Below, piece after piece: positions 1 through 64,000 of a stretch of DNA of 64,000 nt. The DNA is from Alphaproteobacteria bacterium. Its GTDB lineage: Bacteria > Pseudomonadota > Alphaproteobacteria > UBA828. Below the pieces are notes generated by a model, which searched no databases, was not told the origin of the DNA, and saw nothing but the letters and a program-made list of their open reading frames with translations. The DNA is taken from contig OZ243972.1 of the NCBI GenBank assembly GCA_965214705.1, positions 544,001-608,000 on the forward strand, in the 5' to 3' direction. Position 1 is the first letter of the stretch. Each line of letters opens with the position of its first letter. The position numbers and the translations under genes were made by a program.

Positions 1-923
1 AGTTCTGCGACGAAATCAACGCGATCGAGGTGCCGCCGCTCGCGGAACGGCCGCTCGACGAGGTACGGGAGGCCTTCAACGATCTGGTGATGGGCCTGCA
101 GGCACCGGGCATTGACGTCGGCCGGGTCGAGGACCGCGATATCCCCGGCCCCAACGGGCCGATCCGCATCCGCCTCTACTGGCCCAAAGGGGCGGACCCC
201 GCCACACCGCTACCCGTCTACGTCAACTACCACGGCAGCGGCTACGTGGTGCTCAGCATCGACACCCACGACGGTGTCTGCCGCGCGCTCTGCGAGGGGG
301 CGGGCTGCATCGTGGTGGGGGTCAACTACTGCAAGGCGCCGGAGAACAAGTTTCCGAAGCCCACGGACGACGCCTGGGCATCGCTCTGCTGGGTCGCCGA
401 GAACTGCGCCGAGATCGGCGGCGATCCGGCACGCATCGCCATCGGCGGCGATTCCGCCGGCGGCTGCATCACCGCCGTCACCGCGCAGCGGGCGAAGGCC
501 GAGGGCGGGCCACCGCTGGTCTTCCAGCTCATGGTCTATCCGGTCACCGACACGGACGAAGGCCGCCCGTCCTACAAGACCTTCGCGGATGGCTACGTGC
601 TCACCGCCGAGGCCATGACCTGGTTCTTCGATTGCTACTTCAACGACGACTCCGAGCGCTCGGACGTGCGCGCCGCACCGATCCGCGCCGACGACCTGAG
701 CGGGTTGCCGCCGGCGATGGTGATGACCGCGAGCCACGATCCGCTCTTCGACGACGGCCGCGCATACGCCGATAGGCTCAAGGCGGCGGGCGTGCCCACC
801 GACTACCGCAACTACGAGGGCCATATCCACGGCTTCTGGACCGCCACCGGGCGCTTCGACGTGACCGCCGAGGCGCACGCCACCGCCTGCGCCGCGCTGC
901 GCGAGGCGTTCGGCACGAGCTAG
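1..923 (+). CDS. Alpha/beta hydrolase (HSL/Aes-type esterase), probably 5'-partial
   Basis: GDSAGG nucleophile elbow, HGSG oxyanion motif, DPL..D and HGF catalytic motifs; frame is open back to the window start. Confidence 0.88.
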   Translation, partial: FCDEINAIEVPPLAERPLDEVREAFNDLVMGLQAPGIDVGRVEDRDIPGPNGPIRIRLYWPKGADPATPLPVYVNYHGSGYVVLSIDTHDGVCRALCEGAGCIVVGVNYCKAPENKFPKPTDDAWASLCWVAENCAEIGGDPARIAIGGDSAGGCITAVTAQRAKAEGGPPLVFQLMVYPVTDTDEGRPSYKTFADGYVLTAEAMTWFFDCYFNDDSERSDVRAAPIRADDLSGLPPAMVMTASHDPLFDDGRAYADRLKAAGVPTDYRNYEGHIHGFWTATGRFDVTAEAHATACAALREAFGTS

Positions 924-937
924 AGGAGGGACGCAGG

Positions 938-3900
938 ATGCTGCGAGTCGGGGTCGATACAGGAGGCACCAACACCGATCTCGTCGCTATCGACGAGGAC
1001 GGCGGGATCGTCGTCGCCAAGCGGCCGAGCACCGCCGCCGCGCCTGAAATCGGGGTGCTCGACGCCCTCGACGGCTCCGGCATCGCGCCGGAGGCGGTGC
1101 GCCACTTCGTGCTCGGAACCACCATCGCGACCAACGCGCGCCTTCAGGGAACCGGTGCGCGCGTCATCTACCTCGCGACGGCAGGCTTCGAGGACATTCC
1201 GCTGATCGGCAGCATTTCCCGCCCCCATGCCTACGACCTGAGCTGGCGCCGGCCGGAGCCGGGCGTGGCGCGGCGCGACTGCCTGGGCGTGCGCGAGCGG
1301 ATCGACTACCACGGCCACGTGATCACGGCGCTGGAAGACGCCGAGGTCGCCCGCGTCCTCGACGAGGTGGCGGCCGTGTTGGGCGAGAGCGGCAATGGTG
1401 CCAACGGCGCCGGCGCGGCCTGCTCCATCGCAGTCAACTTCCTGTTCAGCTATCGCAATCCTGTGCACGAGGCCGCGCTTGGCGCGGCGCTCCGCGAGCG
1501 CTTCCCCGGTCTCCCGGTCTCGCTCTCTCACGAGGTCGTGCCCATCTGGCGCGAGTACCACCGGGCGACCACGACCATCCTCGCCGCTTCGGTCCGGCCC
1601 ATCCTGCAGAGCTTCATCACCGATCTCGAGCGGGAACTGGAGGCGCGGTCGCTGCCGGCCCGGCTCGCTATCATGAAGTCCAACGGCGGCCAGATGCTCT
1701 CGGAACGGGCGCCGGACCGCACCGCCGAGATCTTTCTCTCCGGTCTCGCCGGCGGTGTGATTGGCGGCCACTACTTCGCTGCCGCCGAGGGCGCGGAGAA
1801 CGCCGTCACCTTCGACATGGGCGGCACGAGCTGCGACGTGGGCATGATCGAAGGTGGCGATTATCGCTCCGTGCCGCAGATCGACCTCGACTGGGGTATC
1901 CACGTCGTTGCCCCGCATATCGACTTCACCACCATCGGCGCCGGTGGCGGCTCGATCGCCTATGTGGGTCAGGACGGCCTGCTCAAGGTGGGGCCGCAGA
2001 GCGCCGGCGCGGAGCCCGGCCCGGCCTGCTACGGCAAGGGCGGGACGGAGCCCACGGTGACCGACGCCAACGTGGTGCTCGGCCGCATCGACCCCGACTA
2101 TTTCCTCGGTGGGCGGATGCCGCTCGACAGTGCCGCGGCACGCGTGGCGGTGGCTACGGTGGCGGAGCCGCTCGGCCTCACGGTCGAGGAGGCGGCGCTC
2201 ACCATCGTGGAGACCGTCAACGACAATATGGCGACGGCGGTGCGCCGCGTCACCATCGAGCGCGGCCTCGATTATCGCGATTTCGACCTGATCGCCTTCG
2301 GCGGCGCGGGCCCGGTCCACGGTGCCGAGCTCGCACGTGCGGTCGGAATGCGGCGGACCCTGGTGCCGCCCTATCCGGGGCTCTGCTCCGCCTTCGGCAC
2401 CGTGGTCGCCGATGTCCGCGTGGAGAAGAGCCGGACGGTCGCGTTCCGCTCCGACACGATGGCTTTAGGCGACATCGCCGAAGCCTACCGTTCGCTCGAA
2501 GAGCAGGCCGTGCGCGAGCTGCTGGAAGAGGGGTTCGAGGGCGAGCCGGTGATCACGCGCAGCGCATCCGCCCGTTACCGGCTGCAGAGCCATGAAATCG
2601 AGCTGCCGGTGACGCCGAGCGTGCTGGCGGGCACGGCTGCGGAGCTGGTGGAGACCTTCCACGCCGAACACGAGCGACGCTTCGACTTCAAGACGCCGGG
2701 CCACCCGGTGGAGATCGTGCGGCTCACGGTGCTCGCGCTCGGCGCGTCGGCGCCGCCGCGGCTGCCGGGGCTAGAGCCCGGCGAGGCGCCCGAGCCGGCG
2801 ACCAGGCGCGCGGTCTGGTTCCGCGGCGCGGGCGGGGTGGAGACGCCGGTCTACCGGCGGGATGCATTGGGCGCGGGCGTGACGATGGAAGGTCCAGCGG
2901 TCATCCTCGAAGAGGACTCCACGGTGATCGTGGCGCCCGACGACAGGCTGATCGTGCATGGCTCCGGCGTGCTGGAGATTGCGCCCGCGAGCGGCGCGCG
3001 CCGGGCACGGCTCCAGGGCAAGAGCGCGGCGGAGGACATGGTGACGCTCAACGTCATCCGCAACCGGCTCGATGCGATCTGCGACGAGATGGACCTGGAG
3101 GCCCTCCGTACCGCGCACTCGCCGCTGTTCAGCGAGTCCAAGGACTTCTCCTGCATGCTGTTCAACCGCGACCTGGAGCTGATCTCCCAGGCACAGAACA
3201 ACCCGGCGATCATTTGCGCCGGCTTGAACACGGTGCCCTTCGTGGTCGAGGAGCTGGGCGAGGACTATTTCGAGCCGGGCGACGTGGTCGTGCACAACGA
3301 CCCCTACCGCGGCTCCTGCCACATGCCCGAGCACATGCTGCTGGAAGGCATCTTCGTGGACGGCGAGCTGGTCGGCTATGCGGCGATTATCGCCCACATC
3401 GCCGAGATCGGCGGCATGGTGCCGGGCTCCTTCGCGGTCACGGCGAGCGAGGTCTATCAGGAAGGGCTGCGGCTGCCTCCGATCAAGCTGATGAAGCGTG
3501 GCGAGCATGTCGAGGAGCTGTGGAAGGTCATCCTCGCCAACCACCGCACCCCGGATGCGACCTTCGGCGACTTCCACGCCATGCTGGCGAGCCTCAAGGT
3601 GGCGGGCCGCCGTTTTCCGGAGCTGATCCGGGACTACGGCGTGGACACGATCGAGGCGGCGACCAAGGCGCTGATGGCGGCCTCCGAGCGCTGGATGCGC
3701 GAACAGATCAAGGCGATCCCGGACGGCACCTATTCCTTCGAAGACCGCTACGAGGACGATCCCCGGAATAGCACACCGCATGTCTTCCGCGTGGACGTGA
3801 CGGTCGACGACGACGAGATTCTGGTCGACTACAGCCGCTCCGACAAGCAGGTCGACGCCGCGATCAACCTGACCTATGTGGCGACGGCGGCTGCCTCCTA

Positions 3901-4858
3901 CACCGGTATCCTCCAGAGCATCAACGTGCGCGACGTCCCCCTCAATCAGGGCGTGTTCCGTACCATCACGATGATCTGCCCGCCGGGCAGCCTGCTCAAT
4001 GTCGAGCATCCGGGCAGCTCGGTCGGCGGCAACTCCGATGGCCAGCCCAGGGTCATCAACGCGATCTGGGGCGCCATGTCGCAGGCCTTGCCTGAGCGAA
4101 CCTGCGCCGCCGATGGCGGGACCAATTGCCTGTTGCCGATGGGCGGCGTGCATCCCGAGACCGGCGAGTATTTCGCCCATCTCCATCTCGAAGGCGGCGG
4201 CTGGGGCGCGCGGCACGACGCGGACGGCAACGCCAACCTGTTCTGTGCCCACGGCAGCACGATCGAGATCACGCCCATCGAGATTCTGGAGAGCCGCTTC
4301 CCGCTGCTTCATCACGCCTGCGCGCTGCGCCCGGATTCCGGCGGGCCGGGACGCAACCGGGGCGGCCTATCGGTCATGCGCCGGGTGAGCGTGTACGCCA
4401 AGGAGCTGACGGTAAGCGCGCTTTCCGACCGCCACTTCGTGGGTCCCTGGGGGCTGTTCGGCGGAAAGGAAGGCGGCACCCAGGCGTTCCGGGTCAAGCG
4501 CGTGGGCGACACGGAGTTCCGCACCTTCTCCGAGGCCTTCGGGCTGGAGAGCCCGACCAAGTTCGACAACGTCAAGGTCCACGAAGGCGACGAGCTGCTG
4601 CTGGAGGCGCCGGGCGGAGGCGGCTACGGCGACCCGCTGGAGCGGGCGCCGGCGCGGGTGCTTGCCGATGTGCTGGACCGCAACGTCACGCGCGAGGCGG
4701 CCGAGAGCGCTTACGGGGTGGTGCTCGCCGCCAGCAACGGCTCCCTCGCCGTGGACGAGGCCGCGACCGAGGCGCTCCGCACCCGGATGCGCGCCGCGCG
4801 GCCCGAGCCGCCGGCGGCGCCCGCGACCGTCTCGCCTTCCGCAGTGGCAGCCGAATAG
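938..4858 (+). CDS. Fused hydantoinase A/B (5-oxoprolinase family) ATP-dependent amidohydrolase
   Basis: N-terminal VGVDTGGTNTD, FDMGGTSCD and GPQSAGAEPGPACY; C-terminal HNDPY..H.PE and PGGGGYGDP. Confidence 0.92.
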   Translation: MLRVGVDTGGTNTDLVAIDEDGGIVVAKRPSTAAAPEIGVLDALDGSGIAPEAVRHFVLGTTIATNARLQGTGARVIYLATAGFEDIPLIGSISRPHAYDLSWRRPEPGVARRDCLGVRERIDYHGHVITALEDAEVARVLDEVAAVLGESGNGANGAGAACSIAVNFLFSYRNPVHEAALGAALRERFPGLPVSLSHEVVPIWREYHRATTTILAASVRPILQSFITDLERELEARSLPARLAIMKSNGGQMLSERAPDRTAEIFLSGLAGGVIGGHYFAAAEGAENAVTFDMGGTSCDVGMIEGGDYRSVPQIDLDWGIHVVAPHIDFTTIGAGGGSIAYVGQDGLLKVGPQSAGAEPGPACYGKGGTEPTVTDANVVLGRIDPDYFLGGRMPLDSAAARVAVATVAEPLGLTVEEAALTIVETVNDNMATAVRRVTIERGLDYRDFDLIAFGGAGPVHGAELARAVGMRRTLVPPYPGLCSAFGTVVADVRVEKSRTVAFRSDTMALGDIAEAYRSLEEQAVRELLEEGFEGEPVITRSASARYRLQSHEIELPVTPSVLAGTAAELVETFHAEHERRFDFKTPGHPVEIVRLTVLALGASAPPRLPGLEPGEAPEPATRRAVWFRGAGGVETPVYRRDALGAGVTMEGPAVILEEDSTVIVAPDDRLIVHGSGVLEIAPASGARRARLQGKSAAEDMVTLNVIRNRLDAICDEMDLEALRTAHSPLFSESKDFSCMLFNRDLELISQAQNNPAIICAGLNTVPFVVEELGEDYFEPGDVVVHNDPYRGSCHMPEHMLLEGIFVDGELVGYAAIIAHIAEIGGMVPGSFAVTASEVYQEGLRLPPIKLMKRGEHVEELWKVILANHRTPDATFGDFHAMLASLKVAGRRFPELIRDYGVDTIEAATKALMAASERWMREQIKAIPDGTYSFEDRYEDDPRNSTPHVFRVDVTVDDDEILVDYSRSDKQVDAAINLTYVATAAASYTGILQSINVRDVPLNQGVFRTITMICPPGSLLNVEHPGSSVGGNSDGQPRVINAIWGAMSQALPERTCAADGGTNCLLPMGGVHPETGEYFAHLHLEGGGWGARHDADGNANLFCAHGSTIEITPIEILESRFPLLHHACALRPDSGGPGRNRGGLSVMRRVSVYAKELTVSALSDRHFVGPWGLFGGKEGGTQAFRVKRVGDTEFRTFSEAFGLESPTKFDNVKVHEGDELLLEAPGGGGYGDPLERAPARVLADVLDRNVTREAAESAYGVVLAASNGSLAVDEAATEALRTRMRAARPEPPAAPATVSPSAVAAE

Positions 4859-4867
4859 GGGGCGGCC

Positions 4868-5041
4868 ATGGGGCATTGGGAAGAGATCGAAAAGCCCTGG
4901 TACGAGGTAAAGATCGTCAACTGCTCGCTCTGCGGGCGCATGATCGCGCGCCGCCTTTGGGTGGTCGAGGAGCCGGAGCGACGGGTCTTCTGCGGCGAGA
5001 AATGCGCTCAGCTTGCCGAGCGTCGAGAGGGCGAGGCATAG
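4868..5041 (+). CDS. Small 57-aa Cys-rich putative metal-binding protein (absent from the ORF track)
   Basis: Hand translation MGHWEEIEKPWYEVKIVNCSLCGRMIARRLWVVEEPERRVFCGEKCAQLAERREGEA; CxxC...FCxxxC; starts 10 nt after the hydantoinase stop with a G-rich RBS. Confidence 0.65.
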   Translation: MGHWEEIEKPWYEVKIVNCSLCGRMIARRLWVVEEPERRVFCGEKCAQLAERREGEA

Positions 5042-5100
5042 GTCGCATTTCTCACCAGGGTCCCGGTCTGCGTCGCGCCCACCGCCCGCCGAGAGACCGC

Positions 5101-5197
5101 CCCTCCTCGCCCCGGCCCTCTCCTCCCGGGCGGGGAGGAGAGGGAGAGAGGGCGGCGCCACCTGCGCTCCCCCTCCGCCTTGTTAGAGGGGAGGGGG
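5101..5197. repeat. RIME/BoxC-like intergenic palindromic element
   Basis: CCCGGCCCTCTCCTCCC..GGGGAGGAGAGGG hairpin followed by CCCCCTCC..GGGAGGGGG hairpin, between convergent genes. Confidence 0.55.
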
Positions 5198-5944
5198 ACA
5201 GAGCCAGCTGGAATAAGCAATGTGTTGAGACGCGCGCCGCTCATTTTTTGGGCGGGACTCGCCGGGATCAGCTGGGATTAAGTTGGATTCCGCAGGGTTC
5301 CACGGGTCCACCGGCACCGACGTGACGGTGCGGGGCGGAGGCGGGGGCGTGACGGTACGGGGCGGCGGTGGGGGCGTCGGGCCCTCCACCTCCGCGCGGA
5401 TGATGGCGACGGCCTCCGGCGAGAGCCCGCCCTGGCGCTTGGCGCGCGCCATCTTCGCTGCCGCCTGCTCCCGGTCCGTGCGCAGCTTGTCGGTGCCCTC
5501 GATGCGCTTGAGGATAAGGGCGAGACGGGCGAGCTCCTGCGTCGACACGGGCTCTTCCCGGCCGCTGAGATCGGCCATGGTGGCGAGCACCATCGTCCGC
5601 AGGGTCTCGATGAGGATGAGCCCCGCCTGGCCCTCGGTGCGCTCGCCGAGCGCGTCTACCCACGCTTTGATCGTGCGGTCGGTCTCCTGCTGCTTGTGGA
5701 TCAGGTCGCGCTCGTTCTTGACGTAGCGGCCGACGGCGGAGCGGGAGCATGTACCGCCTCCGTCCCGGATGCGGGCGGTGATCTGGTCGATTGTGTCGCC
5801 GTCCGCGATGGCCTGATCGACGGCCTCGCGCAGTTTGTGCGGCAGGCGCTTGATGGAGGAGCGGCTGAACGCCGCCGCCGGCGTGGTCTGTCGGGTTTCG
5901 TTTTGCATGGCGGGGATGTGCTCGCGGGCTGTTCGTTGGCTCAT
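5183..5944 (-). CDS. DUF3486 / Mu gp27-like (small-terminase-like) HTH protein, orphan
   Basis: SSIKRLP...TIDQI...SRSAVGRY N-terminus and GGLSPEAVAIIR C-terminal motif; start is 5944 or 5908. Confidence 0.7.
   Translation of the reverse strand: MSQRTAREHIPAMQNETRQTTPAAAFSRSSIKRLPHKLREAVDQAIADGDTIDQITARIRDGGGTCSRSAVGRYVKNERDLIHKQQETDRTIKAWVDALGERTEGQAGLILIETLRTMVLATMADLSGREEPVSTQELARLALILKRIEGTDKLRTDREQAAAKMARAKRQGGLSPEAVAIIRAEVEGPTPPPPPRTVTPPPPPRTVTSVPVDPWNPAESNLIPADPGESRPKNERRASQHIAYSSWLCPPPL
5321..5374. repeat. 27-bp tandem duplication (PPPPPRTVT x2) inside the DUF3486 gene
   Basis: cgtgacggtgcggggcggaggcggggg / cgtgacggtacggggcggcggtggggg. Confidence 0.85.
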
Positions 5945-6052
5945 CCCGCGATGCTGCCCCGCGCCGCCCGCGCCTTCCACCGCACCATGTTGCGGGCTAC
6001 CGGGTCCGAGTCCGAGCCCCGCGCGGCCTTGGACGAAGCGTCCGGCAAGAAA

Positions 6053-6106
6053 GGCCGGGCCGCAGGCCCGGACGGCGCGACAGCGCCGCGCGCGTATGCG
6101 CGGAGC
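6053..6106. repeat. Dispersed palindromic (REP-like) element, partial copy
   Basis: ggccgggccgcaggcccggacggcgcgacagcgccgcgcgcgtatgcgcggagc closely matches 45258-45310. Confidence 0.75.
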
Positions 6107-6189
6107 GCACGATCGCTCACGGCAGCTGGCCTGGGGCCGGTGCCTCCGCGTCGCGTGGCCTAGAATTCCCATCAGGGGGCCGCGCGTCC

Positions 6190-6876
6190 TCACTCCGGCA
6201 GCAGGCCTGCCTCCTTGAAGGAGACGTGGCGGGAGCGTCCGATCACCAGATGATCGTGGACGGTCACGCCGAGCGTGGCGCCGGCCTTCGCGACCTCTTT
6301 TGTGAGCTCGATGTCGGCGCGGGACGGGCTGGGATTGCCCGAGGGGTGGTTGTGCACCAGCACGACGGCGCTCGCACCGTGCTCCAGCGCCCGCTTGATC
6401 ACCTCGCGCGGATAGAGCACCACATGGTCGACCGTGCCGTGCTGCTGCTCCTCGTCGGCGATCAGCGCATTGTGGTTGTCGAGGAAGAGCACGCGGAAAT
6501 GCTCGGTCTTTTCCTTGCCGAGCCGCGCGGTGCAGTAGTCCAGCACCGCCTGCCAGGTGGCGATAACCGGGCGGCCGATGATCGGCTCCCGCAGCGTGCG
6601 CACGCCGAGCGCCTCGACCAGTTTGAGTGTGTGGACCACCCCGTCACCGACGCCTGCCACCTCCTTCAACGCCCCCTTCTCGGCGCCGAGCACGCCGCCG
6701 ATGGTGCCGAAGCGCTCGATCAGCCGCTTGGCGAGCGGCTTGACGTCGCGCCTGGGCAGCGCCTGGCAGAGCAGCAGCTCCAGCAGCTCGTAGTCGGGCA
6801 GGGCGTCAGCGCCCGCCTCGTCGAAGCGCCTGCGCAACCGTTCGCGATGGCCGTGAAAATGGGGCTTGTCCGCCAC
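6190..6876 (-). CDS. radC: RadC-like JAB domain protein
   Basis: GHRERLR N-terminus, YPREVIKRAL and HNHPSG..PS..D motifs; GTG start inferred. Confidence 0.93.
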   Translation of the reverse strand: MADKPHFHGHRERLRRRFDEAGADALPDYELLELLLCQALPRRDVKPLAKRLIERFGTIGGVLGAEKGALKEVAGVGDGVVHTLKLVEALGVRTLREPIIGRPVIATWQAVLDYCTARLGKEKTEHFRVLFLDNHNALIADEEQQHGTVDHVVLYPREVIKRALEHGASAVVLVHNHPSGNPSPSRADIELTKEVAKAGATLGVTVHDHLVIGRSRHVSFKEAGLLPE

Positions 6877-6889
6877 GGCAGCGGTACTC

Positions 6890-7705
6890 TCAACAGTTAT
6901 AGGGCGGCTTGGTGAGCCCGAGCGGGGAGAGCGTGAATATCTCGTGACCATCCCCGGTCACACCAATCGTGTGCTCGAACTGGGCTGAGAGCGAGCGGTC
7001 CTTGGTCACTGCGGTCCAGCCGTCCCTGAGCAGCTTCACCTGCCAGCCGCCGAGGTTGATCATGGGCTCGACGGTGAAGAACATGCCGGGCCTGAGCTGG
7101 GTGCCTGTGCCGGGCTCGCCGTAGTGCAACACGTTCGGCGCGTCGTGGAAGATGCGTCCGATGCCGTGGCCGCAGAAATCGCGCACCACGGCGCAGCGCT
7201 GGCCCTCGGCATAGCTCTGGATCGCGTGGCCGATATCGCCCAGCCGGGCGCCGGGCCTCACCGCCGCGATGCCGCGCATCATCGCCTCGTAGGTGATGTC
7301 GATCAGCCGGCGCGCCTTCACGCTCGGCTGGCCGACGTAGAACATGCGGCTGGTGTCCCCGTGCCAGCCCTCGAGGATCACGGTCACGTCGATGTTCAGC
7401 ATATCGCCCTTCTGCAGCCGCTTGTCGCCGGGGATGCCGTGGCAGACGACGTGATTGACCGAGGTGCAGATGGACTTCGGGTAGCCGCGGTAGCCGAGCG
7501 GAGCCGGCACCGCCCCATGGTCCACGATGTAGTCGTGGCAGAACCGATCGAGGGTGTCGGTGGTGACGCCGGGCTCGACCATCGGCGTCAACGCATCCAG
7601 CACCTCCGCCGCGAGCGTGCCGGCCTTACGCATTGCCGCGAAGGCGTCGGCGCCGTGGGTCTTGATGCTCCGCTCGATGACTTGCGCGCCGCCGGCAGTG
7701 GACAC
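6890..7705 (-). CDS. map: Type I methionyl aminopeptidase
   Basis: VVCHGIP, DVT..GWHGDTSR, GHGIG..FH, VEPMIN and SAQFEHT motifs. Confidence 0.96.
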   Translation of the reverse strand: MSTAGGAQVIERSIKTHGADAFAAMRKAGTLAAEVLDALTPMVEPGVTTDTLDRFCHDYIVDHGAVPAPLGYRGYPKSICTSVNHVVCHGIPGDKRLQKGDMLNIDVTVILEGWHGDTSRMFYVGQPSVKARRLIDITYEAMMRGIAAVRPGARLGDIGHAIQSYAEGQRCAVVRDFCGHGIGRIFHDAPNVLHYGEPGTGTQLRPGMFFTVEPMINLGGWQVKLLRDGWTAVTKDRSLSAQFEHTIGVTGDGHEIFTLSPLGLTKPPYNC

Positions 7706-7811
7706 GGATGACCTCGCTCGCTGGTTACACGCGGCGAACACGACTCAACGCCGGAAATGCCAACCGCGCACAATCTAATCGGTATCGCTGGGCGTTCAAT
7801 AGACGCGGGCT

Positions 7812-8516
7812 CTAAACAGGGTCGACGACGGGGAGCGGGCGGTCCACGGCGATGCCCGCTGTGCTCAGGCGGCAGGCGTAGGCGAGGGCCTCGACGCTTC
7901 TCGCGCGTGCGTCGGCGAAGGCCGCGGCGTAGGCTGGGTCGATGTCGGCGGCCAGCGTGAAGCGGTCGCAGTCCTCGCGCTGGACGATGTAGAGCATCAC
8001 GGCGCGGGCGCCGCTCTCAGCCACCGCCGCGAGCTCGCGCAGGTGCTTCGTGCCGCGCGCGGTCACGCTGTCCGGAAACTCGGCGGCCGGGCCGCGCTTC
8101 AGGTGGACGTTCTTGACCTCGACGTAGCAGGGCGGGCGATCCGGCGCTTCCAGCAGAATGTCCACGCGCGAGCCCGCGCCGTAGGCGACCTCGCGGCGGA
8201 CGGTCTCGTAGCCGGCAAGCGCCGGGATGACGCCGCCCGAGATCGCCTCCTCGGCAAGCCGGTTGGGCCAGCCCGTGTTGACGCCCACCAGCCCGCCGTC
8301 GGCCCGCACCATCTCCCAGCTGTAGGAGAGCTTGCGCTTCGGGTTCGCGGTGGGCGAGAGCCAGGTTTCGAGGCCCTCGCCCACGAGCCCGGTCATCGCG
8401 CCGGGATTGGCGACATGGGCGGTGACGGTGCTGCCGTCGTCGAGGCAGTGGTCGCTGAGGAAGCGCTTGTAGCGCTTGAGCAGCGTCGCCCTGTGGAGGG
8501 GCAAGGGAAATTGCAT
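7812..8516 (-). CDS. sfsA: SfsA nuclease (sugar fermentation stimulation protein)
   Basis: RYKRFL, NPGAM, VEVKNV and FPDSVTARG.KHL motifs. Confidence 0.95.
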   Translation of the reverse strand: MQFPLPLHRATLLKRYKRFLSDHCLDDGSTVTAHVANPGAMTGLVGEGLETWLSPTANPKRKLSYSWEMVRADGGLVGVNTGWPNRLAEEAISGGVIPALAGYETVRREVAYGAGSRVDILLEAPDRPPCYVEVKNVHLKRGPAAEFPDSVTARGTKHLRELAAVAESGARAVMLYIVQREDCDRFTLAADIDPAYAAAFADARARSVEALAYACRLSTAGIAVDRPLPVVDPV

Positions 8517-8645
8517 CCCGTCTCATAAGCTGCCTCCTGCCGCCTGCTCAAGGGGCACGGTGCCATCGCACCGTGGCAGCCTCGCACGCCTCGCTCTATG
8601 CTCTGCGCCGTCTCGCACTCGCGCGCATCAACGAGCATCGCCGCC

Positions 8646-9422
8646 ATGTCGCAAGCCACCGTCACCGCCGCCCTGATCGTCATCGGCAACGAGATCCTCT
8701 CGGGCCGGACCAAGGACGTAAACGTCGCCTATCTCGCCCGCCAGCTGACCGCGCTCGGCATCCAGCTCGCCGAGGTCCGCATGGTGCGGGACGAGGAGCG
8801 CGCCATCATCGCCGCCGTAAACACGCTGCGCGCATCCCACGATTACGTGTTCACCACCGGCGGCATCGGCCCGACCCACGACGACATCACCTCCGAGGCA
8901 GTCGCCCGGGCCTTCAACCTGCCCTACCGGATCCACCCGGAGGCGAAGCGCATCCTCGAGGACTTCTACAAGGACACCGGTCGCGAGCTGAACGAGGCGC
9001 GGATGCGCATGGCGCACACGCCCGAGGGCGCCACGCTGATCGAGAACCCGGTGAGCCGGGCGCCGGGCTTCCGGGTCGAGAACGTCCACGTGCTGGCCGG
9101 CATCCCAGCGGTGATGCGCGCGATGTTCGAAAGCGTGGCGCCGACGCTGAGGGGCGGGCGCACGGTCAAGTCGCGCGAGATCGCCGTGCTGCTGGGCGAG
9201 GGCGACGTGGCCGCCCGGCTCGAAGGCCTGCAGGAGCGCTACCAGTCGCTGGAGATCGGCAGCTACCCCTTCGTCCGCGACGGCAACTTCGGCACGACAC
9301 TGGTGCTGCGCGGCACCAACGAGGACGAGATCGCCCGTGCCGCAGACGAGCTCAGCACCATTCTGCGCGAGCTCGGCGGCGAGCCGGAGACGCCGCCGGC
9401 GCCCCCCGCGCACATCGCTTAG
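8646..9422 (+). CDS. CinA-like molybdopterin-binding domain protein
   Basis: [12 protein letters not shown] and [13 protein letters not shown] motifs. Confidence 0.9.
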
Positions 9423-10711
9423 ACGACGAAGCGGGGCCGGCGGGCGAGGCCCGGCTCCTCGTCGAGAGGTGGCACGAAGGCGTTGCCGCCCCGCTCGCTC
9501 ACCGTGTTCCGATAGGGCTTGAGCTCGAGGCGAGCGATCTGGTTGCGGTGAACCTCGTCCGGCCCGTCGGCGAGACGCAGCAGACGCGCGTTGGCGTAGG
9601 CCTTGGCGAGGCCGTAGTCGGCGGTGATGCCCGCGCCGCCGAAGGCCTGCATCGCCCAGTCGATCACCGTGCAGGCCATGTTGGGCGCGGCCACCTTGAT
9701 CATCGCGATCTCCTTGCGCGCGACCTTGTTGCCGACCGTGTCCATCATGTAGGCGGCCTTGAGCGTTAGGAGCCGCGCCTGCTCGATCATGATGCGGGCT
9801 TCCGCGATCCGCTCCTGCGTCACCGTCTGATCTGCAACGGGCTTGCCGAACGTGACGCGCATCTGCGTGCGCCGGCACATGCGCTCAAGCGCGCGCTCGG
9901 CGGTGCCGATCAGCCGCATGCAATGGTGGATGCGCCCCGGCCCGAGCCGCCCTTGGGCGATCTCGAAGCCCCGCCCCTCGCCCAGCAGCATGTTCGCCGC
10001 CGGCACGCGCACGTTCTCGAACAGCACCTCGGCATGGCCGTGCGGCGCGTCGTCGAAGCCGAAGACCGGGAGCATGCGCTTCACCGTGACGCCCGGCCAC
10101 GGCAGCGGCACGAGGATCATCGACTGCTGCTTGTGGCGATCCGGGTTCTCCGGGTCGGTCTTGCCCATCACGATGAGGATGCGGCAGCGGGGGTCCATTG
10201 CGCCGGAGGTCCACCACTTGCGGCCGTTGATGACGTACTCGTCGCCCACGCGCTCGATCCGGGTCTCGATGTTGGTGGCGTCGGAGGAGGCGACCTCGAC
10301 CTCGGTCATGGCGAAGGCGGAGCGGATCTCGCCGGCGAGGAGCGGGGTCAGCCATTCCTCGCGCTGCGCCTCGGTGCCGTAGCGGACCAGCACCTCCATG
10401 TTGCCGGTGTCGGGCGCCGAGCAATTGAAGGCCTCGGGCGCGAATAGGGAGCGTCCCATCTCCTCGCAGGCGGGCGCGTAATCGAGGTTGGAGAGACCGG
10501 CGCCGTAGTCGCTCTCGGGCAGGAACAGGTTCCACAGCCCCTCGGCCCTAGCCTTCGCCTTCAGCTCGTCGAGCAGCGGGATCGGCTGCCAGCGGTCGCC
10601 GTCGGCCACCTGCGCCAGCATCTCCTCTTCGTTGGGGTAGACGTGCGCCGCCATGAAGGCCGCCACCCGGTCGCGTACCTCTTTCGCCTTGTCGCCGATG
10701 TCAAAATTCAT
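9419..10711 (-). CDS. Acyl-CoA dehydrogenase (ACAD10/11-like)
   Basis: [37 protein letters not shown] and DGPDEVH motifs. Confidence 0.94.
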
Positions 10712-10832
10712 GGGCCCTTCTTCCGGAAATGCGTGATGGTCCTGGGGGTCCTAACGAACCATCAGGGGGCGCAGACGGCAAGCCTCGGGCGGCTGTCCTC
10801 GTCGGTGCAGCGCCGTCGATCACTGCCTCCGA

Positions 10833-11357
10833 TTATCTGTCGGCGAAGATGTCGTCGATCATGGCTCGGTACATGGTGCTCGTTTCGGCGCCGAAGCAGG
10901 CGAACACGACCTTTTTGAGCGCACTGCCGCCCTCGAAGTGATCGCGAGCTTCTGTCACGGCGATGCGCGTCGCCCGGTCGAGCGGATAGCCGTAGACGCC
11001 CGTGCTGATTGCCGGGAACGCGATCGACTCAATTCCCCTCTCGCCCGCCAGCTCGTAGCAGCGGCGGTAGCAGCATGCCAGAAGCGCGGGCTCGCCGCTG
11101 CCGCCGCCCTGCCACACGGGGCCCACGGTGTGGATCACGAAGCGGGCGGGCAGGTCGTAGGCGCCGGTGAGCTTGGCATCCCCGGTCTCGCAGCCGCCGA
11201 GCGTGCTGCATTCCTCCTTGAGGCGCGGCCCGGCGCCGCGGTGAATGGCGCCGTCCACCCCGCCGCCGCGCAGCAGCGCGTTGTTGGCCGCGTTGACGAT
11301 GGCATCGACCGCCAGCGTCGTGATATCGCCCTCGAAGACCTCGATCCGTTCGCGCAT
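10833..11357 (-). CDS. Macrodomain O-acetyl-ADP-ribose deacetylase (YmdB-like)
   Basis: [22 protein letters not shown] and [13 protein letters not shown] motifs. Confidence 0.92.
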
Positions 11358-11373
11358 GTGGCTGCCTCGATCG

Positions 11374-11700
11374 TCAGTCGCGGGGGTCGCTTTCGGCGAT
11401 GCCCGACAGCTCGACGGGCGGCCGGTCGGGAAACTTGGCGACGAGCGAGAGGCTGCCACCCATCGCCTCCACGGTCTTCCGCAGGGTGGAGAGCAGCAGA
11501 TCGCTACGCTGCTCGAGCCGGGAGACGCCGTCCTGGCTGATGCCGAGCTCGGCCGCGACGCGCGCCTGGGTGAGCTGCCGGGCCTTGCGCAGCTCGCGCA
11601 GGGTCATTTCCTCGGCGATGAGCTCGGCCGCCCGCTCCTCGACCCTCCGCCGTGCGTCGGGGTCGAGCCGCGCGATCACGTCGTCCACATTGACGGGCAT
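11374..11700 (-). CDS. XRE-family HTH antitoxin (HigA-like)
   Basis: [27 protein letters not shown]; lies downstream of the toxin. Confidence 0.88.
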
Positions 11701-12071
11701 TACGATCCTCCTTCCTGCGCAAGTCGGGCTAGGTGTCTGTCGAAGCGCTCGTCAGCCCTGCGGATGAGCGCGCGATAGAACCGTCTGGCGTTGCCTCCCG
11801 ACTTGTCGCCGGCAACGAGAAGCATGGCCCTGCGCTTCGGGTCGAAGGCGAAGGCGAGGCGCCATTCTCCATCCGCCGCGCTGAACCGTGCTTCCTTCAT
11901 GTTTGCGTGTCGGGAGCCATTAAGCGTGTCCACTTGAGGCCTTCCTAATTGCGGCCCGAACTGCTGCAAGAGGCGCGATAGGGCCAAGATCTGGATTCGC
12001 ACGTCTCTTCGTAGATTGTCGAACTCCGGCTGGAACTCGTCGGCAATTTCGACCGCCCATTTCTTTCTCAT
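11700..12071 (-). CDS. RelE/HigB (Gp49-type) toxin
   Basis: GPQLGRP.VDTL.GS.HANMKE.R and AFDP.R.A.LLVAGDKSG; toxin-first gene order. Confidence 0.88.
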   Translation of the reverse strand: MRKKWAVEIADEFQPEFDNLRRDVRIQILALSRLLQQFGPQLGRPQVDTLNGSRHANMKEARFSAADGEWRLAFAFDPKRRAMLLVAGDKSGGNARRFYRALIRRADERFDRHLARLAQEGGS

Positions 12072-12073
12072 CT

Positions 12074-12100
12074 TATGTTTTCCATACCATATGGCGTCAA
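12074..12100 (-). promoter_or_regulatory. Putative TA promoter/operator
   Basis: TATG-N5-CATA and CCATATGG palindromes next to a TTGACG hexamer on the minus strand. Confidence 0.4.
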
Positions 12101-12137
12101 GTGCATGTTGAGACGCTCGTCGTGGTCGTGCCCACCC

Positions 12138-15100
12138 TCACCGGAAGTCCCGGGAGTTGGGGATCACGCGCTGGTTGCGCGGGTGGCGCGAAGGAGACGC
12201 AGCGAGCCGCCTGCCGCCGTGCCGACCGGCCCCGGCGCTATCCGGCGACGGCTGCACAGCGCCCTCGTCCGGCGTCAGCAGATCGAACCAGTGGGTCAGG
12301 TCCTCCAGGTGAGCAGCCACCAAGTGGACGATCTCGCCGGCCCGCTGGACCCGGCCCCGCACCATCGCGAGCCGTGCGCCCAGCACCGCCCGGCGGTAGC
12401 GCTCCAGCACGTTGGGCCAGACCACAACGTTCACCACCCCGGTCTCGTCCTCCAGCGTCATGAAGATCACGCCCTTGGCGCTGCCCGGCCGCTGGCGCAC
12501 CAGCACAAGCCCTGCCGTCGCCGCCCGGTCGCCGTCCTGGGCGCGCAGGAGCGCCTCGGCCGGAAGCGCGCCCCGCCCCGCCAGCCGCTGGCGCAGGAAG
12601 GAGAGCGGATGCGCCCTCAGCGAGAGGCGGAGCGTGCGGTAGTCCTCCACCACCTGCTCGCCGTCGGCCATGGCCGGGAGCGCGACCGCCGGCTCCGGCC
12701 TCTCGCCGCGCTGGTCCGCCGCCTCGAAGAGCGGCAGCGGCGGCGCTTCGGCCAGCGCGCGGGCCTGCCACAGCGCTTGGCGCCGGTCGAGACCTGCGGA
12801 GCCGAAGGCATCCGCCGCCGCCAGGGTCTCGATGGCGGAGACCGGGATGCCGGCGCGGCGGTGGAGCGTCGCGATATCGGGATAGGGCGCATGGCTTTCG
12901 TTCTCCACACGCGCGTCTGTGATGCGCGTCGCGTCCTCCTGGCGCAGGCCGCCGATCTGGCGCAGGCCGAGACGGAGCGCACGGTGCTCCGCGCGGCGAC
13001 CCTCCCCCGCGTCCTCCCCCACATCCTCCAGGCTGTTGTCCCATCCGCTCGCGTTGACATCCACCGGGCGTACGGTGACGCCGTGCTCGCGGGCGTCGCG
13101 CACGATCTGGGCTGGGGCGTAGAAGCCCATGGGCTGGGCGTTCAGCAAGGCACACGCGAACGCGTCCGGGTGGTGGCACTTGAGCCAGGAGGAAACGTAA
13201 GCCAGCAGCGCAAAGCTCGCGGCGTGGGATTCGGGAAAGCCGTAGTCCCCGAACCCCTCGATCTGGCGGAAGCAGCGCTCCGCAAGCGCGGGCTCGTAGC
13301 CGCGCGCCACCATGCGCCCGACCATCCTCTCCTTCAGCTGGCCGAGGGTGCCGCGCCGGCGGAAGGTGGCCATGGCGCGGCGCAGCGCGTCAGCCTCGTC
13401 GGGCGTGAACTGCGCCGCCTCCATGGCGAGCCGCATCGCCTGCTCCTGAAACAGCGGCACGCCGAGGGTCTTCTCCAACACTTGGCGCAGCTCGTCCGGC
13501 GGGCCGTGCTCGGGCGCGGGCGCCGGGTAGATCACCTCCTCCAGCCCGTCGCGGCGGCGCAGGTAGGGGTGCACCATGTCGCCCTGGATCGGGCCGGGGC
13601 GCACGATCGCCACCTCGATCACCAGGTCGTAGAAGCGGCGTGGCCTGAGCCTCGGCAACATGTTCATCTGCGCCCGGCTCTCGATCTGGAAGACGCCGAC
13701 CGTATCGGCCCGGCACAGCATGTCGTAGACCGCCGGGTCGTCCTGCGGCACCGAGGCGAGCGTCAGATGCAGGCCCTTGTGTTGCGCCAATAATTCGAAG
13801 GCCTTGCGAATGCAGGTCAGCATGCCGAGACCCAGCACGTCGACCTTCATCAGCCCCAGCGCCTCCAGGTCGTCCTTGTCCCACTCGACAAAAGTACGCT
13901 CCTTCATCGCCCCGTTGCCGATGGGCACGATCTCCTCTAGCGGCCCGCGGGTGAGCACGAAGCCGCCGACATGCTGAGAGAGATGGCGGGGGAAGCCGAT
14001 CAACTCACCCACGAGCGCCACAGTCCGGCGCAGCAGGGGATCGGCGAGGTCGAGACCGGCCTCGCCGAGCCGCCGCACGACGGCGACGACGCCGTCGTGG
14101 TGCAGATCCCGAGCTGCGTCGGCGAGCGCTCCGCATGTGTCCTCGGAGAGACCCATGGCCTTGCCGACGTCCCGCGCCGCGCTCCGCCCCCGGTAGCTGA
14201 CGACGGTGGCGGCGAGGCCTGCGCGCGCGCGGCCGTAGCGGCCGTAGATGTACTGGATCACCTCCTCGCGGCGCTCGTGCTCGAAGTCGACGTCGATGTC
14301 GGGGGGCTCGCGGCGCTCGCGCGAGACGAAGCGCTCGAACAACAGGTCGACCCGGGCCGGATCGACGGCGGTGATGCCGAGGCAGTAGCAGACGGCGGAG
14401 TTGGCGGCGGACCCCCGCCCCTGGCAGAGGATGTCCTTCTCCTCGGCGAAGCGCACGATGTCGTACACGGTGAGGAAGTAGGGCGCGTAGCCGAGCTCGG
14501 CGATGAGCGCGAGTTCGTGCACCAGCGCGCGGCGGACCTTGGCCGGGATGCCGCCGGGATAGCACCGTTCTGCGCCCTCCCAGGTCAGCGCCTCCAGGTG
14601 CTGCTGCGGCGTAGTGCCGGAGGGCACCGGCTCGTCGGGATACTCGTAGGCCAGCTCGTCGAGGCTGAAGCTGCAAAGGTCCGCGATCTCCAGGGTGCGG
14701 GCGACGGCCTCCTCGTGGCCCCGGAAGAGCCGCGTTATCTCGGCCGCGCTCTTGAGATGGCGCTCGGCGTTGGCGGCGAGCCGATAGCCGGCCTGCGCCA
14801 CGGTGGTGCGTTCGCGGATCGCGGTCAGCACGTCCTGCAGGGGGCGGCGTTCGGGCGCGTGGTAGTGGACGTCGTTGGTGGCGACCAGCGGCGTCTCGTG
14901 GCGCTCGGCCAGCGCCGCGAGGCGATTGAGGCGGCTGCGGTCGTCGCCCCGGTAGAGCATGTGGGCGGCGAGATAGAGGGGGCCCGCATGGCGCCGGCGG
15001 AGTGCGGCCAGTGCCGCCGCAAACGGCGCGCCGTTCCCCTCACCGGCCTCTTGGTCCAGGCGATCCGGCGGCAGCGCGATCAGCACCTGGCCCTCGGCGT

Positions 15101-15458
15101 GGGCCGTCACGTCGTCCCTATGGAGCACGCAGCCGCCCTTGGCCGCGCGCCGCTGACCGAGGGTGAGCAGGCGGCAGAGGCGGCCGTAGGCGGCGCGGTC
15201 GCGGGGATAGCAGAGAAGCGAGAGGCCGCAGGCGAGATCGAGCCGCGCACCGACCAGGAACCGCAGACCGACCGCCTTCGCTGCGACGTGGGCACGCACC
15301 GCGCCGGCCAGCGTGTTGCGGTCGGCGATGCCGATGGCGGCGAGCCCGAGTTCCGCAGCCCGCTCCACCAGCTCGTCGGCGTGGGAGGCGCCGCGCAGGA
15401 AGCTGAAGTTGCTCACCGCCTGCAGCTCGGCGTAGGCGATGTTCGGACCGTCAACCAT
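12138..15458 (-). CDS. dnaE2: Error-prone DNA polymerase DnaE2 (ImuC)
   Basis: SNFSFLRGAS PHP start, GRGSAANS, PPDIDVDFEH, GFPESHA and C-terminal SRDFR. Confidence 0.96.
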   Translation of the reverse strand: MVDGPNIAYAELQAVSNFSFLRGASHADELVERAAELGLAAIGIADRNTLAGAVRAHVAAKAVGLRFLVGARLDLACGLSLLCYPRDRAAYGRLCRLLTLGQRRAAKGGCVLHRDDVTAHAEGQVLIALPPDRLDQEAGEGNGAPFAAALAALRRRHAGPLYLAAHMLYRGDDRSRLNRLAALAERHETPLVATNDVHYHAPERRPLQDVLTAIRERTTVAQAGYRLAANAERHLKSAAEITRLFRGHEEAVARTLEIADLCSFSLDELAYEYPDEPVPSGTTPQQHLEALTWEGAERCYPGGIPAKVRRALVHELALIAELGYAPYFLTVYDIVRFAEEKDILCQGRGSAANSAVCYCLGITAVDPARVDLLFERFVSRERREPPDIDVDFEHERREEVIQYIYGRYGRARAGLAATVVSYRGRSAARDVGKAMGLSEDTCGALADAARDLHHDGVVAVVRRLGEAGLDLADPLLRRTVALVGELIGFPRHLSQHVGGFVLTRGPLEEIVPIGNGAMKERTFVEWDKDDLEALGLMKVDVLGLGMLTCIRKAFELLAQHKGLHLTLASVPQDDPAVYDMLCRADTVGVFQIESRAQMNMLPRLRPRRFYDLVIEVAIVRPGPIQGDMVHPYLRRRDGLEEVIYPAPAPEHGPPDELRQVLEKTLGVPLFQEQAMRLAMEAAQFTPDEADALRRAMATFRRRGTLGQLKERMVGRMVARGYEPALAERCFRQIEGFGDYGFPESHAASFALLAYVSSWLKCHHPDAFACALLNAQPMGFYAPAQIVRDAREHGVTVRPVDVNASGWDNSLEDVGEDAGEGRRAEHRALRLGLRQIGGLRQEDATRITDARVENESHAPYPDIATLHRRAGIPVSAIETLAAADAFGSAGLDRRQALWQARALAEAPPLPLFEAADQRGERPEPAVALPAMADGEQVVEDYRTLRLSLRAHPLSFLRQRLAGRGALPAEALLRAQDGDRAATAGLVLVRQRPGSAKGVIFMTLEDETGVVNVVVWPNVLERYRRAVLGARLAMVRGRVQRAGEIVHLVAAHLEDLTHWFDLLTPDEGAVQPSPDSAGAGRHGGRRLAASPSRHPRNQRVIPNSRDFR

Positions 15459-17217
15459 AGAGCCCGTGGACGTACCAGCGGGGCGAGGCCTCGGCATCGC
15501 CGCCGTCATCGCCGTAGAGCCCGGCGCGGTAGAGCCAGTAGCGCCGGCCCTCTGCGTCCTCGACGCGGTAATAATCGCGCACCGCCTCGTCCCGCCCGCC
15601 GGCGCCAGCCCACCATTCCGGCTCGATGCGCTCGGGCCCGGCGGCGCGGGCGACCCGGCGGCGCACCCGCCGCCAAGTGAAGAGCAGGGGCGGGCCGTCC
15701 GGCACCTCGGCCATCACGTCTATCGGCTCGGGCCGGTCGAACAGGCGGAAGGGCCGCTGCGGCGCCGCAGGCGCTTCGGACACCGCGCGCCAGGGCGCAG
15801 GCTCCCGGCCGGGGGGCACCGCCCGCTCCGCCGTCTCCGGCCTGTGTCGGGCGACCGGCTCCAGCCGGCAGACGGCGCCGTCGCCGAGCTTTGCCAGCAG
15901 GCGATCGACCAGCAGGTCCACGCCGCCCTGCCGCCGTCTGTCCCCGGTGAGGGAAAGCTGCGCGGGCGCGAGCGGCTCGACGCGCTCGGCGTGGAGTGCC
16001 GCAAGATCGATGCCGAAGCCGGGATCGATGGTCTCCAGCGTCTCCCGGAAGAGGCGCAGCAGGTGATCGCCGTCCCTCGTCGCGCGCGCCGTTGCCACCG
16101 CGCGCCGCACCACGCCGCCGTCCACCCGGTAGCACCAGAGCGCGAGCCGGCGGACGCCGAGCCCGTCCCGCTCCAGGGACACGGTGAGCCCCGGCATGAG
16201 CCGGGCCAGCATCGCATCCAACCCCGCCCGGTCGATCAGGGGTTCCGGCAGGGACAGGCGCTCCAGGCAGGCGGGCGGCGGGGCCAGGGGCACGATCGGC
16301 TCGGCGAACCGGCCCAGCGCCCGGTCGAGACGCGCGAGCACCGCGCTGCCCCGCTCCCGGCTGGGGAAGCGGCGGGCGAGCGACGCGCGCGGCAGGCCGT
16401 CCACCGCGCCGATGGTGACCAACCCCAGGCGCCGCAGCAGGTGGGCGTCCTCGGCCGCGAGCCTCAGCCCCTCGACCGGGAGGTCCGCGATCGCCGCACG
16501 GGCCTCGCCGGGCGCGGCGATGCGTGCGTCCGGACGACCGTTCGCTGCCGGGCCGAAGCGAGCCAATGCCCAGGCGGCGCCCGGCGTGTCCGCGAGGCCC
16601 AGGCGGTTCTCGATGCCCAGGCCCGCGAGTCGCGCCGCGATCTCGTCCATGAGCGCCGCCTCGCCGCCGAAGAGGTGGGCGCAGCCCGTGATGTCGAGCA
16701 GCAGCCCGCCGTCGCCGCTATCGCCACAGCCGTCGTCGCTGCCGTCCACCGCGCACCAGGGCGTGAAGCGGTTGCACCACAGGGCGAGCCGCTCGAGCCC
16801 CTGCCGGTCCGCCGCCGCATCGGCGCGCGCGGTCACCAAACCGGCGAGCAGGGCGCGGGCATCGGCGAGGCGCATGCCGGGCCTCAGTCCCTTTGTGCCG
16901 GCCTCGCGGTTGACCGCCCACAGCACCGGCCCGCGCCGACCGGGTGCGACCAGCGCAAAGGGGACCGGTGTGGTCGAGTTTTTGTCGCTCACGGCGGCCG
17001 GCCTGCGGCCGGCGCCTGCCGCGAGGGCGCCGCATTCGCGGCGGGCCGCGGTCGCGGCCTGTCGCGAGCCCGTCAAGGACGGCCTCGCTCTAGCCTCAGC
17101 CGCCGGCGTGTGCGCGGCCTCGGGCTCGGCGCGGGGCCTCGATCTCGCTCGCGCTCGCTCGCGGCGTAGCCGGTCGATCGGCCAGCGCGGCAGCCATATG
17201 GAAATCACCCGTCTCAC
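15451..17217 (-). CDS. imuB: ImuB Y-family polymerase-like protein
   Basis: SIWLP.WP, LDITGCAHLFGGE, GPERIEPEWW and RDYYRVED motifs; GTG start inferred. Confidence 0.92.
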   Translation of the reverse strand: MRRVISIWLPRWPIDRLRRERARARSRPRAEPEAAHTPAAEARARPSLTGSRQAATAARRECGALAAGAGRRPAAVSDKNSTTPVPFALVAPGRRGPVLWAVNREAGTKGLRPGMRLADARALLAGLVTARADAAADRQGLERLALWCNRFTPWCAVDGSDDGCGDSGDGGLLLDITGCAHLFGGEAALMDEIAARLAGLGIENRLGLADTPGAAWALARFGPAANGRPDARIAAPGEARAAIADLPVEGLRLAAEDAHLLRRLGLVTIGAVDGLPRASLARRFPSRERGSAVLARLDRALGRFAEPIVPLAPPPACLERLSLPEPLIDRAGLDAMLARLMPGLTVSLERDGLGVRRLALWCYRVDGGVVRRAVATARATRDGDHLLRLFRETLETIDPGFGIDLAALHAERVEPLAPAQLSLTGDRRRQGGVDLLVDRLLAKLGDGAVCRLEPVARHRPETAERAVPPGREPAPWRAVSEAPAAPQRPFRLFDRPEPIDVMAEVPDGPPLLFTWRRVRRRVARAAGPERIEPEWWAGAGGRDEAVRDYYRVEDAEGRRYWLYRAGLYGDDGGDAEASPRWYVHGLYG

Positions 17218-17968
17218 GGTTCCACTCCACCTCGCAGATCGCAGGCCGCCCGCCGCGCGCGCGCACAAGCGCGAGGCGCCAGCGGGGCAGGCCGGGCGCG
17301 CTCTCGTCGAACGGATCGGCGCGGCTCGGCAGCGCCGCCACCCGCCAGCGCGTGAGCGCCGCGCTCGCCGGGCCGAGCGCGTCGTGGCGCAGCAGCAGCG
17401 CCGGCGTCGCGCCTTCGGCCGCAGCGAGCGCGAGGCGCCGGCTGGCGACGAAGGGGATGCCCTCGGCCTCGGCCAGCACCGCCGTGAGCGCACCGCAGCG
17501 CAAGCCCTCCTCCATCGCCCAGGGCACGTCCTTCTCGCGGCGGGCGCGGAGGATCAGCAGGTCTGCCGGCTCCAGGCCGAGGTCGCGCCAGCCCGGCCCG
17601 TGGAGGCGGCCGAAGCGGGCGGCCCCGCCCCGGCTCTGGCAGACCAGCACCGCGCCGCGCTCGCCGGCGCGCGCATGCCGGGCCAGCAGTGCCGCGAGAA
17701 AGGCGGCGGCGGCCGGCCCGTCCGCAGCATTCGCGCCCGCGGCCTCGTGCAGGCCGTCAGGCGCGAGGCCGCCCTCCGGCAGGGCGCCGTCCAGGGCATC
17801 GATACCGAGCGGCCAGGGCCGCCCCGCCCGGCTTCCGACAGTGGCGCCCTCCAGCGCGGCCGGGCGGCGTTCGAGCGCCGCGATGCGCCGCCGCAGCGCT
17901 GCCAGATCGACAGTGCCGTTGCACGGGGACCCGACTCGCATCGGGGATATGGGGCGAGAGGCGCTCAT
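17096..17968 (-). CDS. imuA: ImuA RecA-like protein
   Basis: LD.ALP.GGL...LHE, WAMEEGLR and SRRL.LAA motifs; first gene of imuABC. Confidence 0.88.
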   Translation of the reverse strand: MSASRPISPMRVGSPCNGTVDLAALRRRIAALERRPAALEGATVGSRAGRPWPLGIDALDGALPEGGLAPDGLHEAAGANAADGPAAAAFLAALLARHARAGERGAVLVCQSRGGAARFGRLHGPGWRDLGLEPADLLILRARREKDVPWAMEEGLRCGALTAVLAEAEGIPFVASRRLALAAAEGATPALLLRHDALGPASAALTRWRVAALPSRADPFDESAPGLPRWRLALVRARGGRPAICEVEWNRETGDFHMAAALADRPATPRASASEIEAPRRARGRAHAGG

Positions 17969-17972
17969 GATT

Positions 17973-18005
17973 GTTCACTATTTGTTCTTTTACAAGACCT
18001 GTCAA
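17973..18005 (-). promoter_or_regulatory. Alphaproteobacterial LexA (SOS) box overlapping a sigma70 promoter
   Basis: GTTC-ACTATTT-GTTC at 17973-17987; minus-strand TTGACA (18005-18000), 17-nt spacer, AATAGT. Confidence 0.88.
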
Positions 18006-18013
18006 GCCACGCG

Positions 18014-18044
18014 TGCCGCCCCATCGGTGGTGGGGCGGCATTTT
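18014..18044 (+). terminator. GC-rich hairpin with T tract (possible intrinsic terminator)
   Basis: TGCCGCCCCA-N7-TGGGGCGGCA-TTTT. Confidence 0.45.
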
Positions 18045-18276
18045 GGAAATGTCACTCACGGTGAAGATTGCGGAATCAGGCCGGGCGGGGAAATGGGCGC
18101 AATATCAGCACTCTAGCGGCTGCCAGCGACAACGGACGGAGGCCGCGCTTCCTCAATTGTGGAATCGTGCCAATTCAGGCGGTTAGCGCATATTGAGGAA
18201 TCCGATGGGGAATCGCTTCGCCGGATGGGACCCTGCCTGTTTCCCTCGCCACACCGCCCGTGCAAGGACCATGCAA

Positions 18277-20372
18277 CCCATCTTTGCCATTTTGGCGCGC
18301 GCCTGCGACCTAAGTAGTTGCGATGATGGGCTGATTTTCTGGCCCATCTGGGATTATGGCACTACGTTTGTGCGCTCATCGCGACACTCCCGGGAGCACC
18401 GCCCGGCGCCTGTGGGGATCCACCGTGAGGCCCGCCGCCTGCGCGATGACGCGCGCCTCGGCGTCGGGTTGAGCATCCTGGCGGATGACGATGCGGTTTC
18501 CGTCCACCTCCCGGATGGTGGAGGTGAGACGCACCCAGCCCGCGAGCTTGTCGCGGATCGTACTCCAGCGGTCATGCAAGCCGTGCGCCGCCAGACGGGT
18601 TCGCAGCAGATGAACCGCGTGGTAGGCGAGGACGGCGATGAACAGGTGGGCGGCGATGCGCGAGGTCTTGGAGTGCCAGACCGGGCGCAGGCCGATTTCG
18701 GATTTCAGGCTGCGGAAGGTGGCCTCGAGCTCTGTGAGCTTCCAGTAGGTTCGGACCACGGTTTCAAGATCCCACTCGACGTGGCTGGTGCGCAGCACAT
18801 AGATGCCCGCTTGGCGGTCGCGCTCGGCATGGAGAGCGTTGCGCCTCCAGCGGACCGCACTGGCCCGCCCCTTCTCTCCGGGCTCGACCTCGATGTCGTA
18901 CTGACGGTGGACGCGCCTGTACCTTTCCTTCAGCCGGCCCAGCTTCTCCATCACCTTGGTGAACTGCTTGATGTGGTTCTTCTTCGACAGCCCGCCATGC
19001 AGGGCGCGCAGGGCGTCCTCGAAGTTGTGACGCTGACGGGCGAGCACGGCCTCGTCCTTCTGCTGGCGCTCATGGCTCCAGACGCACAGGTGCGCTTCGT
19101 CGTCCCCTGCCGCGAGACGCCAGGCGCGGGCATCGTGGCCGGCCCGGGTTTCGAAGGCGGCATCGGCTTCGCGCCCGGGCGGCGCCGAGACGCCGCGGCG
19201 AACGGTGATCCAGTGATAGCCGCCCGCCCGCAGCCAGGCGAGGTTGGCCTCGGTGGAGATGCCGGCGTCCATGATGACCGTGGGCCTGGGGGCGTTGCTG
19301 CCGCGCGCTTGGCATTCCAGCCGCCCGATGGCGTCGGCGAGAGTGGCCGGCTCGGAGATGTTGCCGGGCAGGATCTCGCTGTGCTGCGGAAAGCCGGCCT
19401 GGTTCAGCGACAGGGCCAGGGTCACGATCGGACAATCGTCACGCCTCTGCTTCGAGCGCCCGAAGCGGGCCAGCGCGGAGCTGGGCCGTCCGGTCATATG
19501 GGTGTTGGTCAGGTCGAAGAAGACGATGGTGTCGGGGATGCCGAAGAGATCGCGCTCCCGGGCGCACAGCGCCTCTTCAAGCGCCGCGCGGTGACGCCAC
19601 AAGAGGTCGCCGATGCGGTAGAGCTTACTGAGCGTGAGCGACTTGCCGCTGTCGACATCGAGCAACTCCAGGGTCGCGCTGTTCGCGCTCAGCCAGCGGA
19701 AGGCCTCGCGCTCGCTGGAGGGATGGATCATGCGCGCGACCACCAGTGCCGCCGCGATGCGTGCGTCGCGCTCACTTGCGCCCAGCCTCTCCAGCGTCTC
19801 GATGAAGCGAAGGTCGTCAAGCGCGGCGAGAGCCAGGCGCTCGCAGCCCACCGAGCGGACCTGTTCGTGGGAGAGGCTATCGAGACGGACCGTGGCCAGG
19901 TCGCTCTCGTCCCCGGGCCGCGACGCGCCGAGATCGCGGGCGTGAAGCCGCCGTACGACGTCCTCGGCGACGGGGCGCAAGGCGGCATCCGGCTCCAGCA
20001 GCGGCTCGCTGCCGGCGAGAAGGGTTTCGATCAGAAGCGCCAATTCGCGCCATTGCTCCTCGGGCACACCGAAGTCGGCGCCGAGATTGAGGAGCGTGAC
20101 CTGGCGCACCCTTCCGCCGATGCGTTCGCTGCGCACGAGGCGGTAGGTGGCATAGCGCTCGCCACCGTCTCCGCGACCGGTGAGGGTTTTGCGAATGAAC
20201 ATGGCGGCAGGGTCACGGACAGTTTGCGGACTGTCAAGGAGCGCCGGCCCACAGACCAAAGATTATGGCACTACAATGGACTTCCCAAAACACAATCCAA
20301 CAAAATCAGTGCCTTAGATCCCAAAGGCTACCCAAAATCAGGCCTTCGGGACCGAAAAGTGGCAAAGATGGG
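18277..20372 (-). mobile_element. IS1634-family element A, complete
   Basis: TIR CCCATCTTTGCCA at both ends; 4-bp target duplication GCAA (18273-76 and 20373-76). Confidence 0.9.
18376..20202 (-). CDS. IS1634-family DDE transposase
   Basis: FFDLTN, FGRSK..R.D, VIMDAGI and E..FRSLKS..GLRPVWH motifs. Confidence 0.92.
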   Translation of the reverse strand: MFIRKTLTGRGDGGERYATYRLVRSERIGGRVRQVTLLNLGADFGVPEEQWRELALLIETLLAGSEPLLEPDAALRPVAEDVVRRLHARDLGASRPGDESDLATVRLDSLSHEQVRSVGCERLALAALDDLRFIETLERLGASERDARIAAALVVARMIHPSSEREAFRWLSANSATLELLDVDSGKSLTLSKLYRIGDLLWRHRAALEEALCARERDLFGIPDTIVFFDLTNTHMTGRPSSALARFGRSKQRRDDCPIVTLALSLNQAGFPQHSEILPGNISEPATLADAIGRLECQARGSNAPRPTVIMDAGISTEANLAWLRAGGYHWITVRRGVSAPPGREADAAFETRAGHDARAWRLAAGDDEAHLCVWSHERQQKDEAVLARQRHNFEDALRALHGGLSKKNHIKQFTKVMEKLGRLKERYRRVHRQYDIEVEPGEKGRASAVRWRRNALHAERDRQAGIYVLRTSHVEWDLETVVRTYWKLTELEATFRSLKSEIGLRPVWHSKTSRIAAHLFIAVLAYHAVHLLRTRLAAHGLHDRWSTIRDKLAGWVRLTSTIREVDGNRIVIRQDAQPDAEARVIAQAAGLTVDPHRRRAVLPGVSR

Positions 20373-20641
20373 GCAAGAGCGTTTTGCTCTCCTGAAACAG
20401 CTATCCGGCGCCTCCGTCGGGTGCGAGAGTGATTCGCCCGAGAGCCTCTCCGCTGGCGAAGGCGGGACGAGGCCGGGTGAGAACTCTCCGAAGCTGGAAG
20501 CGCCAGCGCTATGCGCTTGCTGCATGCGTGGCGTCCGTCGGGCCGCCCATGAGCGCGGCTATCCGGGTGCTGACCCGCCGGTCTCAGTCGACGCAATCAA
20601 CTCGTTGGCAAGCGCAACGAGACGGGCCGCCCTCTCCTTGA

Positions 20642-22801
20642 CCCAAGTTGGCACTTTTTCCGACCAGCCGAGCCTGTTCGAGCCAGTTTTGCGGCGCTGA
20701 ACCACTAGATGTTGGGGTTGGAGGACACCTGAGACCCACATTTGCCATTCGTGGTCCTGGAAGCCAATTGTGGGGCCAGGACTTTGGAGTTGAGTCGATA
20801 TCCCTCTTGCCAGATGCCGCGAACGCCGTGTATGCGAAACAGGCATCGCAGAAACGGCGCCGCCATGTACATCAAGGCAACCAGGACACACACCGACAAG
20901 GCCGGCCAGCCGGTCCGAAGCCATCGCCTCGTGCTCGCCCAGCGCGTCGGCGACAAGGTGCGCCACAGGACGCTGCTCAATCTCGGCACCGACTATCCGG
21001 TGCCGCGCGAGAAGTGGAAGGCCGTCACCGAACTCGCCGAGGCGCTGCTTCACGGCAAGCCGCCGCTGTTCGAGGGCGAGGCGGATGTGCGGGCCGCAGC
21101 CGAGGACATCGTCGCCAAGCTCAGGGCCAGGGGGTTCCGCGTCGAGGCGATGCAGGAAGAGGCGCGCAAGCCCGACATCGCCACCGTCGACCTCGATACC
21201 CTGGAGCACGAGAACCCGCGCACGGTCGGCTGCGAGCGCCTGTGCCTCAAGGCCCTCGACGCCCTCGGCTTCGCCGAAATCCTCCACGGCCTCGACATCA
21301 AGGGCCGCGACGGGCGCATCGCCAGCGCGCTGATCGTCGCCAGGATGGTCCATCCCGCCAGCGAGCGTGATACCAGCCGCTGGCTCCGCCACGACAGCGC
21401 GGCCGCCGAGCTCCTGGGCCTGGAGGGCGACCGCAAGGCGCTGCGGCGCAAGACGCTCTACCGCATCGGCGACCTGCTCTGGCGCCACCGCGCCGCCATC
21501 CAGCGGGAGCTGTTCAACCGTGAGCGCGCACTGCTCGACCTGCCCGAGACGATCGCCTTCTACGATCTCACCAACGTCCACTACCACGGCCACACGGGCG
21601 GCGAGCTTCCCAGGTTCGGGCGCTCCAAGCAGAAGCGCGACGACTGTCCCCTCATCACGCTGGCGCTGGCGCTCGACGGCGCGGGCTTCCCGCGCAGTTG
21701 CGAGATCCTGCCGGGCAACGTGAGCGAGCCGGGCACGCTGCACGAGGCGCTGGCGCGGCTCGAGGCGGTGTGCGGCGGCACGGCGCCGAAGCCCACGGTG
21801 GTCATGGACGCGGGCATCGCCACCGAGAAAAACATCGCGTGGCTGGGCGAGCAGGGCTACGACTGGATCGCGGTCAGCCGCGGTGCCAGGCCTGCGCCGC
21901 CCGAGGGCGGACCCGAGGCCCTGCTGATCACCAGCGCGCGCCACGAGGTGCGGGCCTGGCGGCTTGCCAGCGAGGACGGCGAGGCGCGGCTCTACGTCGT
22001 CAGCGAGGGCAAGAAGAAGGCCGAGAACGCGATCATCGGCCTGAGGCGGAACCGCTTCGAGGCGGCGCTGGAAAGGCTCCACGGCGGCCTTGCGGTCAAG
22101 GGCCGCCTCAAGCGCTACGACAAGGTGCTGGAGAGCATAGGCCGCCTCAAGCAGCGCTTCTCCGCCGTCGCCAGGCACTACGAGATCACGGTCGAGAGGG
22201 CGAAAACCGGCCCCAATGCCACCGCCGTGCGCTTCAAGCGCAGGCCGCGATACGACGAGGCCGATGAGGGCGCCGGTGCCTATGTGCTGCGCACCAGCCA
22301 CGTCGACTGGGACATCGAGACGGTCCTGCGGACGTACTGGCGGATCACGGATATCGAGGCGACATTCCGGAGCCTGAAATCCGAGCTCGGCCTTCGCCCG
22401 ATCTGGCACCAGCTCGACCGGCGCATCGCGGCCCACCTGCTGATCGCCGTGCTGGCCTACCACGCCGTGCATCTGATCCGTACCCGGCTGGCCGCGCGCG
22501 GCATCCACAAGTGCTGGGCGTCGATCCGCGAGAGCATGCGGACCTGGGTGCGGATCACCACGCGCCTGCGCCAGACCGACGGCACCTTGATCGTCAACCG
22601 CCAGGACACGCGCCCGGCCGCCGAGGTTGCCGCAATCTCCTCGGCGGCGGGCGTGGACCCCGCCATCCACCGCACGAGGACCCGTCTGATGAGCTGACAG
22701 AATCTCACAAAATGTGGGGCCATGTTGGAATCGACCGAGAAAAATATCGCGTTGAATCAAACCAATAGGGAACACAGGCAGCGGAAAAGTGCCAACTTGG
22801 G
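20642..22801 (+). mobile_element. IS1634-family element B, complete, inserted in the DnaA-C HTH gene
   Basis: TIR CCCAAGTTGGCACTTTT; TSD TTGA (20638-41 and 22802-05). Confidence 0.9.
20865..22697 (+). CDS. IS1634-family DDE transposase
   Basis: FYDLTN, VVMDAGI and EATFRSLKSELGLRP motifs; ATG of MYIKAT. Confidence 0.92.
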   Translation: MYIKATRTHTDKAGQPVRSHRLVLAQRVGDKVRHRTLLNLGTDYPVPREKWKAVTELAEALLHGKPPLFEGEADVRAAAEDIVAKLRARGFRVEAMQEEARKPDIATVDLDTLEHENPRTVGCERLCLKALDALGFAEILHGLDIKGRDGRIASALIVARMVHPASERDTSRWLRHDSAAAELLGLEGDRKALRRKTLYRIGDLLWRHRAAIQRELFNRERALLDLPETIAFYDLTNVHYHGHTGGELPRFGRSKQKRDDCPLITLALALDGAGFPRSCEILPGNVSEPGTLHEALARLEAVCGGTAPKPTVVMDAGIATEKNIAWLGEQGYDWIAVSRGARPAPPEGGPEALLITSARHEVRAWRLASEDGEARLYVVSEGKKKAENAIIGLRRNRFEAALERLHGGLAVKGRLKRYDKVLESIGRLKQRFSAVARHYEITVERAKTGPNATAVRFKRRPRYDEADEGAGAYVLRTSHVDWDIETVLRTYWRITDIEATFRSLKSELGLRPIWHQLDRRIAAHLLIAVLAYHAVHLIRTRLAARGIHKCWASIRESMRTWVRITTRLRQTDGTLIVNRQDTRPAAEVAAISSAAGVDPAIHRTRTRLMS

Positions 22802-23171
22802 TTGAGAGTTCGCGCTTCGCTGTGCAGCGCAAGTGCGGTGTCTCTCACCGGCGAGCAGCCGGCGTCGGTAGCGCGAGAGGATGCGACAATCGCGGCGGCC
22901 AGGGCCTCGACTTCCGCCCTCAGGGCAGGCTCGGCAGCCATGCGTGCGTCGACCCGTGCCCAGGCGTTCACGACCGTCTTGCGGTCGCGGTCGCCGAATT
23001 CGCGGCCGATCTGTGTCGGCGCGTGCTGCGTCAGCTCGCGGCAAAGCCACATGGCGATATGGCGCGGGGCAGACACGTCCCGTGTCTTGCGCGCAGAATC
23101 GAGATCGTTGACCGTTACGCCATAGTGCTCGGCTACCCGCGCCTTGATCGCGGCGATGATTGGCTGGCCGC

Positions 23172-23651
23172 TCATGCGGCGCCACGCCCAGGGCCGTTAC
23201 CACCGCGCGCCTTGCCCTTCTCCCGGTTGTTCATCGCCCGCAGGGCCCGGATGATCCGCTCCGCCTGGTGCTCGGTGACGAAGCGCAGCGCCGAGACCCT
23301 GAAGGTGCGCTCCAACCACCTGTTCAAGCCGCTTTCGCCGCCCTCCTCCGTGGCGTACGCACCCCACAGCTCGCGGATCAGCGTCACCTGGGCCGGCGTC
23401 GCCATGCCGTCCCGGTGCGTGTAGAAGGTCCTGGTGAAGTCGGAGCGGAAGCCCAGCGCCATCATCGCCTTCATGACGTACTCGAAGCCGGTCCGGTCCA
23501 GGTCCTTCGCGCTCTCCACGCCGGCCATCTTGCGCAGGATGAAGCGGTAGCGCTCGTCGCTGAGCCCGAGCTGCTTCCGGGCCACGTGGATCAGCGCGGT
23601 CTGCTTCCTGGTGAGCGCCCCGGATCGAGCGGCCTTCCGCCGCTCGCTCAT
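23172..23651 (-). CDS. gemA: Mu GemA/gp16-like (DUF1018) protein
   Basis: LIHVARKQLGLSDE.YR..L....G..SAKDL; position in the Mu-like early operon. Confidence 0.8.
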   Translation of the reverse strand: MSERRKAARSGALTRKQTALIHVARKQLGLSDERYRFILRKMAGVESAKDLDRTGFEYVMKAMMALGFRSDFTRTFYTHRDGMATPAQVTLIRELWGAYATEEGGESGLNRWLERTFRVSALRFVTEHQAERIIRALRAMNNREKGKARGGNGPGRGAA

Positions 23652-24385
23652 TCGGCTCCTCCGAAGATGCCGGCGGCCTGCTTCAGGTGGACGAACCTGA
23701 TGTCGCCATCGCCCGCCAGATCGCGCCCGACGTCCAGCAGCATTCCCGCTTGACGGAGACCCGACTTGCCTTCGTTCCATTTCTCCAGGAAGGCGATCGC
23801 CCTGGGCTCGTGCACACCGGCATGGCGCGCGAACGCGTCCAGGTCGGCCCCGGTCGATGCCTTGATGTAGAGCTTGGCTCCGATGCGCGAGGCCAGCTGA
23901 TCGAACGCAGCGGCGCGCACGGTGTTGAAGCGGCTGCCCAGGCTCGCGTTGCCGAGGAAGACCAGGGGAACCCCGGTTTCGTCGTGGATGCAGCGCAGCT
24001 GATCGATGTTCCGCGCGTTCAGGTGCTGCGCTTCGTCCACCAGAAGCACCGTCACGCGGTCGTCCGCGATCGCGTTGCAGATGACCTCGTGGAGCTCGAC
24101 GGTGCGGAAGGGCACCCTGCACGAATAGAAGGCCCCGCAGACCAGGCTCAGCATTCCCGCCATGGTGTCGTGCAGCGGGTCCATGACGCAGTAGCGCGCA
24201 CGCCCGACACGCCTCGCATAGTCCCGCGCCGCCGTCGTCTTGCCGACTCCGGGCTCGCCGACCACGCTGCCGATGCACCCCAGCCGCTGCGTAAACTCGA
24301 TCAGCCGCCGGATGTCGCCCACGGTCTGTGTCTCGCAGAGGGCAGGGCGCTCGTCGCTCTCGATCAGGTTCAGGGCTTCAGGCAT
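23648..24385 (-). CDS. MuB-like AAA+ transposition ATPase
   Basis: Walker A GEPGVGKTT, Walker B LLVDEAQ, QLASRIG; follows the transposase. Confidence 0.85.
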   Translation of the reverse strand: MPEALNLIESDERPALCETQTVGDIRRLIEFTQRLGCIGSVVGEPGVGKTTAARDYARRVGRARYCVMDPLHDTMAGMLSLVCGAFYSCRVPFRTVELHEVICNAIADDRVTVLLVDEAQHLNARNIDQLRCIHDETGVPLVFLGNASLGSRFNTVRAAAFDQLASRIGAKLYIKASTGADLDAFARHAGVHEPRAIAFLEKWNEGKSGLRQAGMLLDVGRDLAGDGDIRFVHLKQAAGIFGGAE

Positions 24386-25906
24386 GGAAGGACTCCGGGA
24401 TCGACCGTTGGCATGCGGCTGCCGGCGCGGACGCTCGGCAGGAGGCGTGCGCCCTCATCCGTTCGCCCTCCGCCGCTGCAGGAGGGCGTCGATGGCCCGA
24501 CGCCGATCGTCGCTCATGCCGCCGCTCTCGGCCGGCGCGGGACGATCCGGTGCCCGTTCACCACGCTTGGCGAGGGACTCGTCCTGCGCGTTGCGCGTTG
24601 CCTCCCGCCGGCGCTCCTCGCGGGCGGCCCTGGCGGACTCGAAGCTCTTGCGCCCGGCCGGCGTGCGCTTGGCTTCGCGGGCGATCTCCTCCAGGGTTTC
24701 GCCCATGCCGACAAGCGCACCGCGCTCCGGGATCGGGTTCGCCTCCGCCTCGGACACTGACGGAGCCATGAGCGCCTCCATGTCGACGTGCGGGGTCTCT
24801 TGCCGCAGGGTCTTCATCGCCGAGGTGGCCACGCGGCGGCGCCTGGCAGCCTCCCGCGCCCCGCGCGGATCGAGCGCGTCATAGGGTGTGTCGGCCTCCG
24901 CCATGCACAGGAACCCGCCACTTTCGTCGAGGACCGCGAGACGGTCCATGGGGCCGTACAGCGGAACGCGCACCTCCACCTTGCTGCGCGCCGGCACCGA
25001 CCAGAGGGCCTCTGCCGTGTAGATTGCGCCTGCCAACCTGAAACGTCCCTGCCAGAGCGTGCGCGTCGCCGGCCGGCTGAACACGACCCGGAGCACGTCG
25101 GGATCTATGTCCGTGCGCGTCCATCCGTCATCGACGACGGCGGCGGCAAAGGCCTCGTCGGGAGACCGGCCACGCAGGAAGCCCTCTTGCGGTTGCCGGT
25201 TGTACCAGGCCAGCCCCTCGGCGACTCTGCGGGCGAACGCCTCGTCGTCGAGCGGGTTCGGTTCCGGCGCGCGGCCCACGTTGGCCGTCTTCTTGCGCAT
25301 GCGGTTGCCGCCGATGTAACCGGGAAAGGTCGAGAACACGCCCCGGTCCAGGGCAGCGAACGCGCCTTCGATTGCCTTGGCGGCCGCGTTATAGGGCAGG
25401 GCCTTGATGACGGCGCTGGGACGCTCCCGGAAGCGGCTGGCAACCGCGTCGTCGTCGTCCAGATACCGCACCTTGCAGAGCTGCATGGCGTCGTCGACGA
25501 ATTCGCTCCAGTTGTACTCGCCGCCGTTGTCCAGATAGAGAAGCTCGGGCATTCCCCATCGCGGGTCGCTCACCATCTCAATGAAGGACTCGATGACGTG
25601 CTCCTGCCGTATGCCCTCGCCCTTGCGCGGGTGGACGACGGAGCCACAGATGCGGTTCGTTCCCCAGTCGATCCAGCCGATGAGCTTGGCCGTGCAGGGG
25701 CTGCCGTCCGCGCGGCGCCTGTGGATATCCATTACCTTCACGTCACCGATCACGGCCTTCATGGGCCGCCAGTCCTCCCGGCTGCGGAGGATGCGGGGCA
25801 TGCTCTCGTCGAACCAGCGCTTGTGGTCGTTCTCAAAGGTGTCGAGATGCCGCCTGGGCGCCGCGCGCTCCACTAGGCCGCGGCTTACCGTGCAGAGTCG
25901 CTTTAG

Positions 25907-27108
25907 GGAAAGTCTGAACAACCCCATCTTGGCGGCTTCGAGGGGGAGAGGGGGCTTGGATTTGAAGCTCGACGATATTGCCGGCAGGCCGGGGGCTGCT
26001 TTTGTCGCGGGATACGGAGCGAACGGGCGATATCCGCGTCGATCCGCCGCATTCCCCGTCGTCCCGCCGGCGGCGGGCGGACTGCTCCCCTGTCATTGCG
26101 TCGCGTAGCGGCCGGCGATCAGCAGGTTCGAGAACCCCAGCAGCAACGCGATGCGCTGCCTGTTCTTCGCCACGCCCCGGTAGCGCACCTTGGCGTAGCC
26201 GAAGTGCCGCTTCACGTACAGGAACGGATGCTCCACCTTCGCCCGCACCGACGCCTTGCGCGTCTCGGCCGCCGCTTCGGCGCCACCCCCGGCCAGCAGC
26301 CGGCGCCGCCCCGGCTTCATCGCCACACGCCACTCGACACCGCCATCCCGGTGCTCGGGACGCTTCTCCACCCCCTGGTAGCCCGCGTCGCCCCACGCCG
26401 TCGTCTCAGCGCCATGCAGCAGCGCTCCCGCCTGCGTCACGTCGCTTGCGTTGGCCGCCGTCGTCACCACGCTGTGTGCCAGACCCGACCCGGCGTCCAC
26501 CCCGATGTGCGCCTTCATCCCGAAATACCACTGCTTGCCCTTCCTCGTCTGACGCATCTCAGGGTCCCGTGCGCGGCGCCGGTTCTTCGTCGACGACGGC
26601 GCCTCGATGATGCTCGCGTCAACGATCGTCCCCGTGCGCAGCCAATGGCCGCGCGACGCCAGGTGCGCATTGATCTCCTCGAACAGACCCTCGCCCAGGC
26701 CGTGCTTCTCCAGAAGATGCCGGAAGTTCAGGATGGTGGTCTCGTCAGGCAACGCCTCCGCCAGCCGCAGCCCCACGAAACGCCGCACCGACTCCACCTC
26801 GTAGAGCAGGTCCTCCATCCCCGGATCGCTCAGGTTGTAGAACAGCTGCACGCAGTGAACGCGCAGCATCACCGCAAGCGGGTACGGGCGCCGACCGCGC
26901 CCCGCCTTCGGATAGAACGGCTCGATCCGCCGTTCCAGCCGCTCCCAGGGAACCAGCTTGTCCATCTTCTCCAGGAACAGCTCGCGCCGCGTCCGGCGCT
27001 TCTTCAAGTCGTGCTCCAGTTCCGAAAAGCTCGCCTGTGCCATGACCCGATCATCCAATCTGCGACTCCTACGAAAATCATGGCACACCCGACTTGATCA
27101 GACCTTCC
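25907..27108 (-). mobile_element. IS5-family element (IS5 group)
   Basis: Ends GGAAAGTCTGAACA / TGATCAGACCTTCC; TSD TTAG (YTAR) at 25903-06 and 27109-12. Confidence 0.92.
26093..27043 (-). CDS. IS5 transposase
   Basis: PDETTILNFRHLLE, IVDASII, FGMKAHIGVD, GDAGYQG and RAKVEHPF motifs. Confidence 0.95.
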   Translation of the reverse strand: MAQASFSELEHDLKKRRTRRELFLEKMDKLVPWERLERRIEPFYPKAGRGRRPYPLAVMLRVHCVQLFYNLSDPGMEDLLYEVESVRRFVGLRLAEALPDETTILNFRHLLEKHGLGEGLFEEINAHLASRGHWLRTGTIVDASIIEAPSSTKNRRRARDPEMRQTRKGKQWYFGMKAHIGVDAGSGLAHSVVTTAANASDVTQAGALLHGAETTAWGDAGYQGVEKRPEHRDGGVEWRVAMKPGRRRLLAGGGAEAAAETRKASVRAKVEHPFLYVKRHFGYAKVRYRGVAKNRQRIALLLGFSNLLIAGRYATQ

Positions 27109-27915
27109 TTAGCTGCCTCGTGCCGGGGTTGAAGCCTGCCTCCGCGGTCTTCTTCGCCAGCTCGGCGCTGACGGCGCGGGCTATGCGGCGCCAGCCCCAA
27201 TCCAAGCTCTCCGCGTAGATGGAGCCGGAAAGCTCAATTGCCCACGCTCGGAATGACGCCTTGACCTCGTCATCGAAGGGGACGGCGGCATCCCACGCAC
27301 GCGAGATAAAGACGCCGGGTCGCCCCCGGTTCGGCCGGCTCGCAGGAAGCAGGCCGGCCAGGTCCTCCCGTTCGTAACCGGCCAGCCAGCGCCGGACCGT
27401 GCGCGACGAGCATCCGGCGGAGCGTGCCGCAGCATCGACCGCCTTTGCACGTTCAGGCGAGCCGGGCGCGCACTGCAGGATCGGGCGAATGATCTCGTAA
27501 CGCTCGTGGGCCCTGGAGGTTCGCCAGCCCTTGTCGGCCAGGGCCGGCAGCGCTGCGGCGACAGTCCGAGGCGAATGACCTTGTGCCGAAGGCGCGCACG
27601 GGATGCGTGCCGGGAGAGCGGCGCCTCGATCGCTCGGCAGGGGCGCAGATGCAGGCGAAGGCTCCGGCAATGCCGGCGGCGCTGCGGTGGCTGCCTCGGC
27701 TGCCCGGAGAGCCTGTGCCAGCTCTTCCACACGATCCCTTGCACCCACCATGACCTTGCCGCCATTGCCGCCGGGCCCGCGTGACCAGCGCACGCCAAGC
27801 GGGATGCCGTGTAGCGGCTTTCCCTTCAGGTCGCAGCGGAAATAGTTTCTCGCCGTTCGGGTGGATACGCCCCAGATGCCAGCGGCGATCGACGAGGATA
27901 CCCACTCCGCCGGCA

Positions 27916-28173
27916 TCACGCGGCCTTGCCTGGCTCGTCCCCTGCCCGAGGCGCGGGGCGCGGGATGTCGGCGGGCCACTCAAGATCGGCGGGCCAGCGG
28001 GCGGAGATGCGTTGCACGATGCGCTCGGCCCGGCGCCCGGTGATATCGTGGCCGGCCACGAGGCGGGCGTACAGGTCGCCGCTGCCACTACAGCGCAACG
28101 ACATCGTCGACGGCGCGCAACCGGCTGCCTCCGCCGCGCGCTCGATAAGGACGATCAGGTGTCGGTGCCACAT
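27916..28173 (-). CDS. Cro/Ner-like small DNA-binding protein
   Basis: Divergent from the repressor; TGATG translational coupling to the MuA gene; WP.DLEWP.DIPRP tail seen in alphaproteobacterial phage proteins. Confidence 0.65.
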   Translation of the reverse strand: MWHRHLIVLIERAAEAAGCAPSTMSLRCSGSGDLYARLVAGHDITGRRAERIVQRISARWPADLEWPADIPRPAPRAGDEPGKAA

Positions 28174-28184
28174 ATGACACGAAA

Positions 28185-28237
28185 TGCCATAACTAGCAAT
28201 TCATGTCAACCGTTGATGTGATGTGCTATTTCTAGCA
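28185..28237. promoter_or_regulatory. Two operator-like palindromes in the repressor/cro intergenic switch
   Basis: TGCCA-TAAC-TAGCA (28185-98) and TGCTA-TTTC-TAGCA (28224-37). Confidence 0.55.
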
Positions 28238-28242
28238 TCGTC

Positions 28243-29067
28243 ATGACTCGCGCCATGGAGAGACTCCAGGCCTCGATCCGGAAGGCTCTGGACGAGCGCC
28301 GCACCAACCCGTCCAGCGTCGCTCGCACCGCCGGCCTGCCGCAACGTGCGCTCTACAACGTGCTTCACGGTCACGTTCCGTCGCTGGATCGGGCTGCCGA
28401 AATCTGCGAAGCCCTCGGTCTCGAACTGTACGTTGGGCTCCCGCCTGAGTCGGAGGAGGCCCAGGTCAAGCGCTTCGTAGGCAGTGTCATTCGCCAGACG
28501 AGCGAAGCTGCCACTGTCGATGACCTGAGACGGGACTTGCGCGGGTTACTCTCCGGAATCGACGAATTGCGCGCAGACATAGCGGCGCTGAGAGGCGAGC
28601 CGGCGCTTTCCGTTCTGGAATGGTCCAGCGACGAGAGCTTGCCACGCGGGGCGCACCCCGTGGGAGTGGTCAAGCTCGCCGCAATGGCCGGGGGCGGGGT
28701 GGATCAGGCGAGTGAGGACGTTACCGGCTGCATCTGGTTTCGCCGAGACTGGCTGGAAAGCCACGGCCTCGATCCCGAGCGCTGCGCGGTCATCGGAGTC
28801 AGAAGCGACTCGATGGCGCCGACGTTGCCGGACGGTTGCTCGATCCTGGTCGATCGTTCGAGCGTCGAGTGGCGGCTAGAACATGTGTACGTGCTGCGCA
28901 CCGGCGACGGCCTCGTGGTGAAGCGTGCCGGTGCGCGGGAGGACGGCAGCCGCCTGTTGGTGTGCGACAATCCTGCGTCTGAGCCAGAGCCGTATCCCGA
29001 CGACGCGGACATCTTCGGCCAAATCGTCTGGGCCGGACGGGCGATCATGGAGGCCATCAGCGAATAA
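28243..29067 (+). CDS. CI-like repressor, HTH plus S24 autopeptidase
   Basis: N-terminal HTH, AG cleavage site (MAGGG), DSM.P Ser and VVKR Lys. Confidence 0.85.
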   Translation: MTRAMERLQASIRKALDERRTNPSSVARTAGLPQRALYNVLHGHVPSLDRAAEICEALGLELYVGLPPESEEAQVKRFVGSVIRQTSEAATVDDLRRDLRGLLSGIDELRADIAALRGEPALSVLEWSSDESLPRGAHPVGVVKLAAMAGGGVDQASEDVTGCIWFRRDWLESHGLDPERCAVIGVRSDSMAPTLPDGCSILVDRSSVEWRLEHVYVLRTGDGLVVKRAGAREDGSRLLVCDNPASEPEPYPDDADIFGQIVWAGRAIMEAISE

Positions 29068-29149
29068 CGGGCTTGGTCTCGCTCCGTGGAGGCGGCCTGC
29101 TTAAGCTGGCTTGCGGGATCGAGGCGGACTGCAGACCGAGCGCCGTCTC

Positions 29150-29728
29150 TCACTCGAGAGAGGCTGTCGTGAACACCGCGCCGCCCAAGATCGAGCGCGT
29201 CGCCCCAGCACGCTGCATCGCCACCGCGAAGGGGTTGTCGCGGCAGGCATCCAGGATGATCAGACGAAGGCCCTTCGCCCGTTCCACGGCGCGGGAGAGC
29301 AGATCGAGCGGCACCGCCTCGAACTCCACGTCGGCATCGCTCAGGAGACGGGCGTCCACAGGGATCAGGAAGTTGCGCTTGTCCACCTCGATGCCGTGGC
29401 CCGCGTAGAACACCACCGCCATCTCCGAGGCGGATGCGGCGAGACTGAACTTCTGGAGACCGTCCCACAGCTCCACCCGGCTCGCGTTCGGGAGCTGAGT
29501 GACCGCGAAGCCGAGGCGCTCCAGGGAGGCACCGATGTCGGTCGCGTCGTTGAGGGGGTTCGCCAGCGACGGCGCATGGGCATACGACGCATTGCCGATC
29601 ACTAGCGCCACGCGCTGGCCGGCCGAGGCGGGTGCAGTGAGCGCACACATCAGCAGGATCGCAGAGGCGACAAGAATCGGCCAGGGGCTCCGCCCGTGGA
29701 CCCCGGAGGTAAAGAGGTAAGGACTCAT
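29150..29728 (-). pseudogene. C-terminally truncated caspase (C14) paralogue
   Basis: FYAGHG and ILDACR dyad; homology to its paralogues ends after ATRSI at ~29189. Confidence 0.75.
29681..29721 (-). promoter_or_regulatory. Putative DGR cis element (IMH-adjacent repeat plus GGA-loop hairpin)
   Basis: Minus strand after the FGE stop: CTTACCTCTTTACCTC, then CCAcGGGC-GGA-GCCCcTGG. Confidence 0.5.
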
Positions 29729-31866
29729 GGGGTGAGCGTCCGGGAAACCCGAAACCCGACGAGGTCGCCGCGGACCTCGGTGGAAGCCTCGTTGCGGCCA
29801 GCTGAGCGGAGGACCCACGGATTGAGCCAGGAACCGCCGCGAAGAACGCGCTTCTCGCAATCACCTCCCGACACCCAAGCGCTTCCAGCGGTGGGCGCGC
29901 CCGCGTAGCTATCGTGCCAGCAATCCTCAACCCACTCCCACACGTTGCCGAGCATGTCCGACAGTCCAAACCCGTTCTCGCCGTAGCTGCCGACTCGCGC
30001 CGCATGGATCGAACCATCCCGACACGGTGCAGGCTCAGGCTCCCAATCGTAGTCAAATTCCGCCTTGGCCGTACGGTCATAGCCGTTGGCGTGATCGCAT
30101 TGCGCCCCAACGTCGTCGCCCCAATAGCGAGAAGTGCGCGTCCCCGCCCGTGCCGCATACTCCCACTCCGCCTCCGACAGGAGGCGATAGCGCTCCCCGG
30201 TCTTCCGCGACAGCCAGCGCACATACGCCTTCGCATCATCCCAGCTCACGTTGATCACGGGACGCCGCCCCCGGCCCCAGCCTTGGTCATCCGGCCGATA
30301 GCCGTTGCAACCGCCCGCCGCCACGCACGCATCCCACTCCGCAAACGTCACCTCGTACTTGCCCACCGCGAACGGCGCCGGGATCGTCACCCTGTGCTGG
30401 GGGCCTTCGTCATCATCCCGCCCTTCCTCTGACGACGGCGAGCCCATCATGAACGAGCCCGCCGGCACCACCACCATCTCGGGGCACTCAGGGCAATCGC
30501 GGAATACCCGGCCCGGACGCATTGCCGCCTGCTTGCGCGACTCTTCCTCTCCTGCGGCCAGCAGCAGCTTGGCCGTCTCCGCGTCGAGATAGCCGGTCTC
30601 GTTACCGCCTTGGGACGATTGCCAACCGCCAATGGACGCGCGCGTGCGTTGCCCGAATAGCCCGTCCGCCGGACCGGGATCGAATCCCAGCGCAGCCAGC
30701 CCCTTCTGAATCTGCCGCCGCTCGTCGCGCTCCAGCCCCAGAGACGTCTCCACCATTTCGGGCGCGGGCGGCGCCGGCTCGGGCGATACCACCCGTTCCG
30801 GCTCGTCATGGGTCACCGCCACCTGAACGTCTGGCTTCTCATCTGGCGAGACAGTCAGCCGAGCGAGCCTGTTTCGCGCCAGAGCCTCGTAGGTGCCGCC
30901 GGGGAACTGCTCCAGATAGGCCCCGAAGTCGGCCGCGTGCGTGCTGTCCTTCACCGACTCCCAGAACACCCGTTCAGCGGCAAGTTCTTCCGCTGTCAGA
31001 CGCCGGTCGTTGCCAGGGACCACTGGCTCCGGCTTGGTATCCTCGGGGTCTGGTTTGACGATTGTCTCGGGTTCTTGCGGCTCGGGCAGCGCCGCCAGAT
31101 ACGCCCCCTCGCTCGAAAGGGAGCCGTAGACGAATGGCTCCTGACGCCCGCCCGTCGCCGCGAGCACCGCGTCCCGCACCTTTCGGAACATCAGGCCTAC
31201 CTCCAGCCCCGGCTCCTCCAGATGCTTCAGCAATGCCGAGGTGTAGGGGCTGTTGCGGCCATCGCCGTCCGCCGCGACCGTCCCCTCCTTCGCCGCATAC
31301 GCCACCAGCGTCTCGCCCGAGGGCTCCACGCTCGCCAGACCCCGCCCGATCGAGCGCGTCGCGCCCGAGCGCTGCATCGCCACCGCGAAGGGGTTGTCGC
31401 GACACGCATCGAGGATGATCAGACGAAGGCCCTTGGCCCGCTCCACGGCGCGGGAGAGCAGGTCGAGCGGCACAGTCTCGAACTCCACGTCGGCGTCGCT
31501 CAACAGGCGCGCGTCCACGGGGATCAGGAAGTTGCGCTTGTCCACCTCGATTCCGTGGCCGGCGTAGAACACCACCGCCATTTCCGAGGCCGAGGCCGCG
31601 AGGCTGAATTTCTGGAGACCGTCCCACAGCTCCGCCCGGCTCGCGTTCGGGAGCTTCGTGACCGCGAAGCCGAGGCGGTCTAGCGCCGCACCGATGTCGG
31701 TTGCGTCGTTGAGGGGGTTGGCCAGCGACGACGCATGGGCATACGACGCATTGCCGATCACCAGCGCCACGCGCTGGCCTGCCACGGCAGGGTTCACTAG
31801 GAGTGATAACGACGCGACGACCATCGTCATCATTGCTACTGATCTGAACACCTGCAACATCAGCAT
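29725..31866 (-). CDS. Secreted caspase + peptidoglycan-binding + FGE-sulfatase (CLec fold) protein
   Basis: Signal peptide, His/Cys dyad, DPGPADGLFG.RTR, F.MGS, EAEWEYAARAG, GNVWEW, RGGSW and GFRV motifs. Confidence 0.9.
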   Translation of the reverse strand: MLMLQVFRSVAMMTMVVASLSLLVNPAVAGQRVALVIGNASYAHASSLANPLNDATDIGAALDRLGFAVTKLPNASRAELWDGLQKFSLAASASEMAVVFYAGHGIEVDKRNFLIPVDARLLSDADVEFETVPLDLLSRAVERAKGLRLIILDACRDNPFAVAMQRSGATRSIGRGLASVEPSGETLVAYAAKEGTVAADGDGRNSPYTSALLKHLEEPGLEVGLMFRKVRDAVLAATGGRQEPFVYGSLSSEGAYLAALPEPQEPETIVKPDPEDTKPEPVVPGNDRRLTAEELAAERVFWESVKDSTHAADFGAYLEQFPGGTYEALARNRLARLTVSPDEKPDVQVAVTHDEPERVVSPEPAPPAPEMVETSLGLERDERRQIQKGLAALGFDPGPADGLFGQRTRASIGGWQSSQGGNETGYLDAETAKLLLAAGEEESRKQAAMRPGRVFRDCPECPEMVVVPAGSFMMGSPSSEEGRDDDEGPQHRVTIPAPFAVGKYEVTFAEWDACVAAGGCNGYRPDDQGWGRGRRPVINVSWDDAKAYVRWLSRKTGERYRLLSEAEWEYAARAGTRTSRYWGDDVGAQCDHANGYDRTAKAEFDYDWEPEPAPCRDGSIHAARVGSYGENGFGLSDMLGNVWEWVEDCWHDSYAGAPTAGSAWVSGGDCEKRVLRGGSWLNPWVLRSAGRNEASTEVRGDLVGFRVSRTLTP

Positions 31867-32031
31867 TCCCTATATCAAGGCAGCCTCAAGGCAATAAATC
31901 GCCTCCCTTCCCGCCAGTAGTGGTGCAGTCATGCCACGGGAGCTCCACGGGGGCGTTCGTCCCTCGAATCATCGCGCGATCGGGGGTCCGCAATGGGATG
32001 TGTCCGAGCCAGACGAAGAACGTCGCTCTCA

Positions 32032-33753
32032 TTAAAAGCCGCAGTCCTCTTTCGTTGTCGCGATCCATGCTCGCCCAACGCCCGACTTCGAAAAACAGCC
32101 GTCGGTCCAGTTACCCTCGTACCGGTCGCCAGACGCAGTCGCGTATACACCGGAGCCGTGCGGCCTGCCGTTGCGGTATTCGCCTTCGTAGCGGTCACCG
32201 TCGGGCCAAACGTAGGTCCCGTGTCCGTACTTCTTGCCATTGCGGAAACTGCCTTCGGACACATGCACTCCACTAGGCGTTCGCCAAACCGCGCGTCCTT
32301 GACCGGATGCCTTTCCGTTGACGCAGGCGCCGGACCACGTGACGACCTCATCTCCGGTCACGCCGGAGGAGTCCCATAGCTGACACGGCTGGTTCTCGGC
32401 GATAATCCAGTCGGGGCCGAACGGCTCGAGTGCCGCCTCCCCCGCTGCTAGCAGAGTCCTGGCGGCGTCGGTGTCAAGGTAGCCGGTTGCTACCATCCCT
32501 CGTGTTGACACCTGCCATCGGCTGATCGCTTCCCTTGTGCGTTGGCCAAACAATCCATCAGACGGGCCGGGGTCGAATCCCAGAACGGTGAGACCCTGTT
32601 GAATTAGTCGACGTTCTTCTCGATTCAGCCTCAGCCCAGCTTCAATGAAATCCGGCGTGGGAGCCAAGGGCTCCGGCGACACTTCCTGCTTAGGCTCTTC
32701 GGGCGTGACCGCCACCTGGACCGAAGGCTCTTCGTCTTGTGAATTGGTAGTGAGTCGCGCAAGCCGGTTCCGCGCGAGGGCTTCGTACGTCCCGCCGGGG
32801 AACTGCCTCAGATAGGCCTCGAAGTCGGCCGCATGTTCGCTGTCGTTGATCGATTCCCAGAACAGCAGTTCCTTCTCCGCCGAGATGCGCCGATCCACGA
32901 CTTGGTCCGGGTCCGGCGCCTTTGGTTCCTGGCCGCCTTGCACCTTCACCGTCTCGGGTTCGGGCGTTGGCTCCGGCTCAGGCCTCGCGGTCAGATAAGC
33001 TCCCTCGCTTGAGAGCGAGCCGTAGACGAAGGGCTCCTGACGGCCGCCCGTCGTAGCCAGCACCGCATCACGCACCTTGCGGAACATCAAGCCCACCTCG
33101 AGGCCCGGCTCCTCCAGATGCTTCAGCAATGCCGAGGTGTAGGGGCTGTTGCGGCCCTCGCCGTCGGCCGCGACCGTGCCCTCCTTCGCCGCATAGGCCA
33201 CCAGCGTCTCGCCCGAGGGCTCGACCCTCCCCAGCCCCCGCCCGATCGAGCGCGTCGCGCCCGAGCGCTGCATCGCCACTGCGAAGGGATTGTCGCGGCA
33301 GGCATCAAGGATGATCAGGCGCAGGCCCTTCGCCCGCTCCACCGCCCGCGAGAGCAGATCGAGCGGCACCGCTTCGAACTCCACGTCGGCGTCGCTCTGC
33401 AGGCGCGCGTCGACGGGGATCAGGAAGTTGCGCTTGTCCACCTCGATGCCGTGGCCCGCGTAGAACACCACCGCCATCTCGGAGGCCGATGCCGCGAGAC
33501 TGAACTTCTGGAGTCCGTCCCACAGCTCCGCCCGGCTCGCGTTCGGGAGCTGCGTGACGGCGAAGCCGAGGCGCTCCAGGGAGGCGCCGATGTCGTTTGC
33601 GTCGTTGAGGGGGTTCGCCAGGCTCGGCGCGTGGGCATAGGACGCATTCCCGATCACCAGCGCCACGCGCTGACCGGCCAAGGCCGGGGCCGCGAGAAGG
33701 TGCAGGCCGAGCAGCGCTGCACCTGCCAACAACACGGCACTTCTGAGTGACAT
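32032..33753 (-). CDS. Secreted caspase + peptidoglycan-binding + MORN-repeat protein
   Basis: Near-identical caspase N-terminus; YEGEYRNGRPHGSG MORN repeats. Confidence 0.88.
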   Translation of the reverse strand: MSLRSAVLLAGAALLGLHLLAAPALAGQRVALVIGNASYAHAPSLANPLNDANDIGASLERLGFAVTQLPNASRAELWDGLQKFSLAASASEMAVVFYAGHGIEVDKRNFLIPVDARLQSDADVEFEAVPLDLLSRAVERAKGLRLIILDACRDNPFAVAMQRSGATRSIGRGLGRVEPSGETLVAYAAKEGTVAADGEGRNSPYTSALLKHLEEPGLEVGLMFRKVRDAVLATTGGRQEPFVYGSLSSEGAYLTARPEPEPTPEPETVKVQGGQEPKAPDPDQVVDRRISAEKELLFWESINDSEHAADFEAYLRQFPGGTYEALARNRLARLTTNSQDEEPSVQVAVTPEEPKQEVSPEPLAPTPDFIEAGLRLNREERRLIQQGLTVLGFDPGPSDGLFGQRTREAISRWQVSTRGMVATGYLDTDAARTLLAAGEAALEPFGPDWIIAENQPCQLWDSSGVTGDEVVTWSGACVNGKASGQGRAVWRTPSGVHVSEGSFRNGKKYGHGTYVWPDGDRYEGEYRNGRPHGSGVYATASGDRYEGNWTDGCFSKSGVGRAWIATTKEDCGF

Positions 33754-34090
33754 CTCCCGCCTCCCCTCTTATTGCGGAGGCTTCACGGCCTTGCCTGTCC
33801 GGCGTCGCCTCCGGATTTGGGCGTCAGGGAGTCAGTGCGCCCTGCCCGTGACGCGTTGGCGGTCACAACTGCCGCCGCTCTCACCAATTTTATACATATT
33901 ATAATTGACTATATACGAATTTCAGATTTGACTAGTCGACGTGGCGTCGACGTCTTGGGGCGCCTTGCCGAACAAATGTAACGGCGAAGGGGCGGCGTCG
34001 AACGCACGTTAGCCACCGGGCTACTGCTTGCGCTGCTGCACAAGGCGCCCGGCCGGCGGGCGCAGCCACAGGCCGGGAGGCAAGGTGGCG

Positions 34091-35656
34091 ATGTCGAGAA
34101 TGGCAGCACCGGGACTGGTCCTGGCCCTCTCGGCGGCGCTCGCCGTGTCGAGTCTGTCGCGGAGTGCGCCGGCTGAGGAGGCGTACGACCCGGAAGACAC
34201 CGTCTACGCGACCGGTGCGGTCTTCGAGACCGAAGACGAGCTTGCGGACGTGCCGCGCACGCCGCTCTTTCGCGCGTACCTTCCGCCGTCCGTCGATCTC
34301 AGTGGACGCTTCCCGCCGGCGGGCGATCAGGGCGAGCAAGGCTCATGCGTAGGCTGGGCGGTCGGCTACGCGGCGCGCTCCTACTATAACAGCCCTGCAG
34401 GGGGAGGGGGACGCCTCTCCGCACACGAGATCCCGAGCCCAGCCTACATCTACGATGCGATCAGGGATCCTGGAGACACATGCGACGACGGATCGCGCAT
34501 CACCGCTGCCCTTGAGCTTCTGAAGACGGGCGCCCTAGCCTTCGCCGAATACCCCTACGACGAGAACCGTTGCCGGCGGCCGAGCGGCGGGATGCGTGCG
34601 CGCGCCTCGAAATTCAGGATCGCGGACTGGCAGGTGGTCGACACCGATCGCCTCGATCAGGTGAAGGGCGAGCTCGCCGGTAGGCATCCGGTGGTGATTG
34701 GCATGCGGCCCAACCGTGATTTTCATCGCTTGAGAGGCCGCAAGGTCTGGCGAGCGGGCTGGCCGAAAGCAGACGACGAAGGGGGCCATGCGGTTACCGT
34801 CGTCGGCTACTCGGAGCGGGGCCAGTACTTCACGGTCATGAACTCGTGGGGGCGACGGTGGGGCGAGCGCGGCTTCGGCCGCATCTCCTATGACACGTTT
34901 GGGAAGCGGGTGAAGTACGGCTTCTCGATGCGGCTTACCGAGCCCGAGCCGGTGCCCGAACCGCCTCGTCCCGAGCCGCCCGAACCGAAGCCCGAGCCTC
35001 CGATACCCGTTGTCCCCGAGCTGGTCCTTCCGGAGATCGGATGCGGACGCATCGCCATCGAGAAACGCGGCGAGGAGCAGGTCGTCGTGGGCTTCGTCGG
35101 CACCGCTGAGGATCTGGCGAAAATCCGGAAGGCGGCTACGGAGGCGAAGGCGCGTGCGGAAGTTGCCCTTCGCCCCTGGCCTCAGTGCGAGGCCCTCATG
35201 ACCATCGAGAAGCCCCTGGCGCAACCGAGCACGCCGTCCATCTCGCTGCCCAAGTCGTCGTACCGGGACGACGAGACGCTCGCGTTCGAGGTGGCGATGG
35301 CGGACTTCCAGGGCTACCTGCACGTGGCCTACATCCAGGCGGACGGTAACGTGGTCAATCTGGTGGACTCCGATGCCTCGACGCTCTCCACGCTACCGCC
35401 GCAGAAGCAGCTCACGTTCGGCGACGGACTGGAGGGGCGGGCCAAGTTCACCGTCTCCGCCCCCTTCGGCAACGAGATGATCGTGGCCCTGGCCTCGAAG
35501 AGCCCGCTCTTCGCAGACGGCCGCCCGCTGGTGGAGACCGAGCGCGAGTTCCTGACGGCGCTGCGCAAGGCCATCATCGCCCGGCCCGATCCCACGCAGC
35601 CGGAGCGGGTCGTGAGCGCGAGCTTCGTGACCCTGGAGACGACGTCGGGAGACTAG
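34091..35656 (+). CDS. Secreted C1 (papain-like) cysteine peptidase with C-terminal DUF4384-like domain
   Basis: DQG.QGSC.GWA, GHAV.VVGY and NSWG..WG motifs; Pro/Glu linker. Confidence 0.85.
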   Translation: MSRMAAPGLVLALSAALAVSSLSRSAPAEEAYDPEDTVYATGAVFETEDELADVPRTPLFRAYLPPSVDLSGRFPPAGDQGEQGSCVGWAVGYAARSYYNSPAGGGGRLSAHEIPSPAYIYDAIRDPGDTCDDGSRITAALELLKTGALAFAEYPYDENRCRRPSGGMRARASKFRIADWQVVDTDRLDQVKGELAGRHPVVIGMRPNRDFHRLRGRKVWRAGWPKADDEGGHAVTVVGYSERGQYFTVMNSWGRRWGERGFGRISYDTFGKRVKYGFSMRLTEPEPVPEPPRPEPPEPKPEPPIPVVPELVLPEIGCGRIAIEKRGEEQVVVGFVGTAEDLAKIRKAATEAKARAEVALRPWPQCEALMTIEKPLAQPSTPSISLPKSSYRDDETLAFEVAMADFQGYLHVAYIQADGNVVNLVDSDASTLSTLPPQKQLTFGDGLEGRAKFTVSAPFGNEMIVALASKSPLFADGRPLVETEREFLTALRKAIIARPDPTQPERVVSASFVTLETTSGD

Positions 35657-35660
35657 CGCC

Positions 35661-36218
35661 ATGAAGACATCCGGCATTGCCCTCGTTCTGGCGGCGGCAA
35701 TCGCCGCGCCCGCAATCCTCGTGACCGGCGCTGCTGCGCAGACGACGCTGACGGAGCAGGACATCATCGACGCACTGCAGAAGCACGGCGATGAGTCCGA
35801 CAAGTTTACCAATGTGCGCAGCCTTTCCGGCGACCGAGGCGTGACCGTCACCGGCGGCGAAAAGACCGTTCCCTCGATCGACCTGAAGGTGAATTTCGCG
35901 TTCGATTCCGCTCAACTAAACAACGAATCCCTGCTGACGCTCGACGTGCTGGGCCGGGCGCTCTCCAGCGAGGAGCTCAAGGGGCAGGCCATCGAGATCG
36001 TCGGCCATACGGATGCGAAGGGCACGCTGGAGTACAACGACGCACTGTCGCAACGCCGGGCCGCCGCCGTCGTGACCTACATCGTCCGGAACTTCACGCT
36101 GGACCCCGCCCTCCTCTCGTCGAAGGGCATGGGCGAACGCCAGCTTATGAACAAGGACAACCCGGAAGCCGCGATCAACAGACGGGTCGAGATTCGGAAC
36201 GTGACCCAGACGCCGTAG
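35661..36218 (+). CDS. OmpA-family peptidoglycan-binding protein
   Basis: F.FDSA, VGHTD..G..YN..LS.RRA and NRRVEI motifs. Confidence 0.9.
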   Translation: MKTSGIALVLAAAIAAPAILVTGAAAQTTLTEQDIIDALQKHGDESDKFTNVRSLSGDRGVTVTGGEKTVPSIDLKVNFAFDSAQLNNESLLTLDVLGRALSSEELKGQAIEIVGHTDAKGTLEYNDALSQRRAAAVVTYIVRNFTLDPALLSSKGMGERQLMNKDNPEAAINRRVEIRNVTQTP

Positions 36219-36415
36219 ATTTGGTCCCAGATCCTTTGTTGCAAGGGGGCGCTGTCCTCCTCTGTCCGTTCCTGCCGCCGGCTCACGTATGCGCTTTACT
36301 CGACGCGCACCCTCCGGCACGACGCCCGAGATCCCAAGGCCGCCTGTATCTCGCACACAGCCGCGTTGATGCGTTCCCCGTTTGTGGTACGTTGGGACGC
36401 AAGAGGAGAGAGCCC

Positions 36416-36673
36416 ATGGCCAAGACAGAAATGATCCGCGCCCGCGTCGAACCCGCGCTCAAGCACGAGGCGGAAGCAGTGTTCTCCCGGCTCGGGCTCT
36501 CGGCGACCGAGGCGATCACGTTGTTCTACAAGCAGGTGACGCTGCAACACGGCCTGCCCTTCGCCGTGAAGCTCCCCAACGCGGAGACCCGCGAGGCGCT
36601 GACGCAGGCCCATGAGAACGAAAACCTGACCGAATACGACGATGTGGAGGACCTGAAGGCAGCGCACAGGTGA
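36416..36673 (+). CDS. dinJ: RelB/DinJ antitoxin
   Basis: IRARVE..LK.EA..VF..LGLS..AI.LF..Q......GLPF...PN.ET. Confidence 0.88.
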   Translation: MAKTEMIRARVEPALKHEAEAVFSRLGLSATEAITLFYKQVTLQHGLPFAVKLPNAETREALTQAHENENLTEYDDVEDLKAAHR

Positions 36674-36676
36674 GCG

Positions 36677-37211
36677 ATGCGGCTGCTGACGACGAGGCGC
36701 TTCGAACGAGACCTCAGGCGATCGAAGAAGCGGGGCAAGAACCTCGACAAGCTGTGGACCGTCGTCGACCTGCTCTTGCAGGAACAGCCGCTCGATCCTC
36801 GTCACCGGGTCCATCGCCTGTCGGGCGGGTGGTCCGGCTCCTGGGACTGCCACATCGAGGCCGACTGGCTGCAAGCCCGCATTTCTCACCACGGTCACGG
36901 CCTGCGTCACGTCCAGGCGTTCGATCCGCAAGGAGCGGACCGAAAAGCGTAGCGGTGCCTACGGTTGAGGTCCGCGACGACGCGGGCGGGCGCTTGGGCG
37001 CGACCCGAAGGGCGGCGCTCTCCGGCTCGCAGGCCGCGTCAAGACGCTGGCCCGATGTCCCCGCATCGCGCTGCGCGCCTTTCCTCACCTGCGGGCCGGA
37101 CAGCGCCGCGCAGACCATGACCGTGGTAAGAATTGCGGGCTAATCTGGCACCGCCGTGACGATGCGCTGGTGCTGGTGAGAACCGGCACCCATTCCGACC
37201 TGTTCGGCTGA
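36677..37211 (+). pseudogene. yafQ: YafQ toxin split by a 266-bp palindromic element
   Basis: N-part ..DCHIEADWL; C-part LIWHRRDDALVLVRTGTHSDLFG* at 37141-37211; 88 aa when rejoined. Confidence 0.88.
36875..37140. mobile_element. Non-autonomous MITE / RPE-like palindromic element
   Basis: ~32-bp imperfect TIRs GCCCGCA(T/A)TTCT(C/T)ACCACGGTCA..; flanks AA and TA; no transposase. Confidence 0.82.
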
Positions 37212-37441
37212 CCGGCCCCGTCCGCGCGCGATACGTTCCGGGCGCCGGCGGTGCGCCCCGCCCCACCCCGCAAACCTCCCGAATTCCCGGCGCCGGGCCG
37301 GCGAACTCCCCGGAATACCCGCCTCAGCACGGGGTCGGCGGCTTCCGTCCCGGTCCGTGCCGCCGCATCCTGCCCTGTGTTCGGGCGGGGCGAGTCGCGC
37401 CCCGACACGGCGCAAGCACCGTTCATGAAGGAGCCCTCGCA

Positions 37442-38326
37442 ATGCCGGCTGACGATCTGACCCTCGCGCTCCGCATCCGCGCCGACGCACAGCAGGCGGT
37501 GGACGCGCTGCGCGACGTGAACGCGCGCCTCGACGCCACCCAGGGGAGCGGCCGCCGCGCCGGGCGCTCACTCGGCGAGCTGAGGCAGGCCGCGCGCAGT
37601 GCCGGCGACGCGCACGAGGAACTGGGCGCACGCACCGAGGCCGTCTACGCCGCCATGGTCGAGAGCGCACGCGAGGCGGCGCAGGAGCAGGCGAAGGCCG
37701 GCGAGAGCTGGACCGAGAGCATGCGTGCAGGCCTGGAGCGGCTGCGCCGGGATGCCGGGGAGAGCGCCCACGAGACGCGCGCTGCAACCGTCGGCGCCTT
37801 CCGCGCCATGGAAGACGCCATCGCCGCGTTCGCGACCACGGGCAGGCTCTCGTTCGCCGGCTTCGTCGATTCCGTCATCGCCGATCTGGCCCGGCTCGCG
37901 GTGCGCCGCACGATTACCGCGCCGCTCGCCGATATCCTCACCGGTGCTCTGTCCGGCGTCACGGCCGATGGCGCGGGCGGCAGGCGCACGCTTCCACCGG
38001 CGCTCTTCGACGGCGCGCCGCGCTACCACTCTGGCGGTGTTGCCGGCCTCCGGCCGGACGGCGGCATCGCCGGGCTGCCGCCGGAGGAGGTGCCGGTAAT
38101 CCTGCAGCGCGGCGAAGGGGTCTTCACGCCGGCGCAGATGCGCGCGCTGGGCACGCCCAACGTCACGGTGCAGATCGAGAACCGGGGCACGCCGCAGCGC
38201 GTGGTGAGCCGCGCGGTGCGCTTCGATCCGCGCGACCTGGTGGTCACCATCGTGACCGAGGATCTGATGCGCGGCGGGCCGATCCGCCAGACCCTCGCCC
38301 GGGAGGTGCTGGGCGGGGTCGGATGA
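37442..38326 (+). CDS. Short lambda-type tail tape-measure-like protein
   Basis: LRIRAD N-terminus; AF..MEDA...FA.TG.LSF..FV.SVIADL and APRYHSGG...EVP.ILQRGE C-terminal motifs; only 294 aa. Confidence 0.75.
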   Translation: MPADDLTLALRIRADAQQAVDALRDVNARLDATQGSGRRAGRSLGELRQAARSAGDAHEELGARTEAVYAAMVESAREAAQEQAKAGESWTESMRAGLERLRRDAGESAHETRAATVGAFRAMEDAIAAFATTGRLSFAGFVDSVIADLARLAVRRTITAPLADILTGALSGVTADGAGGRRTLPPALFDGAPRYHSGGVAGLRPDGGIAGLPPEEVPVILQRGEGVFTPAQMRALGTPNVTVQIENRGTPQRVVSRAVRFDPRDLVVTIVTEDLMRGGPIRQTLAREVLGGVG

Positions 38327-38387
38327 CGGGCGGTCGTGCGCGCCCGCACGGGTGCCAGACCGGGCTCGTTACAACCGAGGAGTCGAC

Positions 38388-38958
38388 GATGCAGATGAAT
38401 GTGGGGCTTCACCGGCTCGCCGAGAGGCTTGAGAGCACGCGCGGCTTCTCCGACGAGAAGCAGGCGCTGCGCGACGAATGGGCCGCCGAGACCGAGGGCG
38501 CGGTGCTGCCGGCGCTGGATGCGCTCACCGGCTCGCTCGCGACGCTCGCGCGCGAGCTGGACGCGGCCGAGGCGGCCGCAGGCGCGCTCGAACGCCTCGC
38601 GGCGGCGGTGGACGCGCTGGGCGATGCGCCGGAGAGCGCGGGCTACGTCGCGCCCTACAACGCCGCGCTTCAAGCCCTGGAGCGGCGGCTCGCCGACGAC
38701 GGGCCGGTGGTCGACGCCGTCAACGCCGTGATCGGGCGGGTCGAGCCCGCCGGGGCGGAGGCGGAGGCCGAGATCGAACGGCGCTATCGCGAGGCGGCGG
38801 AGCAAGCGGCCGCGCGCAAGGAGGCCGAAGAGCGCCGGGAAGCGGAGGAACGGAAGCGTAATGCCCTGGCCGAGGCTGATGCCGCGCTGGCGGTGCTGGC
38901 CGGGTCGATCCCCGAGGTCGAGGCCGCGCGTGCGGCGGAACTCGCGCAGGCCGCATAA
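38388..38958 (+). CDS. Hypothetical coiled-coil protein
   Basis: GAGGAG RBS before the ATG; Ala/Glu-rich helical sequence. Confidence 0.6.
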
Positions 38959-38961
38959 GCG

Positions 38962-39546
38962 ATGACGGAGACCGTCTGCCTGGTCATGCCCGCCGCAGAG
39001 CTGGCCGCGCCTGCGCCGCCGCGCGCGGGCAACCCTTCAGGCGCGCGGGACGCAGCGGCATCGCTCGCCGCGGCGGAAGCCCGCCTCCGTGAGGTCGAAG
39101 TCCGCGCCCGTGCGCGGGTGGATACGCGGGCAGCCGCGTCCAACGAGGCGATCGTGGCGCACGCGCGCGCGTTGATGGCGGAGGCCGGCGGCGCGTTGAC
39201 CGCGATCGAGGCCGTGGACCGGGCGCGGGCGGAGTCGGCAACTCTGGGATCGAGCGACAGAGTCAGGCGCGGGCAAGAGGCGATGGAGCGCCGCCACGCG
39301 CAGTGGGATCGCGTCGCCGAGGTGATCGAAGACACCGCCGATGCGTTGGAGCGCCGACTCATGAGCCACGCCCGCGAGCTGATCGCGGATGCGCGGCGCG
39401 TGATCGCCAGCGACCCGTTCGAGGCCCGAGAGCTCGCGATTCGCGCACGGGAGGCGATGGAAGCAATCAGCCCGTTGCACGGCAAGACGCCGGACCACGG
39501 GCCGGCCCGGCGCATCCTGGAGGGCGCGGGTCGCCGGCCGGCCTGA
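38962..39546 (+). CDS. Hypothetical helical protein
   Basis: Tightly spaced ORF in the same operon with GC3-biased codons. Confidence 0.55.
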   Translation: MTETVCLVMPAAELAAPAPPRAGNPSGARDAAASLAAAEARLREVEVRARARVDTRAAASNEAIVAHARALMAEAGGALTAIEAVDRARAESATLGSSDRVRRGQEAMERRHAQWDRVAEVIEDTADALERRLMSHARELIADARRVIASDPFEARELAIRAREAMEAISPLHGKTPDHGPARRILEGAGRRPA

Positions 39547-39576
39547 CGCCCGCGAGCTGCGGTGCGATCGGGTGAC

Positions 39577-40011
39577 GTGACCGCCCCGGACCTGGAGCGC
39601 GTCCTGTACGACGTGTCGGCGCTCGCGCGCCGTGCAAGCGATCATGCGTTGCGCTCGCCGGACTTCCCGGCCCACGAGGCCGCGGCCGTCCTGGAGGCGT
39701 TGACCGGCGCGCGTCTCGACCGGCGGCGGGCCGGCGAGCTCGGGCCGGAGCGCGCCGGCGCCGTGCACTTCGCCAAGGCCGTCGTCGTGCTGGCCTCCAT
39801 GTTGGGGGCGCGGCACGGGCTCAGCATCGGCATGGCGGGCATCCTGGACGATCTGCGGGCGCCGGAGGGGGCGTGCGCCGGCAACGGCTACGATCCGGCG
39901 CGCCGGCTCTGCCTGCGCTGTCGGCAGCCGTTCGAGAGCGACTGGCGCGGGCACCGCATATGCGACGCCTGCGCCCGGACGATGGGAGTCGAGCCCCATG
40001 CGCCGCTCTGA
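39577..40011 (+). CDS. Hypothetical protein with C-terminal CxxC..CxxC zinc ribbon
   Basis: RLCLRCRQPFES..GHRICDAC. Confidence 0.55.
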   Translation: MTAPDLERVLYDVSALARRASDHALRSPDFPAHEAAAVLEALTGARLDRRRAGELGPERAGAVHFAKAVVVLASMLGARHGLSIGMAGILDDLRAPEGACAGNGYDPARRLCLRCRQPFESDWRGHRICDACARTMGVEPHAPL

Positions 40012-40480
40012 TGCAGCGCCGGTAAGCCCGGTGCAAGGACCTTGCACGGCGGGTGACGGCGGCTGGCAGGAGGCGGTTGCGACGCTCTCCCGCGCGGCCG
40101 GGCGCTACGGCGCTCTGTTGGCGGCGGCGGGCGGGGACCGGGCGGAGGCGGCGTCTCGGCTGTGGCTGCGGAGCCGCGACGATGCGGCGCTCCGCGATGA
40201 CCTCGCCAGGGCCGCCTGTGCGCTTCTGGCGTTGGCGCCGGGCGGAGGCGAGACCACGAGGCCGGCCTCGAAGCCAGCGGGGCGGCGCCGGCCGGGGCGC
40301 CTGTCGCGCTTCGATCTGGACCCGGAGGTCGCGGCCTTCGTGCGCGAGCGGCTGGGGACGATGCCGGTCGTCAGGATCGCAGACGCGGCCCTGGCGCGGT
40401 TCGGTCCGGATCGCGCGCCGCGCAAGACCGCGATCTGCCGCTACTGGCACCGGCTCGAAGAGGGGCGCCGCGAGACGTAA
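39998..40480 (+). CDS. Hypothetical HTH protein with a gp27/DUF3486-like C-terminal domain
   Basis: LSRFDLDPEVAAFV...PRKTAICRYW resembles SSIKRLP...SRSAVGRY. Confidence 0.5.
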   Translation: MRRSDAAPVSPVQGPCTAGDGGWQEAVATLSRAAGRYGALLAAAGGDRAEAASRLWLRSRDDAALRDDLARAACALLALAPGGGETTRPASKPAGRRRPGRLSRFDLDPEVAAFVRERLGTMPVVRIADAALARFGPDRAPRKTAICRYWHRLEEGRRET

Positions 40481-40624
40481 GTTGGCGGTTCGCTCATGCA
40501 CTGGACGCATGGCCAAGGGCAGCCCAGGCCGAAGTGCAGGGTTCTCATGGCGCGCCGGTTTGTGTTGCGCGGGGTGCGCTGAGGATGGCGGCGGCACTCG
40601 CAATCGGTGTGAGGCAGCCGGCCC

Positions 40625-40700
40625 ATCCCATGGTATCTCACTCGATCCCACCCCATCCCTTCCGGCATAGTCCAGAAACTTCCAGCATCTTCCAGCCAAA
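40625..40700. repeat. Two 10-bp-phased arrays (ATCCC-like x4; TCCAG-like x4)
   Basis: atcccatggt atctcactcg atcccacccc atccc, then tccggcatag tccagaaact tccagcatct tccagccaaa. Confidence 0.65.
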
Positions 40701-40888
40701 CTGGACCTGCCAGTGACAAACTAAAGAGTCCATTCCATCGGTGGGACGGTTGTTATCAAGCGTGGGAAATTGCCCCCATGGTCTGTGCCCATAATCACGC
40801 CCCGTCGTTGGGAAGACGGGGTGGGGGATCACCGGAACCTGCTGCAATCAGGGTCCTATGGACGCCGCAGGAGAGGCGGATCGCGTCG

Positions 40889-42115
40889 TCAAAGCTCGTT
40901 CTTGTGGAAGCGGCCGTCCTTCATGATGACCGGGATGTGGCGGCCCTGCTCCTGAAGCAGTCCTAGGTCGCTCAGGGGGTCGCCCTCCACCACCAGGATG
41001 TCCGCCACCGCGCCCGGCGCGATAGTGCCGAGCTCGCCCGAGCGCTGCATCAGCGCGGCGTTGATCGAGGTTGCGGAGCGCAGGACCTCTACTGGCGCCA
41101 GCACCTGTCCCCGGATCAGGAACTCCTGGCTCTGCCGGTCGTGCAGCGGCCCGACGAGATCGGTGCCGAAGCCCATCGGCACGCCGGCGGCGCGGCAGAT
41201 GTCGAGCGAGCGCAGCCCGTCCTCGCCGAGGCCCTGGAGCTTCTCGGCAAAGATTTTGGGCAGCCCGAACTGGTCGCCGGACTCGATCATCGCGAAGAGC
41301 GTCACCAGGGTCGGCACCACGAAAGCGCCCGCCGCCGCCGCCTCCGCCGCCTCGGCGTCGATCAAGGTGCCGTGCTCGATCGAGCGCACGCCGAGCTCGG
41401 CGCAGCGGCGCACCGCACTCGCCGTGTGCGCGTGCGCCATCACATAGGTGCGCCGGGTTGCGGCTTCCTCCACGCCGACACGGATTTCCTCGTCGGAATA
41501 CTGGTCCATCCAGATGGGGTCGGTTGGCGAGAGCACGCCGCCCGAGACCATCATCTTGATCTGGTGGGCGCCCTTGCGGAGTTCCTCCCGCACCACCTGA
41601 CGCACGGCGTCGACCCCGTCCGCCACCTGGGTCAGCGGCCCGTGGTAGCCGGCGCAGCCGCAGGGCTCGAACCGGGTCTGCTTGCGCATGTCGCCGTGTC
41701 CGCCGGTCTGGCTCAGCCCGCGGCCCGCGAACAGGATGCGGGGGCCCGCGATCAGGCCGCGCTCCACGGCCAGCGCGAGGCCGAGGTCGGCGCCGCCCGC
41801 ATCGCGCACGGTGGTGAAGCCCCGCCTGAGTGCGCCTTCGAGATTGTGCCGCGCGTGCTGGTGGAGCAGCGAGGCCGGCATGTCGTCGAGGGCCGGGATG
41901 TTGAGGTCGACCAAGAGGGCGTGGAAGTGCGCGTCGATCAGCCCCGGCATCAGCGTGCGGCCGCCGCAGGCCACGCGCTCCGCATCGGCCGACACCCGCA
42001 CCGCGCCGTCGGCGACCTCCTTGATCCGGCCGTCCTCGACCACCACGGTCGCATTCTCGCGCGGCTCGGCCGAGACCCCGTCGAAAACCCGGCAGCCTTC
42101 AAAGACGATGGTCAC
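40889..42115 (-). CDS. Metal-dependent amidohydrolase (prolidase-like subgroup)
   Basis: MPGLIDAHFH, GFTTVRDAGG, AHAH, SIEHG and GTD motifs. Confidence 0.9.
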   Translation of the reverse strand: MTIVFEGCRVFDGVSAEPRENATVVVEDGRIKEVADGAVRVSADAERVACGGRTLMPGLIDAHFHALLVDLNIPALDDMPASLLHQHARHNLEGALRRGFTTVRDAGGADLGLALAVERGLIAGPRILFAGRGLSQTGGHGDMRKQTRFEPCGCAGYHGPLTQVADGVDAVRQVVREELRKGAHQIKMMVSGGVLSPTDPIWMDQYSDEEIRVGVEEAATRRTYVMAHAHTASAVRRCAELGVRSIEHGTLIDAEAAEAAAAGAFVVPTLVTLFAMIESGDQFGLPKIFAEKLQGLGEDGLRSLDICRAAGVPMGFGTDLVGPLHDRQSQEFLIRGQVLAPVEVLRSATSINAALMQRSGELGTIAPGAVADILVVEGDPLSDLGLLQEQGRHIPVIMKDGRFHKNEL

Positions 42116-42142
42116 GGTGCTACCCCCAGCCCAATCTGCTGT

Positions 42143-43906
42143 CTACCAGGCGAGCCCGTAAGCCGGCCGCCGCGGGTCCGCCCCGCCCGAGAGCGTGCCC
42201 CGCGCGCCGTCCTTGACCAGCACGCACATGGCGCCGGCCGGCCAGGCCCACTCCGGCCACCACTCGACCCCGTGGCCCCAGGCGGCGAGGGTGTTGCCGG
42301 CCTCCTCGGAGATGCGCGCCTCCAGCATCAGCTTGCCCGGATGGTACTCGTGCGGCTCGAAGGAATTGGGAAAGCTCATGGTCGCAAGGCGCGGCGCTTC
42401 CACCGCGGCCTGCGGGTTCATGCCGTAGACCACGATGTTCACGAAGGTCTGCAGCATCGCCTGGATCTGAACGTCGCCGCCCGGCGTGCCGAAGGGCATG
42501 GCGAATCCGTCGTCACCTATGGCGAGCGCGGGGTTGGGTGTGAGCCGCGGCCGCTTGCCGGGTGCCACGCTCGAGGTGTGCGCCGGATCGGCCCAGGACT
42601 GCGCGCCCCGCGAGGAGGCGCAAAGTCCAGTGCCCGGTATCACCGGTGAATCGAAGGAGATATCGCTCGGCGTCGCCGAGAACACGTTGCCTTCGCTGTC
42701 GATGGTACAGACGTAGGAGGTATCGTGCGCGGCCTCGACCGGCCCCGCTGCGGCGGCGCCCACTGACGCCCGGCCCGCGTCCACCGCGACGCCAAGGGGA
42801 TCGCCCGCCGGCGGCATCTCGGGCCACGCTTCGCCGGGCCGGATGAGGGCGCGGCGGCGGGTGGCGTAATCGTCGGAAAGCAGCGCTTCAGTGGGCACGT
42901 CGACGAAGCGCGGGTCGCCGATCCAGCGCTCGCGGTCGGCGAAGGCCAGTTTCAGCGCCTCCGCCATCATGTGCAGCGTTTCCGGGCTGTTGTGGCCGTG
43001 CGCGGCCAGCGCCTTCGTGTCGAGCAGGCGGAGCGCCTGGAGCAGCGTCGGTCCCTGGCACCAGGGGCCGCAAGCATAGACGTCGATGCCCTCGATGGTG
43101 ACCCGCTCGGGCGGCTCCACCCCCACCCTGAAGGAGGCAAGGTCATCCGCCGTGAGCAGGCCGCCGTTCTCCCGATGGTAGTTCACGATGGCCTGGGCGA
43201 TATCGCCCCGGTAGAAGGCGGCGCGGGCGGCGTCGAGGCCGGCGGCGCGGTCGCCGCCGGCGGCGCGCTCCTCGTCCGCCATGTACTGGAGCGAGCGTCC
43301 GAGGTCGGCCTGCACGAAGACATCGCCCACGGCAGGCGGGCTGCCGCCGGGCAGATAGATCGCGGCGTTCGACTGCCAGCGGGCGTAGTTTTCCGCCTTC
43401 TTGGCGATGACGCTCGCCATCAGCGGGTACATCACGAAACCGTCCCGCGCGAGCCGGATCGAGGCCTCCGCCACCTCGCCGAAGGTCATGGTGCCGTGGC
43501 GTTCGAGCGCGGTGATCCAGGCGTCCGGCGCGCTCGGCACCACCGTGCGCAGCGGGCTCACCGGGATGTGCCCGTCGTGCTCGCGCACGAAGAGATCGGG
43601 AGTGATTGCGGCCGGCCAGGTGCCGAGGCCGCTGATGGTCTCCACCTGCCCGGTCTTCGCACTGTAGAGAATGATCGGGGCGACGCCCGCGACATTGACG
43701 AGGTCGCTGTGTACGACACCTAACGCGATGCCGGCTGCCACGCCCGCATCGATGGCGTTGCCGCCCGCTTCCAGGACCGCGAAGCCCGCTTCTGTGGCGA
43801 GGTAGTGCCCGGCGACGATTGCGTGCTTGTGGCCGCGGATCACCGGCCGCATGGCGTCGATCGCCTCCGGATCGAACAGTGCGTATTCGCTTCTGCGTTC
43901 GCTCAT
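42143..43906 (-). CDS. Gamma-glutamyltransferase family protein
   Basis: GGNAIDA, DTSY nucleophile, PGKRPR.T and GTPGGD.Q motifs. Confidence 0.92.
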   Translation of the reverse strand: MSERRSEYALFDPEAIDAMRPVIRGHKHAIVAGHYLATEAGFAVLEAGGNAIDAGVAAGIALGVVHSDLVNVAGVAPIILYSAKTGQVETISGLGTWPAAITPDLFVREHDGHIPVSPLRTVVPSAPDAWITALERHGTMTFGEVAEASIRLARDGFVMYPLMASVIAKKAENYARWQSNAAIYLPGGSPPAVGDVFVQADLGRSLQYMADEERAAGGDRAAGLDAARAAFYRGDIAQAIVNYHRENGGLLTADDLASFRVGVEPPERVTIEGIDVYACGPWCQGPTLLQALRLLDTKALAAHGHNSPETLHMMAEALKLAFADRERWIGDPRFVDVPTEALLSDDYATRRRALIRPGEAWPEMPPAGDPLGVAVDAGRASVGAAAAGPVEAAHDTSYVCTIDSEGNVFSATPSDISFDSPVIPGTGLCASSRGAQSWADPAHTSSVAPGKRPRLTPNPALAIGDDGFAMPFGTPGGDVQIQAMLQTFVNIVVYGMNPQAAVEAPRLATMSFPNSFEPHEYHPGKLMLEARISEEAGNTLAAWGHGVEWWPEWAWPAGAMCVLVKDGARGTLSGGADPRRPAYGLAW

Positions 43907-43908
43907 GG

Positions 43909-45171
43909 CTACTCCTGGTTGGCGAGATCGACGAGGCAGGCGGCCAGCGTCTGGGCGCCCGCAGCAAGGTCGGCCGGCGTCGCGTTCTCCGCCTCGTTAT
44001 GGCTGACGCCCTTTTCGCAGGGCACGAAGATCATGCCCGTGGGGCAGAGGTGGTTGATGTGGCCCGCATCGTGGCCCGCGCCGGAGGGCATGCGCATGAC
44101 CGGATGGCCAAGAGTCTCGGCGTAGCGCTCCACCATGTCGATCAGCGTTGGATCGAACACGAGGGGTGCATGCTCCATGATTGACCGGACCGAGACCATG
44201 CAGCCCCTGGCGTGCGCCTCGCAGGTGGGCGCGATCTGCGCGCTAATGCGAGCGATCAGGTCCGGGTCGGGATGGCGGAAATCGATGGTGAAGTACGCGC
44301 GGCCCGGCACGGTGGCGGGCGAGCCGGGGTGACACTCGAAGCGGCCCACGGTGAAGCGCACCGTGTCGCTCTCGTCGGCCATCAGCTCTTCCAGCGCGGT
44401 CACCATGGCGACCGCCGCCTTGAGCGCGTCCCTGCGCACCCGGAGCGGGGTGGTGCCCGCGTGCGCCTCGGCGCCACTCACCTCCACAGTGAACCAACGG
44501 ATACCCTGGATCCCGGTCACTGCGCCGATGGTCAGGCCCTCGTTCTCGAGGCGCGGTCCCTGCTCGATGTGCGCCTCGACATAGGCCGCGAAGGGATGGC
44601 CGAAGGGGCGGTGCGACAGCCCCGGCGTGGATGCAAGCGTTTCGGTGAGCGCGTCCTCGAGTGTCACCCCCTGAAGGTCCACGAGGCCGAGCTGGTCTTC
44701 GAGCCTGAGCACACCGGAAAAGACGGCCGAGCCCATGGCGCCCGGCTGGAAACGCCCGCCCTCTTCGTTGGTCCAGGCGACGACGTCGATGGGCCGCGCG
44801 GTCTCGATCCCGGCCTGCGCGATGGCTTCGAGTGCCTCGAATCCGCCGATCACGCCATAGGAGCCGTCGAACTTGCCGCCCCGCGGCTGACTGTCGAGGT
44901 GGCTTCCTGTTACAACGGGCGCCGCATCCGCTTTGCGACCGGGGCGGCGGATGTAGAGGTTTGCAATGTCGTCGGTCGCGACCTCGAAGCCGAGATCGTC
45001 CGCCCACTCCACCATCAGGGCCCTGGCGCGCCGGTCCTCGTCGGAGAGTGCGGCGCGGTTGACCCCGCCGCGTTCGGTCGCGCCGATCTCCGCCATCGCC
45101 ATCTGGCGGGACCAGAGCCTGGCTTCGTCCACCGCTGCCGCAGCGGCTAGCGCCTCGGCCCTTGCATCCAT
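43909..45171 (-). CDS. M20 N-carbamoyl/allantoate amidohydrolase family
   Basis: GSHLDSQP.GG.FDG, NEEG.RF, EAHIEQGP and SGAGHDA motifs. Confidence 0.92.
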   Translation of the reverse strand: MDARAEALAAAAAVDEARLWSRQMAMAEIGATERGGVNRAALSDEDRRARALMVEWADDLGFEVATDDIANLYIRRPGRKADAAPVVTGSHLDSQPRGGKFDGSYGVIGGFEALEAIAQAGIETARPIDVVAWTNEEGGRFQPGAMGSAVFSGVLRLEDQLGLVDLQGVTLEDALTETLASTPGLSHRPFGHPFAAYVEAHIEQGPRLENEGLTIGAVTGIQGIRWFTVEVSGAEAHAGTTPLRVRRDALKAAVAMVTALEELMADESDTVRFTVGRFECHPGSPATVPGRAYFTIDFRHPDPDLIARISAQIAPTCEAHARGCMVSVRSIMEHAPLVFDPTLIDMVERYAETLGHPVMRMPSGAGHDAGHINHLCPTGMIFVPCEKGVSHNEAENATPADLAAGAQTLAACLVDLANQE

Positions 45172-45257
45172 CGCCCACCTCCCGCCGCGCACCGTAGAGC
45201 ATAGCGCTGTGCAAGCAAAGCTGGGGCGGGCCAACTAATAGATACGGCGAACAAAGG

Positions 45258-45346
45258 GGCCGGGCCGAAGGCCCGGACGGCGCGACTGCGCCGCGCGCGA
45301 AGCGCGGAGCCAAGCGAGCGGAACGAGCGCCCGGCGTCTGAGGGAA
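45258..45346. repeat. Dispersed palindromic (REP-like) element
   Basis: Successive hairpins ccgggc-cgaag-gcccgg, ggcgc-gact-gcgcc and gcgc-gaa-gcgc; second copy at 6053. Confidence 0.75.
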
Positions 45347-45352
45347 ATGAAA

Positions 45353-46015
45353 TTAACCTTTACGGCAGATGGTGAGGCCGTCGCCGATGGGCAGCATGAC
45401 CATGGTCACCCGCTCGTCGCCCTTGATCTTCTTGTTCAGGGCATCGACCACGGCGCCCGACTCCTGCCAGCGGTCGGGCTCCGCGATCCGGCCCATGTAG
45501 AACGTGTTGTCGAGCAGGATCAGGCCGCCGGGGCGCACGAGGGCGAGGCAGTGCTCATAGTAGATGTCGTAGCCCGACTTGTCGGCGTCGATGAAGGCGA
45601 AGTCGTATGCGCCCTCAAGGCCCTCGGCGCGCAGAGCCGCGAGGCTCTCTCGCGCATCGCCGAGGCGCAGCTCAATGCGCTCGGCAACGCCCGCCTCGGC
45701 CCAGAAGCGCAGCGCGATCTCGGCATAGTCTGCGTTGATATCGAGCGCCGTGAGCCGACTGTCCGCGCCCATGGCGTCTGCCACGACCAGCGCGCTGTAG
45801 CCGGTGAAGACGCCGATTTCGAGTGCGCGCGTGGCCCCGATCGACTGCGCCAATAATGCCATCAGCGCACCCTGCTCGGGCGAGATCTGCATCCGCCCCA
45901 TCTCGTGGCGGGCGGTTTCCTCGCGCAGGCGGCGCATCACCGCGCTCTCGCGCACGCCGTGGGCCAGCAGATAGTCGTGCAACGCGTCGGTGAGCGCGGT
46001 CGGGCGAGCGGACAT
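45353..46015 (-). CDS. SAM-dependent O-methyltransferase (caffeoyl-CoA/COMT family)
   Basis: LEIGVFTGYS, FIDADK and GDGLT motifs. Confidence 0.93.
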   Translation of the reverse strand: MSARPTALTDALHDYLLAHGVRESAVMRRLREETARHEMGRMQISPEQGALMALLAQSIGATRALEIGVFTGYSALVVADAMGADSRLTALDINADYAEIALRFWAEAGVAERIELRLGDARESLAALRAEGLEGAYDFAFIDADKSGYDIYYEHCLALVRPGGLILLDNTFYMGRIAEPDRWQESGAVVDALNKKIKGDERVTMVMLPIGDGLTICRKG

Positions 46016-46039
46016 GGCGTCTCCTGCAGGCGGCGGGTG

Positions 46040-47035
46040 TCAGCGCGCGGCGCGCCAGACGAGGCCGATCGCCTCGATCACGTCGAGGGTTCGCGCGACG
46101 TAGTGGTCGCGTACGGTGAAGCGGCTGTCGCCCTGCCCGGTCAACTCGCGCTCCAGGCAGTCGATCAGGCGCCTGAGGCGGCGCTGGTGCAGGCCCAGCC
46201 CACGCTGGATCGGGTCGGTGACCACGCCCGAGAACGCGGCGATCACCGCACCTGCCGCCAGGAGGCCGCCGGTGAGACCGATGCTGAGCGCGGCCGGCGC
46301 CGCGGCAGGGAAGACGCCGTACCAGAGCGCCCCGGCCCCGCTGCCCAGCGGGAAGCCCGCAATTGCCGCATGCTGCACCAGCATCTGGGCCGTCGCCGGG
46401 CCGAGCGACAACATCCCCGGCGTGAGTTTCTTGAAGGCCAGCGCGCCCACGCTGGCACTCACTGCCGCGGTAGTCAGGTCAGCCGCCGAAACCCGCGTCC
46501 CCTCGTAGGTGCTCACGGCGCCGGCGAGCCAGGCGCGGAACGCCTCCTGCTCGGCCGGCGACTGCAGGGTATCTTCGCTGCCGTGTGCAATGCGGGGATC
46601 GCACAGTATCTCCTCCGCCAGCGCGTCGCGTTCCGACACGCGCTCGCCCTGTCGGATGGGGAGCTCCAGAAGCTCGGTGAAGAGCCGCCATTCGAGCTCC
46701 CGCGCGACATCGGTCTGGAAGAAGTAGCGTCGGCTATCGAGCCAATCAGCCGCCGGCGCGAGGCCCGCGCGCCGCGCGAGCCCGGCGCTGACCCGCGCCG
46801 CAAGGTGGGGGGCGGAGAGAGCCAGGTTCGCCGGCGAGCGCGCCAGGTCCCAGCCGACCGCCCGGCGGTGGAGCCGGAGGCTGCCCGAGAGCGAGAAGGT
46901 GCGGTCCACGAAGTCGTCGATCTTCGCCCGCCGCGCGGCGCAGTAGCGCACCGCGGCCTCTTCGACGATCTGGCGCGCTTGCGCGTCGCCGTCGTCCGCC
47001 GGCGCTGCGGCAGGGGCGGCGGGAGTCCCGCTCAT
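46040..47035 (-). CDS. Conserved hypothetical membrane-associated protein
   Basis: Long GC3-biased ORF in the operon with hydrophobic C-terminal segments. Confidence 0.7.
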   Translation of the reverse strand: MSGTPAAPAAAPADDGDAQARQIVEEAAVRYCAARRAKIDDFVDRTFSLSGSLRLHRRAVGWDLARSPANLALSAPHLAARVSAGLARRAGLAPAADWLDSRRYFFQTDVARELEWRLFTELLELPIRQGERVSERDALAEEILCDPRIAHGSEDTLQSPAEQEAFRAWLAGAVSTYEGTRVSAADLTTAAVSASVGALAFKKLTPGMLSLGPATAQMLVQHAAIAGFPLGSGAGALWYGVFPAAAPAALSIGLTGGLLAAGAVIAAFSGVVTDPIQRGLGLHQRRLRRLIDCLERELTGQGDSRFTVRDHYVARTLDVIEAIGLVWRAAR

Positions 47036-47041
47036 GGGCCC

Positions 47042-48433
47042 CTATGTGGCGCCTGCGCCGCCCTCGTCAAGGCAGGGGGCGCGGCGGAGGTGCCAGTCCG
47101 TCACCTGCTGATAGGCGTGGCCGACCCGGAACAGCAGCGGCTCCGCCCCCCAGGCGGCCTCCAGCATCATGCCGATGGGCAGACCGTCCGAGGAGAAACC
47201 GCAAGGGACCGAAAGGCCCGGAATGGACGCGAGCGCGCCGCCGTAGGTGAAGCGCGTCGCATCCTGGGTGGCGCGGTGGAGGCTGCGGTCGTCGGCGATG
47301 GGCGGTGCCGGCCGGGGCGTGGTCGGCGCCAGCAGCACGTCGACCGCCTCGAATACTTGCGCCAGCGCGCGACGCCACGCCTCGCGCCCGCGTATGGCCT
47401 CGGCGTAGTCCACGGCGCTGAACTCGCGGCCCATGATCATACGCTCGTAGACCGGCTTGGAGAGCGCGCCGGGGCCGGCATCGAGCCGTTCCTTGTGGTA
47501 GGCGCAGGCATCGGCGTAGGCCATGATCGTGGTCCAGCGCTGGGCAGTCTCGGCGCCCGGCAGGGTCACGTCAACGAGTTGCGCGCCCAGGGCCTCCAAG
47601 GTGCGGGCTCCGGTCCGGACCGCGGCCTCGACTTCGGAGTCGACGTTCCCGAAGAAGAAGTTGCGCGCGAGCCCGATGCGCACGCCCTCGATCCCGTCGT
47701 CGAGCCGGGGCAGGAAGTTGTCAAGCGGCACGTCCCGCGAGACCGGATCGAGCGGGTCGTAGGCGGCGAGCGCGGCGAAGAGGCGTGCGACATCCGCCAC
47801 AGTGCGCGCCATAGGCCCGACGGTATCGTGCGCGACGCTGACAGGCGTGATGCCGCGGATCGAGATGCGTCCATGGGTGGGGCGCAGGCCGGCGACGCCG
47901 GTCATCGAGGCTGGAATTCGCACCGAGCCGCCAGTGTCGGTGCCGAGCGAGGCCTCGGCCATCTCAGCCGCGACGACGGCGCCGGAGCCGCCACTGGAAC
48001 CTCCCGGTATGCGCGCCGGGTTCCACGGGTTGCGGCATTGGCCGACCACCGGGTTGGTCGAGACCACGCCCCAGGCCAGCTCCTGCATGTTGGCCTTACC
48101 GATCAGCACGGCGCCCTGCGCCTTGAGCCGGCCGACCACCGGGGCATCGCTGTTGGGGATGTGATCGGCAAGGTAGGCGGCGGCGCTGGTGGTGCGCACG
48201 CCTGCGGTCTCGATATTGTCCTTGAGCGCGATGGGCAAGCCGTGCAGGAGGCCGAGCCAGCGCCCCTCGGCAGCGGCCCGGTCGCAGGCGTCGGCTTCCT
48301 CCCGCGCCCGCTCCGCCGTGGTCGTGATCATGGCGTTGAGCGCCGGATCGAGCTGCTCGATCCGCGCGAGGCATCGCTCGACCGCCTCCCGCGCGGCGCC
48401 CGGCGCGGGCCGGTCGGGTATCCCCTCGCTCAT
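47042..48433 (-). CDS. Amidase signature (GatA-like) enzyme
   Basis: PIALKD, PGGSSGGS and GTDTGGSVRIPA motifs. Confidence 0.93.
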   Translation of the reverse strand: MSEGIPDRPAPGAAREAVERCLARIEQLDPALNAMITTTAERAREEADACDRAAAEGRWLGLLHGLPIALKDNIETAGVRTTSAAAYLADHIPNSDAPVVGRLKAQGAVLIGKANMQELAWGVVSTNPVVGQCRNPWNPARIPGGSSGGSGAVVAAEMAEASLGTDTGGSVRIPASMTGVAGLRPTHGRISIRGITPVSVAHDTVGPMARTVADVARLFAALAAYDPLDPVSRDVPLDNFLPRLDDGIEGVRIGLARNFFFGNVDSEVEAAVRTGARTLEALGAQLVDVTLPGAETAQRWTTIMAYADACAYHKERLDAGPGALSKPVYERMIMGREFSAVDYAEAIRGREAWRRALAQVFEAVDVLLAPTTPRPAPPIADDRSLHRATQDATRFTYGGALASIPGLSVPCGFSSDGLPIGMMLEAAWGAEPLLFRVGHAYQQVTDWHLRRAPCLDEGGAGAT

Positions 48434-48472
48434 GCTCGGGAGCTGCCTCTCGCCCGCGCGTGTCGCCGGCGC

Positions 48473-49477
48473 CTAATCGTCGCCATAGACCGCGATGCTG
48501 CGGATGGCGTAGTCGCCGCCGCTGTTGACCAGCGACAGGCCGCCGAATGGATCTTCAAGAGCGCTGCTCTTCACCCGGATAAGCTCTTCACCGTCGACGG
48601 ATGCGGTCATCGTCCCGTCGCCGTCGCGCACCAGAGTGACCGCGTGACTGCGGCTGTCCTCAAGGTTCACATCGTCGCGGGAATCGCCGATCACCTCCGC
48701 GCCGCGCCTGCTGAAGCGCGAGAGCACCAGCCCAGGATCGCTGCCAGGCAGATAGGAGAGGCGATAGCCTGAAGTGCCGGCCCTGCCCTGAAACAGGTCG
48801 ATCTCGAACTGAGCGTCCTTGTGCGTAATGCCCGACATCAGCTCCAGCTCGAGGGCGAAGGCGTTGGGAATGTCCGCTTCCAGGACGATCTCGGCGGGTT
48901 CGGGACCGGCCGGCCCGGTGTCCTCCTTCTCGTCCTCGTCGTCACCGCCAAAGAGGTCGTCGAGCTTCTTCTCGCCGCTCAGCAAGTCGCCGATCGTGTC
49001 CTTGCTCTTGTCAAAGAGTTCGCCGCCCTTGTCGAGCAGTTCATCCCCCTTGTCCCGGATGGTGTCGAGAGTAAGTCTCATTGCCTCCGCATCGGCCCCG
49101 CTCAGCGGAATCGTCGTGCGCAGGCCGAGCCTGCCATCGACCGAGAAGTCGCCGCTCACCACCTCCCAGCGAGGATCGTCCGTGTAATTGCCATCGGAAA
49201 AGTCGTCCCGTATCAGGGCCGTCCGAGGTCGGGAGTCAGCAACGTGCGTGGCGATCAGGTCCCGCAGGTCCTGGAGAAAACGCGGGTCAGCCGCCCGCGC
49301 ATCTTCGGCCTGGTCGATCAGCGCCTCGAGCTCCCGCGCGAGCGCCTCGAGCGCGGCGGGGTCCGCGGCCTCGGCGCCCTCCGGTTGCCATTCCGAATAG
49401 CGCGACCCGTCATCAGCGGCGGCTGGCACAGCCATCGCACTGGCGAGAAGGGCGGGGACGAGGAGCCTGCGCAGCAT
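48473..49477 (-). CDS. Secreted hypothetical protein with beta-sandwich-like C-terminus
   Basis: Signal peptide MLRRLLVPALLASAMAVPAAA; DDFSDG and W.V.SG motifs. Confidence 0.65.
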   Translation of the reverse strand: MLRRLLVPALLASAMAVPAAADDGSRYSEWQPEGAEAADPAALEALARELEALIDQAEDARAADPRFLQDLRDLIATHVADSRPRTALIRDDFSDGNYTDDPRWEVVSGDFSVDGRLGLRTTIPLSGADAEAMRLTLDTIRDKGDELLDKGGELFDKSKDTIGDLLSGEKKLDDLFGGDDEDEKEDTGPAGPEPAEIVLEADIPNAFALELELMSGITHKDAQFEIDLFQGRAGTSGYRLSYLPGSDPGLVLSRFSRRGAEVIGDSRDDVNLEDSRSHAVTLVRDGDGTMTASVDGEELIRVKSSALEDPFGGLSLVNSGGDYAIRSIAVYGDD

Positions 49478-49654
49478 GGAACGCCTCCGGTCAGATTGCA
49501 TGGCCTCGATGCTCCGTGGTCTAGCCCGGATTTCCCGGCGTTGTCGAGCGACTGCGCCACGAATTGACCCAAATTCTCGCATTTCTTGACTCGTTGTGCT
49601 TTCGACGACGAGCCGGAAGGCGCTATAGTTCAGTCACCAGTAGGGAGGCGTGAC

Positions 49655-50554
49655 ATGAGGATCTTCAAGAGAAGCAGGGTCTCTTCGACAGGGCTCCGCC
49701 TCGCCGCAGTGGTGGGGCTCGCGGCGGTGCTTGGCGCGTGCCACGGAATGGAGCTCGAAGGCGTCAAGGATCTCGAGCCCCAGGGATCGGAATTCAACCA
49801 ACAGCTTTTCGCCGGCTACGTCGAGCTGTCGGCAAGAGAGCGCGCGGAGTACGACTTTCGGGATTCGGATCGCTTTGCACTGAGAGCGGCAGCGGCGGCG
49901 AGAGGCGATGACGTGAGGCCGACCGCCGTCGACGAGCGCCTGGTTGCAGCCGACAAGCAGGAAGAGCTCTCGAAGGCGAGAGGCAGACTCATGGCGGCGC
50001 TGTTTGGAAGCGCTAAAGGCAAGGCGCCCGCCATCGCCGCCAGCGCCCAGATCAGTTACGAATGTTGGTTGCAGGAGCAGGAGGAAGGGCACCAGCCGGA
50101 CGACATCTCGGATTGCCGCAACGCCTTCTATGGCCAGGTGATCGCCGCCGAGGTCGCAATACGGCCCGCGCCGCCCCCGCCGCCTGAGCCCGAGCCTGAG
50201 CCGGAACCCGAGCCGGTCTATGCGACCTATTACGTGGTGTTCTTCGACTTCGATAGTTCGGAGCTGTCGAACGCCGCGAAGCAGACGCTGGACGAGGCTA
50301 CCGAAGCGGCGCTGGCGATGCGGCCCTACAAGATCATCATTCGGGGCCATACCGACCGCGCCGGTCCAGACAAGTACAACTTGGGTCTTTCTGAGAGGCG
50401 CTCTCTCTCGGTGGCGGGTTACATGATCGACCAGGGCGCAGGTCGCTTCGTGATCGACGCCGAAGGCCTCGGTGAATCGGAGCCGATCGCCAAGACTGCC
50501 GACAACGTGCGTGACGGCCGCAACCGGCGGGTCGAGGTCACGCTGAGTGAGTGA
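49655..50554 (+). CDS. OmpA-family lipoprotein
   Basis: Lipobox LGAC, PE linker, FFDFD, GHTDR and NRRVEV motifs. Confidence 0.9.
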   Translation: MRIFKRSRVSSTGLRLAAVVGLAAVLGACHGMELEGVKDLEPQGSEFNQQLFAGYVELSARERAEYDFRDSDRFALRAAAAARGDDVRPTAVDERLVAADKQEELSKARGRLMAALFGSAKGKAPAIAASAQISYECWLQEQEEGHQPDDISDCRNAFYGQVIAAEVAIRPAPPPPPEPEPEPEPEPVYATYYVVFFDFDSSELSNAAKQTLDEATEAALAMRPYKIIIRGHTDRAGPDKYNLGLSERRSLSVAGYMIDQGAGRFVIDAEGLGESEPIAKTADNVRDGRNRRVEVTLSE

Positions 50555-50579
50555 TGGCGACGAGAGGCCGTAGAGGTCT

Positions 50580-51602
50580 CTATTCGTCGTAGTGGTAAGT
50601 GCGGGCGACCATTCTCTCCGAGTGGTCGCCCGCTTTGATTGGTTCGTAGCGCCACGGATTGTCCGGGCTGACGCAGGTCGGGATCGCCTCGACCTCCACG
50701 TCGTAATCGACGCCGAAGAACTGCACCAGGGAGTAGCGCCTGCCGCCTGAGGTGTTGATGACCCGGTGCATGGTCGAGACGAACGTGTCGTTGGTCCATT
50801 GCTGCATAAGATCGCCCAGATTGACGGCGAAGCTGCCGTCCACCGGCGGTACGATCAGCCACTCGCCCTCCGGGCTCAGCATTTGCAGACCTTCCCGGTC
50901 CTGCCAGACGGTGGTGAAGCACTCGTAGTCGGTGTGCGCGCCGAGCCCAATATGGGCGATGTCGAGGGGCTCCGGCTGCGGCTCGTAGTAGCAGACGCGG
51001 AGCCGGGCCAGCGGCTTGGTGTACTTGGCGGTGAAGTAGCCCTCCTCCACATCCAGCGCGTATTCGAACGCGCGGAAGATCTGTCGGCCTAGCTCGAGCT
51101 GACAGTCGAAATACGTACCGAGCGCCCAACGAAAATCAGCCGGTTCCGCCGGCCAGTTGTTGGGGCCGTAGAAGCGGATGCCGCGCACGTGGTCGGGATC
51201 GTCCGCCGGCAGGTCGTGCGCCATCTCGATGGCCTCCGAGATGTCGCTTGAGCCTTCGAGGCTGTGGTCGGCCGTGATTCCGCCCGCCGGCACGTAGCCC
51301 CGGTGATTGGGCCAGTCGAGGTAGTGGTTGCGCATCTTCCGCTCGACCGGGAGCGCGAAGAAGCGCTGCATGGCGGCCTGGGCCCGCGCGATCACCGCTT
51401 GCGGGAACTGATGGTTGACGATGTAGAAGAACCCCGGACCCGCACAGGCGGTGTGGATCGCCCGCGCCACGGCCTTGCGCTCGGCCAGGCTCGGCGAATA
51501 GAGCGCGCCGAAGTCCACGATGGGCACCTCTGCAAGCGAGGCGCGCCGCACCGCCGGCGCGTGCATGCCCTCCCTGATCTGAAACGGTGTTTCGGTGGCC
51601 AT
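50580..51602 (-). CDS. Isopenicillin N synthase-like 2OG-Fe(II) oxygenase
   Basis: GFFYI.NH, HTD, HRV and RYS motifs. Confidence 0.9.
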   Translation of the reverse strand: MATETPFQIREGMHAPAVRRASLAEVPIVDFGALYSPSLAERKAVARAIHTACAGPGFFYIVNHQFPQAVIARAQAAMQRFFALPVERKMRNHYLDWPNHRGYVPAGGITADHSLEGSSDISEAIEMAHDLPADDPDHVRGIRFYGPNNWPAEPADFRWALGTYFDCQLELGRQIFRAFEYALDVEEGYFTAKYTKPLARLRVCYYEPQPEPLDIAHIGLGAHTDYECFTTVWQDREGLQMLSPEGEWLIVPPVDGSFAVNLGDLMQQWTNDTFVSTMHRVINTSGGRRYSLVQFFGVDYDVEVEAIPTCVSPDNPWRYEPIKAGDHSERMVARTYHYDE

Positions 51603-51673
51603 GGCGCGTCCCCCGCCGCTCTTCATTTCTGGCATGATAGTGTGAACCGGCTGTTCACGACGGCGTGCCTATA

Positions 51674-53586
51674 CCCAAGTTGGCACTTTTCCGCTGCCTG
51701 TGTTCCCTATTGGTTTGATTCAACGCGATATTTTTCTCGGTCGATTCCAACATGGCCCCACATTTTGTGAGATTCTGTCAGCTCATCAGACGGGTCCTCG
51801 TGCGGTGGATGGCGGGGTCCACGCCCGCCGCCGAGGAGATTGCGGCAACCTCGGCGGCCGGGCGCGTGTCCTGGCGGTTGACGATCAAGGTGCCGTCGGT
51901 CTGGCGCAGGCGCGTGGTGATCCGCACCCAGGTCCGCATGCTCTCGCGGATCGACGCCCAGCACTTGTGGATGCCGCGCGCGGCCAGCCGGGTACGGATC
52001 AGATGCACGGCGTGGTAGGCCAGCACGGCGATCAGCAGGTGGGCCGCGATGCGCCGGTCGAGCTGGTGCCAGATCGGGCGAAGGCCGAGCTCGGATTTCA
52101 GGCTCCGGAATGTCGCCTCGATATCCGTGATCCGCCAGTACGTCCGCAGGACCGTCTCGATGTCCCAGTCGACGTGGCTGGTGCGCAGCACATAGGCACC
52201 GGCGCCCTCATCGGCCTCGTCGTATCGCGGCCTGCGCTTGAAGCGCACGGCGGTGGCATTGGGGCCGGTTTTCGCCCTCTCGACCGTGATCTCGTAGTGC
52301 CTGGCGACGGCGGAGAAGCGCTGCTTGAGGCGGCCTATGCTCTCCAGCACCTTGTCGTAGCGCTTGAGGCGGCCCTTGACCGGGAGGCCGCCGTGGAGCC
52401 TTTCCAGCGCCGCCTCGAAGCGGTTCCGCCTCAGGCCGATGATCGCGTTCTCGGCCTTCTTCTTGCCCTCGCTGACGACGTAGAGCCGCGCCTCGCCGTC
52501 CTCGCTGGCAAGCCGCCAGGCCCGCACCTCGTGGCGCGCGCTGGTGATCAGCAGGGCCTCGGGTCCGCCCTCGGGCGGCGCAGGCCTGGCACCGCGGCTG
52601 ACCGCGATCCAGTCGTAGCCCTGCTCGCCCAGCCACGCGATGTTTTTCTCGGTGGCGATGCCCGCGTCCATGACCACCGTGGGCTTCGGCGCCGTGCCGC
52701 CGCACACCGCCTCGAGCCGCGCCAGCGCCTCGTGCAGCGTGCCCGGCTCGCTCACGTTGCCCGGCAGGATCTCGCAACTGCGCGGGAAGCCCGCGCCGTC
52801 GAGCGCCAGCGCCAGCGTGATGAGGGGACAGTCGTCGCGCTTCTGCTTGGAGCGCCCGAACCTGGGAAGCTCGCCGCCCGTGTGGCCGTGGTAGTGGACG
52901 TTGGTGAGATCGTAGAAGGCGATCGTCTCGGGCAGGTCGAGCAGTGCGCGCTCACGGTTGAACAGCTCCCGCTGGATGGCGGCGCGGTGGCGCCAGAGCA
53001 GGTCGCCGATGCGGTAGAGCGTCTTGCGCCGCAGCGCCTTGCGGTCGCCCTCCAGGCCCAGGAGCTCGGCGGCCGCGCTGTCGTGGCGGAGCCAGCGGCT
53101 GGTATCACGCTCGCTGGCGGGATGGACCATCCTGGCGACGATCAGCGCGCTGGCGATGCGCCCGTCGCGGCCCTTGATGTCGAGGCCGTGGAGGATTTCG
53201 GCGAAGCCGAGGGCGTCGAGGGCCTTGAGGCACAGGCGCTCGCAGCCGACCGTGCGCGGGTTCTCGTGCTCCAGGGTATCGAGGTCGACGGTGGCGATGT
53301 CGGGCTTGCGCGCCTCTTCCTGCATCGCCTCGACGCGGAACCCCCTGGCCCTGAGCTTGGCGACGATGTCCTCGGCTGCGGCCCGCACATCCGCCTCGCC
53401 CTCGAACAGCGGCGGCTTGCCGTGAAGCAGCGCCTCGGCGAGTTCGGTGACGGCCTTCCACTTCTCGCGCGGCACCGGATAGTCGGTGCCGAGATTGAGC
53501 AGCGTCCTGTGGCGCACCTTGTCGCCGACGCGCTGGGCGAGCACGAGGCGATGGCTTCGGACCGGCTGGCCGGCCTTGTCGGTGTG
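51674..53586 (-). mobile_element. Second, 5'-truncated copy of IS1634-B (inverted)
   Basis: Near identical to ~20889-22801; left end and first transposase codons are missing. Confidence 0.92.
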
Positions 53587-53996
53587 ACAAACAAGAGGCG
53601 AGGATCACCAACTTGGTAGCTCTGTTTAGCGCTGCAGCATCCTCCTGATATTGTTTATCATACAATGGGTTGGCGGTGTCGTCAACGAGTTTCTGGTGGG
53701 GGCGCGGGGTCCATAAGGCAGAACCCTCGATAGCTCCATAGCTGCATTCGGGGAATTAACGTATTTCATTCGAATGTCGCAGGAGCACTTTGGTATCTCT
53801 CCGGTGAAAGGCAGTGATGAGCTCGATTTTGGGAGACATAACATATGTGTAATAGTGTCTCTTGTAGCTATGGGGCCTATAGGCGAGTCGTTGCCAGCGT
53901 TCGCGCGAATGTCGCGGCGTGTTTCGCGCGGAATTCGCTCATCTTGTGGCGCAGATGCGTGCGGGCGGAGCGATCATATCACGGGAGGCGGACGGC

Positions 53997-54323
53997 ATGA
54001 ACGAGACAGCGGAGAGGCGCAAACGGCAGCGGACAGTGATGGCCACGGATAGCGACTGGCAGGCGCTCAAGGAGCGTGCCGACGCTGCGGGAATGGACGT
54101 TTCGCGCTTTGTGTTGGAACGCCTGACAGCGCCTGTTGCGGTGCCGGATGATATGGACTTGAGGCGCGATCTCGCGGGAGCGGTTGCGCGCATCGAGCGC
54201 ATGGTCAGGGTGCTCTACGAGGTCGAGAAAGAGCGCGTCGAGGGTTCCGCAGGGGCGGACACCTGGCAGGCTCTGGTGCGCCGTGCCGGGGCACGGACCG
54301 ATACCGAGGAGGCGCTCGGGTGA
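53997..54323 (+). CDS. MobC-like ribbon-helix-helix protein 1
   Basis: RTVMATDSDW.ALKERA..AGM.VSRFV. Confidence 0.65.
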   Translation: MNETAERRKRQRTVMATDSDWQALKERADAAGMDVSRFVLERLTAPVAVPDDMDLRRDLAGAVARIERMVRVLYEVEKERVEGSAGADTWQALVRRAGARTDTEEALG

Positions 54324-54679
54324 CGGCTATCGAGGGTGGTGGGAAGCGGGAGATTGCGCGTATTCGCAGCATCTACTGCTCGCCCGAGAACCGCGCATTG
54401 ATCGGACGGCGGGCGAAGGAAGCGGGGATGAGCTTCTCGCGCTTCATGGTCGCCTGCGCGCTTCATGGCGCGGACGACGGCGATGACGAGGGTCCTCGTC
54501 TGGTCTTGAGCGAGGATGAGCAGCGGCAGCTGTACGAGCGCGTGGCGCTTCTGAACCGGTGCAACGAGGCGCTGCTTTCGCGTCTGCCGGGGACGGAGAT
54601 ATCGGCGCTCGGCGCACTCGCCTTCCTGGCCCGGGAGGCGGCCGCCAGGTCCGGCGGCGAGGGCGGGGACGGTTCATGA
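54320..54679 (+). CDS. MobC-like ribbon-helix-helix protein 2
   Basis: RSIYCS......RRAKEAGMSFSRFMV. Confidence 0.65.
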   Translation: MTAIEGGGKREIARIRSIYCSPENRALIGRRAKEAGMSFSRFMVACALHGADDGDDEGPRLVLSEDEQRQLYERVALLNRCNEALLSRLPGTEISALGALAFLAREAAARSGGEGGDGS

Positions 54680-55122
54680 GGAGGCGTGACCGGACCCGGC
54701 CGAAGGCGTATTCGCTGTCATGCACCGACTCCGACTGGGGACGCGTGCGGGTGCTGGCCGAGCGGAAGGGCTTGTCCATCTCGCGATACATGGTCGAGCG
54801 CGGGCTCACCGTTAACCCGGAAATCGAGCCTGAACCGCCGCCCCGCCTCGTGCTGGACGAGGCGGAGCAGCGCACCCTTCTGGACCGTGTGGTCGCCATT
54901 GCCGAGCGCACGGCGGAGGCCGATTCAGAGGAAGCGCTGCTGACGCGCATCCGAAACTCTCTCTCCTTCCTGGTCGATGAGGCGATGCGAACCATGATGC
55001 GCGCGGGCCGCGAGGAGGAGCTGCGGGAGATGCTGACGGACCTCTTTGGCGAGCAGGTTGCGGCGGCAACCGTCGACCGGCTCCGCGCGCGCACGAGCGC
55101 CGAGAGTTCCGCCTCGCCATGA
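54676..55122 (+). CDS. MobC-like ribbon-helix-helix protein 3
   Basis: YSLSCTDSDW..V...AERKGLSISRYMV. Confidence 0.65.
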   Translation: MRRRDRTRPKAYSLSCTDSDWGRVRVLAERKGLSISRYMVERGLTVNPEIEPEPPPRLVLDEAEQRTLLDRVVAIAERTAEADSEEALLTRIRNSLSFLVDEAMRTMMRAGREEELREMLTDLFGEQVAAATVDRLRARTSAESSASP

Positions 55123-58100
55123 TCGAGAGGCAGTCCGCCGCCGGTTGTGGGGGCCGGCTGCCGTGCCGGAAGTTCGTGCCAAGGACGATCGAAGGGCGGG
55201 CCGGCGGGACGAGTCACAGCTCGAGGCCCATGTCGATGTCGCGCTCCTTCGCCTTGCTGGCTTCGAGCTCCTGCTGACGGCGTTCGATCTCGGCCTTGTC
55301 CGATGCCAGGGTGGATTCGATCCGCGCGGAAAGGCGCCTGCTCTCGTCCTCCGCGCCCGGACGGCGGTCGAGATGCCTGCCGTAGGTCTCGGGGTCGTCC
55401 AGGATGCGGCGGCAGCCGTCGAGGGCGCGGAGGGCGCCATCGCGCCATTCGCCGTAGGCGGGATCCTCGGTGACATGGGCGCTGTTACTGGCAGCAATCG
55501 TCGCGTGCTCTTCGCGCTGCCGGATCGAGGCGGCGGCCGCTGACAGGGCGCGCTCCAGGAAGCGTTCCGCCGCCTTGCGGTTCTCCCTTTCCGCCTCGTC
55601 CAGGACCGTTGCCTTCTCCGCAGGCGGCATCGGCCAGTCGGTTTCCGGCGAGCCGCCGAACTGTTCGCCGATGGCCTTCAGCGCCGACATCTGCTCCGCA
55701 GGCGAAGTCTCCAGGGCCTCGATCAGCGCCTCGCGGTCGTCGGTCAGCAGCACCACGTTGTCGCGGGCGCGGGTGAGTTCCACATAGAAGGTCGCCTGGT
55801 CGGCAACTCCCCCGCGCTCGGTATCCAGGACAGCGATGGCCCGATCGCAGGTGATGCCCTGGGCAGCGTGCACGGTGGACGAGTAGGCGTGGTCCAGGTG
55901 GTGAAGCTGTGGGTCGTCGCGGGCCATGACGATCTCACTTCCGTCCTGGGTGCGTATCGTGACGTTCACCCGGCGGATGGACAGCACTTCCGCATGTTCG
56001 CCGTTGATCAGGCCGCGCGCAGAATCGTTGCGAGTCCAGCGCACCCGGTCTCCCGCCTTGAGCACCATCGGCCGGGTCTCGAAGAGGTCGAGGCGGTAGC
56101 GGATATAGCCGGAGGGGTCGATTGTGCGCTCCTTACCGCCGGGGAGGGTGAGCACGAGGCGCTCGTCTCCCACCTCCGTCACACGGCAGGCATCGCCGGC
56201 CTTCGCACGGACGCCGTAGACGTCGTGGTGGAATATGGCGACATCGCCCTCCCGGTAGTTGGCGATGTCGCCCTTCTGGGAGCGGGTCAGGTGGAGGTTG
56301 ACGTAGCGCTCGATCTCGAGCTCTGGGCCGTGCAGCACCCCTTCGTCCTCCAGGCCGTGACGGACGGCGGCGTTGATCTCGGCCCTGAGCTCGTGCGTGG
56401 GCGCGAGGATGGCCGTTCCGGGTCGCAGGTCGGGATCGAGGTCGAGCCAGAGTTGTGCCGCCTTCCTGCCGAGTTCGTCGCTCGCCGTCTCCAGGACGCC
56501 GTTGCCGAGTTCCTCGACCGCAAGGCGCGGCTCGTCCGCCACCATGTGCAGCACCGCCTGCCGCAGGTCCGCATCGCGCTGGCGTACCACCTCCTCCATC
56601 CTGGCGGTGGGCAACCCTGCGTCCTGCAGCAGGGCGAAGGGCTGGCCGGCCTCCACGGCCCGCAGCTGCCTCCTGTCGCCGATCAGCGCGAGGCGCTCGA
56701 CGCCGGTCTCGGCGGCGATCCGGGTCAACGCCCGCATCTGGGTGTTGCCGACCATCGAGGCCTCATCGAGGATCAGCACCGAGCCGCCGAGCGCCTTGCG
56801 CGCTTCCTCCGTCCTCTCGGGCGAGGCGATGCCGTCGCCCACGTCGCGATAGCGCGTGAGGAACCATTGCAGGGTGCGGGCCGGGATATCGGCTTCGCCT
56901 TCGAGCACGCGCGCGGCGCTTGCCGAAGGAGCCAGTCCGATAATCGGCCTCTCGCCAGCCAGCGCCGCCACCGTGCGCAGCATGGTGGTCTTGCCCGAGC
57001 CCGCGTGCCCCTGCACGCCCACGGTGACATGAGGCGAGAGCAGGATTCCGCGCACCGCGTCGCGCTGGCCGGGGTTCAGCCCGGCCGCGTCGAGCCTCGC
57101 CTCCACTGCCTCCGCCGGCGCCAGGCTTCGTCCGGCGTCCAGGCCGGCGCGCATGCCGGCGACAATGTCGCGCTCGGCGTTGCGCGCCTGGTCGGTGACG
57201 AAGGCCAGGTCGGCCCTTCGCGCCGTCACCTCGATCAGGTGTCCGTCGCGCCGGAGCCGGGCGATGCCGACGTCCAGCGCTTCGAGCGAGTGCCGGCCGC
57301 CCCCATGGGCCAGAGCCCAGGCGCGCAGGTCGTTGGCGGAGAACACAGTGCGCCGCTCCTCCAGGTGCTCGACGGCCTGCCGCACCACGGCAAGCGCCGA
57401 CGGCTGCGCCCGCGGCTCGGGCATAGGGGTTGCCGATGCGCCGATCCCGTCGCGGCCCCTTGCGATGTCCCGGTCGCGCGCCGGGCCGAGTTCTTGCGCC
57501 CGTTCCTTCCATGTCCGGTGCAGGACCTGCCGATCCGGCTCGGCCTTGCGCTGCCGTGTGTAAAGCGCCGCCTGCTGTGCTCTCGCCGGCGTGTTCTCCC
57601 AGCCACGCTCCTGCATGTAGTCCAACAACTCGCGGCGGCGGGTCGAGAAGGCGTCCAGCATCGGCTTGCCGTAGCCCGCGATCTCGAACCCCGGCATCCG
57701 CCCCACAAGCGTCGGCACCGTGGCGTAGCCGATTTTTTCGAGCCCCATGCGCAGCTCGTTGCGGTAGTAGGCGCCGATCAGCAGCTTCGAGCGCTCCACC
57801 GCGGTGAACTCGGCGCTCCGCCACTCCCCGTTCCGGCCGCGCGTCATGTTGGCGATCACCGCGTGCGTGTGCAGCTGCGGGTCGAGGTTGCGGCTCGCGA
57901 GATGCCGGAAGGTCGCCGCCGCCATGCCGTCGGCCTCCACCCTGGGCCTGCGGCCGGTCTCGGGCTCGTAGCTCCGAGTCTGCAACAGCGCGGTCTCAAT
58001 GAAGCCCAACGTGGCGCGCACCGCCTCGTCGTGCGCCCTCACCACCCGCGCGCCGGTCTTCGGCGCCGCGTAGATCAGCGCTTCCAGGGATACCGACTTG

Positions 58101-58418
58101 GGAGCGGAAAAGGTCACGTCCACGCCGGGCCTGTGCTGGTGCTCGCCGTCGCGGAGGCGGCCGAGGCGAATGTCGGTGCCGGGCACGTAGCCCGCAAGCA
58201 GGGCCTCGAAGCGTTTCGGCTTGACCGGCCCGTGCAGGCCCATCAACGCCGCTGCCTCGCCGTACCAGATGCCGTAATGGGGCGCGGCATCAACCGGCAC
58301 CGTTGGAGCCTGTACCGATGACGGCGAATCGGGGTGTCGTTGCCCTTACACGCTGAGCGTGTCCACGGGGTCTTGCCGGAAGGCGCGCCCCAATTCCTCG
58401 AAAGGAAAGGGCAACGAC

Positions 58419-59462
58419 ATGGATGTCTATATCGGGCTGGATGTATCGCTGGCAAGCACGACAATCTGCGTGATCGGCGAGAAGGGCAAGATCGTGACCG
58501 AGGCGCAGATCGCCAGCACGCCTGAAGCGCTGGTCGTGTTCATGGGCAAGCTGGAGCACGAGATCGCGGCGATCGGTCTTGAGGCCGGTCCCCTGTCCCA
58601 CTGGCTGCACAAGGGGCTGACCGACGCCGGCTTCGAGGCCGTGCTGATGGAGACCCGGCGGGTGAAGGCGGCGCTGAAGGCGATGCCGATCAAGACGGAT
58701 CGGCGGGATGCCGAGGGCATCGCGCGTCTTCTGCAGATGGGCTGGTTCAGGCCGGTGCACTGCAAGTCGGTGTCGTCGCAGGAGATGCGCGCACTTCTGA
58801 CCTCGCGCAGCTCCGTGAGGGACGCGCTCACCGATATGGAACTCTCGGCGCGCGGCGTGTTGCGCAACTTTGGCCTGAAGCTGGGCCAAGTCTCGAAGGG
58901 CCGCTGGGAGGCCCGCGTCCGGGAGTTGATCGCAGGCAACGCGATGCTGGAGGCCGCCGTCGAACCGATCCTGCGCGCGCGGTCGGCTCTGCGCCGCGAG
59001 CTGGCCGGCCTGGAGAAGCTGGTCCGCGACCTGGCCAGGGAGGATCCGGTATGCCGGCTCCTGATGACCATGCCCGGCGTGGGCGCGGTCGTGGCCCTGA
59101 CCTTCAAATCGGCGATCGACGATCCCGAGCGGTTCCGGAGATCGAAGGATGTCGGCCCCTGGGTGGGACTGACGCCGGGACGGGACCAATCCGGCGAGCG
59201 AGATATTGTCGGCGGCATCACGAAGTGCGGCGACGCAGGTCTGCGGGCCGCGCTCTATCAGGCGACCACGGTGATGCTGAACCGCACCGCCGGGCCGAAC
59301 TGGCTGAAGGCCTGGACGCTGCGTCTGGCGAAGCTCCGCGGCAAGAAGCGGGCGACCGTCGCCTTGGCCCGGCGCATCGGCGTGGTACTTCACCGGATGT
59401 GGCGGGACGGCACCGAGTTCCGCTTCACGCGCGAGGAGGCAATGGCGCTCCAGACGGCATAG
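58419..59462 (+). CDS. IS110 DEDD recombinase/transposase
   Basis: IGLDVS, GLEAG, KTDRRDA, PGVG and GLTP..QSG motifs. Confidence 0.95.
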   Translation: MDVYIGLDVSLASTTICVIGEKGKIVTEAQIASTPEALVVFMGKLEHEIAAIGLEAGPLSHWLHKGLTDAGFEAVLMETRRVKAALKAMPIKTDRRDAEGIARLLQMGWFRPVHCKSVSSQEMRALLTSRSSVRDALTDMELSARGVLRNFGLKLGQVSKGRWEARVRELIAGNAMLEAAVEPILRARSALRRELAGLEKLVRDLAREDPVCRLLMTMPGVGAVVALTFKSAIDDPERFRRSKDVGPWVGLTPGRDQSGERDIVGGITKCGDAGLRAALYQATTVMLNRTAGPNWLKAWTLRLAKLRGKKRATVALARRIGVVLHRMWRDGTEFRFTREEAMALQTA

Positions 59463-59556
59463 GCGCGGCTGCATCCCACCGACAATCAGCAGCGAGAGGA
59501 GGAAAGAGCCGCGCCTGAAGGTGGCGATCCACCGCTATCCCCTCGCCGGGACGCGG

Positions 59557-59730
59557 TTCCCGATGATGCACGTGCGAGCGGCTGTTGCCGAATCGCTTCT
59601 TGGCATTCGAGCACGCATACCAGATCGGCACTCGGGAATCGTCTTGGACCGGGTATGAAGTTGGCAGCCGCTCTGCGCTGACCACGGACGGAAGCGAGAG
59701 CCTGGCGACGGGGACATATCCGGGGGTCCC
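59557..59730 (+). ncRNA. Putative bridge/seekRNA (target-binding and donor-binding loops)
   Basis: Stem TTCCCGA/TCGGGAA encloses GCGAGCGGCTG and TACCAG, which match the target; stem CCGGGTATG/CATATCCGG encloses ACGGAAG, which matches the donor junction. Confidence 0.72.
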
Positions 59731-60026
59731 GCTTCCTGCACCGTGCCGCGTCGACGAGCCCGTTAGCCGCCAAGGCAACCACCTGTGTCGATCATGCTGA
59801 CCATGCCTGCGAGAGGCCCTGCCGCAGGCGACGGTGCCCCATGTTCGAGTGGCCGTGCCAGGCCGGAACGTTGTGAAGATCCCTGCTTGACATCAACCGC
59901 CCCATTACGGAAGCCGCTCGCCTTGCGGTGCTCCGGGTCATTTCTGGCGTAGTAGCCGTCCGCCTCGAAGTAGTGCACCGTCGTGGCGGCGGCCTTCAGG
60001 CGGATGACGGTCGCGACCATGGTTGC

Positions 60027-60899
60027 CTACCGGTCCGTCGTGCCGTCGAATTCCTCTTCGGGCGGCACCTTGGTCACGCCAACGTCAGGGTAGAGGGGGA
60101 CCGTCAACTCCGGTGTGGGTCCCACGTGCATCTGGCACCTGACAAACTCGTCGAGTTGACGCGCCCTGGACGTGCAGGCGGCGAGCGTCGGGGAGTAGTG
60201 CTCCGCCACGAAATCGTTCCACGCGTACCGCGGATCGCCGAAGGACATGACGTTCGCCTCCCGCTGCAGCACCGCACCCAGCACGAAAAAGACGAACGCG
60301 GCGGCCGCCACTGCGAGACCGAACCGCCAGTGCCGCCACCGCAGTCTGCCGGAGATGCGGGACAAGTCGTTGCGGAGGGAGCGCAGCTGGTCGCCGAGCG
60401 CCGTCGCCGATTGGATCATGTCCTCAAGACTGTGGGCGGCCACGGCCGACTGCCGGTCCGTGGCGTGGATACGCTGGTCGAGGGCCTCGCCCTGCGTCTT
60501 CAGCGCGGCGGCGGCCCCGGCCAAGGCGCGCGCTGTCTCCGCCGCCCCGTCCCGGCCCGCGGCCAATTCTGCAGCCTTGGCAAGCGCGCGGCGCGCGTTG
60601 GCAACCGCCTGAGCCAGCGCCGCCGTCTCACGAACCAACTCCTTGGCCGTGTCGTGCTTCGGCAACCGGGCGTCCTGGAGTGCGTCGATGCGGGAAGCCG
60701 TCGCCCTTACCGTCGCGAGGATCTCGGCGATGGCGTTGTCGTGCGCATCGGGTTGCGGGGATGGCGCCGCCGCAGGTGCCTTCTCGACCGCATCAGCCGG
60801 CCGGCCTGCCGCCCCTTCCGGTCGGCCGACCAGCAGGTCGCGGCCATCAAATGCGTCTTTGCCGGATTTCGGACCGCTGCGCCTCTCCTCCGGCGCCAT
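60027..60899 (-). CDS. Coiled-coil membrane protein upstream of the relaxase
   Basis: Ala-rich heptads and one TM segment FGLAVAAAAFVFFVLGAVL. Confidence 0.6.
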   Translation of the reverse strand: MAPEERRSGPKSGKDAFDGRDLLVGRPEGAAGRPADAVEKAPAAAPSPQPDAHDNAIAEILATVRATASRIDALQDARLPKHDTAKELVRETAALAQAVANARRALAKAAELAAGRDGAAETARALAGAAAALKTQGEALDQRIHATDRQSAVAAHSLEDMIQSATALGDQLRSLRNDLSRISGRLRWRHWRFGLAVAAAAFVFFVLGAVLQREANVMSFGDPRYAWNDFVAEHYSPTLAACTSRARQLDEFVRCQMHVGPTPELTVPLYPDVGVTKVPPEEEFDGTTDR

Positions 60900-61007
60900 G
60901 ATCGCCTCCCCGCTCAAAAAAACGTTGTTCGTGGTTTGCTTAGTGAGAGATATCGGAACCGGCAGGCCGAATGACAAGAGCCTCGGACGTTCAAGTCCGG
61001 GTCGGAT

Positions 61008-62536
61008 GAGCCACTTGCAAAACTCTCGGGCACGGTGCGTTCGTCCCGGGAGTTCGATATGAGGGCAGCGGTTGGTCGAACGTAACGCGAACGATCGGTC
61101 GAATCGACGGTTCGACATGCCGCATGGCCACCGTCGGGGAGCCGATTTGTCGCGAGCGAGGGCCGTTGCGGTCACATTCGTGGCCCGGCGCCGGGATGCG
61201 GGCGCGGCTCACCGTGCCCCCATCGAGGGAGGCGTGTTCCGGCATGACAGGGACAGAACCGAAAGTGAGGTTCAAGTCAGAAGGCGCACCAATTGGTCTA
61301 CCGTCAGCGCCAGGATGCCGAACATCGCGTGGCAGTAGACTTTGGCATGGCCGCGCACGTGGACATGGCGTCCACCGCAGTTGTCCTTCAGCCCGCCATT
61401 GATGCGCTCGACGTTCGAGCGTTCGCTGTAACGGTCGTCCGCCGGGTGGCTGTGGCCGATACGGCGCCGCGCCTTGGCCTCCCGCGCCAAGTCCTCTTTG
61501 AAGCCCCTGTCCCGAGGAATTGATGTCGATGATTGGGACGTGGCCCAACAGATAGCTGTGCCAGCCGATCTCAGGCGCGTCGTAGGCTGAGTCCATGAGA
61601 TCGTACAGATTGGTCACGCGTTCGGCGCTCATGGTCGCCAGCGGGATCGCGACCTGACTGTCGTGCAGCGAGGCAGACGTCAGGATGCAACTGACCGGGA
61701 TGCCGCCATCGGCGGCATCGATGTGCAGCTTGTAGCCGATCCACGACGTGGTGTGGCCCTTGGCGTTTCGCTTGGTGCCGACATCGCAGGCTCTGGGCAG
61801 ATCGTCGAGCATCTGCGGCAGGGTCATGTCGAGCTGGCGCTCCACGCGGCGCTGCTCCTTGGGCCGCTCCTCACCCTTGCGCGGGCGACCGCGCTTGCGC
61901 TTCGGCTTCTCCTTCTTGCGTTTGCGCTGAGGCTTCTCGCGCGCCTCGACCGCCGTCGAATCGCGCGAGACATGCCCCACCAGGTGGTCGCCGAGGGTCT
62001 GCTTGATCAGCGCCTCGTGCAGGCGTGCGGGCAGGGCACTCTCGGAGAACTCGGCGAAGGCCCGTGAAAAGGTCGCCTCGCTCGGCACTTCTCCGGCATA
62101 GTTCCAGCCGCACAATCGGCGCAACGTCTTGTCGACCTCAAGGCGCTCGATCAGTGCGCGTGTCGTGGGTACGTCGAACACCGCCTTGGCGATGAAGGCG
62201 CGCGCCAGCGCCGCACGGTCCTCGACCGGCCGACCGGGCAGGCCATGAAAATGGGGAAGGAAGCTCTCGACCCGCGCAAACTCAAGCACAGTGACGAAGC
62301 GCCGATACCTCTCGCCGAGTGGCCCGAGCTCCTCCTCAAGCCACGGGAAGAGATCGCCTTGAAGGGAGTTCAAGAATCTGGTTAGTGTCTGTCCCAGCGA
62401 CATGGGACCGGGGACCGCTCTCCCTGTCGATGTCTTCGGAAGCCCGACAGGAACAGAGAGCGGTCCCGATTCCCAGAACAATCTGCATCACATGGCGGCA
62501 AAATCCCGCTCAACGGCGAAACTCTGCAAGTGGCTC
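61008..62536 (-). mobile_element. IS5/IS1182-like element
   Basis: TIR GAGCCACTTGCA at both ends; no target duplication visible. Confidence 0.75.
61272..62403 (-). pseudogene. DDE transposase with a +1 frameshift at ~61518
   Basis: PSEATFSRAF, SRDSTA and GYKLH motifs; deleting one base gives IDINPRDRGFKEDLAREAK.. into the 61272-61490 ORF. Confidence 0.8.
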
Positions 62537-62592
62537 TCTCGTATGGTAATTTTGTGACAGGACATGGTCTTTGCCAATATCGATCACCTCTA

Positions 62593-63770
62593 GTGTCCTG
62601 ATTCCGAAGTTCGCATAGCTATGATTGGGCTGGCGCGAGTTCGAGGGTTCTCAGGCAGAAGCGCTTGATGGAAGCCAGGATTTCGTCGGCTGACTTGTGC
62701 CAGCGGAACGGCTTGGGGTCCTCGTTGACGGCCTCGATGTACGCGGTGATCGCCTGCTCCAACTCGACGGTCGAGCGGTGAACCCCGCGACGGATCTGCT
62801 TCTCCGTCAGATCGGAGAAGAACCGCTCCACTTGGTTGAGCCACGACGCCGAGGTCGGCGTGAAGTGGACATGCCAGCGAGGCCGCTTGGCGAACCAGGC
62901 GCGGACTTCCTTCGTCTTGTGCGTCGAGTAGTTGTCCATGACGATATGGATGTCGAGATCCTCGGGCACGTTGGCCTCGATGTGGTCCAGGAACTTGCGG
63001 AACTCTCGGCTTCGGTGACGGTGGAAACACTTGCCGATGACCTCGCCGGTGGCGACGTCGAGGGCGGCGAACAACGAGGTCGTGCCGTTGCGCTTGTAGT
63101 CATGGGTGCGCCGCTCAACCTGGCCGGGCCGCAGCGGCAGCAGGGGCTGGGTGCGGTCGAGGGCCTGAACCTGGGACTTCTCGTCCACACAGAGAACCAT
63201 GGCATGCTGCGGCGGGTCCACGTACAGGCCGACGATGTCGCGCACCTTGTCCACGAAGTACGGGTCCGCCGACAGCTTGAAGGTCTCGCTGCGGTGCGGT
63301 TGCAGGGAAAAGGCCTGCCAGATGCGATGGATGGTCGAGGCGCCGTAACCGGTGGCGCGCGCCATCGAGCGCAGGCTCCAGTGGGTGGCGTCGGGCGGTG
63401 TTTCCTCCAGCGTCATGCGAACGACCTCGGCAACCTCGTCGTCGCCGATGCGCCGGGGCGCGCCCGAACGCGGTGCGTCGTGCAGACCGTCGAGGCGGTG
63501 TGCGGCGAAGCGGCGGCGCCACTTGCCGACGGTCAACTCCGTGACATCCAACAAGGCCGCAATCTCCTTGTTGGAGAGCCCGTCCGCTGCCGCCAGCACG
63601 ATCCGTGCCCTCAGCGCCAAGGCCTGCCACGACTTGCGGCTCCGGCTCAGCCGATCCAGCTCCTTGCGCTCTTCATCTGTCAGGATGATGTCCACCGCTG
63701 TTCTCGCCACGGAATGAGCCTCCTCGCTTCAATCAACAATGCAGTAATACGAACTTATGGATCAGGACAC
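62593..63770 (-). mobile_element. IS630-family element, complete
   Basis: TIR GTGTCCTGAT..AAGTTCG; TA duplication in a CTAG context. Confidence 0.93.
62619..63710 (-). CDS. IS630 transposase
   Basis: [22 protein letters not shown] and [10 protein letters not shown] motifs. Confidence 0.95.
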
Positions 63771-63893
63771 TAGCTCTGTATCGCCGAGGAATGCTGTCAG
63801 GTCTTCGTCGGACGTGTCGAGGACAAACTAGGAGAGGGAAGGCGATTGCACATGTTCCGGTTCCGGCTAGTCGCTTAAGGAGGCTCTGAACAG

Positions 63894-64000
63894 ATGAAGC
63901 GAGAGGCAAATGTTCACCAATCCATAGGCCCATTTACGATCACGGTAGACCAACTGGAGCATCTTATCTTCTATGTAGAAAGCGAGCTAACGGGTGAATG
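63894..64000 (+). CDS. Low-GC hypothetical gene, 3'-partial
   Basis: TAAGGAGG RBS; MKREANVHQSIGPFTITVDQLEHLIFYVESELTGE stays open to the window end. Confidence 0.45.
   Translation, partial: MKREANVHQSIGPFTITVDQLEHLIFYVESELTGE

What the first reader, a model, noticed from the sequence alone, without database searches (positions are those of the whole stretch)
29681..29850. Orphan DGR-type target: secreted caspase with a variable-looking FGE/CLec C-terminus and a GGA-loop hairpin
Seen: between RGGSW and GFRV, many of the normally variable positions are NNC codons (CTC, GTC, GGC, AAC, GTC, GGC, GAC, CTC, GTC). The stop is followed by TTACCTCT/TTACCTC repeats and a GGGC-GGA-GCCC hairpin. Established: FGE-sulfatase/CLec domains are common DGR targets, variable codons derive from AAC, and GRA-loop hairpins follow the VR. 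No RT or template repeat occurs in the window. Inference: a remote DGR diversifies a ligand-binding domain fused to a caspase with an intact His/Cys dyad, suggesting a hypervariable sensor-protease.
Basis: partly seen in the sequence, partly recalled or inferred. Interest (0 to 1): 0.75.

Follow-up and report, generated by a model that had tools for sequence, protein, structure and literature searches.

The report
Orphan DGR target in caspase gene
The tail of a secreted caspase-like protease gene bears the marks of a mutagenic retroelement (DGR) that this genome no longer carries, so its once hypervariable binding domain now looks frozen.

Summary
On the minus strand, window 29734-29851 is the 3' end of a 713-aa gene (signal peptide, Peptidase_C14, PG_binding_1, FGE-sulfatase/CLec). 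It has 15 of 23 NNC codons against a gene mean of 7.9.

- **DGR found in a congener.** G015 carries a complete DGR (target, Avd, RT, TR) with the same C-terminus.
- **Adenine footprint.** The window differs from the G015 TR at 21/26 adenine sites but 13/76 other sites (p=8e-9).
- **Orthologue comparison.** Against the G006 orthologue, the VR differs at codon positions 1+2 in 23/46 sites versus 79/726 upstream (p=4e-10). Position 3 is not elevated, and 143/150 bases after the stop are identical.
- **No DGR here.** The 7.92-Mb genome has no DGR-type RT, Avd or TR in seven kinds of search.
- **No variation seen.** Contigs of three runs from two studies carry the same VR.
- **Hairpin.** Its stem has a C.C mismatch.

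Best reading (0.72): a DGR-written but now orphan, frozen variable region. "A remote DGR diversifies it" is not supported.

Caspase-FGE DGR targets are already published for cyanobacteria, so this is a new member of a known kind. Related cassettes occur in MAGs of several phyla: five loci hold intact ones and eight hold decayed ones.

The parts
29725..31866 (-). 713-aa gene: predicted signal peptide, orthocaspase, peptidoglycan-binding domain, FGE/CLec domain with the VR at its end
   Evidence: ORF. Pfam Peptidase_C14 1.2e-34, PG_binding_1 4.4e-13, FGE-sulfatase 7.2e-56.
31780..31866 (-). N-terminal hydrophobic leader (MLMLQVFRSVAMMTMVVASLSLLVNPAVA|GQ), a likely Sec signal peptide
   Evidence: Read from the translation. 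Inference only: no signal-peptide predictor was run.
31117..31773 (-). Peptidase_C14 (caspase) domain, aa 32-250, with AGHG (aa 102) and DACR (aa 153) motifs
30562..30729 (-). PG_binding_1 domain, aa 380-435
29746..30489 (-). FGE-sulfatase / C-type-lectin-fold domain, aa 460-707. Closest solved structure is PvdO (5HHA). It lacks the FGE catalytic cysteine pair.
   Evidence: PvdO E=2.8e-62; in the alignment to human SUMF1 the query has a gap and no Cys where the enzyme has its ...rsyc... segment.
29734..29851 (-). Variable region (VR): the stretch homologous to the G015 template repeat. Variable codons span 29758-29826.
29734..29748 (-). IMH-like 3' end of the VR (GTTTCCCGGACGCTC), identical to the same 15 nt of the G015 VR. 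The G015 TR has C instead of the G in ...CCCG-G-ACGCTC.
29706..29720 (-). Doubled TTACCTC motif after the stop, conserved after IMH-type FGE ends in many phyla. Function unknown.
29681..29699 (-). Hairpin CCACGGGC-GGA-GCCCCTGG (8-bp stem with one C.C mismatch, 3-nt loop), followed by a T-rich tail
29150..29731 (-). Downstream truncated caspase paralogue (193 aa, ATGA overlap with the stop). Its first codons overlap the repeat and hairpin.

Best explanation
The last ~120 nt of this secreted orthocaspase / PG-binding / C-type-lectin-fold (FGE-like) gene are a variable region written by a diversity-generating retroelement. An AAC-rich template RNA was reverse-transcribed with random misincorporation at adenines, and the cDNA replaced this segment. 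That randomised some 11-13 codons of the ligand-binding face while keeping their third-position C. The element responsible belongs to a family still intact in one congener (G015) and in five MAG loci from several phyla. This genome no longer has it: no RT, Avd or TR. The VR is therefore an orphan, fixed as one variant, and is drifting by ordinary mutation (synonymous changes at non-adenine sites, a 3-nt deletion, a mismatch in the downstream hairpin).

Shown: the DGR footprint, the absence of the DGR from the assembly, and the same VR in independent assemblies. Inferred: loss of the DGR rather than its never having been in this lineage, export of the protein, and ligand-gated or ligand-targeted proteolysis in the periplasm or cell wall as its function.
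For: (1) G015 carries a canonical DGR. It comprises a target ending in the same FGE C-terminus, a 132-aa Avd-like ORF, an RT with LPIGNLTSQ and YVDD, and a 125-nt TR/VR pair with 18 of 23 mismatches at TR adenines.
(2) The window VR differs from that TR at 21/26 adenine sites against 13/76 non-adenine sites (Fisher 8e-9). Among 8 distinct non-G015 copies, column entropy is 1.49 bits at 28 TR-adenine columns and 0.42 bits at 77 others (Mann-Whitney 1e-12).
(3) NNC is retained at 10/11 AAC-type sites against 5.7 expected given the amino acids (P=0.007). This is as strong as in the proven G015 VRs (P 0.02-0.05).
(4) Against the G006 orthologue, the VR has position 1+2 mismatches at 23/46 sites against 79/726 upstream (p=4e-10). 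Position 3 is 4/23 against 106/363, and 143/150 nt after the stop are identical.
(5) Against the C3 paralogue, codons that differ at positions 1/2 keep position 3 in 13/14 cases against 32/78 upstream (p=3e-4).
(6) No DGR in the genome. 57 RVT_1 hits; of 20 representatives, 18 are group II intron RTs, 1 is a retron St85 type and 1 is Drt4/5-like below cut-off. The G015 RT finds nothing above 68 bits in G000. Avd: PF05635 gives 0 hits and tblastn a best E of 2. TR: blastn, an nhmmer VR profile, a predicted-TR pattern and the G015 TR as query find only the two FGE copies and one ordinary FGE gene.
(7) Contigs of X1 (1 difference in 519 nt), X4 (0 in 956) and X7 (0 in 800) span the VR unchanged, across two studies.
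(8) Loss is common in this family. 8 of 77 relatives' loci keep only Avd/RT pieces downstream of the VR, and 5 keep intact cassettes with adenine-specific TR/VR pairs. Only 1 of 21 genus genomes has the RT, while 11 hold VR-type copies.
Against: - The TR used is heterologous. The window VR is too diverged from it to be found by BLAST at E<=0.01, and 13/76 non-adenine sites differ.
- The window's residues match PvdO, which is not a DGR target, at about 4 of 8 'variable' sites. Part of the pattern could therefore be ancestral.
- The conditional NNC test gives only P=0.007. All tests were chosen after seeing the data, and the copies are related to one another.
- The assembly is 98.47% complete with 8.72% contamination, so a plasmid or phage carrying a DGR could be missing.
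- The reads laid were contigs, which drop rare variants, and one of the runs may be the source of the assembly.
- The IMH-like end is still identical to that of an active VR, and the NNC lattice is well kept, so the freeze need not be old or final.
Confidence: 0.72

Rival explanations
1. The VR is an active remote target, diversified in trans by a DGR elsewhere: on an unassembled plasmid or prophage of this organism, or one that enters intermittently.
For: - The IMH-like 15 nt are identical to those of the active G015 VR, and the NNC lattice is well preserved.
- DGRs can act on remote targets (PMC5758913, passages read).
- This DGR family sits in MAGs of several phyla, so it moves horizontally.
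- The genome is 98.47% complete, not closed.
Against: - No DGR RT, Avd or TR in 7.92 Mb by seven kinds of search.
- The same VR appears in contigs of three runs from two studies.
- The hairpin stem carries a central C.C mismatch and does not fold above background. In BPP-1, stem disruption abolishes homing (PMC3240598).
- There is a 3-nt deletion and synonymous drift at non-adenine sites relative to sister copies.
Confidence: 0.13
2. This copy was never DGR-written. It is an ordinary PvdO-like FGE-fold paralogue whose substrate-groove loop is naturally variable. DGR templates in relatives simply placed their AAC codons on those naturally variable positions, and the NNC excess comes from GC-rich codon usage and amino-acid composition.
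For: - PvdO (5HHA) is about 50% identical and shares R-N-A...RGD...GFRV with the window in this segment.
- An ordinary FGE gene of the same genome (C3:1940038-1940158) also has many NNC codons in the segment (counted by eye).
- The genome is 67% GC.
Against: - The NNC excess survives conditioning on the amino acids (10/11 against 5.7 expected, P=0.007).
- Against a 90%-identical orthologue, only positions 1+2 of the VR codons are hypermutated (p=4e-10), while position 3 and 143/150 nt of the 3' flank are conserved.
- The copy carries the IMH, the TTACCTC repeat and the hairpin module that accompany DGR-type ends.
- All 11 residues at AAC-type sites are among the 15 reachable from AAC.
Confidence: 0.08
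3. This rival concerns the hairpin only and does not exclude the best explanation. The GGA-loop hairpin is an intrinsic terminator or attenuator of the target gene rather than a DGR cruciform.
For: - A GC-rich 8-9 bp stem is followed by CGATTT / T-rich tails in most copies, and in DGR loci it lies between the target and avd.
- Loops vary (GGA 11, GAA 4, GCA 2, others) and have 3 nt, unlike the sequence-specific 4-nt GRNA loop (PMC3240598).
- G015, L108 and L140 have a separate 4-nt-loop hairpin right after the IMH that holds the stop codon, as in BPP-1.
Against: - The simple terminator scan finds nothing in 29100-30000.
- In tandem arrays the hairpin lies inside the next gene's first codons.
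- Intact DGR loci L073, L075 and L097 have only this hairpin after their VRs.
- It associates with IMH-type ends (20/50 against 6/48).
Confidence: 0.4

Closest known systems
Cyanobacterial DGR variable proteins with N-terminal (ortho)caspase and C-terminal FGE-sulfatase/CLec domain: Trichodesmium Tery_2077 (PMC4143802, passages read) and the orthocaspase VPs and paralogues of Vallota-Eastman et al. 2020 (PMC7517822, passages read)
   Same: Same architecture logic: Peptidase_C14 at the N-terminus and a DGR-type VR at the 3' end of an FGE/CLec domain. Paralogue families with alternative domains. One paralogue with 'remnant TR-VR homology' and no proximal RT is reported for Nostoc PCC 7120.
   Different: - Here the organism is an alphaproteobacterial MAG lineage by record titles.
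[quoted passage not shown]
- The whole genome lacks any DGR, whereas those genomes keep one elsewhere.
Bordetella phage BPP-1 DGR target site (VR, IMH, hairpin/cruciform; Guo et al. 2011, PMC3240598, passages read)
   Same: A VR at the gene's 3' end, a GC-rich IMH-like end, and a GC-rich 8-bp inverted repeat downstream, starting 34 nt after the IMH-like end. The published range is 4-34 bp.
   Different: The loop is 3 nt (GGA) rather than 4-nt GRNA. The stem has a mismatch in this copy. There is an extra doubled TTACCTC motif. No cognate TR, Avd or RT is present.
PvdO (PDB 5HHA), periplasmic FGE-fold protein of pyoverdine maturation
   Same: Closest solved relative of the C-terminal domain (E=2.8e-62, residues 7-271 of the query). 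It is periplasmic and has no FGE catalytic cysteines.
   Different: PvdO is a standalone protein and not a DGR target. Here the domain is fused to a caspase and a PG-binding domain and carries a DGR footprint. No pyoverdine context was looked for.
Treponema denticola TvpA (PDB 2Y3C), an FGE-type CLec DGR variable protein with remote targets
   Same: An FGE-subtype CLec fold used as the DGR scaffold. Weak sequence match (E=2e-9 over residues 41-115).
   Different: Much more distant than PvdO, and TvpA keeps its DGR.

Membership tests
DGR variable region / target gene | VR at the 3' end of an ORF within a C-type-lectin (FGE-subtype) fold | tested here: met
   FGE-sulfatase aa 460-707. PvdO and FGE structures matched. 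The VR lies at 29734-29851, 7 nt before the stop.
DGR variable region / target gene | Substitutions relative to a template repeat confined to template adenines | tested here: met
   Tested against the TR of congener G015, which is heterologous: 21/26 adenine sites against 13/76 other sites differ (p=8e-9). G015's own VRs give 18/28 against 1/77 and 20/28 against 2/77.
DGR variable region / target gene | Cognate TR in the same genome | tested here: not met
   - blastn at word size 7.
- nhmmer VR profile.
- Predicted-TR pattern, 0 of 21 genomes.
- G015 TR as query.
These found only the two FGE copies and one ordinary FGE gene.
DGR variable region / target gene | DGR-clade reverse transcriptase in the same genome | tested here: not met
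   57 RVT_1 hits. Of 20 representatives, 18 are group II intron, 1 is retron St85 and 1 is unassigned. The G015 RT gives <=68 bits in G000 against 756 bits for itself and 87 bits by tblastn. No G[NS]xxSQ...YxDD motif in six frames (motif recalled).
DGR variable region / target gene | Accessory protein Avd | tested here: not met
   PF05635 gives 0 hits. tblastn with the G015 Avd gives a best E of 2.
DGR variable region / target gene | IMH at the VR 3' end, differing slightly from the TR's IMH* | tested here: met
   GTTTCCCGGACGCTC (29734-29748) is identical to the G015 VR. The G015 TR has one C-for-G difference there.
DGR variable region / target gene | GC-rich 7-10 bp hairpin with a 4-nt GRNA loop, 4-34 bp downstream (PMC3240598) | tested here: inconclusive
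   The stem is 8 bp with one C.C mismatch, the loop is 3-nt GGA, and it starts 34 nt after the IMH-like end. Fold z=-0.33. The same hairpin type, when intact, follows the VRs of intact DGRs L073, L075 and L097.
DGR variable region / target gene | Present-day sequence heterogeneity of the VR within the population | tested here: not met
   Contigs of X1, X4 and X7 carry the same VR. These are contigs only, so rare variants would not be seen.
Peptidase C14 (caspase / orthocaspase) | Pfam domain plus the catalytic His and Cys | tested here: met
   PF00656 E=1.2e-34. AGHG at aa 102 and DACR at aa 153. That these motifs are the dyad is recalled, not tested.
Formylglycine-generating enzyme (catalytic FGE) | Active-site cysteine pair in the C-terminal segment | tested here: not met
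   In the alignment to human SUMF1 (2AFT) the query has a gap and no cysteines at the ...rsyc... segment. The domain is therefore a binding scaffold, not the enzyme.
PvdO | Standalone periplasmic protein in a pyoverdine locus | not tested
   Only sequence similarity was seen. The neighbours here are caspase paralogues and a prophage.

The most novel reading that the evidence does not exclude
Orphan VR modules like this one (VR, IMH, doubled TTACCTC, hairpin) may not be dead relics. They may be dormant landing pads. A promiscuous DGR cassette family moves between phyla in one habitat (RT 68-84% identical in loci titled Alphaproteobacteria, Binatia, Thermodesulfobacteriota and Burkholderiales). 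It would re-arm such pads whenever it re-enters a cell. Diversification of these secreted caspase-lectin proteins would then be intermittent and community-driven, and the doubled TTACCTC motif would be a family-specific recognition element.
Probability: 0.12. Interest if true: 0.7.

Novelty: new member of a known kind. Interest (0 to 1): 0.45.

Why it matters
It gives a clean, quantified example of what is left when a DGR is lost: a target gene frozen in one variant but still carrying the NNC codon lattice, the IMH and the downstream hairpin.

One genus, together with loci from several phyla, shows all three stages: intact cassettes, decaying cassettes and orphan VRs. That makes the life cycle of this retroelement family, and the idea of 'diversify, select, then discard the mutator', directly testable.

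It also extends caspase-lectin variable proteins from cytosolic cyanobacterial systems to an apparently exported, peptidoglycan-binding protease in Alphaproteobacteria. Finally, it flags a conserved 3' motif (doubled TTACCTC) of unknown role.

Tried and rejected
- **The C3 copy as the TR.** Rejected: 73.7% identity with mismatches at all four bases. It is a standalone 316-aa FGE paralogue.
- **Third nhmmer hit, C3:1940038-1940158.** An ordinary FGE gene end, not a TR.
- **Predicted-TR pattern.** 0 of 21 genus genomes.
- **G004 RT fragments about 2 kb from its VR copy.** First taken for a decayed DGR, but only 28-33% identical to the G015 RT, so not counted as DGR remnants.
- **Retron St85-type RT (C1:1344230-1345267) and the Drt4/5-like RT (C3:1860879-1862549) as the mutator.** Neither is DGR-type. 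No repeat search around them was run.
- **Fold of the hairpin.** Two of the four stretches sent (L051 and L041) were misplaced and did not cover the hairpin, so only the window and G015 results are used.
- **The repeat finder on the minus strand.** It returned an error about strand. A blastn self-comparison was used instead.
- **Terminator/promoter scan of 29100-30000.** Nothing found.
- **Read laying at 80% likeness.** It mostly laid paralogous contigs of other organisms. Depth and the long list of 'other letters' were not used, only the long contigs with 0-1 differences. X8 (share 0.25) has a 266-nt contig over 29432-29697 that stops before the VR and says nothing about it.
- **The search of earlier findings.** It returned two notes on other mobile elements of this genome, and neither bears on this finding.
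- **Literature.** Searches for 'diversity-generating retroelement' with caspase, with sponge and symbiont, with remnant, variable region and lost, and with orthocaspase found no paper describing this alphaproteobacterial family or a DGR-less genome with such VRs. Supplementary tables of PMC7517822 and PMC5758913 were not opened and may list similar cases.
- **Structure prediction.** Not run, because the tool returns no coordinates and could not map the VR onto a surface.
Full report
**What is at the coordinates.** The finding lies on the minus strand. Window 29725-31866 is a 713-aa ORF. It has a hydrophobic N-terminal leader, Peptidase_C14 (aa 32-250, E=1.2e-34), PG_binding_1 (aa 380-435) and FGE-sulfatase (aa 460-707, E=7.2e-56). 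The caspase motifs AGHG and DACR are present. The protein ends ...RVLRGGSW-LNPWVLRSAGRNEASTEVRGDLV-GFRVSRTLTP*. Its stop overlaps (ATGA) the start of a 193-aa truncated caspase paralogue (29150-29731). A third paralogue (32032-33753) carries MORN repeats instead of FGE. The doubled TTACCTC lies at 29706-29720 and the hairpin at 29681-29699.

**Is the observation more than chance?** Yes. The segment has 15 NNC codons of 23. The gene mean is 7.9, and only 0.7% of sliding windows reach 15. The genome is 67% GC, so I conditioned on the encoded amino acids using genome codon usage. At the 11 codons that align to AAC-type template codons, 10 are NNC against 5.7 expected (P=0.007). The hairpin alone is weak in this copy: the 8-bp stem CCACGGGC/GCCCCTGG has a C.C mismatch, and the fold is no better than shuffles (z=-0.33).

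**First test for a TR/RT in the genome.** The window is C1:544001-608000 of a 7.92-Mb, 3-contig genome that is 98.47% complete with 8.72% contamination. The VR region has one other match, C3:748376-748675, at 73.7% identity with mismatches at all bases. That match is the end of a standalone 316-aa secreted FGE protein, not a TR.

- RVT_1 gives 57 hits, none in the window.
- I fetched 20 of the 57, one per score group. 18 are group II intron RTs, one is a retron St85-type RT, and one is a Drt4/5-like RT below every cut-off.
- Avd (PF05635) gives no hit.
- A six-frame scan for the DGR RT motif (recalled) finds none.

At this stage the DGR idea looked refuted. However, the two copies differed in an odd way. 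Codons that differ at positions 1/2 keep position 3 in 13/14 cases in the VR-like segment, against 32/78 upstream (p=3e-4). The ~50 nt after the stop were also conserved, and that pattern occurs exactly twice in the genome.

**Relatives decide it.** The 201-nt query found 17 places in 11 of 61 related genomes, all in the same genus (10 of the 20 other members). I aligned 16 of them, leaving out the partial L052. The block reads GCN NNC CGC NNC NGG NNC TCC NNC GNN NNC CGC NNC NNC NNC NNC GGS TTC CGY.

One genome, G015, has an RVT_1 hit directly downstream of its copy. The locus (L056) holds these parts:

| Part | Detail |
|---|---|
| Target | 952 aa: ankyrin-like repeats (read by eye from the translation, no domain scan), PG-binding, MORN, FGE |
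| Avd-like ORF | 132 aa |
| RT | Contains LPIGNLTSQ and YVDD |
| TR/VR pair | 125 nt, 81.6% identical, no gaps; 18 of 23 mismatches at TR adenines (A>G 11, A>T 7) |

**Using the G015 TR as an independent predictor.** I used 10 distinct sequences. The five copies identical to L043 in the VR, and the 3'-truncated L049, were dropped.

- The window VR differs at 21/26 adenine sites and 13/76 other sites (p=8e-9).
- G015's own two VRs give 18/28 against 1/77 and 20/28 against 2/77.
- Among the 8 non-G015 sequences, entropy is 1.49 bits at adenine columns and 0.42 bits elsewhere (p=1e-12).

**The G006 orthologue.**

| Region | Positions 1+2 mismatched | Position 3 mismatched |
|---|---|---|
| Upstream, 363 codons | 79/726 | 106/363 |
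| VR, 23 codons | 23/46 (p=4e-10) | 4/23 |

After the stop, 143 of 150 nt are identical. This is localised hypermutation of first and second codon positions on an AAC lattice, which is the DGR signature.

**A rival I took seriously.** The closest solved structure is PvdO (5HHA, E=2.8e-62). It is not a DGR target, yet it resembles the window at several 'variable' residues. So the window copy might be an undiversified homologue, with TR adenines placed on naturally variable positions. Three results argue against this, and I give the rival 0.08:

- the conditional NNC test;
- the orthologue comparison;
- the presence of the IMH, repeat and hairpin module.

The same alignment shows that the domain lacks the FGE catalytic cysteines, so it is a binding scaffold.

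**Is there a DGR for it now?** None was found.

- With the G015 RT as query, only G015 of 21 genus genomes scores as a true homologue (756 bits). Everything else, G000 included, is <=68 bits, matching group II intron RTs at about 30% identity. tblastn agrees.
- G015's Avd finds nothing in G000 (best E=2).
- The G015 TR as a DNA query finds only VRs in the genus and no second TR. It does not even reach the window's VR at E<=0.01.
- An nhmmer profile of the VRs finds only the two copies plus one ordinary FGE gene in G000.
- A predicted-TR pattern finds nothing in 21 genomes.
- Contigs of three runs from two studies span the VR with 0-1 differences: X1 1/519, X4 0/956, X7 0/800. Contigs cannot show rare variants, and one run may be the source of the assembly.

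**Loss is the common fate.** A scan of genome contigs returned 77 loci. By their record titles they are MAGs of Alphaproteobacteria, Binatia, Entotheonella, Latescibacterota, Arenicellales, Nitrospira and others.

- Five loci (L073, L075, L097, L108, L140) have full-length RTs 68-84% identical to G015's. Their TR/VR pairs have 14/15, 14/15, 16/18, 16/21 and 17/18 mismatches at TR adenines.
- Eight loci (L130, L100, L082, L084, L107, L137, L101, L146) keep only pieces of Avd and/or RT after the VR.
- The rest show nothing within about 8 kb, though some loci are cut by contig ends.
- In the genus, 11 genomes hold VR-type copies and one holds the RT.
- The G004 copy has lost the NNC lattice (6/13). 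The RT fragments near it are not of the DGR family.

**The 3' module.** After IMH-type ends, many relatives carry TCCTTACCTC-N-TTACCTC, then a hairpin CC[AG][AG]GGGGC-loop-GCCCC[YY]GG, then CGATTT.

- Of 98 tails, the doubled motif occurs in 20/50 with an IMH-like end and 4/48 without. A perfect hairpin of >=7 bp occurs in 20/50 and 6/48 (the regular expressions are my own).
- Stems covary (A-T to G-C, AG/CT to AA/TT). Loops are GGA 11, GAA 4, GCA 2 and others.
- Guo et al. 2011 (PMC3240598, passages read) define 7-10 bp GC stems with 4-nt GRNA loops, 4-34 bp after the VR. They show that stem structure and loop sequence matter.
- Here the loop has 3 nt and the hairpin starts 34 nt after the IMH-like end.
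- G015, L108 and L140 have an additional 4-nt-loop hairpin that holds the stop codon right after the IMH, as in BPP-1. The window lacks this hairpin.
- Intact DGR loci L073, L075 and L097 have only the second hairpin, so it may serve as the recognition structure, as a terminator, or as both.

**Mechanism and function.** Shown: the VR footprint, the absence of the mutator, and the same VR in independent assemblies. Inferred: the protein is exported, is held at peptidoglycan by PG_binding_1, and uses the CLec face to bind a ligand that directs or gates the caspase-type protease. That face was once randomised at about 11-13 codons and is now fixed as L,V,G,N,A,S,V,G,D,L,V at the AAC-type sites. 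Its role could lie in self/non-self or phage/host recognition, as proposed for cytosolic caspase-CLec variable proteins (PMC7517822, PMC10907252, PMC7159879; passages read).

**Comparison with what is known.**

- A caspase-FGE DGR target was reported in Trichodesmium (Tery_2077; PMC4143802).
- Orthocaspase variable proteins and their paralogues were reported across cyanobacteria, with one paralogue holding 'remnant TR-VR homology' and no proximal RT (PMC7517822).
- Remote targets are well known (PMC5758913).

So this is a new member of a known kind. The differences are the lineage, the export and PG-binding architecture, and a genome with VR-type genes but no DGR at all. The searches found no paper on this family. 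Supplementary tables were not opened.

**Verdict.** 'DGR-type orphan target' is supported, and 'a remote DGR diversifies it' is not. Best explanation: a DGR-written, now frozen VR (0.72). Interest 0.45.

Noticed in passing
window 24455-29190: The left end of a Mu-like prophage abuts and truncates the third caspase gene; homology to the G006 orthologue stops near 29186. It comprises a CI/S24 repressor at 28243-29067(+), a phrog_7669 ORF at 27916-28173(-), and a phage transposase (phrog_310). The transposase is split into 27098-27979 (profile 45-187) and 24455-25927 (profile 253-664) by an IS5-family DDE transposase at 26093-27088(-).
   Followed up: partly
G000 C3:747681-748631 (L018/L051) and L042-L045, L055: The standalone 316-aa FGE gene with its 3' element is 99-100% identical over about 1.2 kb in six genomes of the genus (G000, G005, G008, G017, G018, G020), while the flanks are unalignable. 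It looks like a gene-sized cassette moved recently by unknown means. Its VR is identical in all six.
   Followed up: partly
window 29706-29720 and the same place in L040-L055, L071-L146: The doubled TTACCTC motif (anti-Shine-Dalgarno-like CCUCC on the mRNA) lies between the stop codon and the hairpin. It is conserved across phyla after IMH-type FGE ends (20/50 against 4/48 tails). Its role is unknown.
   Followed up: partly
G005:C4:1851869-1854261 (L040, L050): Two tandem caspase-FGE genes 2.2 kb apart have near-identical flanks but different VRs, in a genome with no DGR RT. One VR (L040) still keeps 16 of 28 template adenines and is 81% identical to the G015 TR.
   Followed up: partly
whole genome G000: There are 57 RVT_1 hits, mostly multi-copy group II intron RTs (for example 18 copies with the same score). 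There is also a retron St85-type RT at C1:1344230-1345267 and an unassigned 557-aa RT (Drt4/5-like, below cut-offs) at C3:1860879-1862549.
   Followed up: partly
L100, L084, L082, L130 (relatives' loci): These loci hold decaying DGR cassettes with internal deletions. In L100, Avd residues 16-71 run straight into RT residues 49-162 and a 49-nt TR stub. L084 keeps Avd 17-62 and RT 210-238 only.
   Followed up: yes
window 29150-33753: Three tandem orthocaspase paralogues have near-identical protease domains but different C-terminal modules (MORN; FGE with VR; truncated). The G015 DGR target combines ankyrin-like (by eye), PG-binding, MORN and FGE, which points to domain shuffling around a shared PG_binding core.
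   Followed up: no

Follow-up and report, generated by a model that had tools for sequence, protein, structure and literature searches.

An intact IS1111-group insertion sequence with a predicted seekRNA/bridge RNA, inserted in a TrwC-type relaxase gene

Introduction

How did an insertion sequence come to lie inside a relaxase gene, and does its position reflect guides carried by the element itself? The locus stands near the end of the window, the whole 64,000-nucleotide stretch of DNA analysed here. A sequence-only reading had described an IS110/IS1111 element whose downstream non-coding RNA carries guides to its target, and had proposed that its guides are set to the trwC gene, so that it would home into mobilisable elements. 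The coordinates given in that reading all agree with the sequence. We compared the element with its relatives, with the other copies in the host genome and with published systems, for which we drew on excerpts of PMC11187229 and PMC11208160.

Our best overall explanation, to which we give a probability of about 0.87, is that an intact IS1111 element carrying a seekRNA/bridge RNA was aimed by its own guides and inserted in the relaxase gene, and that the relaxase is where this copy landed rather than specialised prey. The layout is that of the seekRNA/bridge RNA published in 2024; the mechanism is already known, and this is a clean but ordinary example of it.

Results

The element and its transposase

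58269-59913, + strand: intact IS1111-group insertion sequence, 1645 bp, ends kept in 80 related loci
58272-58284: left-hand subterminal inverted repeat, CCGTAATGGGGCG; 3 nt separate it from the left end
59898-59910: right-hand subterminal inverted repeat, CGCCCCATTACGG; 3 nt separate it from the right end
58419-59462, + strand: intact transposase gene, DEDD transposase of 347 aa

In the 80 related loci the conserved ends begin with AT(G/A)CCGTAATGGGGC, directly after AG, and finish with GCCCCATTACGGAAG; the same ends are common to other copies within the host genome. The boundary can be placed in two ways, 2 nt apart, since the core AG is present both in the flank (58267-68) and at the end of the element (59912-13). 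IS1111 elements are defined by subterminal inverted repeats of 7-17 bp (PMC11208160). Here the repeats are 13 nt long, 100% complementary between 58272-58284 and 59898-59910, and conserved in relatives.

The transposase matches the Pfam domains DEDD_Tnp_IS110 (PF01548, N-terminal; 3.4e-14) and Transposase_20 (PF02371, C-terminal; 3.9e-22). Against NCBIfam NF033542, 'IS110 family RNA-guided transposase', it scores 243.8 bits (cut-off 140 bits) over profile positions 1-342 of 343. Its translation contains G-L-T-P-G-R-D-Q-S-G, which fits the IS1111 C-terminal motif GL-P----S(t)G (PMC11187229). A longer non-coding region downstream of the transposase gene is another IS1111 trait (PMC11187229), and the element has 451 nt downstream (59463-59913) against 150 nt upstream (58269-58418). 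On these sequence features we assign it to the IS1111 group of the IS110 family, as the sequence-only reading had done.

The interrupted relaxase gene

59914-60020, - strand: N-terminal 35 codons of the interrupted TrwC-type relaxase, start ATG at 60020-60018
55214-58268, - strand: the part of the relaxase gene beyond the insertion; its TrwC domain begins at profile position 27 and helicase domains follow

The C-terminal piece matches TrwC (PF08751, 2e-72, profile 27-286 of 286) followed by the helicase domains AAA_30 (5.9e-46), AAA_19 and Viral_helicase1. The N-terminal piece, M-V-A-T-V-I-R-L...D-G-Y-Y-A-R-N-D-P-E-H-R-K-A-S, matches the N-termini of intact paralogues. The combination of a TrwC domain with helicase domains identifies the host gene, at the level of sequence, as a MOBF (TrwC-type) relaxase. 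The insertion lies about 10 codons after the Y-Y pair of the N-terminus, in a conserved A-S-x-W motif. It had been placed just after the catalytic tyrosine pair; the position stands, and we take these two tyrosines to be the catalytic ones.

The target core is shared by both sides and reads AG on the + strand, CT on the relaxase strand. When 58269-59913 is removed, the + strand reads ...GTACC-AG-CCGCTCGC... and the relaxase strand GCGAGCGG-CT-GGTAC. That this restores the empty site had already been read from the sequence, and two uninterrupted paralogues in the same genome confirm it: one, 97% identical, reads AAGGCCAGCGG-CT-GGTACGGCGAG (K-A-S-G-W-Y-G), and the other, 94% identical, reads ...GCGAGCGG-TT-GGTGC.... 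Insertion was without target duplication beyond the core, as intact paralogues have one CT and the interrupted gene has CT on each side of the element, one of the two being counted as part of the element. Metagenome contigs that skip the element, with a joint 58266->59912 (1645 bases) in a DNA run and two variants, lend weak support, as their sides of only 21-28 letters may derive from paralogues. All copies in the host genome stand at one fixed position and orientation of a shared motif, with ..CC-AG on one side of the insertion point and (C/A)CGCT(C/G)GC on the other.

A predicted RNA with conserved structure

59539-59712, + strand: conserved structured module, predicted seekRNA/bridge-like RNA (38-relative alignment, RNAalifold consensus; ends approximate)
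59545-59550 and 59701-59706, + strand: outer stem, GCCGGG with CCTGGC, enclosing both loops (Helix 2)
59553-59569, + strand: 5' arm of the target-loop closing stem (Helix 3), paired with 59628-59642; contains TTCCCGA, 59557-63
59628-59642, + strand: 3' arm of the same stem; contains TCGGGAA, 59632-38
59587-59612, + strand: distal hairpin within the target-binding loop, GCCGAAT ... ATTCGAGC (Helix 4)
59660-59685, + strand: donor-part hairpin, GTTGGCAGC ... GCTGACCAC (Helix 5)

The consensus structure of the 38 relatives has 36 pairs, with 98.1% of cells paired and 13 pairs changed on both sides; none of 500 shuffles reached the observed values, and slid controls were 29-39% paired. Helix 2 (6 pairs) is 96.5% paired across relatives and Helix 3 (13 pairs, four with compensatory change) 99.0%. 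The stem TTCCCGA/TCGGGAA that the sequence-only reading had picked out falls, at the same coordinates, inside Helix 3. Helix 4 has 7 pairs, five showing compensatory change, and Helix 5 has 8 pairs, 99.7% paired, including one (columns 149/170) that is A-U in 21 sequences and G-C in 15.

Folding energies gave a mixed answer. A fold of 59463-59900 had been suggested as a check. For the entire 451-nt non-coding region the folding energy is no better than that of shuffled sequences (z -0.26), and it is the comparative consensus, with its 13 compensatory pairs, that supports the structure. The 174-nt module alone gives z -2.18; folded as a single sequence to minimum energy, it departs from the consensus, since guide A is able to pair with CAGCCGCTC at 59665-73. 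An Rfam 15 scan of 57500-60500 at E up to 1 found no family, which weighs little, as Rfam may hold no such model.

Guides, flanks and ends

59574-59584, + strand: target guide A, GCGAGCGGCTG, complementary to core and right flank (59912-59921) and to C58266
59617-59623, + strand: target guide B, ATACCAG, second hypervariable patch in the family
59652-59656, + strand: candidate donor guide for the left end, GGTAT, complementary to ATGCC at 58269-73 (first 5 nt)
59688-59694, + strand: right-end donor guide, ACGGAAG; the element's final 7 nt (59907-13) read the same

Guide A pairs with the + strand at eight flank positions, the two core positions and one beyond, C58266, just left of the core. TACCAG (59618-23) of guide B is identical to the + strand left flank and core, 58263-58268, so that it pairs with the opposite strand. 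The two guides share one internal loop, address opposite target strands and overlap at the core, as in a seekRNA.

Within the window alone the match is only suggestive; the 11-mer GCGAGCGGCTG occurs twice in the 64 kb, against 0.4 expected. The decisive test is that of guides against flanks across the family. Related elements have a conserved scaffold with two hypervariable patches, at the positions that the sequence-only reading had named as guides, and there are 41 distinct target loops among them. The 5' guides of 38 lineages match their own flanks at a mean of 4.84 of 9 positions (shuffled flanks 2.67, sd 0.22), and the 3' guides of 35 lineages at 4.40 of 7 (shuffled 1.87, sd 0.19). For both guides, 0 of 2000 shuffles reached the observed match. 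The guide A patch covaries with right flanks and the guide B patch with left flanks, the outcome that the proposed target guides called for, although many natural insertions match their guides imperfectly.

The donor guides vary with the ends of the element. At the right end, guide ACAGAAG goes with end ACAGAAG in nine loci, ACGAAAG with ACGAAAG in L048 and ATGGAAG with ATGGAAG in L087; the exceptions are L040, L079/80 and L091. This upholds the earlier identification of ACGGAAG as a donor guide. The other donor guide had not been clearly found, and we now propose GG(C/T)AT at 59652-56 as a candidate. Most relatives have GGCAT. Guide GGCAT accompanies end ATGCC in 44 loci and, among the loci listed, GGTAT accompanies end ATACC in 19 (the L059 group and L087); the L052-55 group, read by eye, also has GGTAT. 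The exceptions here are L021, L048, L093, L079/80 and the window copy itself, whose GGTAT places U opposite G, a wobble pair, at position 3. The candidate is only 5 nt long and has no core match. With these exceptions the donor guides match the element's ends as in bridge RNAs, and the target-binding and donor-binding loops lie on the downstream side of the transposase gene, following the published arrangement, as the sequence-only reading had supposed.

Sister copies and free sites

Full-length copies number three in the host genome, including one that a second element splits; they carry two guide variants and occupy three sites. The two sister copies are 97% identical to this copy, differ from it by one base in each guide, and lie in an IS66-family and an IS4-like (DDE_Tnp_1) transposase gene. 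An unrelated second element, also of IS1111 type and 1605 bp long, lies inside this element's transposase gene at one identical position in two diverged copies.

No exact free site for this copy's guides is left in the host genome. Free sites with at most two mismatches number 153, of which 105 are in two high-copy IS families (63 IS4-like, 42 IS66-like) and one is in a trwC paralogue. In the IS4-like family the site reads GATACC-AG in each of the 63 empty copies and GAGACC-AG in the single occupied one, whose inserted element has AGACC-AG as guide B. In this family of 64 copies the sole occupied member is therefore the variant that matches the guide. The IS66-like insertion fits less well: guide A has two mismatches, one adjoining the core, and the sister copy occupies a minority variant of the site that is a worse fit to its guide. 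For the copies within the genome we rejected covariation at position -6 of guide A: the three with T at that position face the equivalents of G, C and G, none complementary.

We also considered, and dropped, a family-wide preference for mobile-element genes. About a dozen mobile-element matches were listed for 99 flank reading frames of relatives (rve 4, Transposase_20 3, DEDD_Tnp_IS110 2, and one each of IS66, TrwC, Transposase_mut, IS240 and Mu); 25 of 51 families were listed, and some of these matches are on the same frames or in tandem element copies. The remaining matches are to ordinary genes.

Expression and distribution

A scan of the element for promoters and terminators found no sigma-70-like promoter and no intrinsic terminator. 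At 90% identity or more, contigs from two RNA-library runs extend over the transposase gene and into the non-coding region as far as about 59600, with slight depth beyond that point. Contigs of this kind cannot show transcription, and neither transcription nor its absence follows from them. The holders of the element are sponge, marine and coral metagenomes. Among 60 relatives, no copy at least 97% identical lies outside the host genome.

Discussion

The anatomy of the element, its family membership, the conserved RNA structure and the covariation of guides with flanks and with ends are observations. The remainder of the mechanism follows published work on relatives, by which the RNA would be made, bind the transposase and direct recombination. 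The DEDD recombinase would use a seekRNA/bridge RNA from the element's own downstream non-coding region. In one internal loop two guides would pair with opposite strands: a 5' guide of about 10-11 nt with the core and right flank on one, and a 3' guide of about 6-7 nt with the left flank and core on the other. Two short constant guides in the second part of the RNA would recognise the element's own ends. The excised circle would then insert at the CT/AG core without target duplication. This copy would have entered the sole site in the genome that fits its guides over their full length, the relaxase codons A-S-G-W-Y, inactivating the gene. The same guide pair, or a variant with one base changed in each guide, also fits sites inside the two high-copy IS families in which the sister copies landed.

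The element might instead be a dead relic, whose guide matches record a past insertion and which no longer moves. It is the single copy with these guides, its left-end donor guide carries a C-to-U change that no other copy has, and the host genome offers it no exact free site. However, the U faces G and can form a wobble pair, the transposase reading frame is uninterrupted and, by the family model, of full length, neither inverted repeat has a mismatch, and the flanks match the guides, which is said to be necessary for circle formation in ISEc11 (PMC11187229). We therefore consider a relic rather unlikely.

A wider proposal concerns the guides themselves. In a genome rich in mobile elements, IS1111-type guides could be tuned to conserved coding motifs of other mobile elements, with guide evolution tracking abundant, harmless landing sites in rivals and single-base changes retargeting copies. 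The fit to the relaxase A-S-x-W codons, the 63 IS4-like and 42 IS66-like transposase sites and the 1605-bp element found at one position in two copies of the transposase gene can be cited for this reading, which we hold to be speculative and unlikely. If it were true, guides that track sites inside rival elements would amount to a safe haven or to a conflict between mobile elements.

The sequence-only reading had gone further, suggesting that the guide pair was selected for the MOBF relaxase motif, so that the element homes into, rides on or disables conjugative or mobilisable elements. Such targets are plentiful. The host genome has 35 TrwC-like matches; in the 28 alignable paralogues the A-S-x-W motif is kept in 23 and the CT core in 21, and 21 are within four mismatches of the 15-mer. 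The guides of this copy fit the relaxase site perfectly over 11 + 6 nt, and other IS1111 members are known to target parts of mobile elements (references in PMC11208160). Yet the relaxase insertion is a single instance, with the other paralogues aligned at the site all uninterrupted there. The 80 related loci include none at this site, although one of them, L074, lies elsewhere in a TrwC-like gene, and metagenome scans for guide A in its scaffold and for the junction of right end and flank gave 0 matches each. The relaxase insertion is the only one at the site among all searched. The sister copies lie in transposase genes rather than relaxases, as do most near-cognate sites, with the trwC paralogue accounting for 1 of 153. 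The relatives' 99 flank frames gave one TrwC match, and the families, among the 25 of 51 listed, are mostly ordinary enzymes and transporters. The interrupted relaxase lies among transposase genes, and the open reading frames scanned showed no transfer genes. Homing into relaxases is in our view improbable.

That the guide-flank matches are chance in GC-rich DNA, with no guide RNA, deserves virtually no credence: a second copy of the 11-mer at 40344 and the weak thermodynamic signal could be cited for it, but it is already contradicted by the family-wide covariation of both target guides with flanks and both donor guides with ends, and by a conserved structure with compensatory changes.

For IS4321 and IS5075 the target is the terminal repeats of Tn21-family transposons; for the IS1111-attC group it is integron attC sites. 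Like them, this IS1111-group element has a fixed target inside another mobile element, but theirs are non-coding recombination sites, hit recurrently, and here it is a coding motif, hit once. ISPpu9 and ISPpu10 of Pseudomonas putida, as far as the excerpted accounts of them go, are likewise IS110-family insertions into multi-copy sequences of the host genome; they target extragenic repeats, whereas the near-cognate sites here are inside transposase genes of other IS families.

The closest likeness in the excerpts of PMC11187229 is to ISEc11, ISKpn4, ISPst6 and ISPa11. As here, the DEDD transposase (330-350 aa) carries the GL-P----S(t)G motif, the subterminal inverted repeats have short extensions at the termini, a long non-coding region lies downstream, and the target is not duplicated. 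In the IS1111 seekRNA described there, complementarity to the top strand lies in the 5' segment and complementarity to the bottom strand in the 3' segment; in the target the two segments overlap where the element inserts. Our element differs from that group in that its target is inside a relaxase coding sequence and that it is known from sequence alone, and the donor-end guides described here go beyond the seekRNA features taken from that source.

For 93% of IS1111 elements a bridge RNA has been predicted within the right end (PMC11208160), as here. IS621, of the IS110 group, carries its RNA in the left end, upstream of the gene, and has inverted repeats of only 2-3 bp, not 13 bp (PMC11208160). 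It shares with our element a two-loop RNA with separate target-binding and donor-binding parts, and pairings that take in the CT core. On the CT strand the longer guide, 9 nt in IS621 and 10-11 nt here, is 5', and the shorter, 4 nt plus an extension in IS621 and 6-7 nt here, is 3' (PMC11208160). The order of the guides relative to the transposase gene is reversed from that of IS621, as is stated for the two groups (PMC11187229). Unlike the IS621 counterpart, as described in the excerpts, our left-end donor guide has only 5 nt and no core match.

The analysis provides a natural IS1111 element annotated in full: its ends, its core, its target and donor guides, and an RNA consensus structure based on 38 relatives. 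The lineage is alphaproteobacterial and is known from sponge and marine metagenomes. The element could serve as a further scaffold for programmable recombinases. Its copies within one genome are a small natural test of guide specificity at single-base resolution, which leaves the known mechanism unchanged.

An IS1111-group element in a relaxase gene

A TrwC-type relaxase gene is split by an insertion sequence roughly 10 codons downstream of a Y-Y pair, which we take to be the catalytic tyrosines. The parts are as follows.

58269-59913, plus strand: insertion sequence, 1645 bp, with its ends, gene and repeats
58419-59462, plus strand: intact transposase gene (347 aa) carrying both IS110-family transposase domains of Pfam
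58272-84 and 59898-910: perfect inverted repeats of 13 bp, 3 nt inward of either end
60020-59914, minus strand: first 35 codons of the relaxase gene, split off by the element
58268-55214, minus strand: remainder of the relaxase gene, Pfam TrwC from profile position 27, then helicase domains

Against the NCBIfam model NF033542 ('IS110 family RNA-guided transposase', cut-off 140) the transposase reaches 243.8 bits, with the entire model covered. Non-coding sequence extends for 150 nt upstream of the gene and 451 nt downstream, and the dinucleotide AG occurs twice, directly left of the element (58267-68) and as its final two bases (59912-13). PMC11187229 and PMC11208160, which have described this kind of seekRNA or bridge RNA since 2024, give the gene, the repeats, the long downstream non-coding part and the flanking AG as defining features of the IS1111 group. 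By every defining feature that can be tested at sequence level, the element is an IS1111-group member with a predicted seekRNA/bridge RNA. The domains, the model score and the repeats uphold the identity proposed in the sequence-only reading.

Two uninterrupted paralogues of the relaxase, which the same genome carries with 97% and 94% identity over 289 aa, show the empty site with a single core, so insertion adds the element and nothing more. The first reads ...AAG GCC AGC GG-CT-GG TAC GGC... (K-A-S-G-W-Y-G), a natural counterpart of the empty site that had been reconstructed by removing the element; in the second, TT replaces the CT core. Contigs from a sponge metagenome and an RNA library skip the element exactly (58266 to 59912, and two variants), with sides of only 21-28 letters, so they may derive from paralogues.

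The hexamer TTGACA at 59886-91 stands 22 nt from the right end. By analogy with ISEc11, whose promoter is completed at the circle junction according to PMC11187229, it could act as the -35 box of a junction promoter. Scanning within the element found no sigma-70-type promoter or intrinsic terminator.

An ORF scan around the interrupted relaxase found transposase genes and no transfer genes. A 382-aa frame directly upstream (60030-61175) has no Pfam match.

60994-62481, minus strand: DDE_Tnp_1 transposase gene with DUF772
62622-63710, minus strand: DDE_3 transposase gene with HTH
51781-53544, minus strand: DDE_Tnp_1 transposase gene

A conserved, predicted RNA module

For comparison we took 80 related loci with transposase identities of 71-95%, the best of 508 confirmed, and added the copies from the same genome. 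All share the ends AG followed by AT(G/A)CCGTAATGGGGC on the left and GCCCCATTACGGAAG on the right. A block 3' of the transposase gene, matching 59539-59712, is kept even at 71% protein identity, and the non-coding region outside it is not conserved, the final 30 nt excepted. An RNA-library contig joins 59459 to 59539, omitting 79 nt after the transposase stop codon. Some relative evidently has no 59460-59538 spacer, which fits a start of the conserved module at 59539. The RNAalifold consensus, from 38 distinct sequences, contains the following helices.

59545-50 with 59701-06: outer stem
59553-69 with 59628-42: long stem closing an internal loop with the distal hairpin
59587-93 with 59605-12: distal hairpin of the internal loop
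59660-68 with 59677-85: second hairpin

The previously noticed stem TTCCCGA/TCGGGAA falls in the conserved long stem. Across 36 consensus pairs, 98.1% of cells are paired and 13 pairs have changes on both sides, although structure prediction and pair counting used one alignment, which favours the structure somewhat. None of 500 shuffles reached any of five structure measures, and sliding pair partners by 1-3 columns left 29-39% of cells paired. The consensus and its paired changes support the proposed layout of a target-binding and a donor-binding loop; a search of Rfam gave no match to the region. Thermodynamic support is weak. Within the donor-part hairpin, across its loop and stem, positions 59665-59673 read CAGCCGCTC, repeating the 9 bases of core and right target. 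The target guide at 59574-84 (guide A) can pair with them inside the RNA, which makes the fold of the single sequence differ from the consensus. This repetition may be chance.

Guides and their matches

The conserved scaffold contains exactly two hypervariable patches, one on either side of the distal hairpin, and these are the two segments that the sequence-only reading had named as target guides. GCGAGCGGCTG (59574-84) is complementary to the plus strand at 8 right-flank and 2 core positions and at one base past the core, and TACCAG (59618-23) is identical to the plus strand of left flank and core. The family has 41 distinct target loops. With one insertion per lineage, the 5' guide matched its own flank at 4.84 of 9 positions (38 lineages; shuffled pairings 2.67, sd 0.22) and the 3' guide at 4.40 of 7 (35 lineages; 1.87, sd 0.19). 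No shuffle in 2000 reached the observed match for either guide, nor with all insertions included (85 and 70, respectively); guides and flanks covary. Natural matches are frequently imperfect, and the means are lowered by tandem right-end copies behind some of the right ends first found. In PMC11187229, the 5' segment of IS1111 seekRNAs is complementary to the top strand and the 3' segment to the bottom strand, with overlap in the target; the element's guides have the same order and overlap. Read on the CT strand, their arrangement also equals that of IS621 in PMC11208160: a long left-target and a short right-target guide, both with the CT core.

The donor guide already recognised, ACGGAAG (59688-94), is identical to the element's final 7 nt and covaries with them. 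Where the right end is ACAGAAG (9 loci), ACGAAAG or ATGGAAG (1 locus each), the RNA segment is changed alike, with exceptions at four loci of three sequence types (L040, L079/L080, L091). For the donor guide that had been missed we propose GG(C/T)AT (59652-56), complementary to the element's first five bases. The left end ATGCC accompanies GGCAT at 44 loci; the left end ATACC accompanies GGTAT at the 18 loci of the L059 group, at L087 and, by eye, at L052-55. As this guide is short and has no core match, its register is less certain. Only the window copy sets GGTAT against ATGCC, with U opposite G.

Comparison within the genome provides suggestive support for single-base guide specificity. All 63 empty IS4-like copies have GATACC-AG followed by CCGCTGGC at the site. 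The sole occupied copy has GAGACC-AG, and the element within it carries AGACC-AG as its 3' target guide; if that position were irrelevant, an insertion would strike the one variant copy with a chance of about 1 in 64. However, the occupied IS66-like copy has A beside the core, a poorer guide fit, as do only 3 of about 46 empty copies. This case opposes the first, which leaves the comparison suggestive only.

A second element and tandem right ends

The genome (7.9 Mb) is very heavily loaded with mobile elements: it holds 35 TrwC-like relaxase matches, about 64 DDE_Tnp_1 (IS4-like) and about 47 IS66-like copies. It also carries a second IS1111-type element, with ends ATCCTATGGGGCC ... CAGCCCCATAAGAG. 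Two copies lie at an identical position in the transposase gene of window-type elements (..GAACTGG-CT-GAAGG.., corresponding to window 59304-59305). The hosts are about 83-97% alike and the inserts 99.8% identical, which points to two separate hits. Its non-coding region contains GAACTGGC and CCTTCAG, matching its two flanks. A third copy (contig C3:617968-619570) lies in another context, GAGAACTGG-CT-GAAC, and a right-half fragment of the window-type element (C3:1724373) is cut at the same transposase position and adjoins the same end of the second element.

C1:1326790-1328394 and C1:2642147-2643749: second element, 1605 bp including one copy of the core, transposase with the same two Pfam domains
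L047 4330-4431; L064 4441-4664; L030, L031, L059-L077, L078, L082; C3:1724226-1724982: tandem units downstream of the element

Many copies are followed by such tandem right ends or by whole units of non-coding region and right end. Three right ends are spaced 35 nt apart in L047 and 97 nt apart in L064, and the units of L062 follow one another at intervals of about 924 nt. In L030 the guide-fitting flank comes after the second unit, not the first.

Is the element aimed at relaxases?

The sequence-only reading had the element homing into mobilisable elements through trwC. The sequence comparisons argue against this. None of the 80 related loci is a further insertion at the relaxase site; L074 alone sits in a TrwC-like gene, elsewhere, between residues 295 and 418. 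No copy more than 91% identical was found outside this genome among 60 relatives, and two metagenome pattern scans gave no match. The genome has two further full-length copies (97% identity, one split by another element) and the right-half fragment. The sister copies, with guides GCTAGCGGCT and (A/C)(G/A)ACCAG, are one base off the window copy per guide and lie in transposase genes, one IS66-family and one DDE_Tnp_1 (IS4-like). The fragment's right flank is CCGCTCGC once more, in a different context. The IS66-like transposase gene that hosts the sister copy changes frame about 17 codons past the insertion point (L002 3156-3465; on C3, at that copy's high side), owing either to a frameshift, if the gene has decayed, or to misassembly.

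The relaxase motif is itself conserved. Alignment at the site covered 28 TrwC-like paralogues: A-S-x-W is kept in 23 and the CT core in 21, only 4 come within two mismatches of the window copy's 15-nt ideal site, and none is interrupted there. A scan of the genome for unoccupied sites found no exact match to this 15-mer, 65 sites with one mismatch (63 of them in IS4-like copies) and 88 with two, of which IS66-like copies account for 42, a trwC paralogue for 1 and other places for 45.

Before 2024, IS1111 members had already been described whose targets lie in parts of other mobile elements. Our literature search found no paper on a relaxase target of the IS1111 or IS110 family; a close relative may be listed in the supplements to the 2024 papers. 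The evidence indicates that the element is not aimed at relaxases: the relaxase site is the best single fit for the window copy's guides, yet it stands among about 150 near-cognate places, most of which fall within high-copy IS elements.
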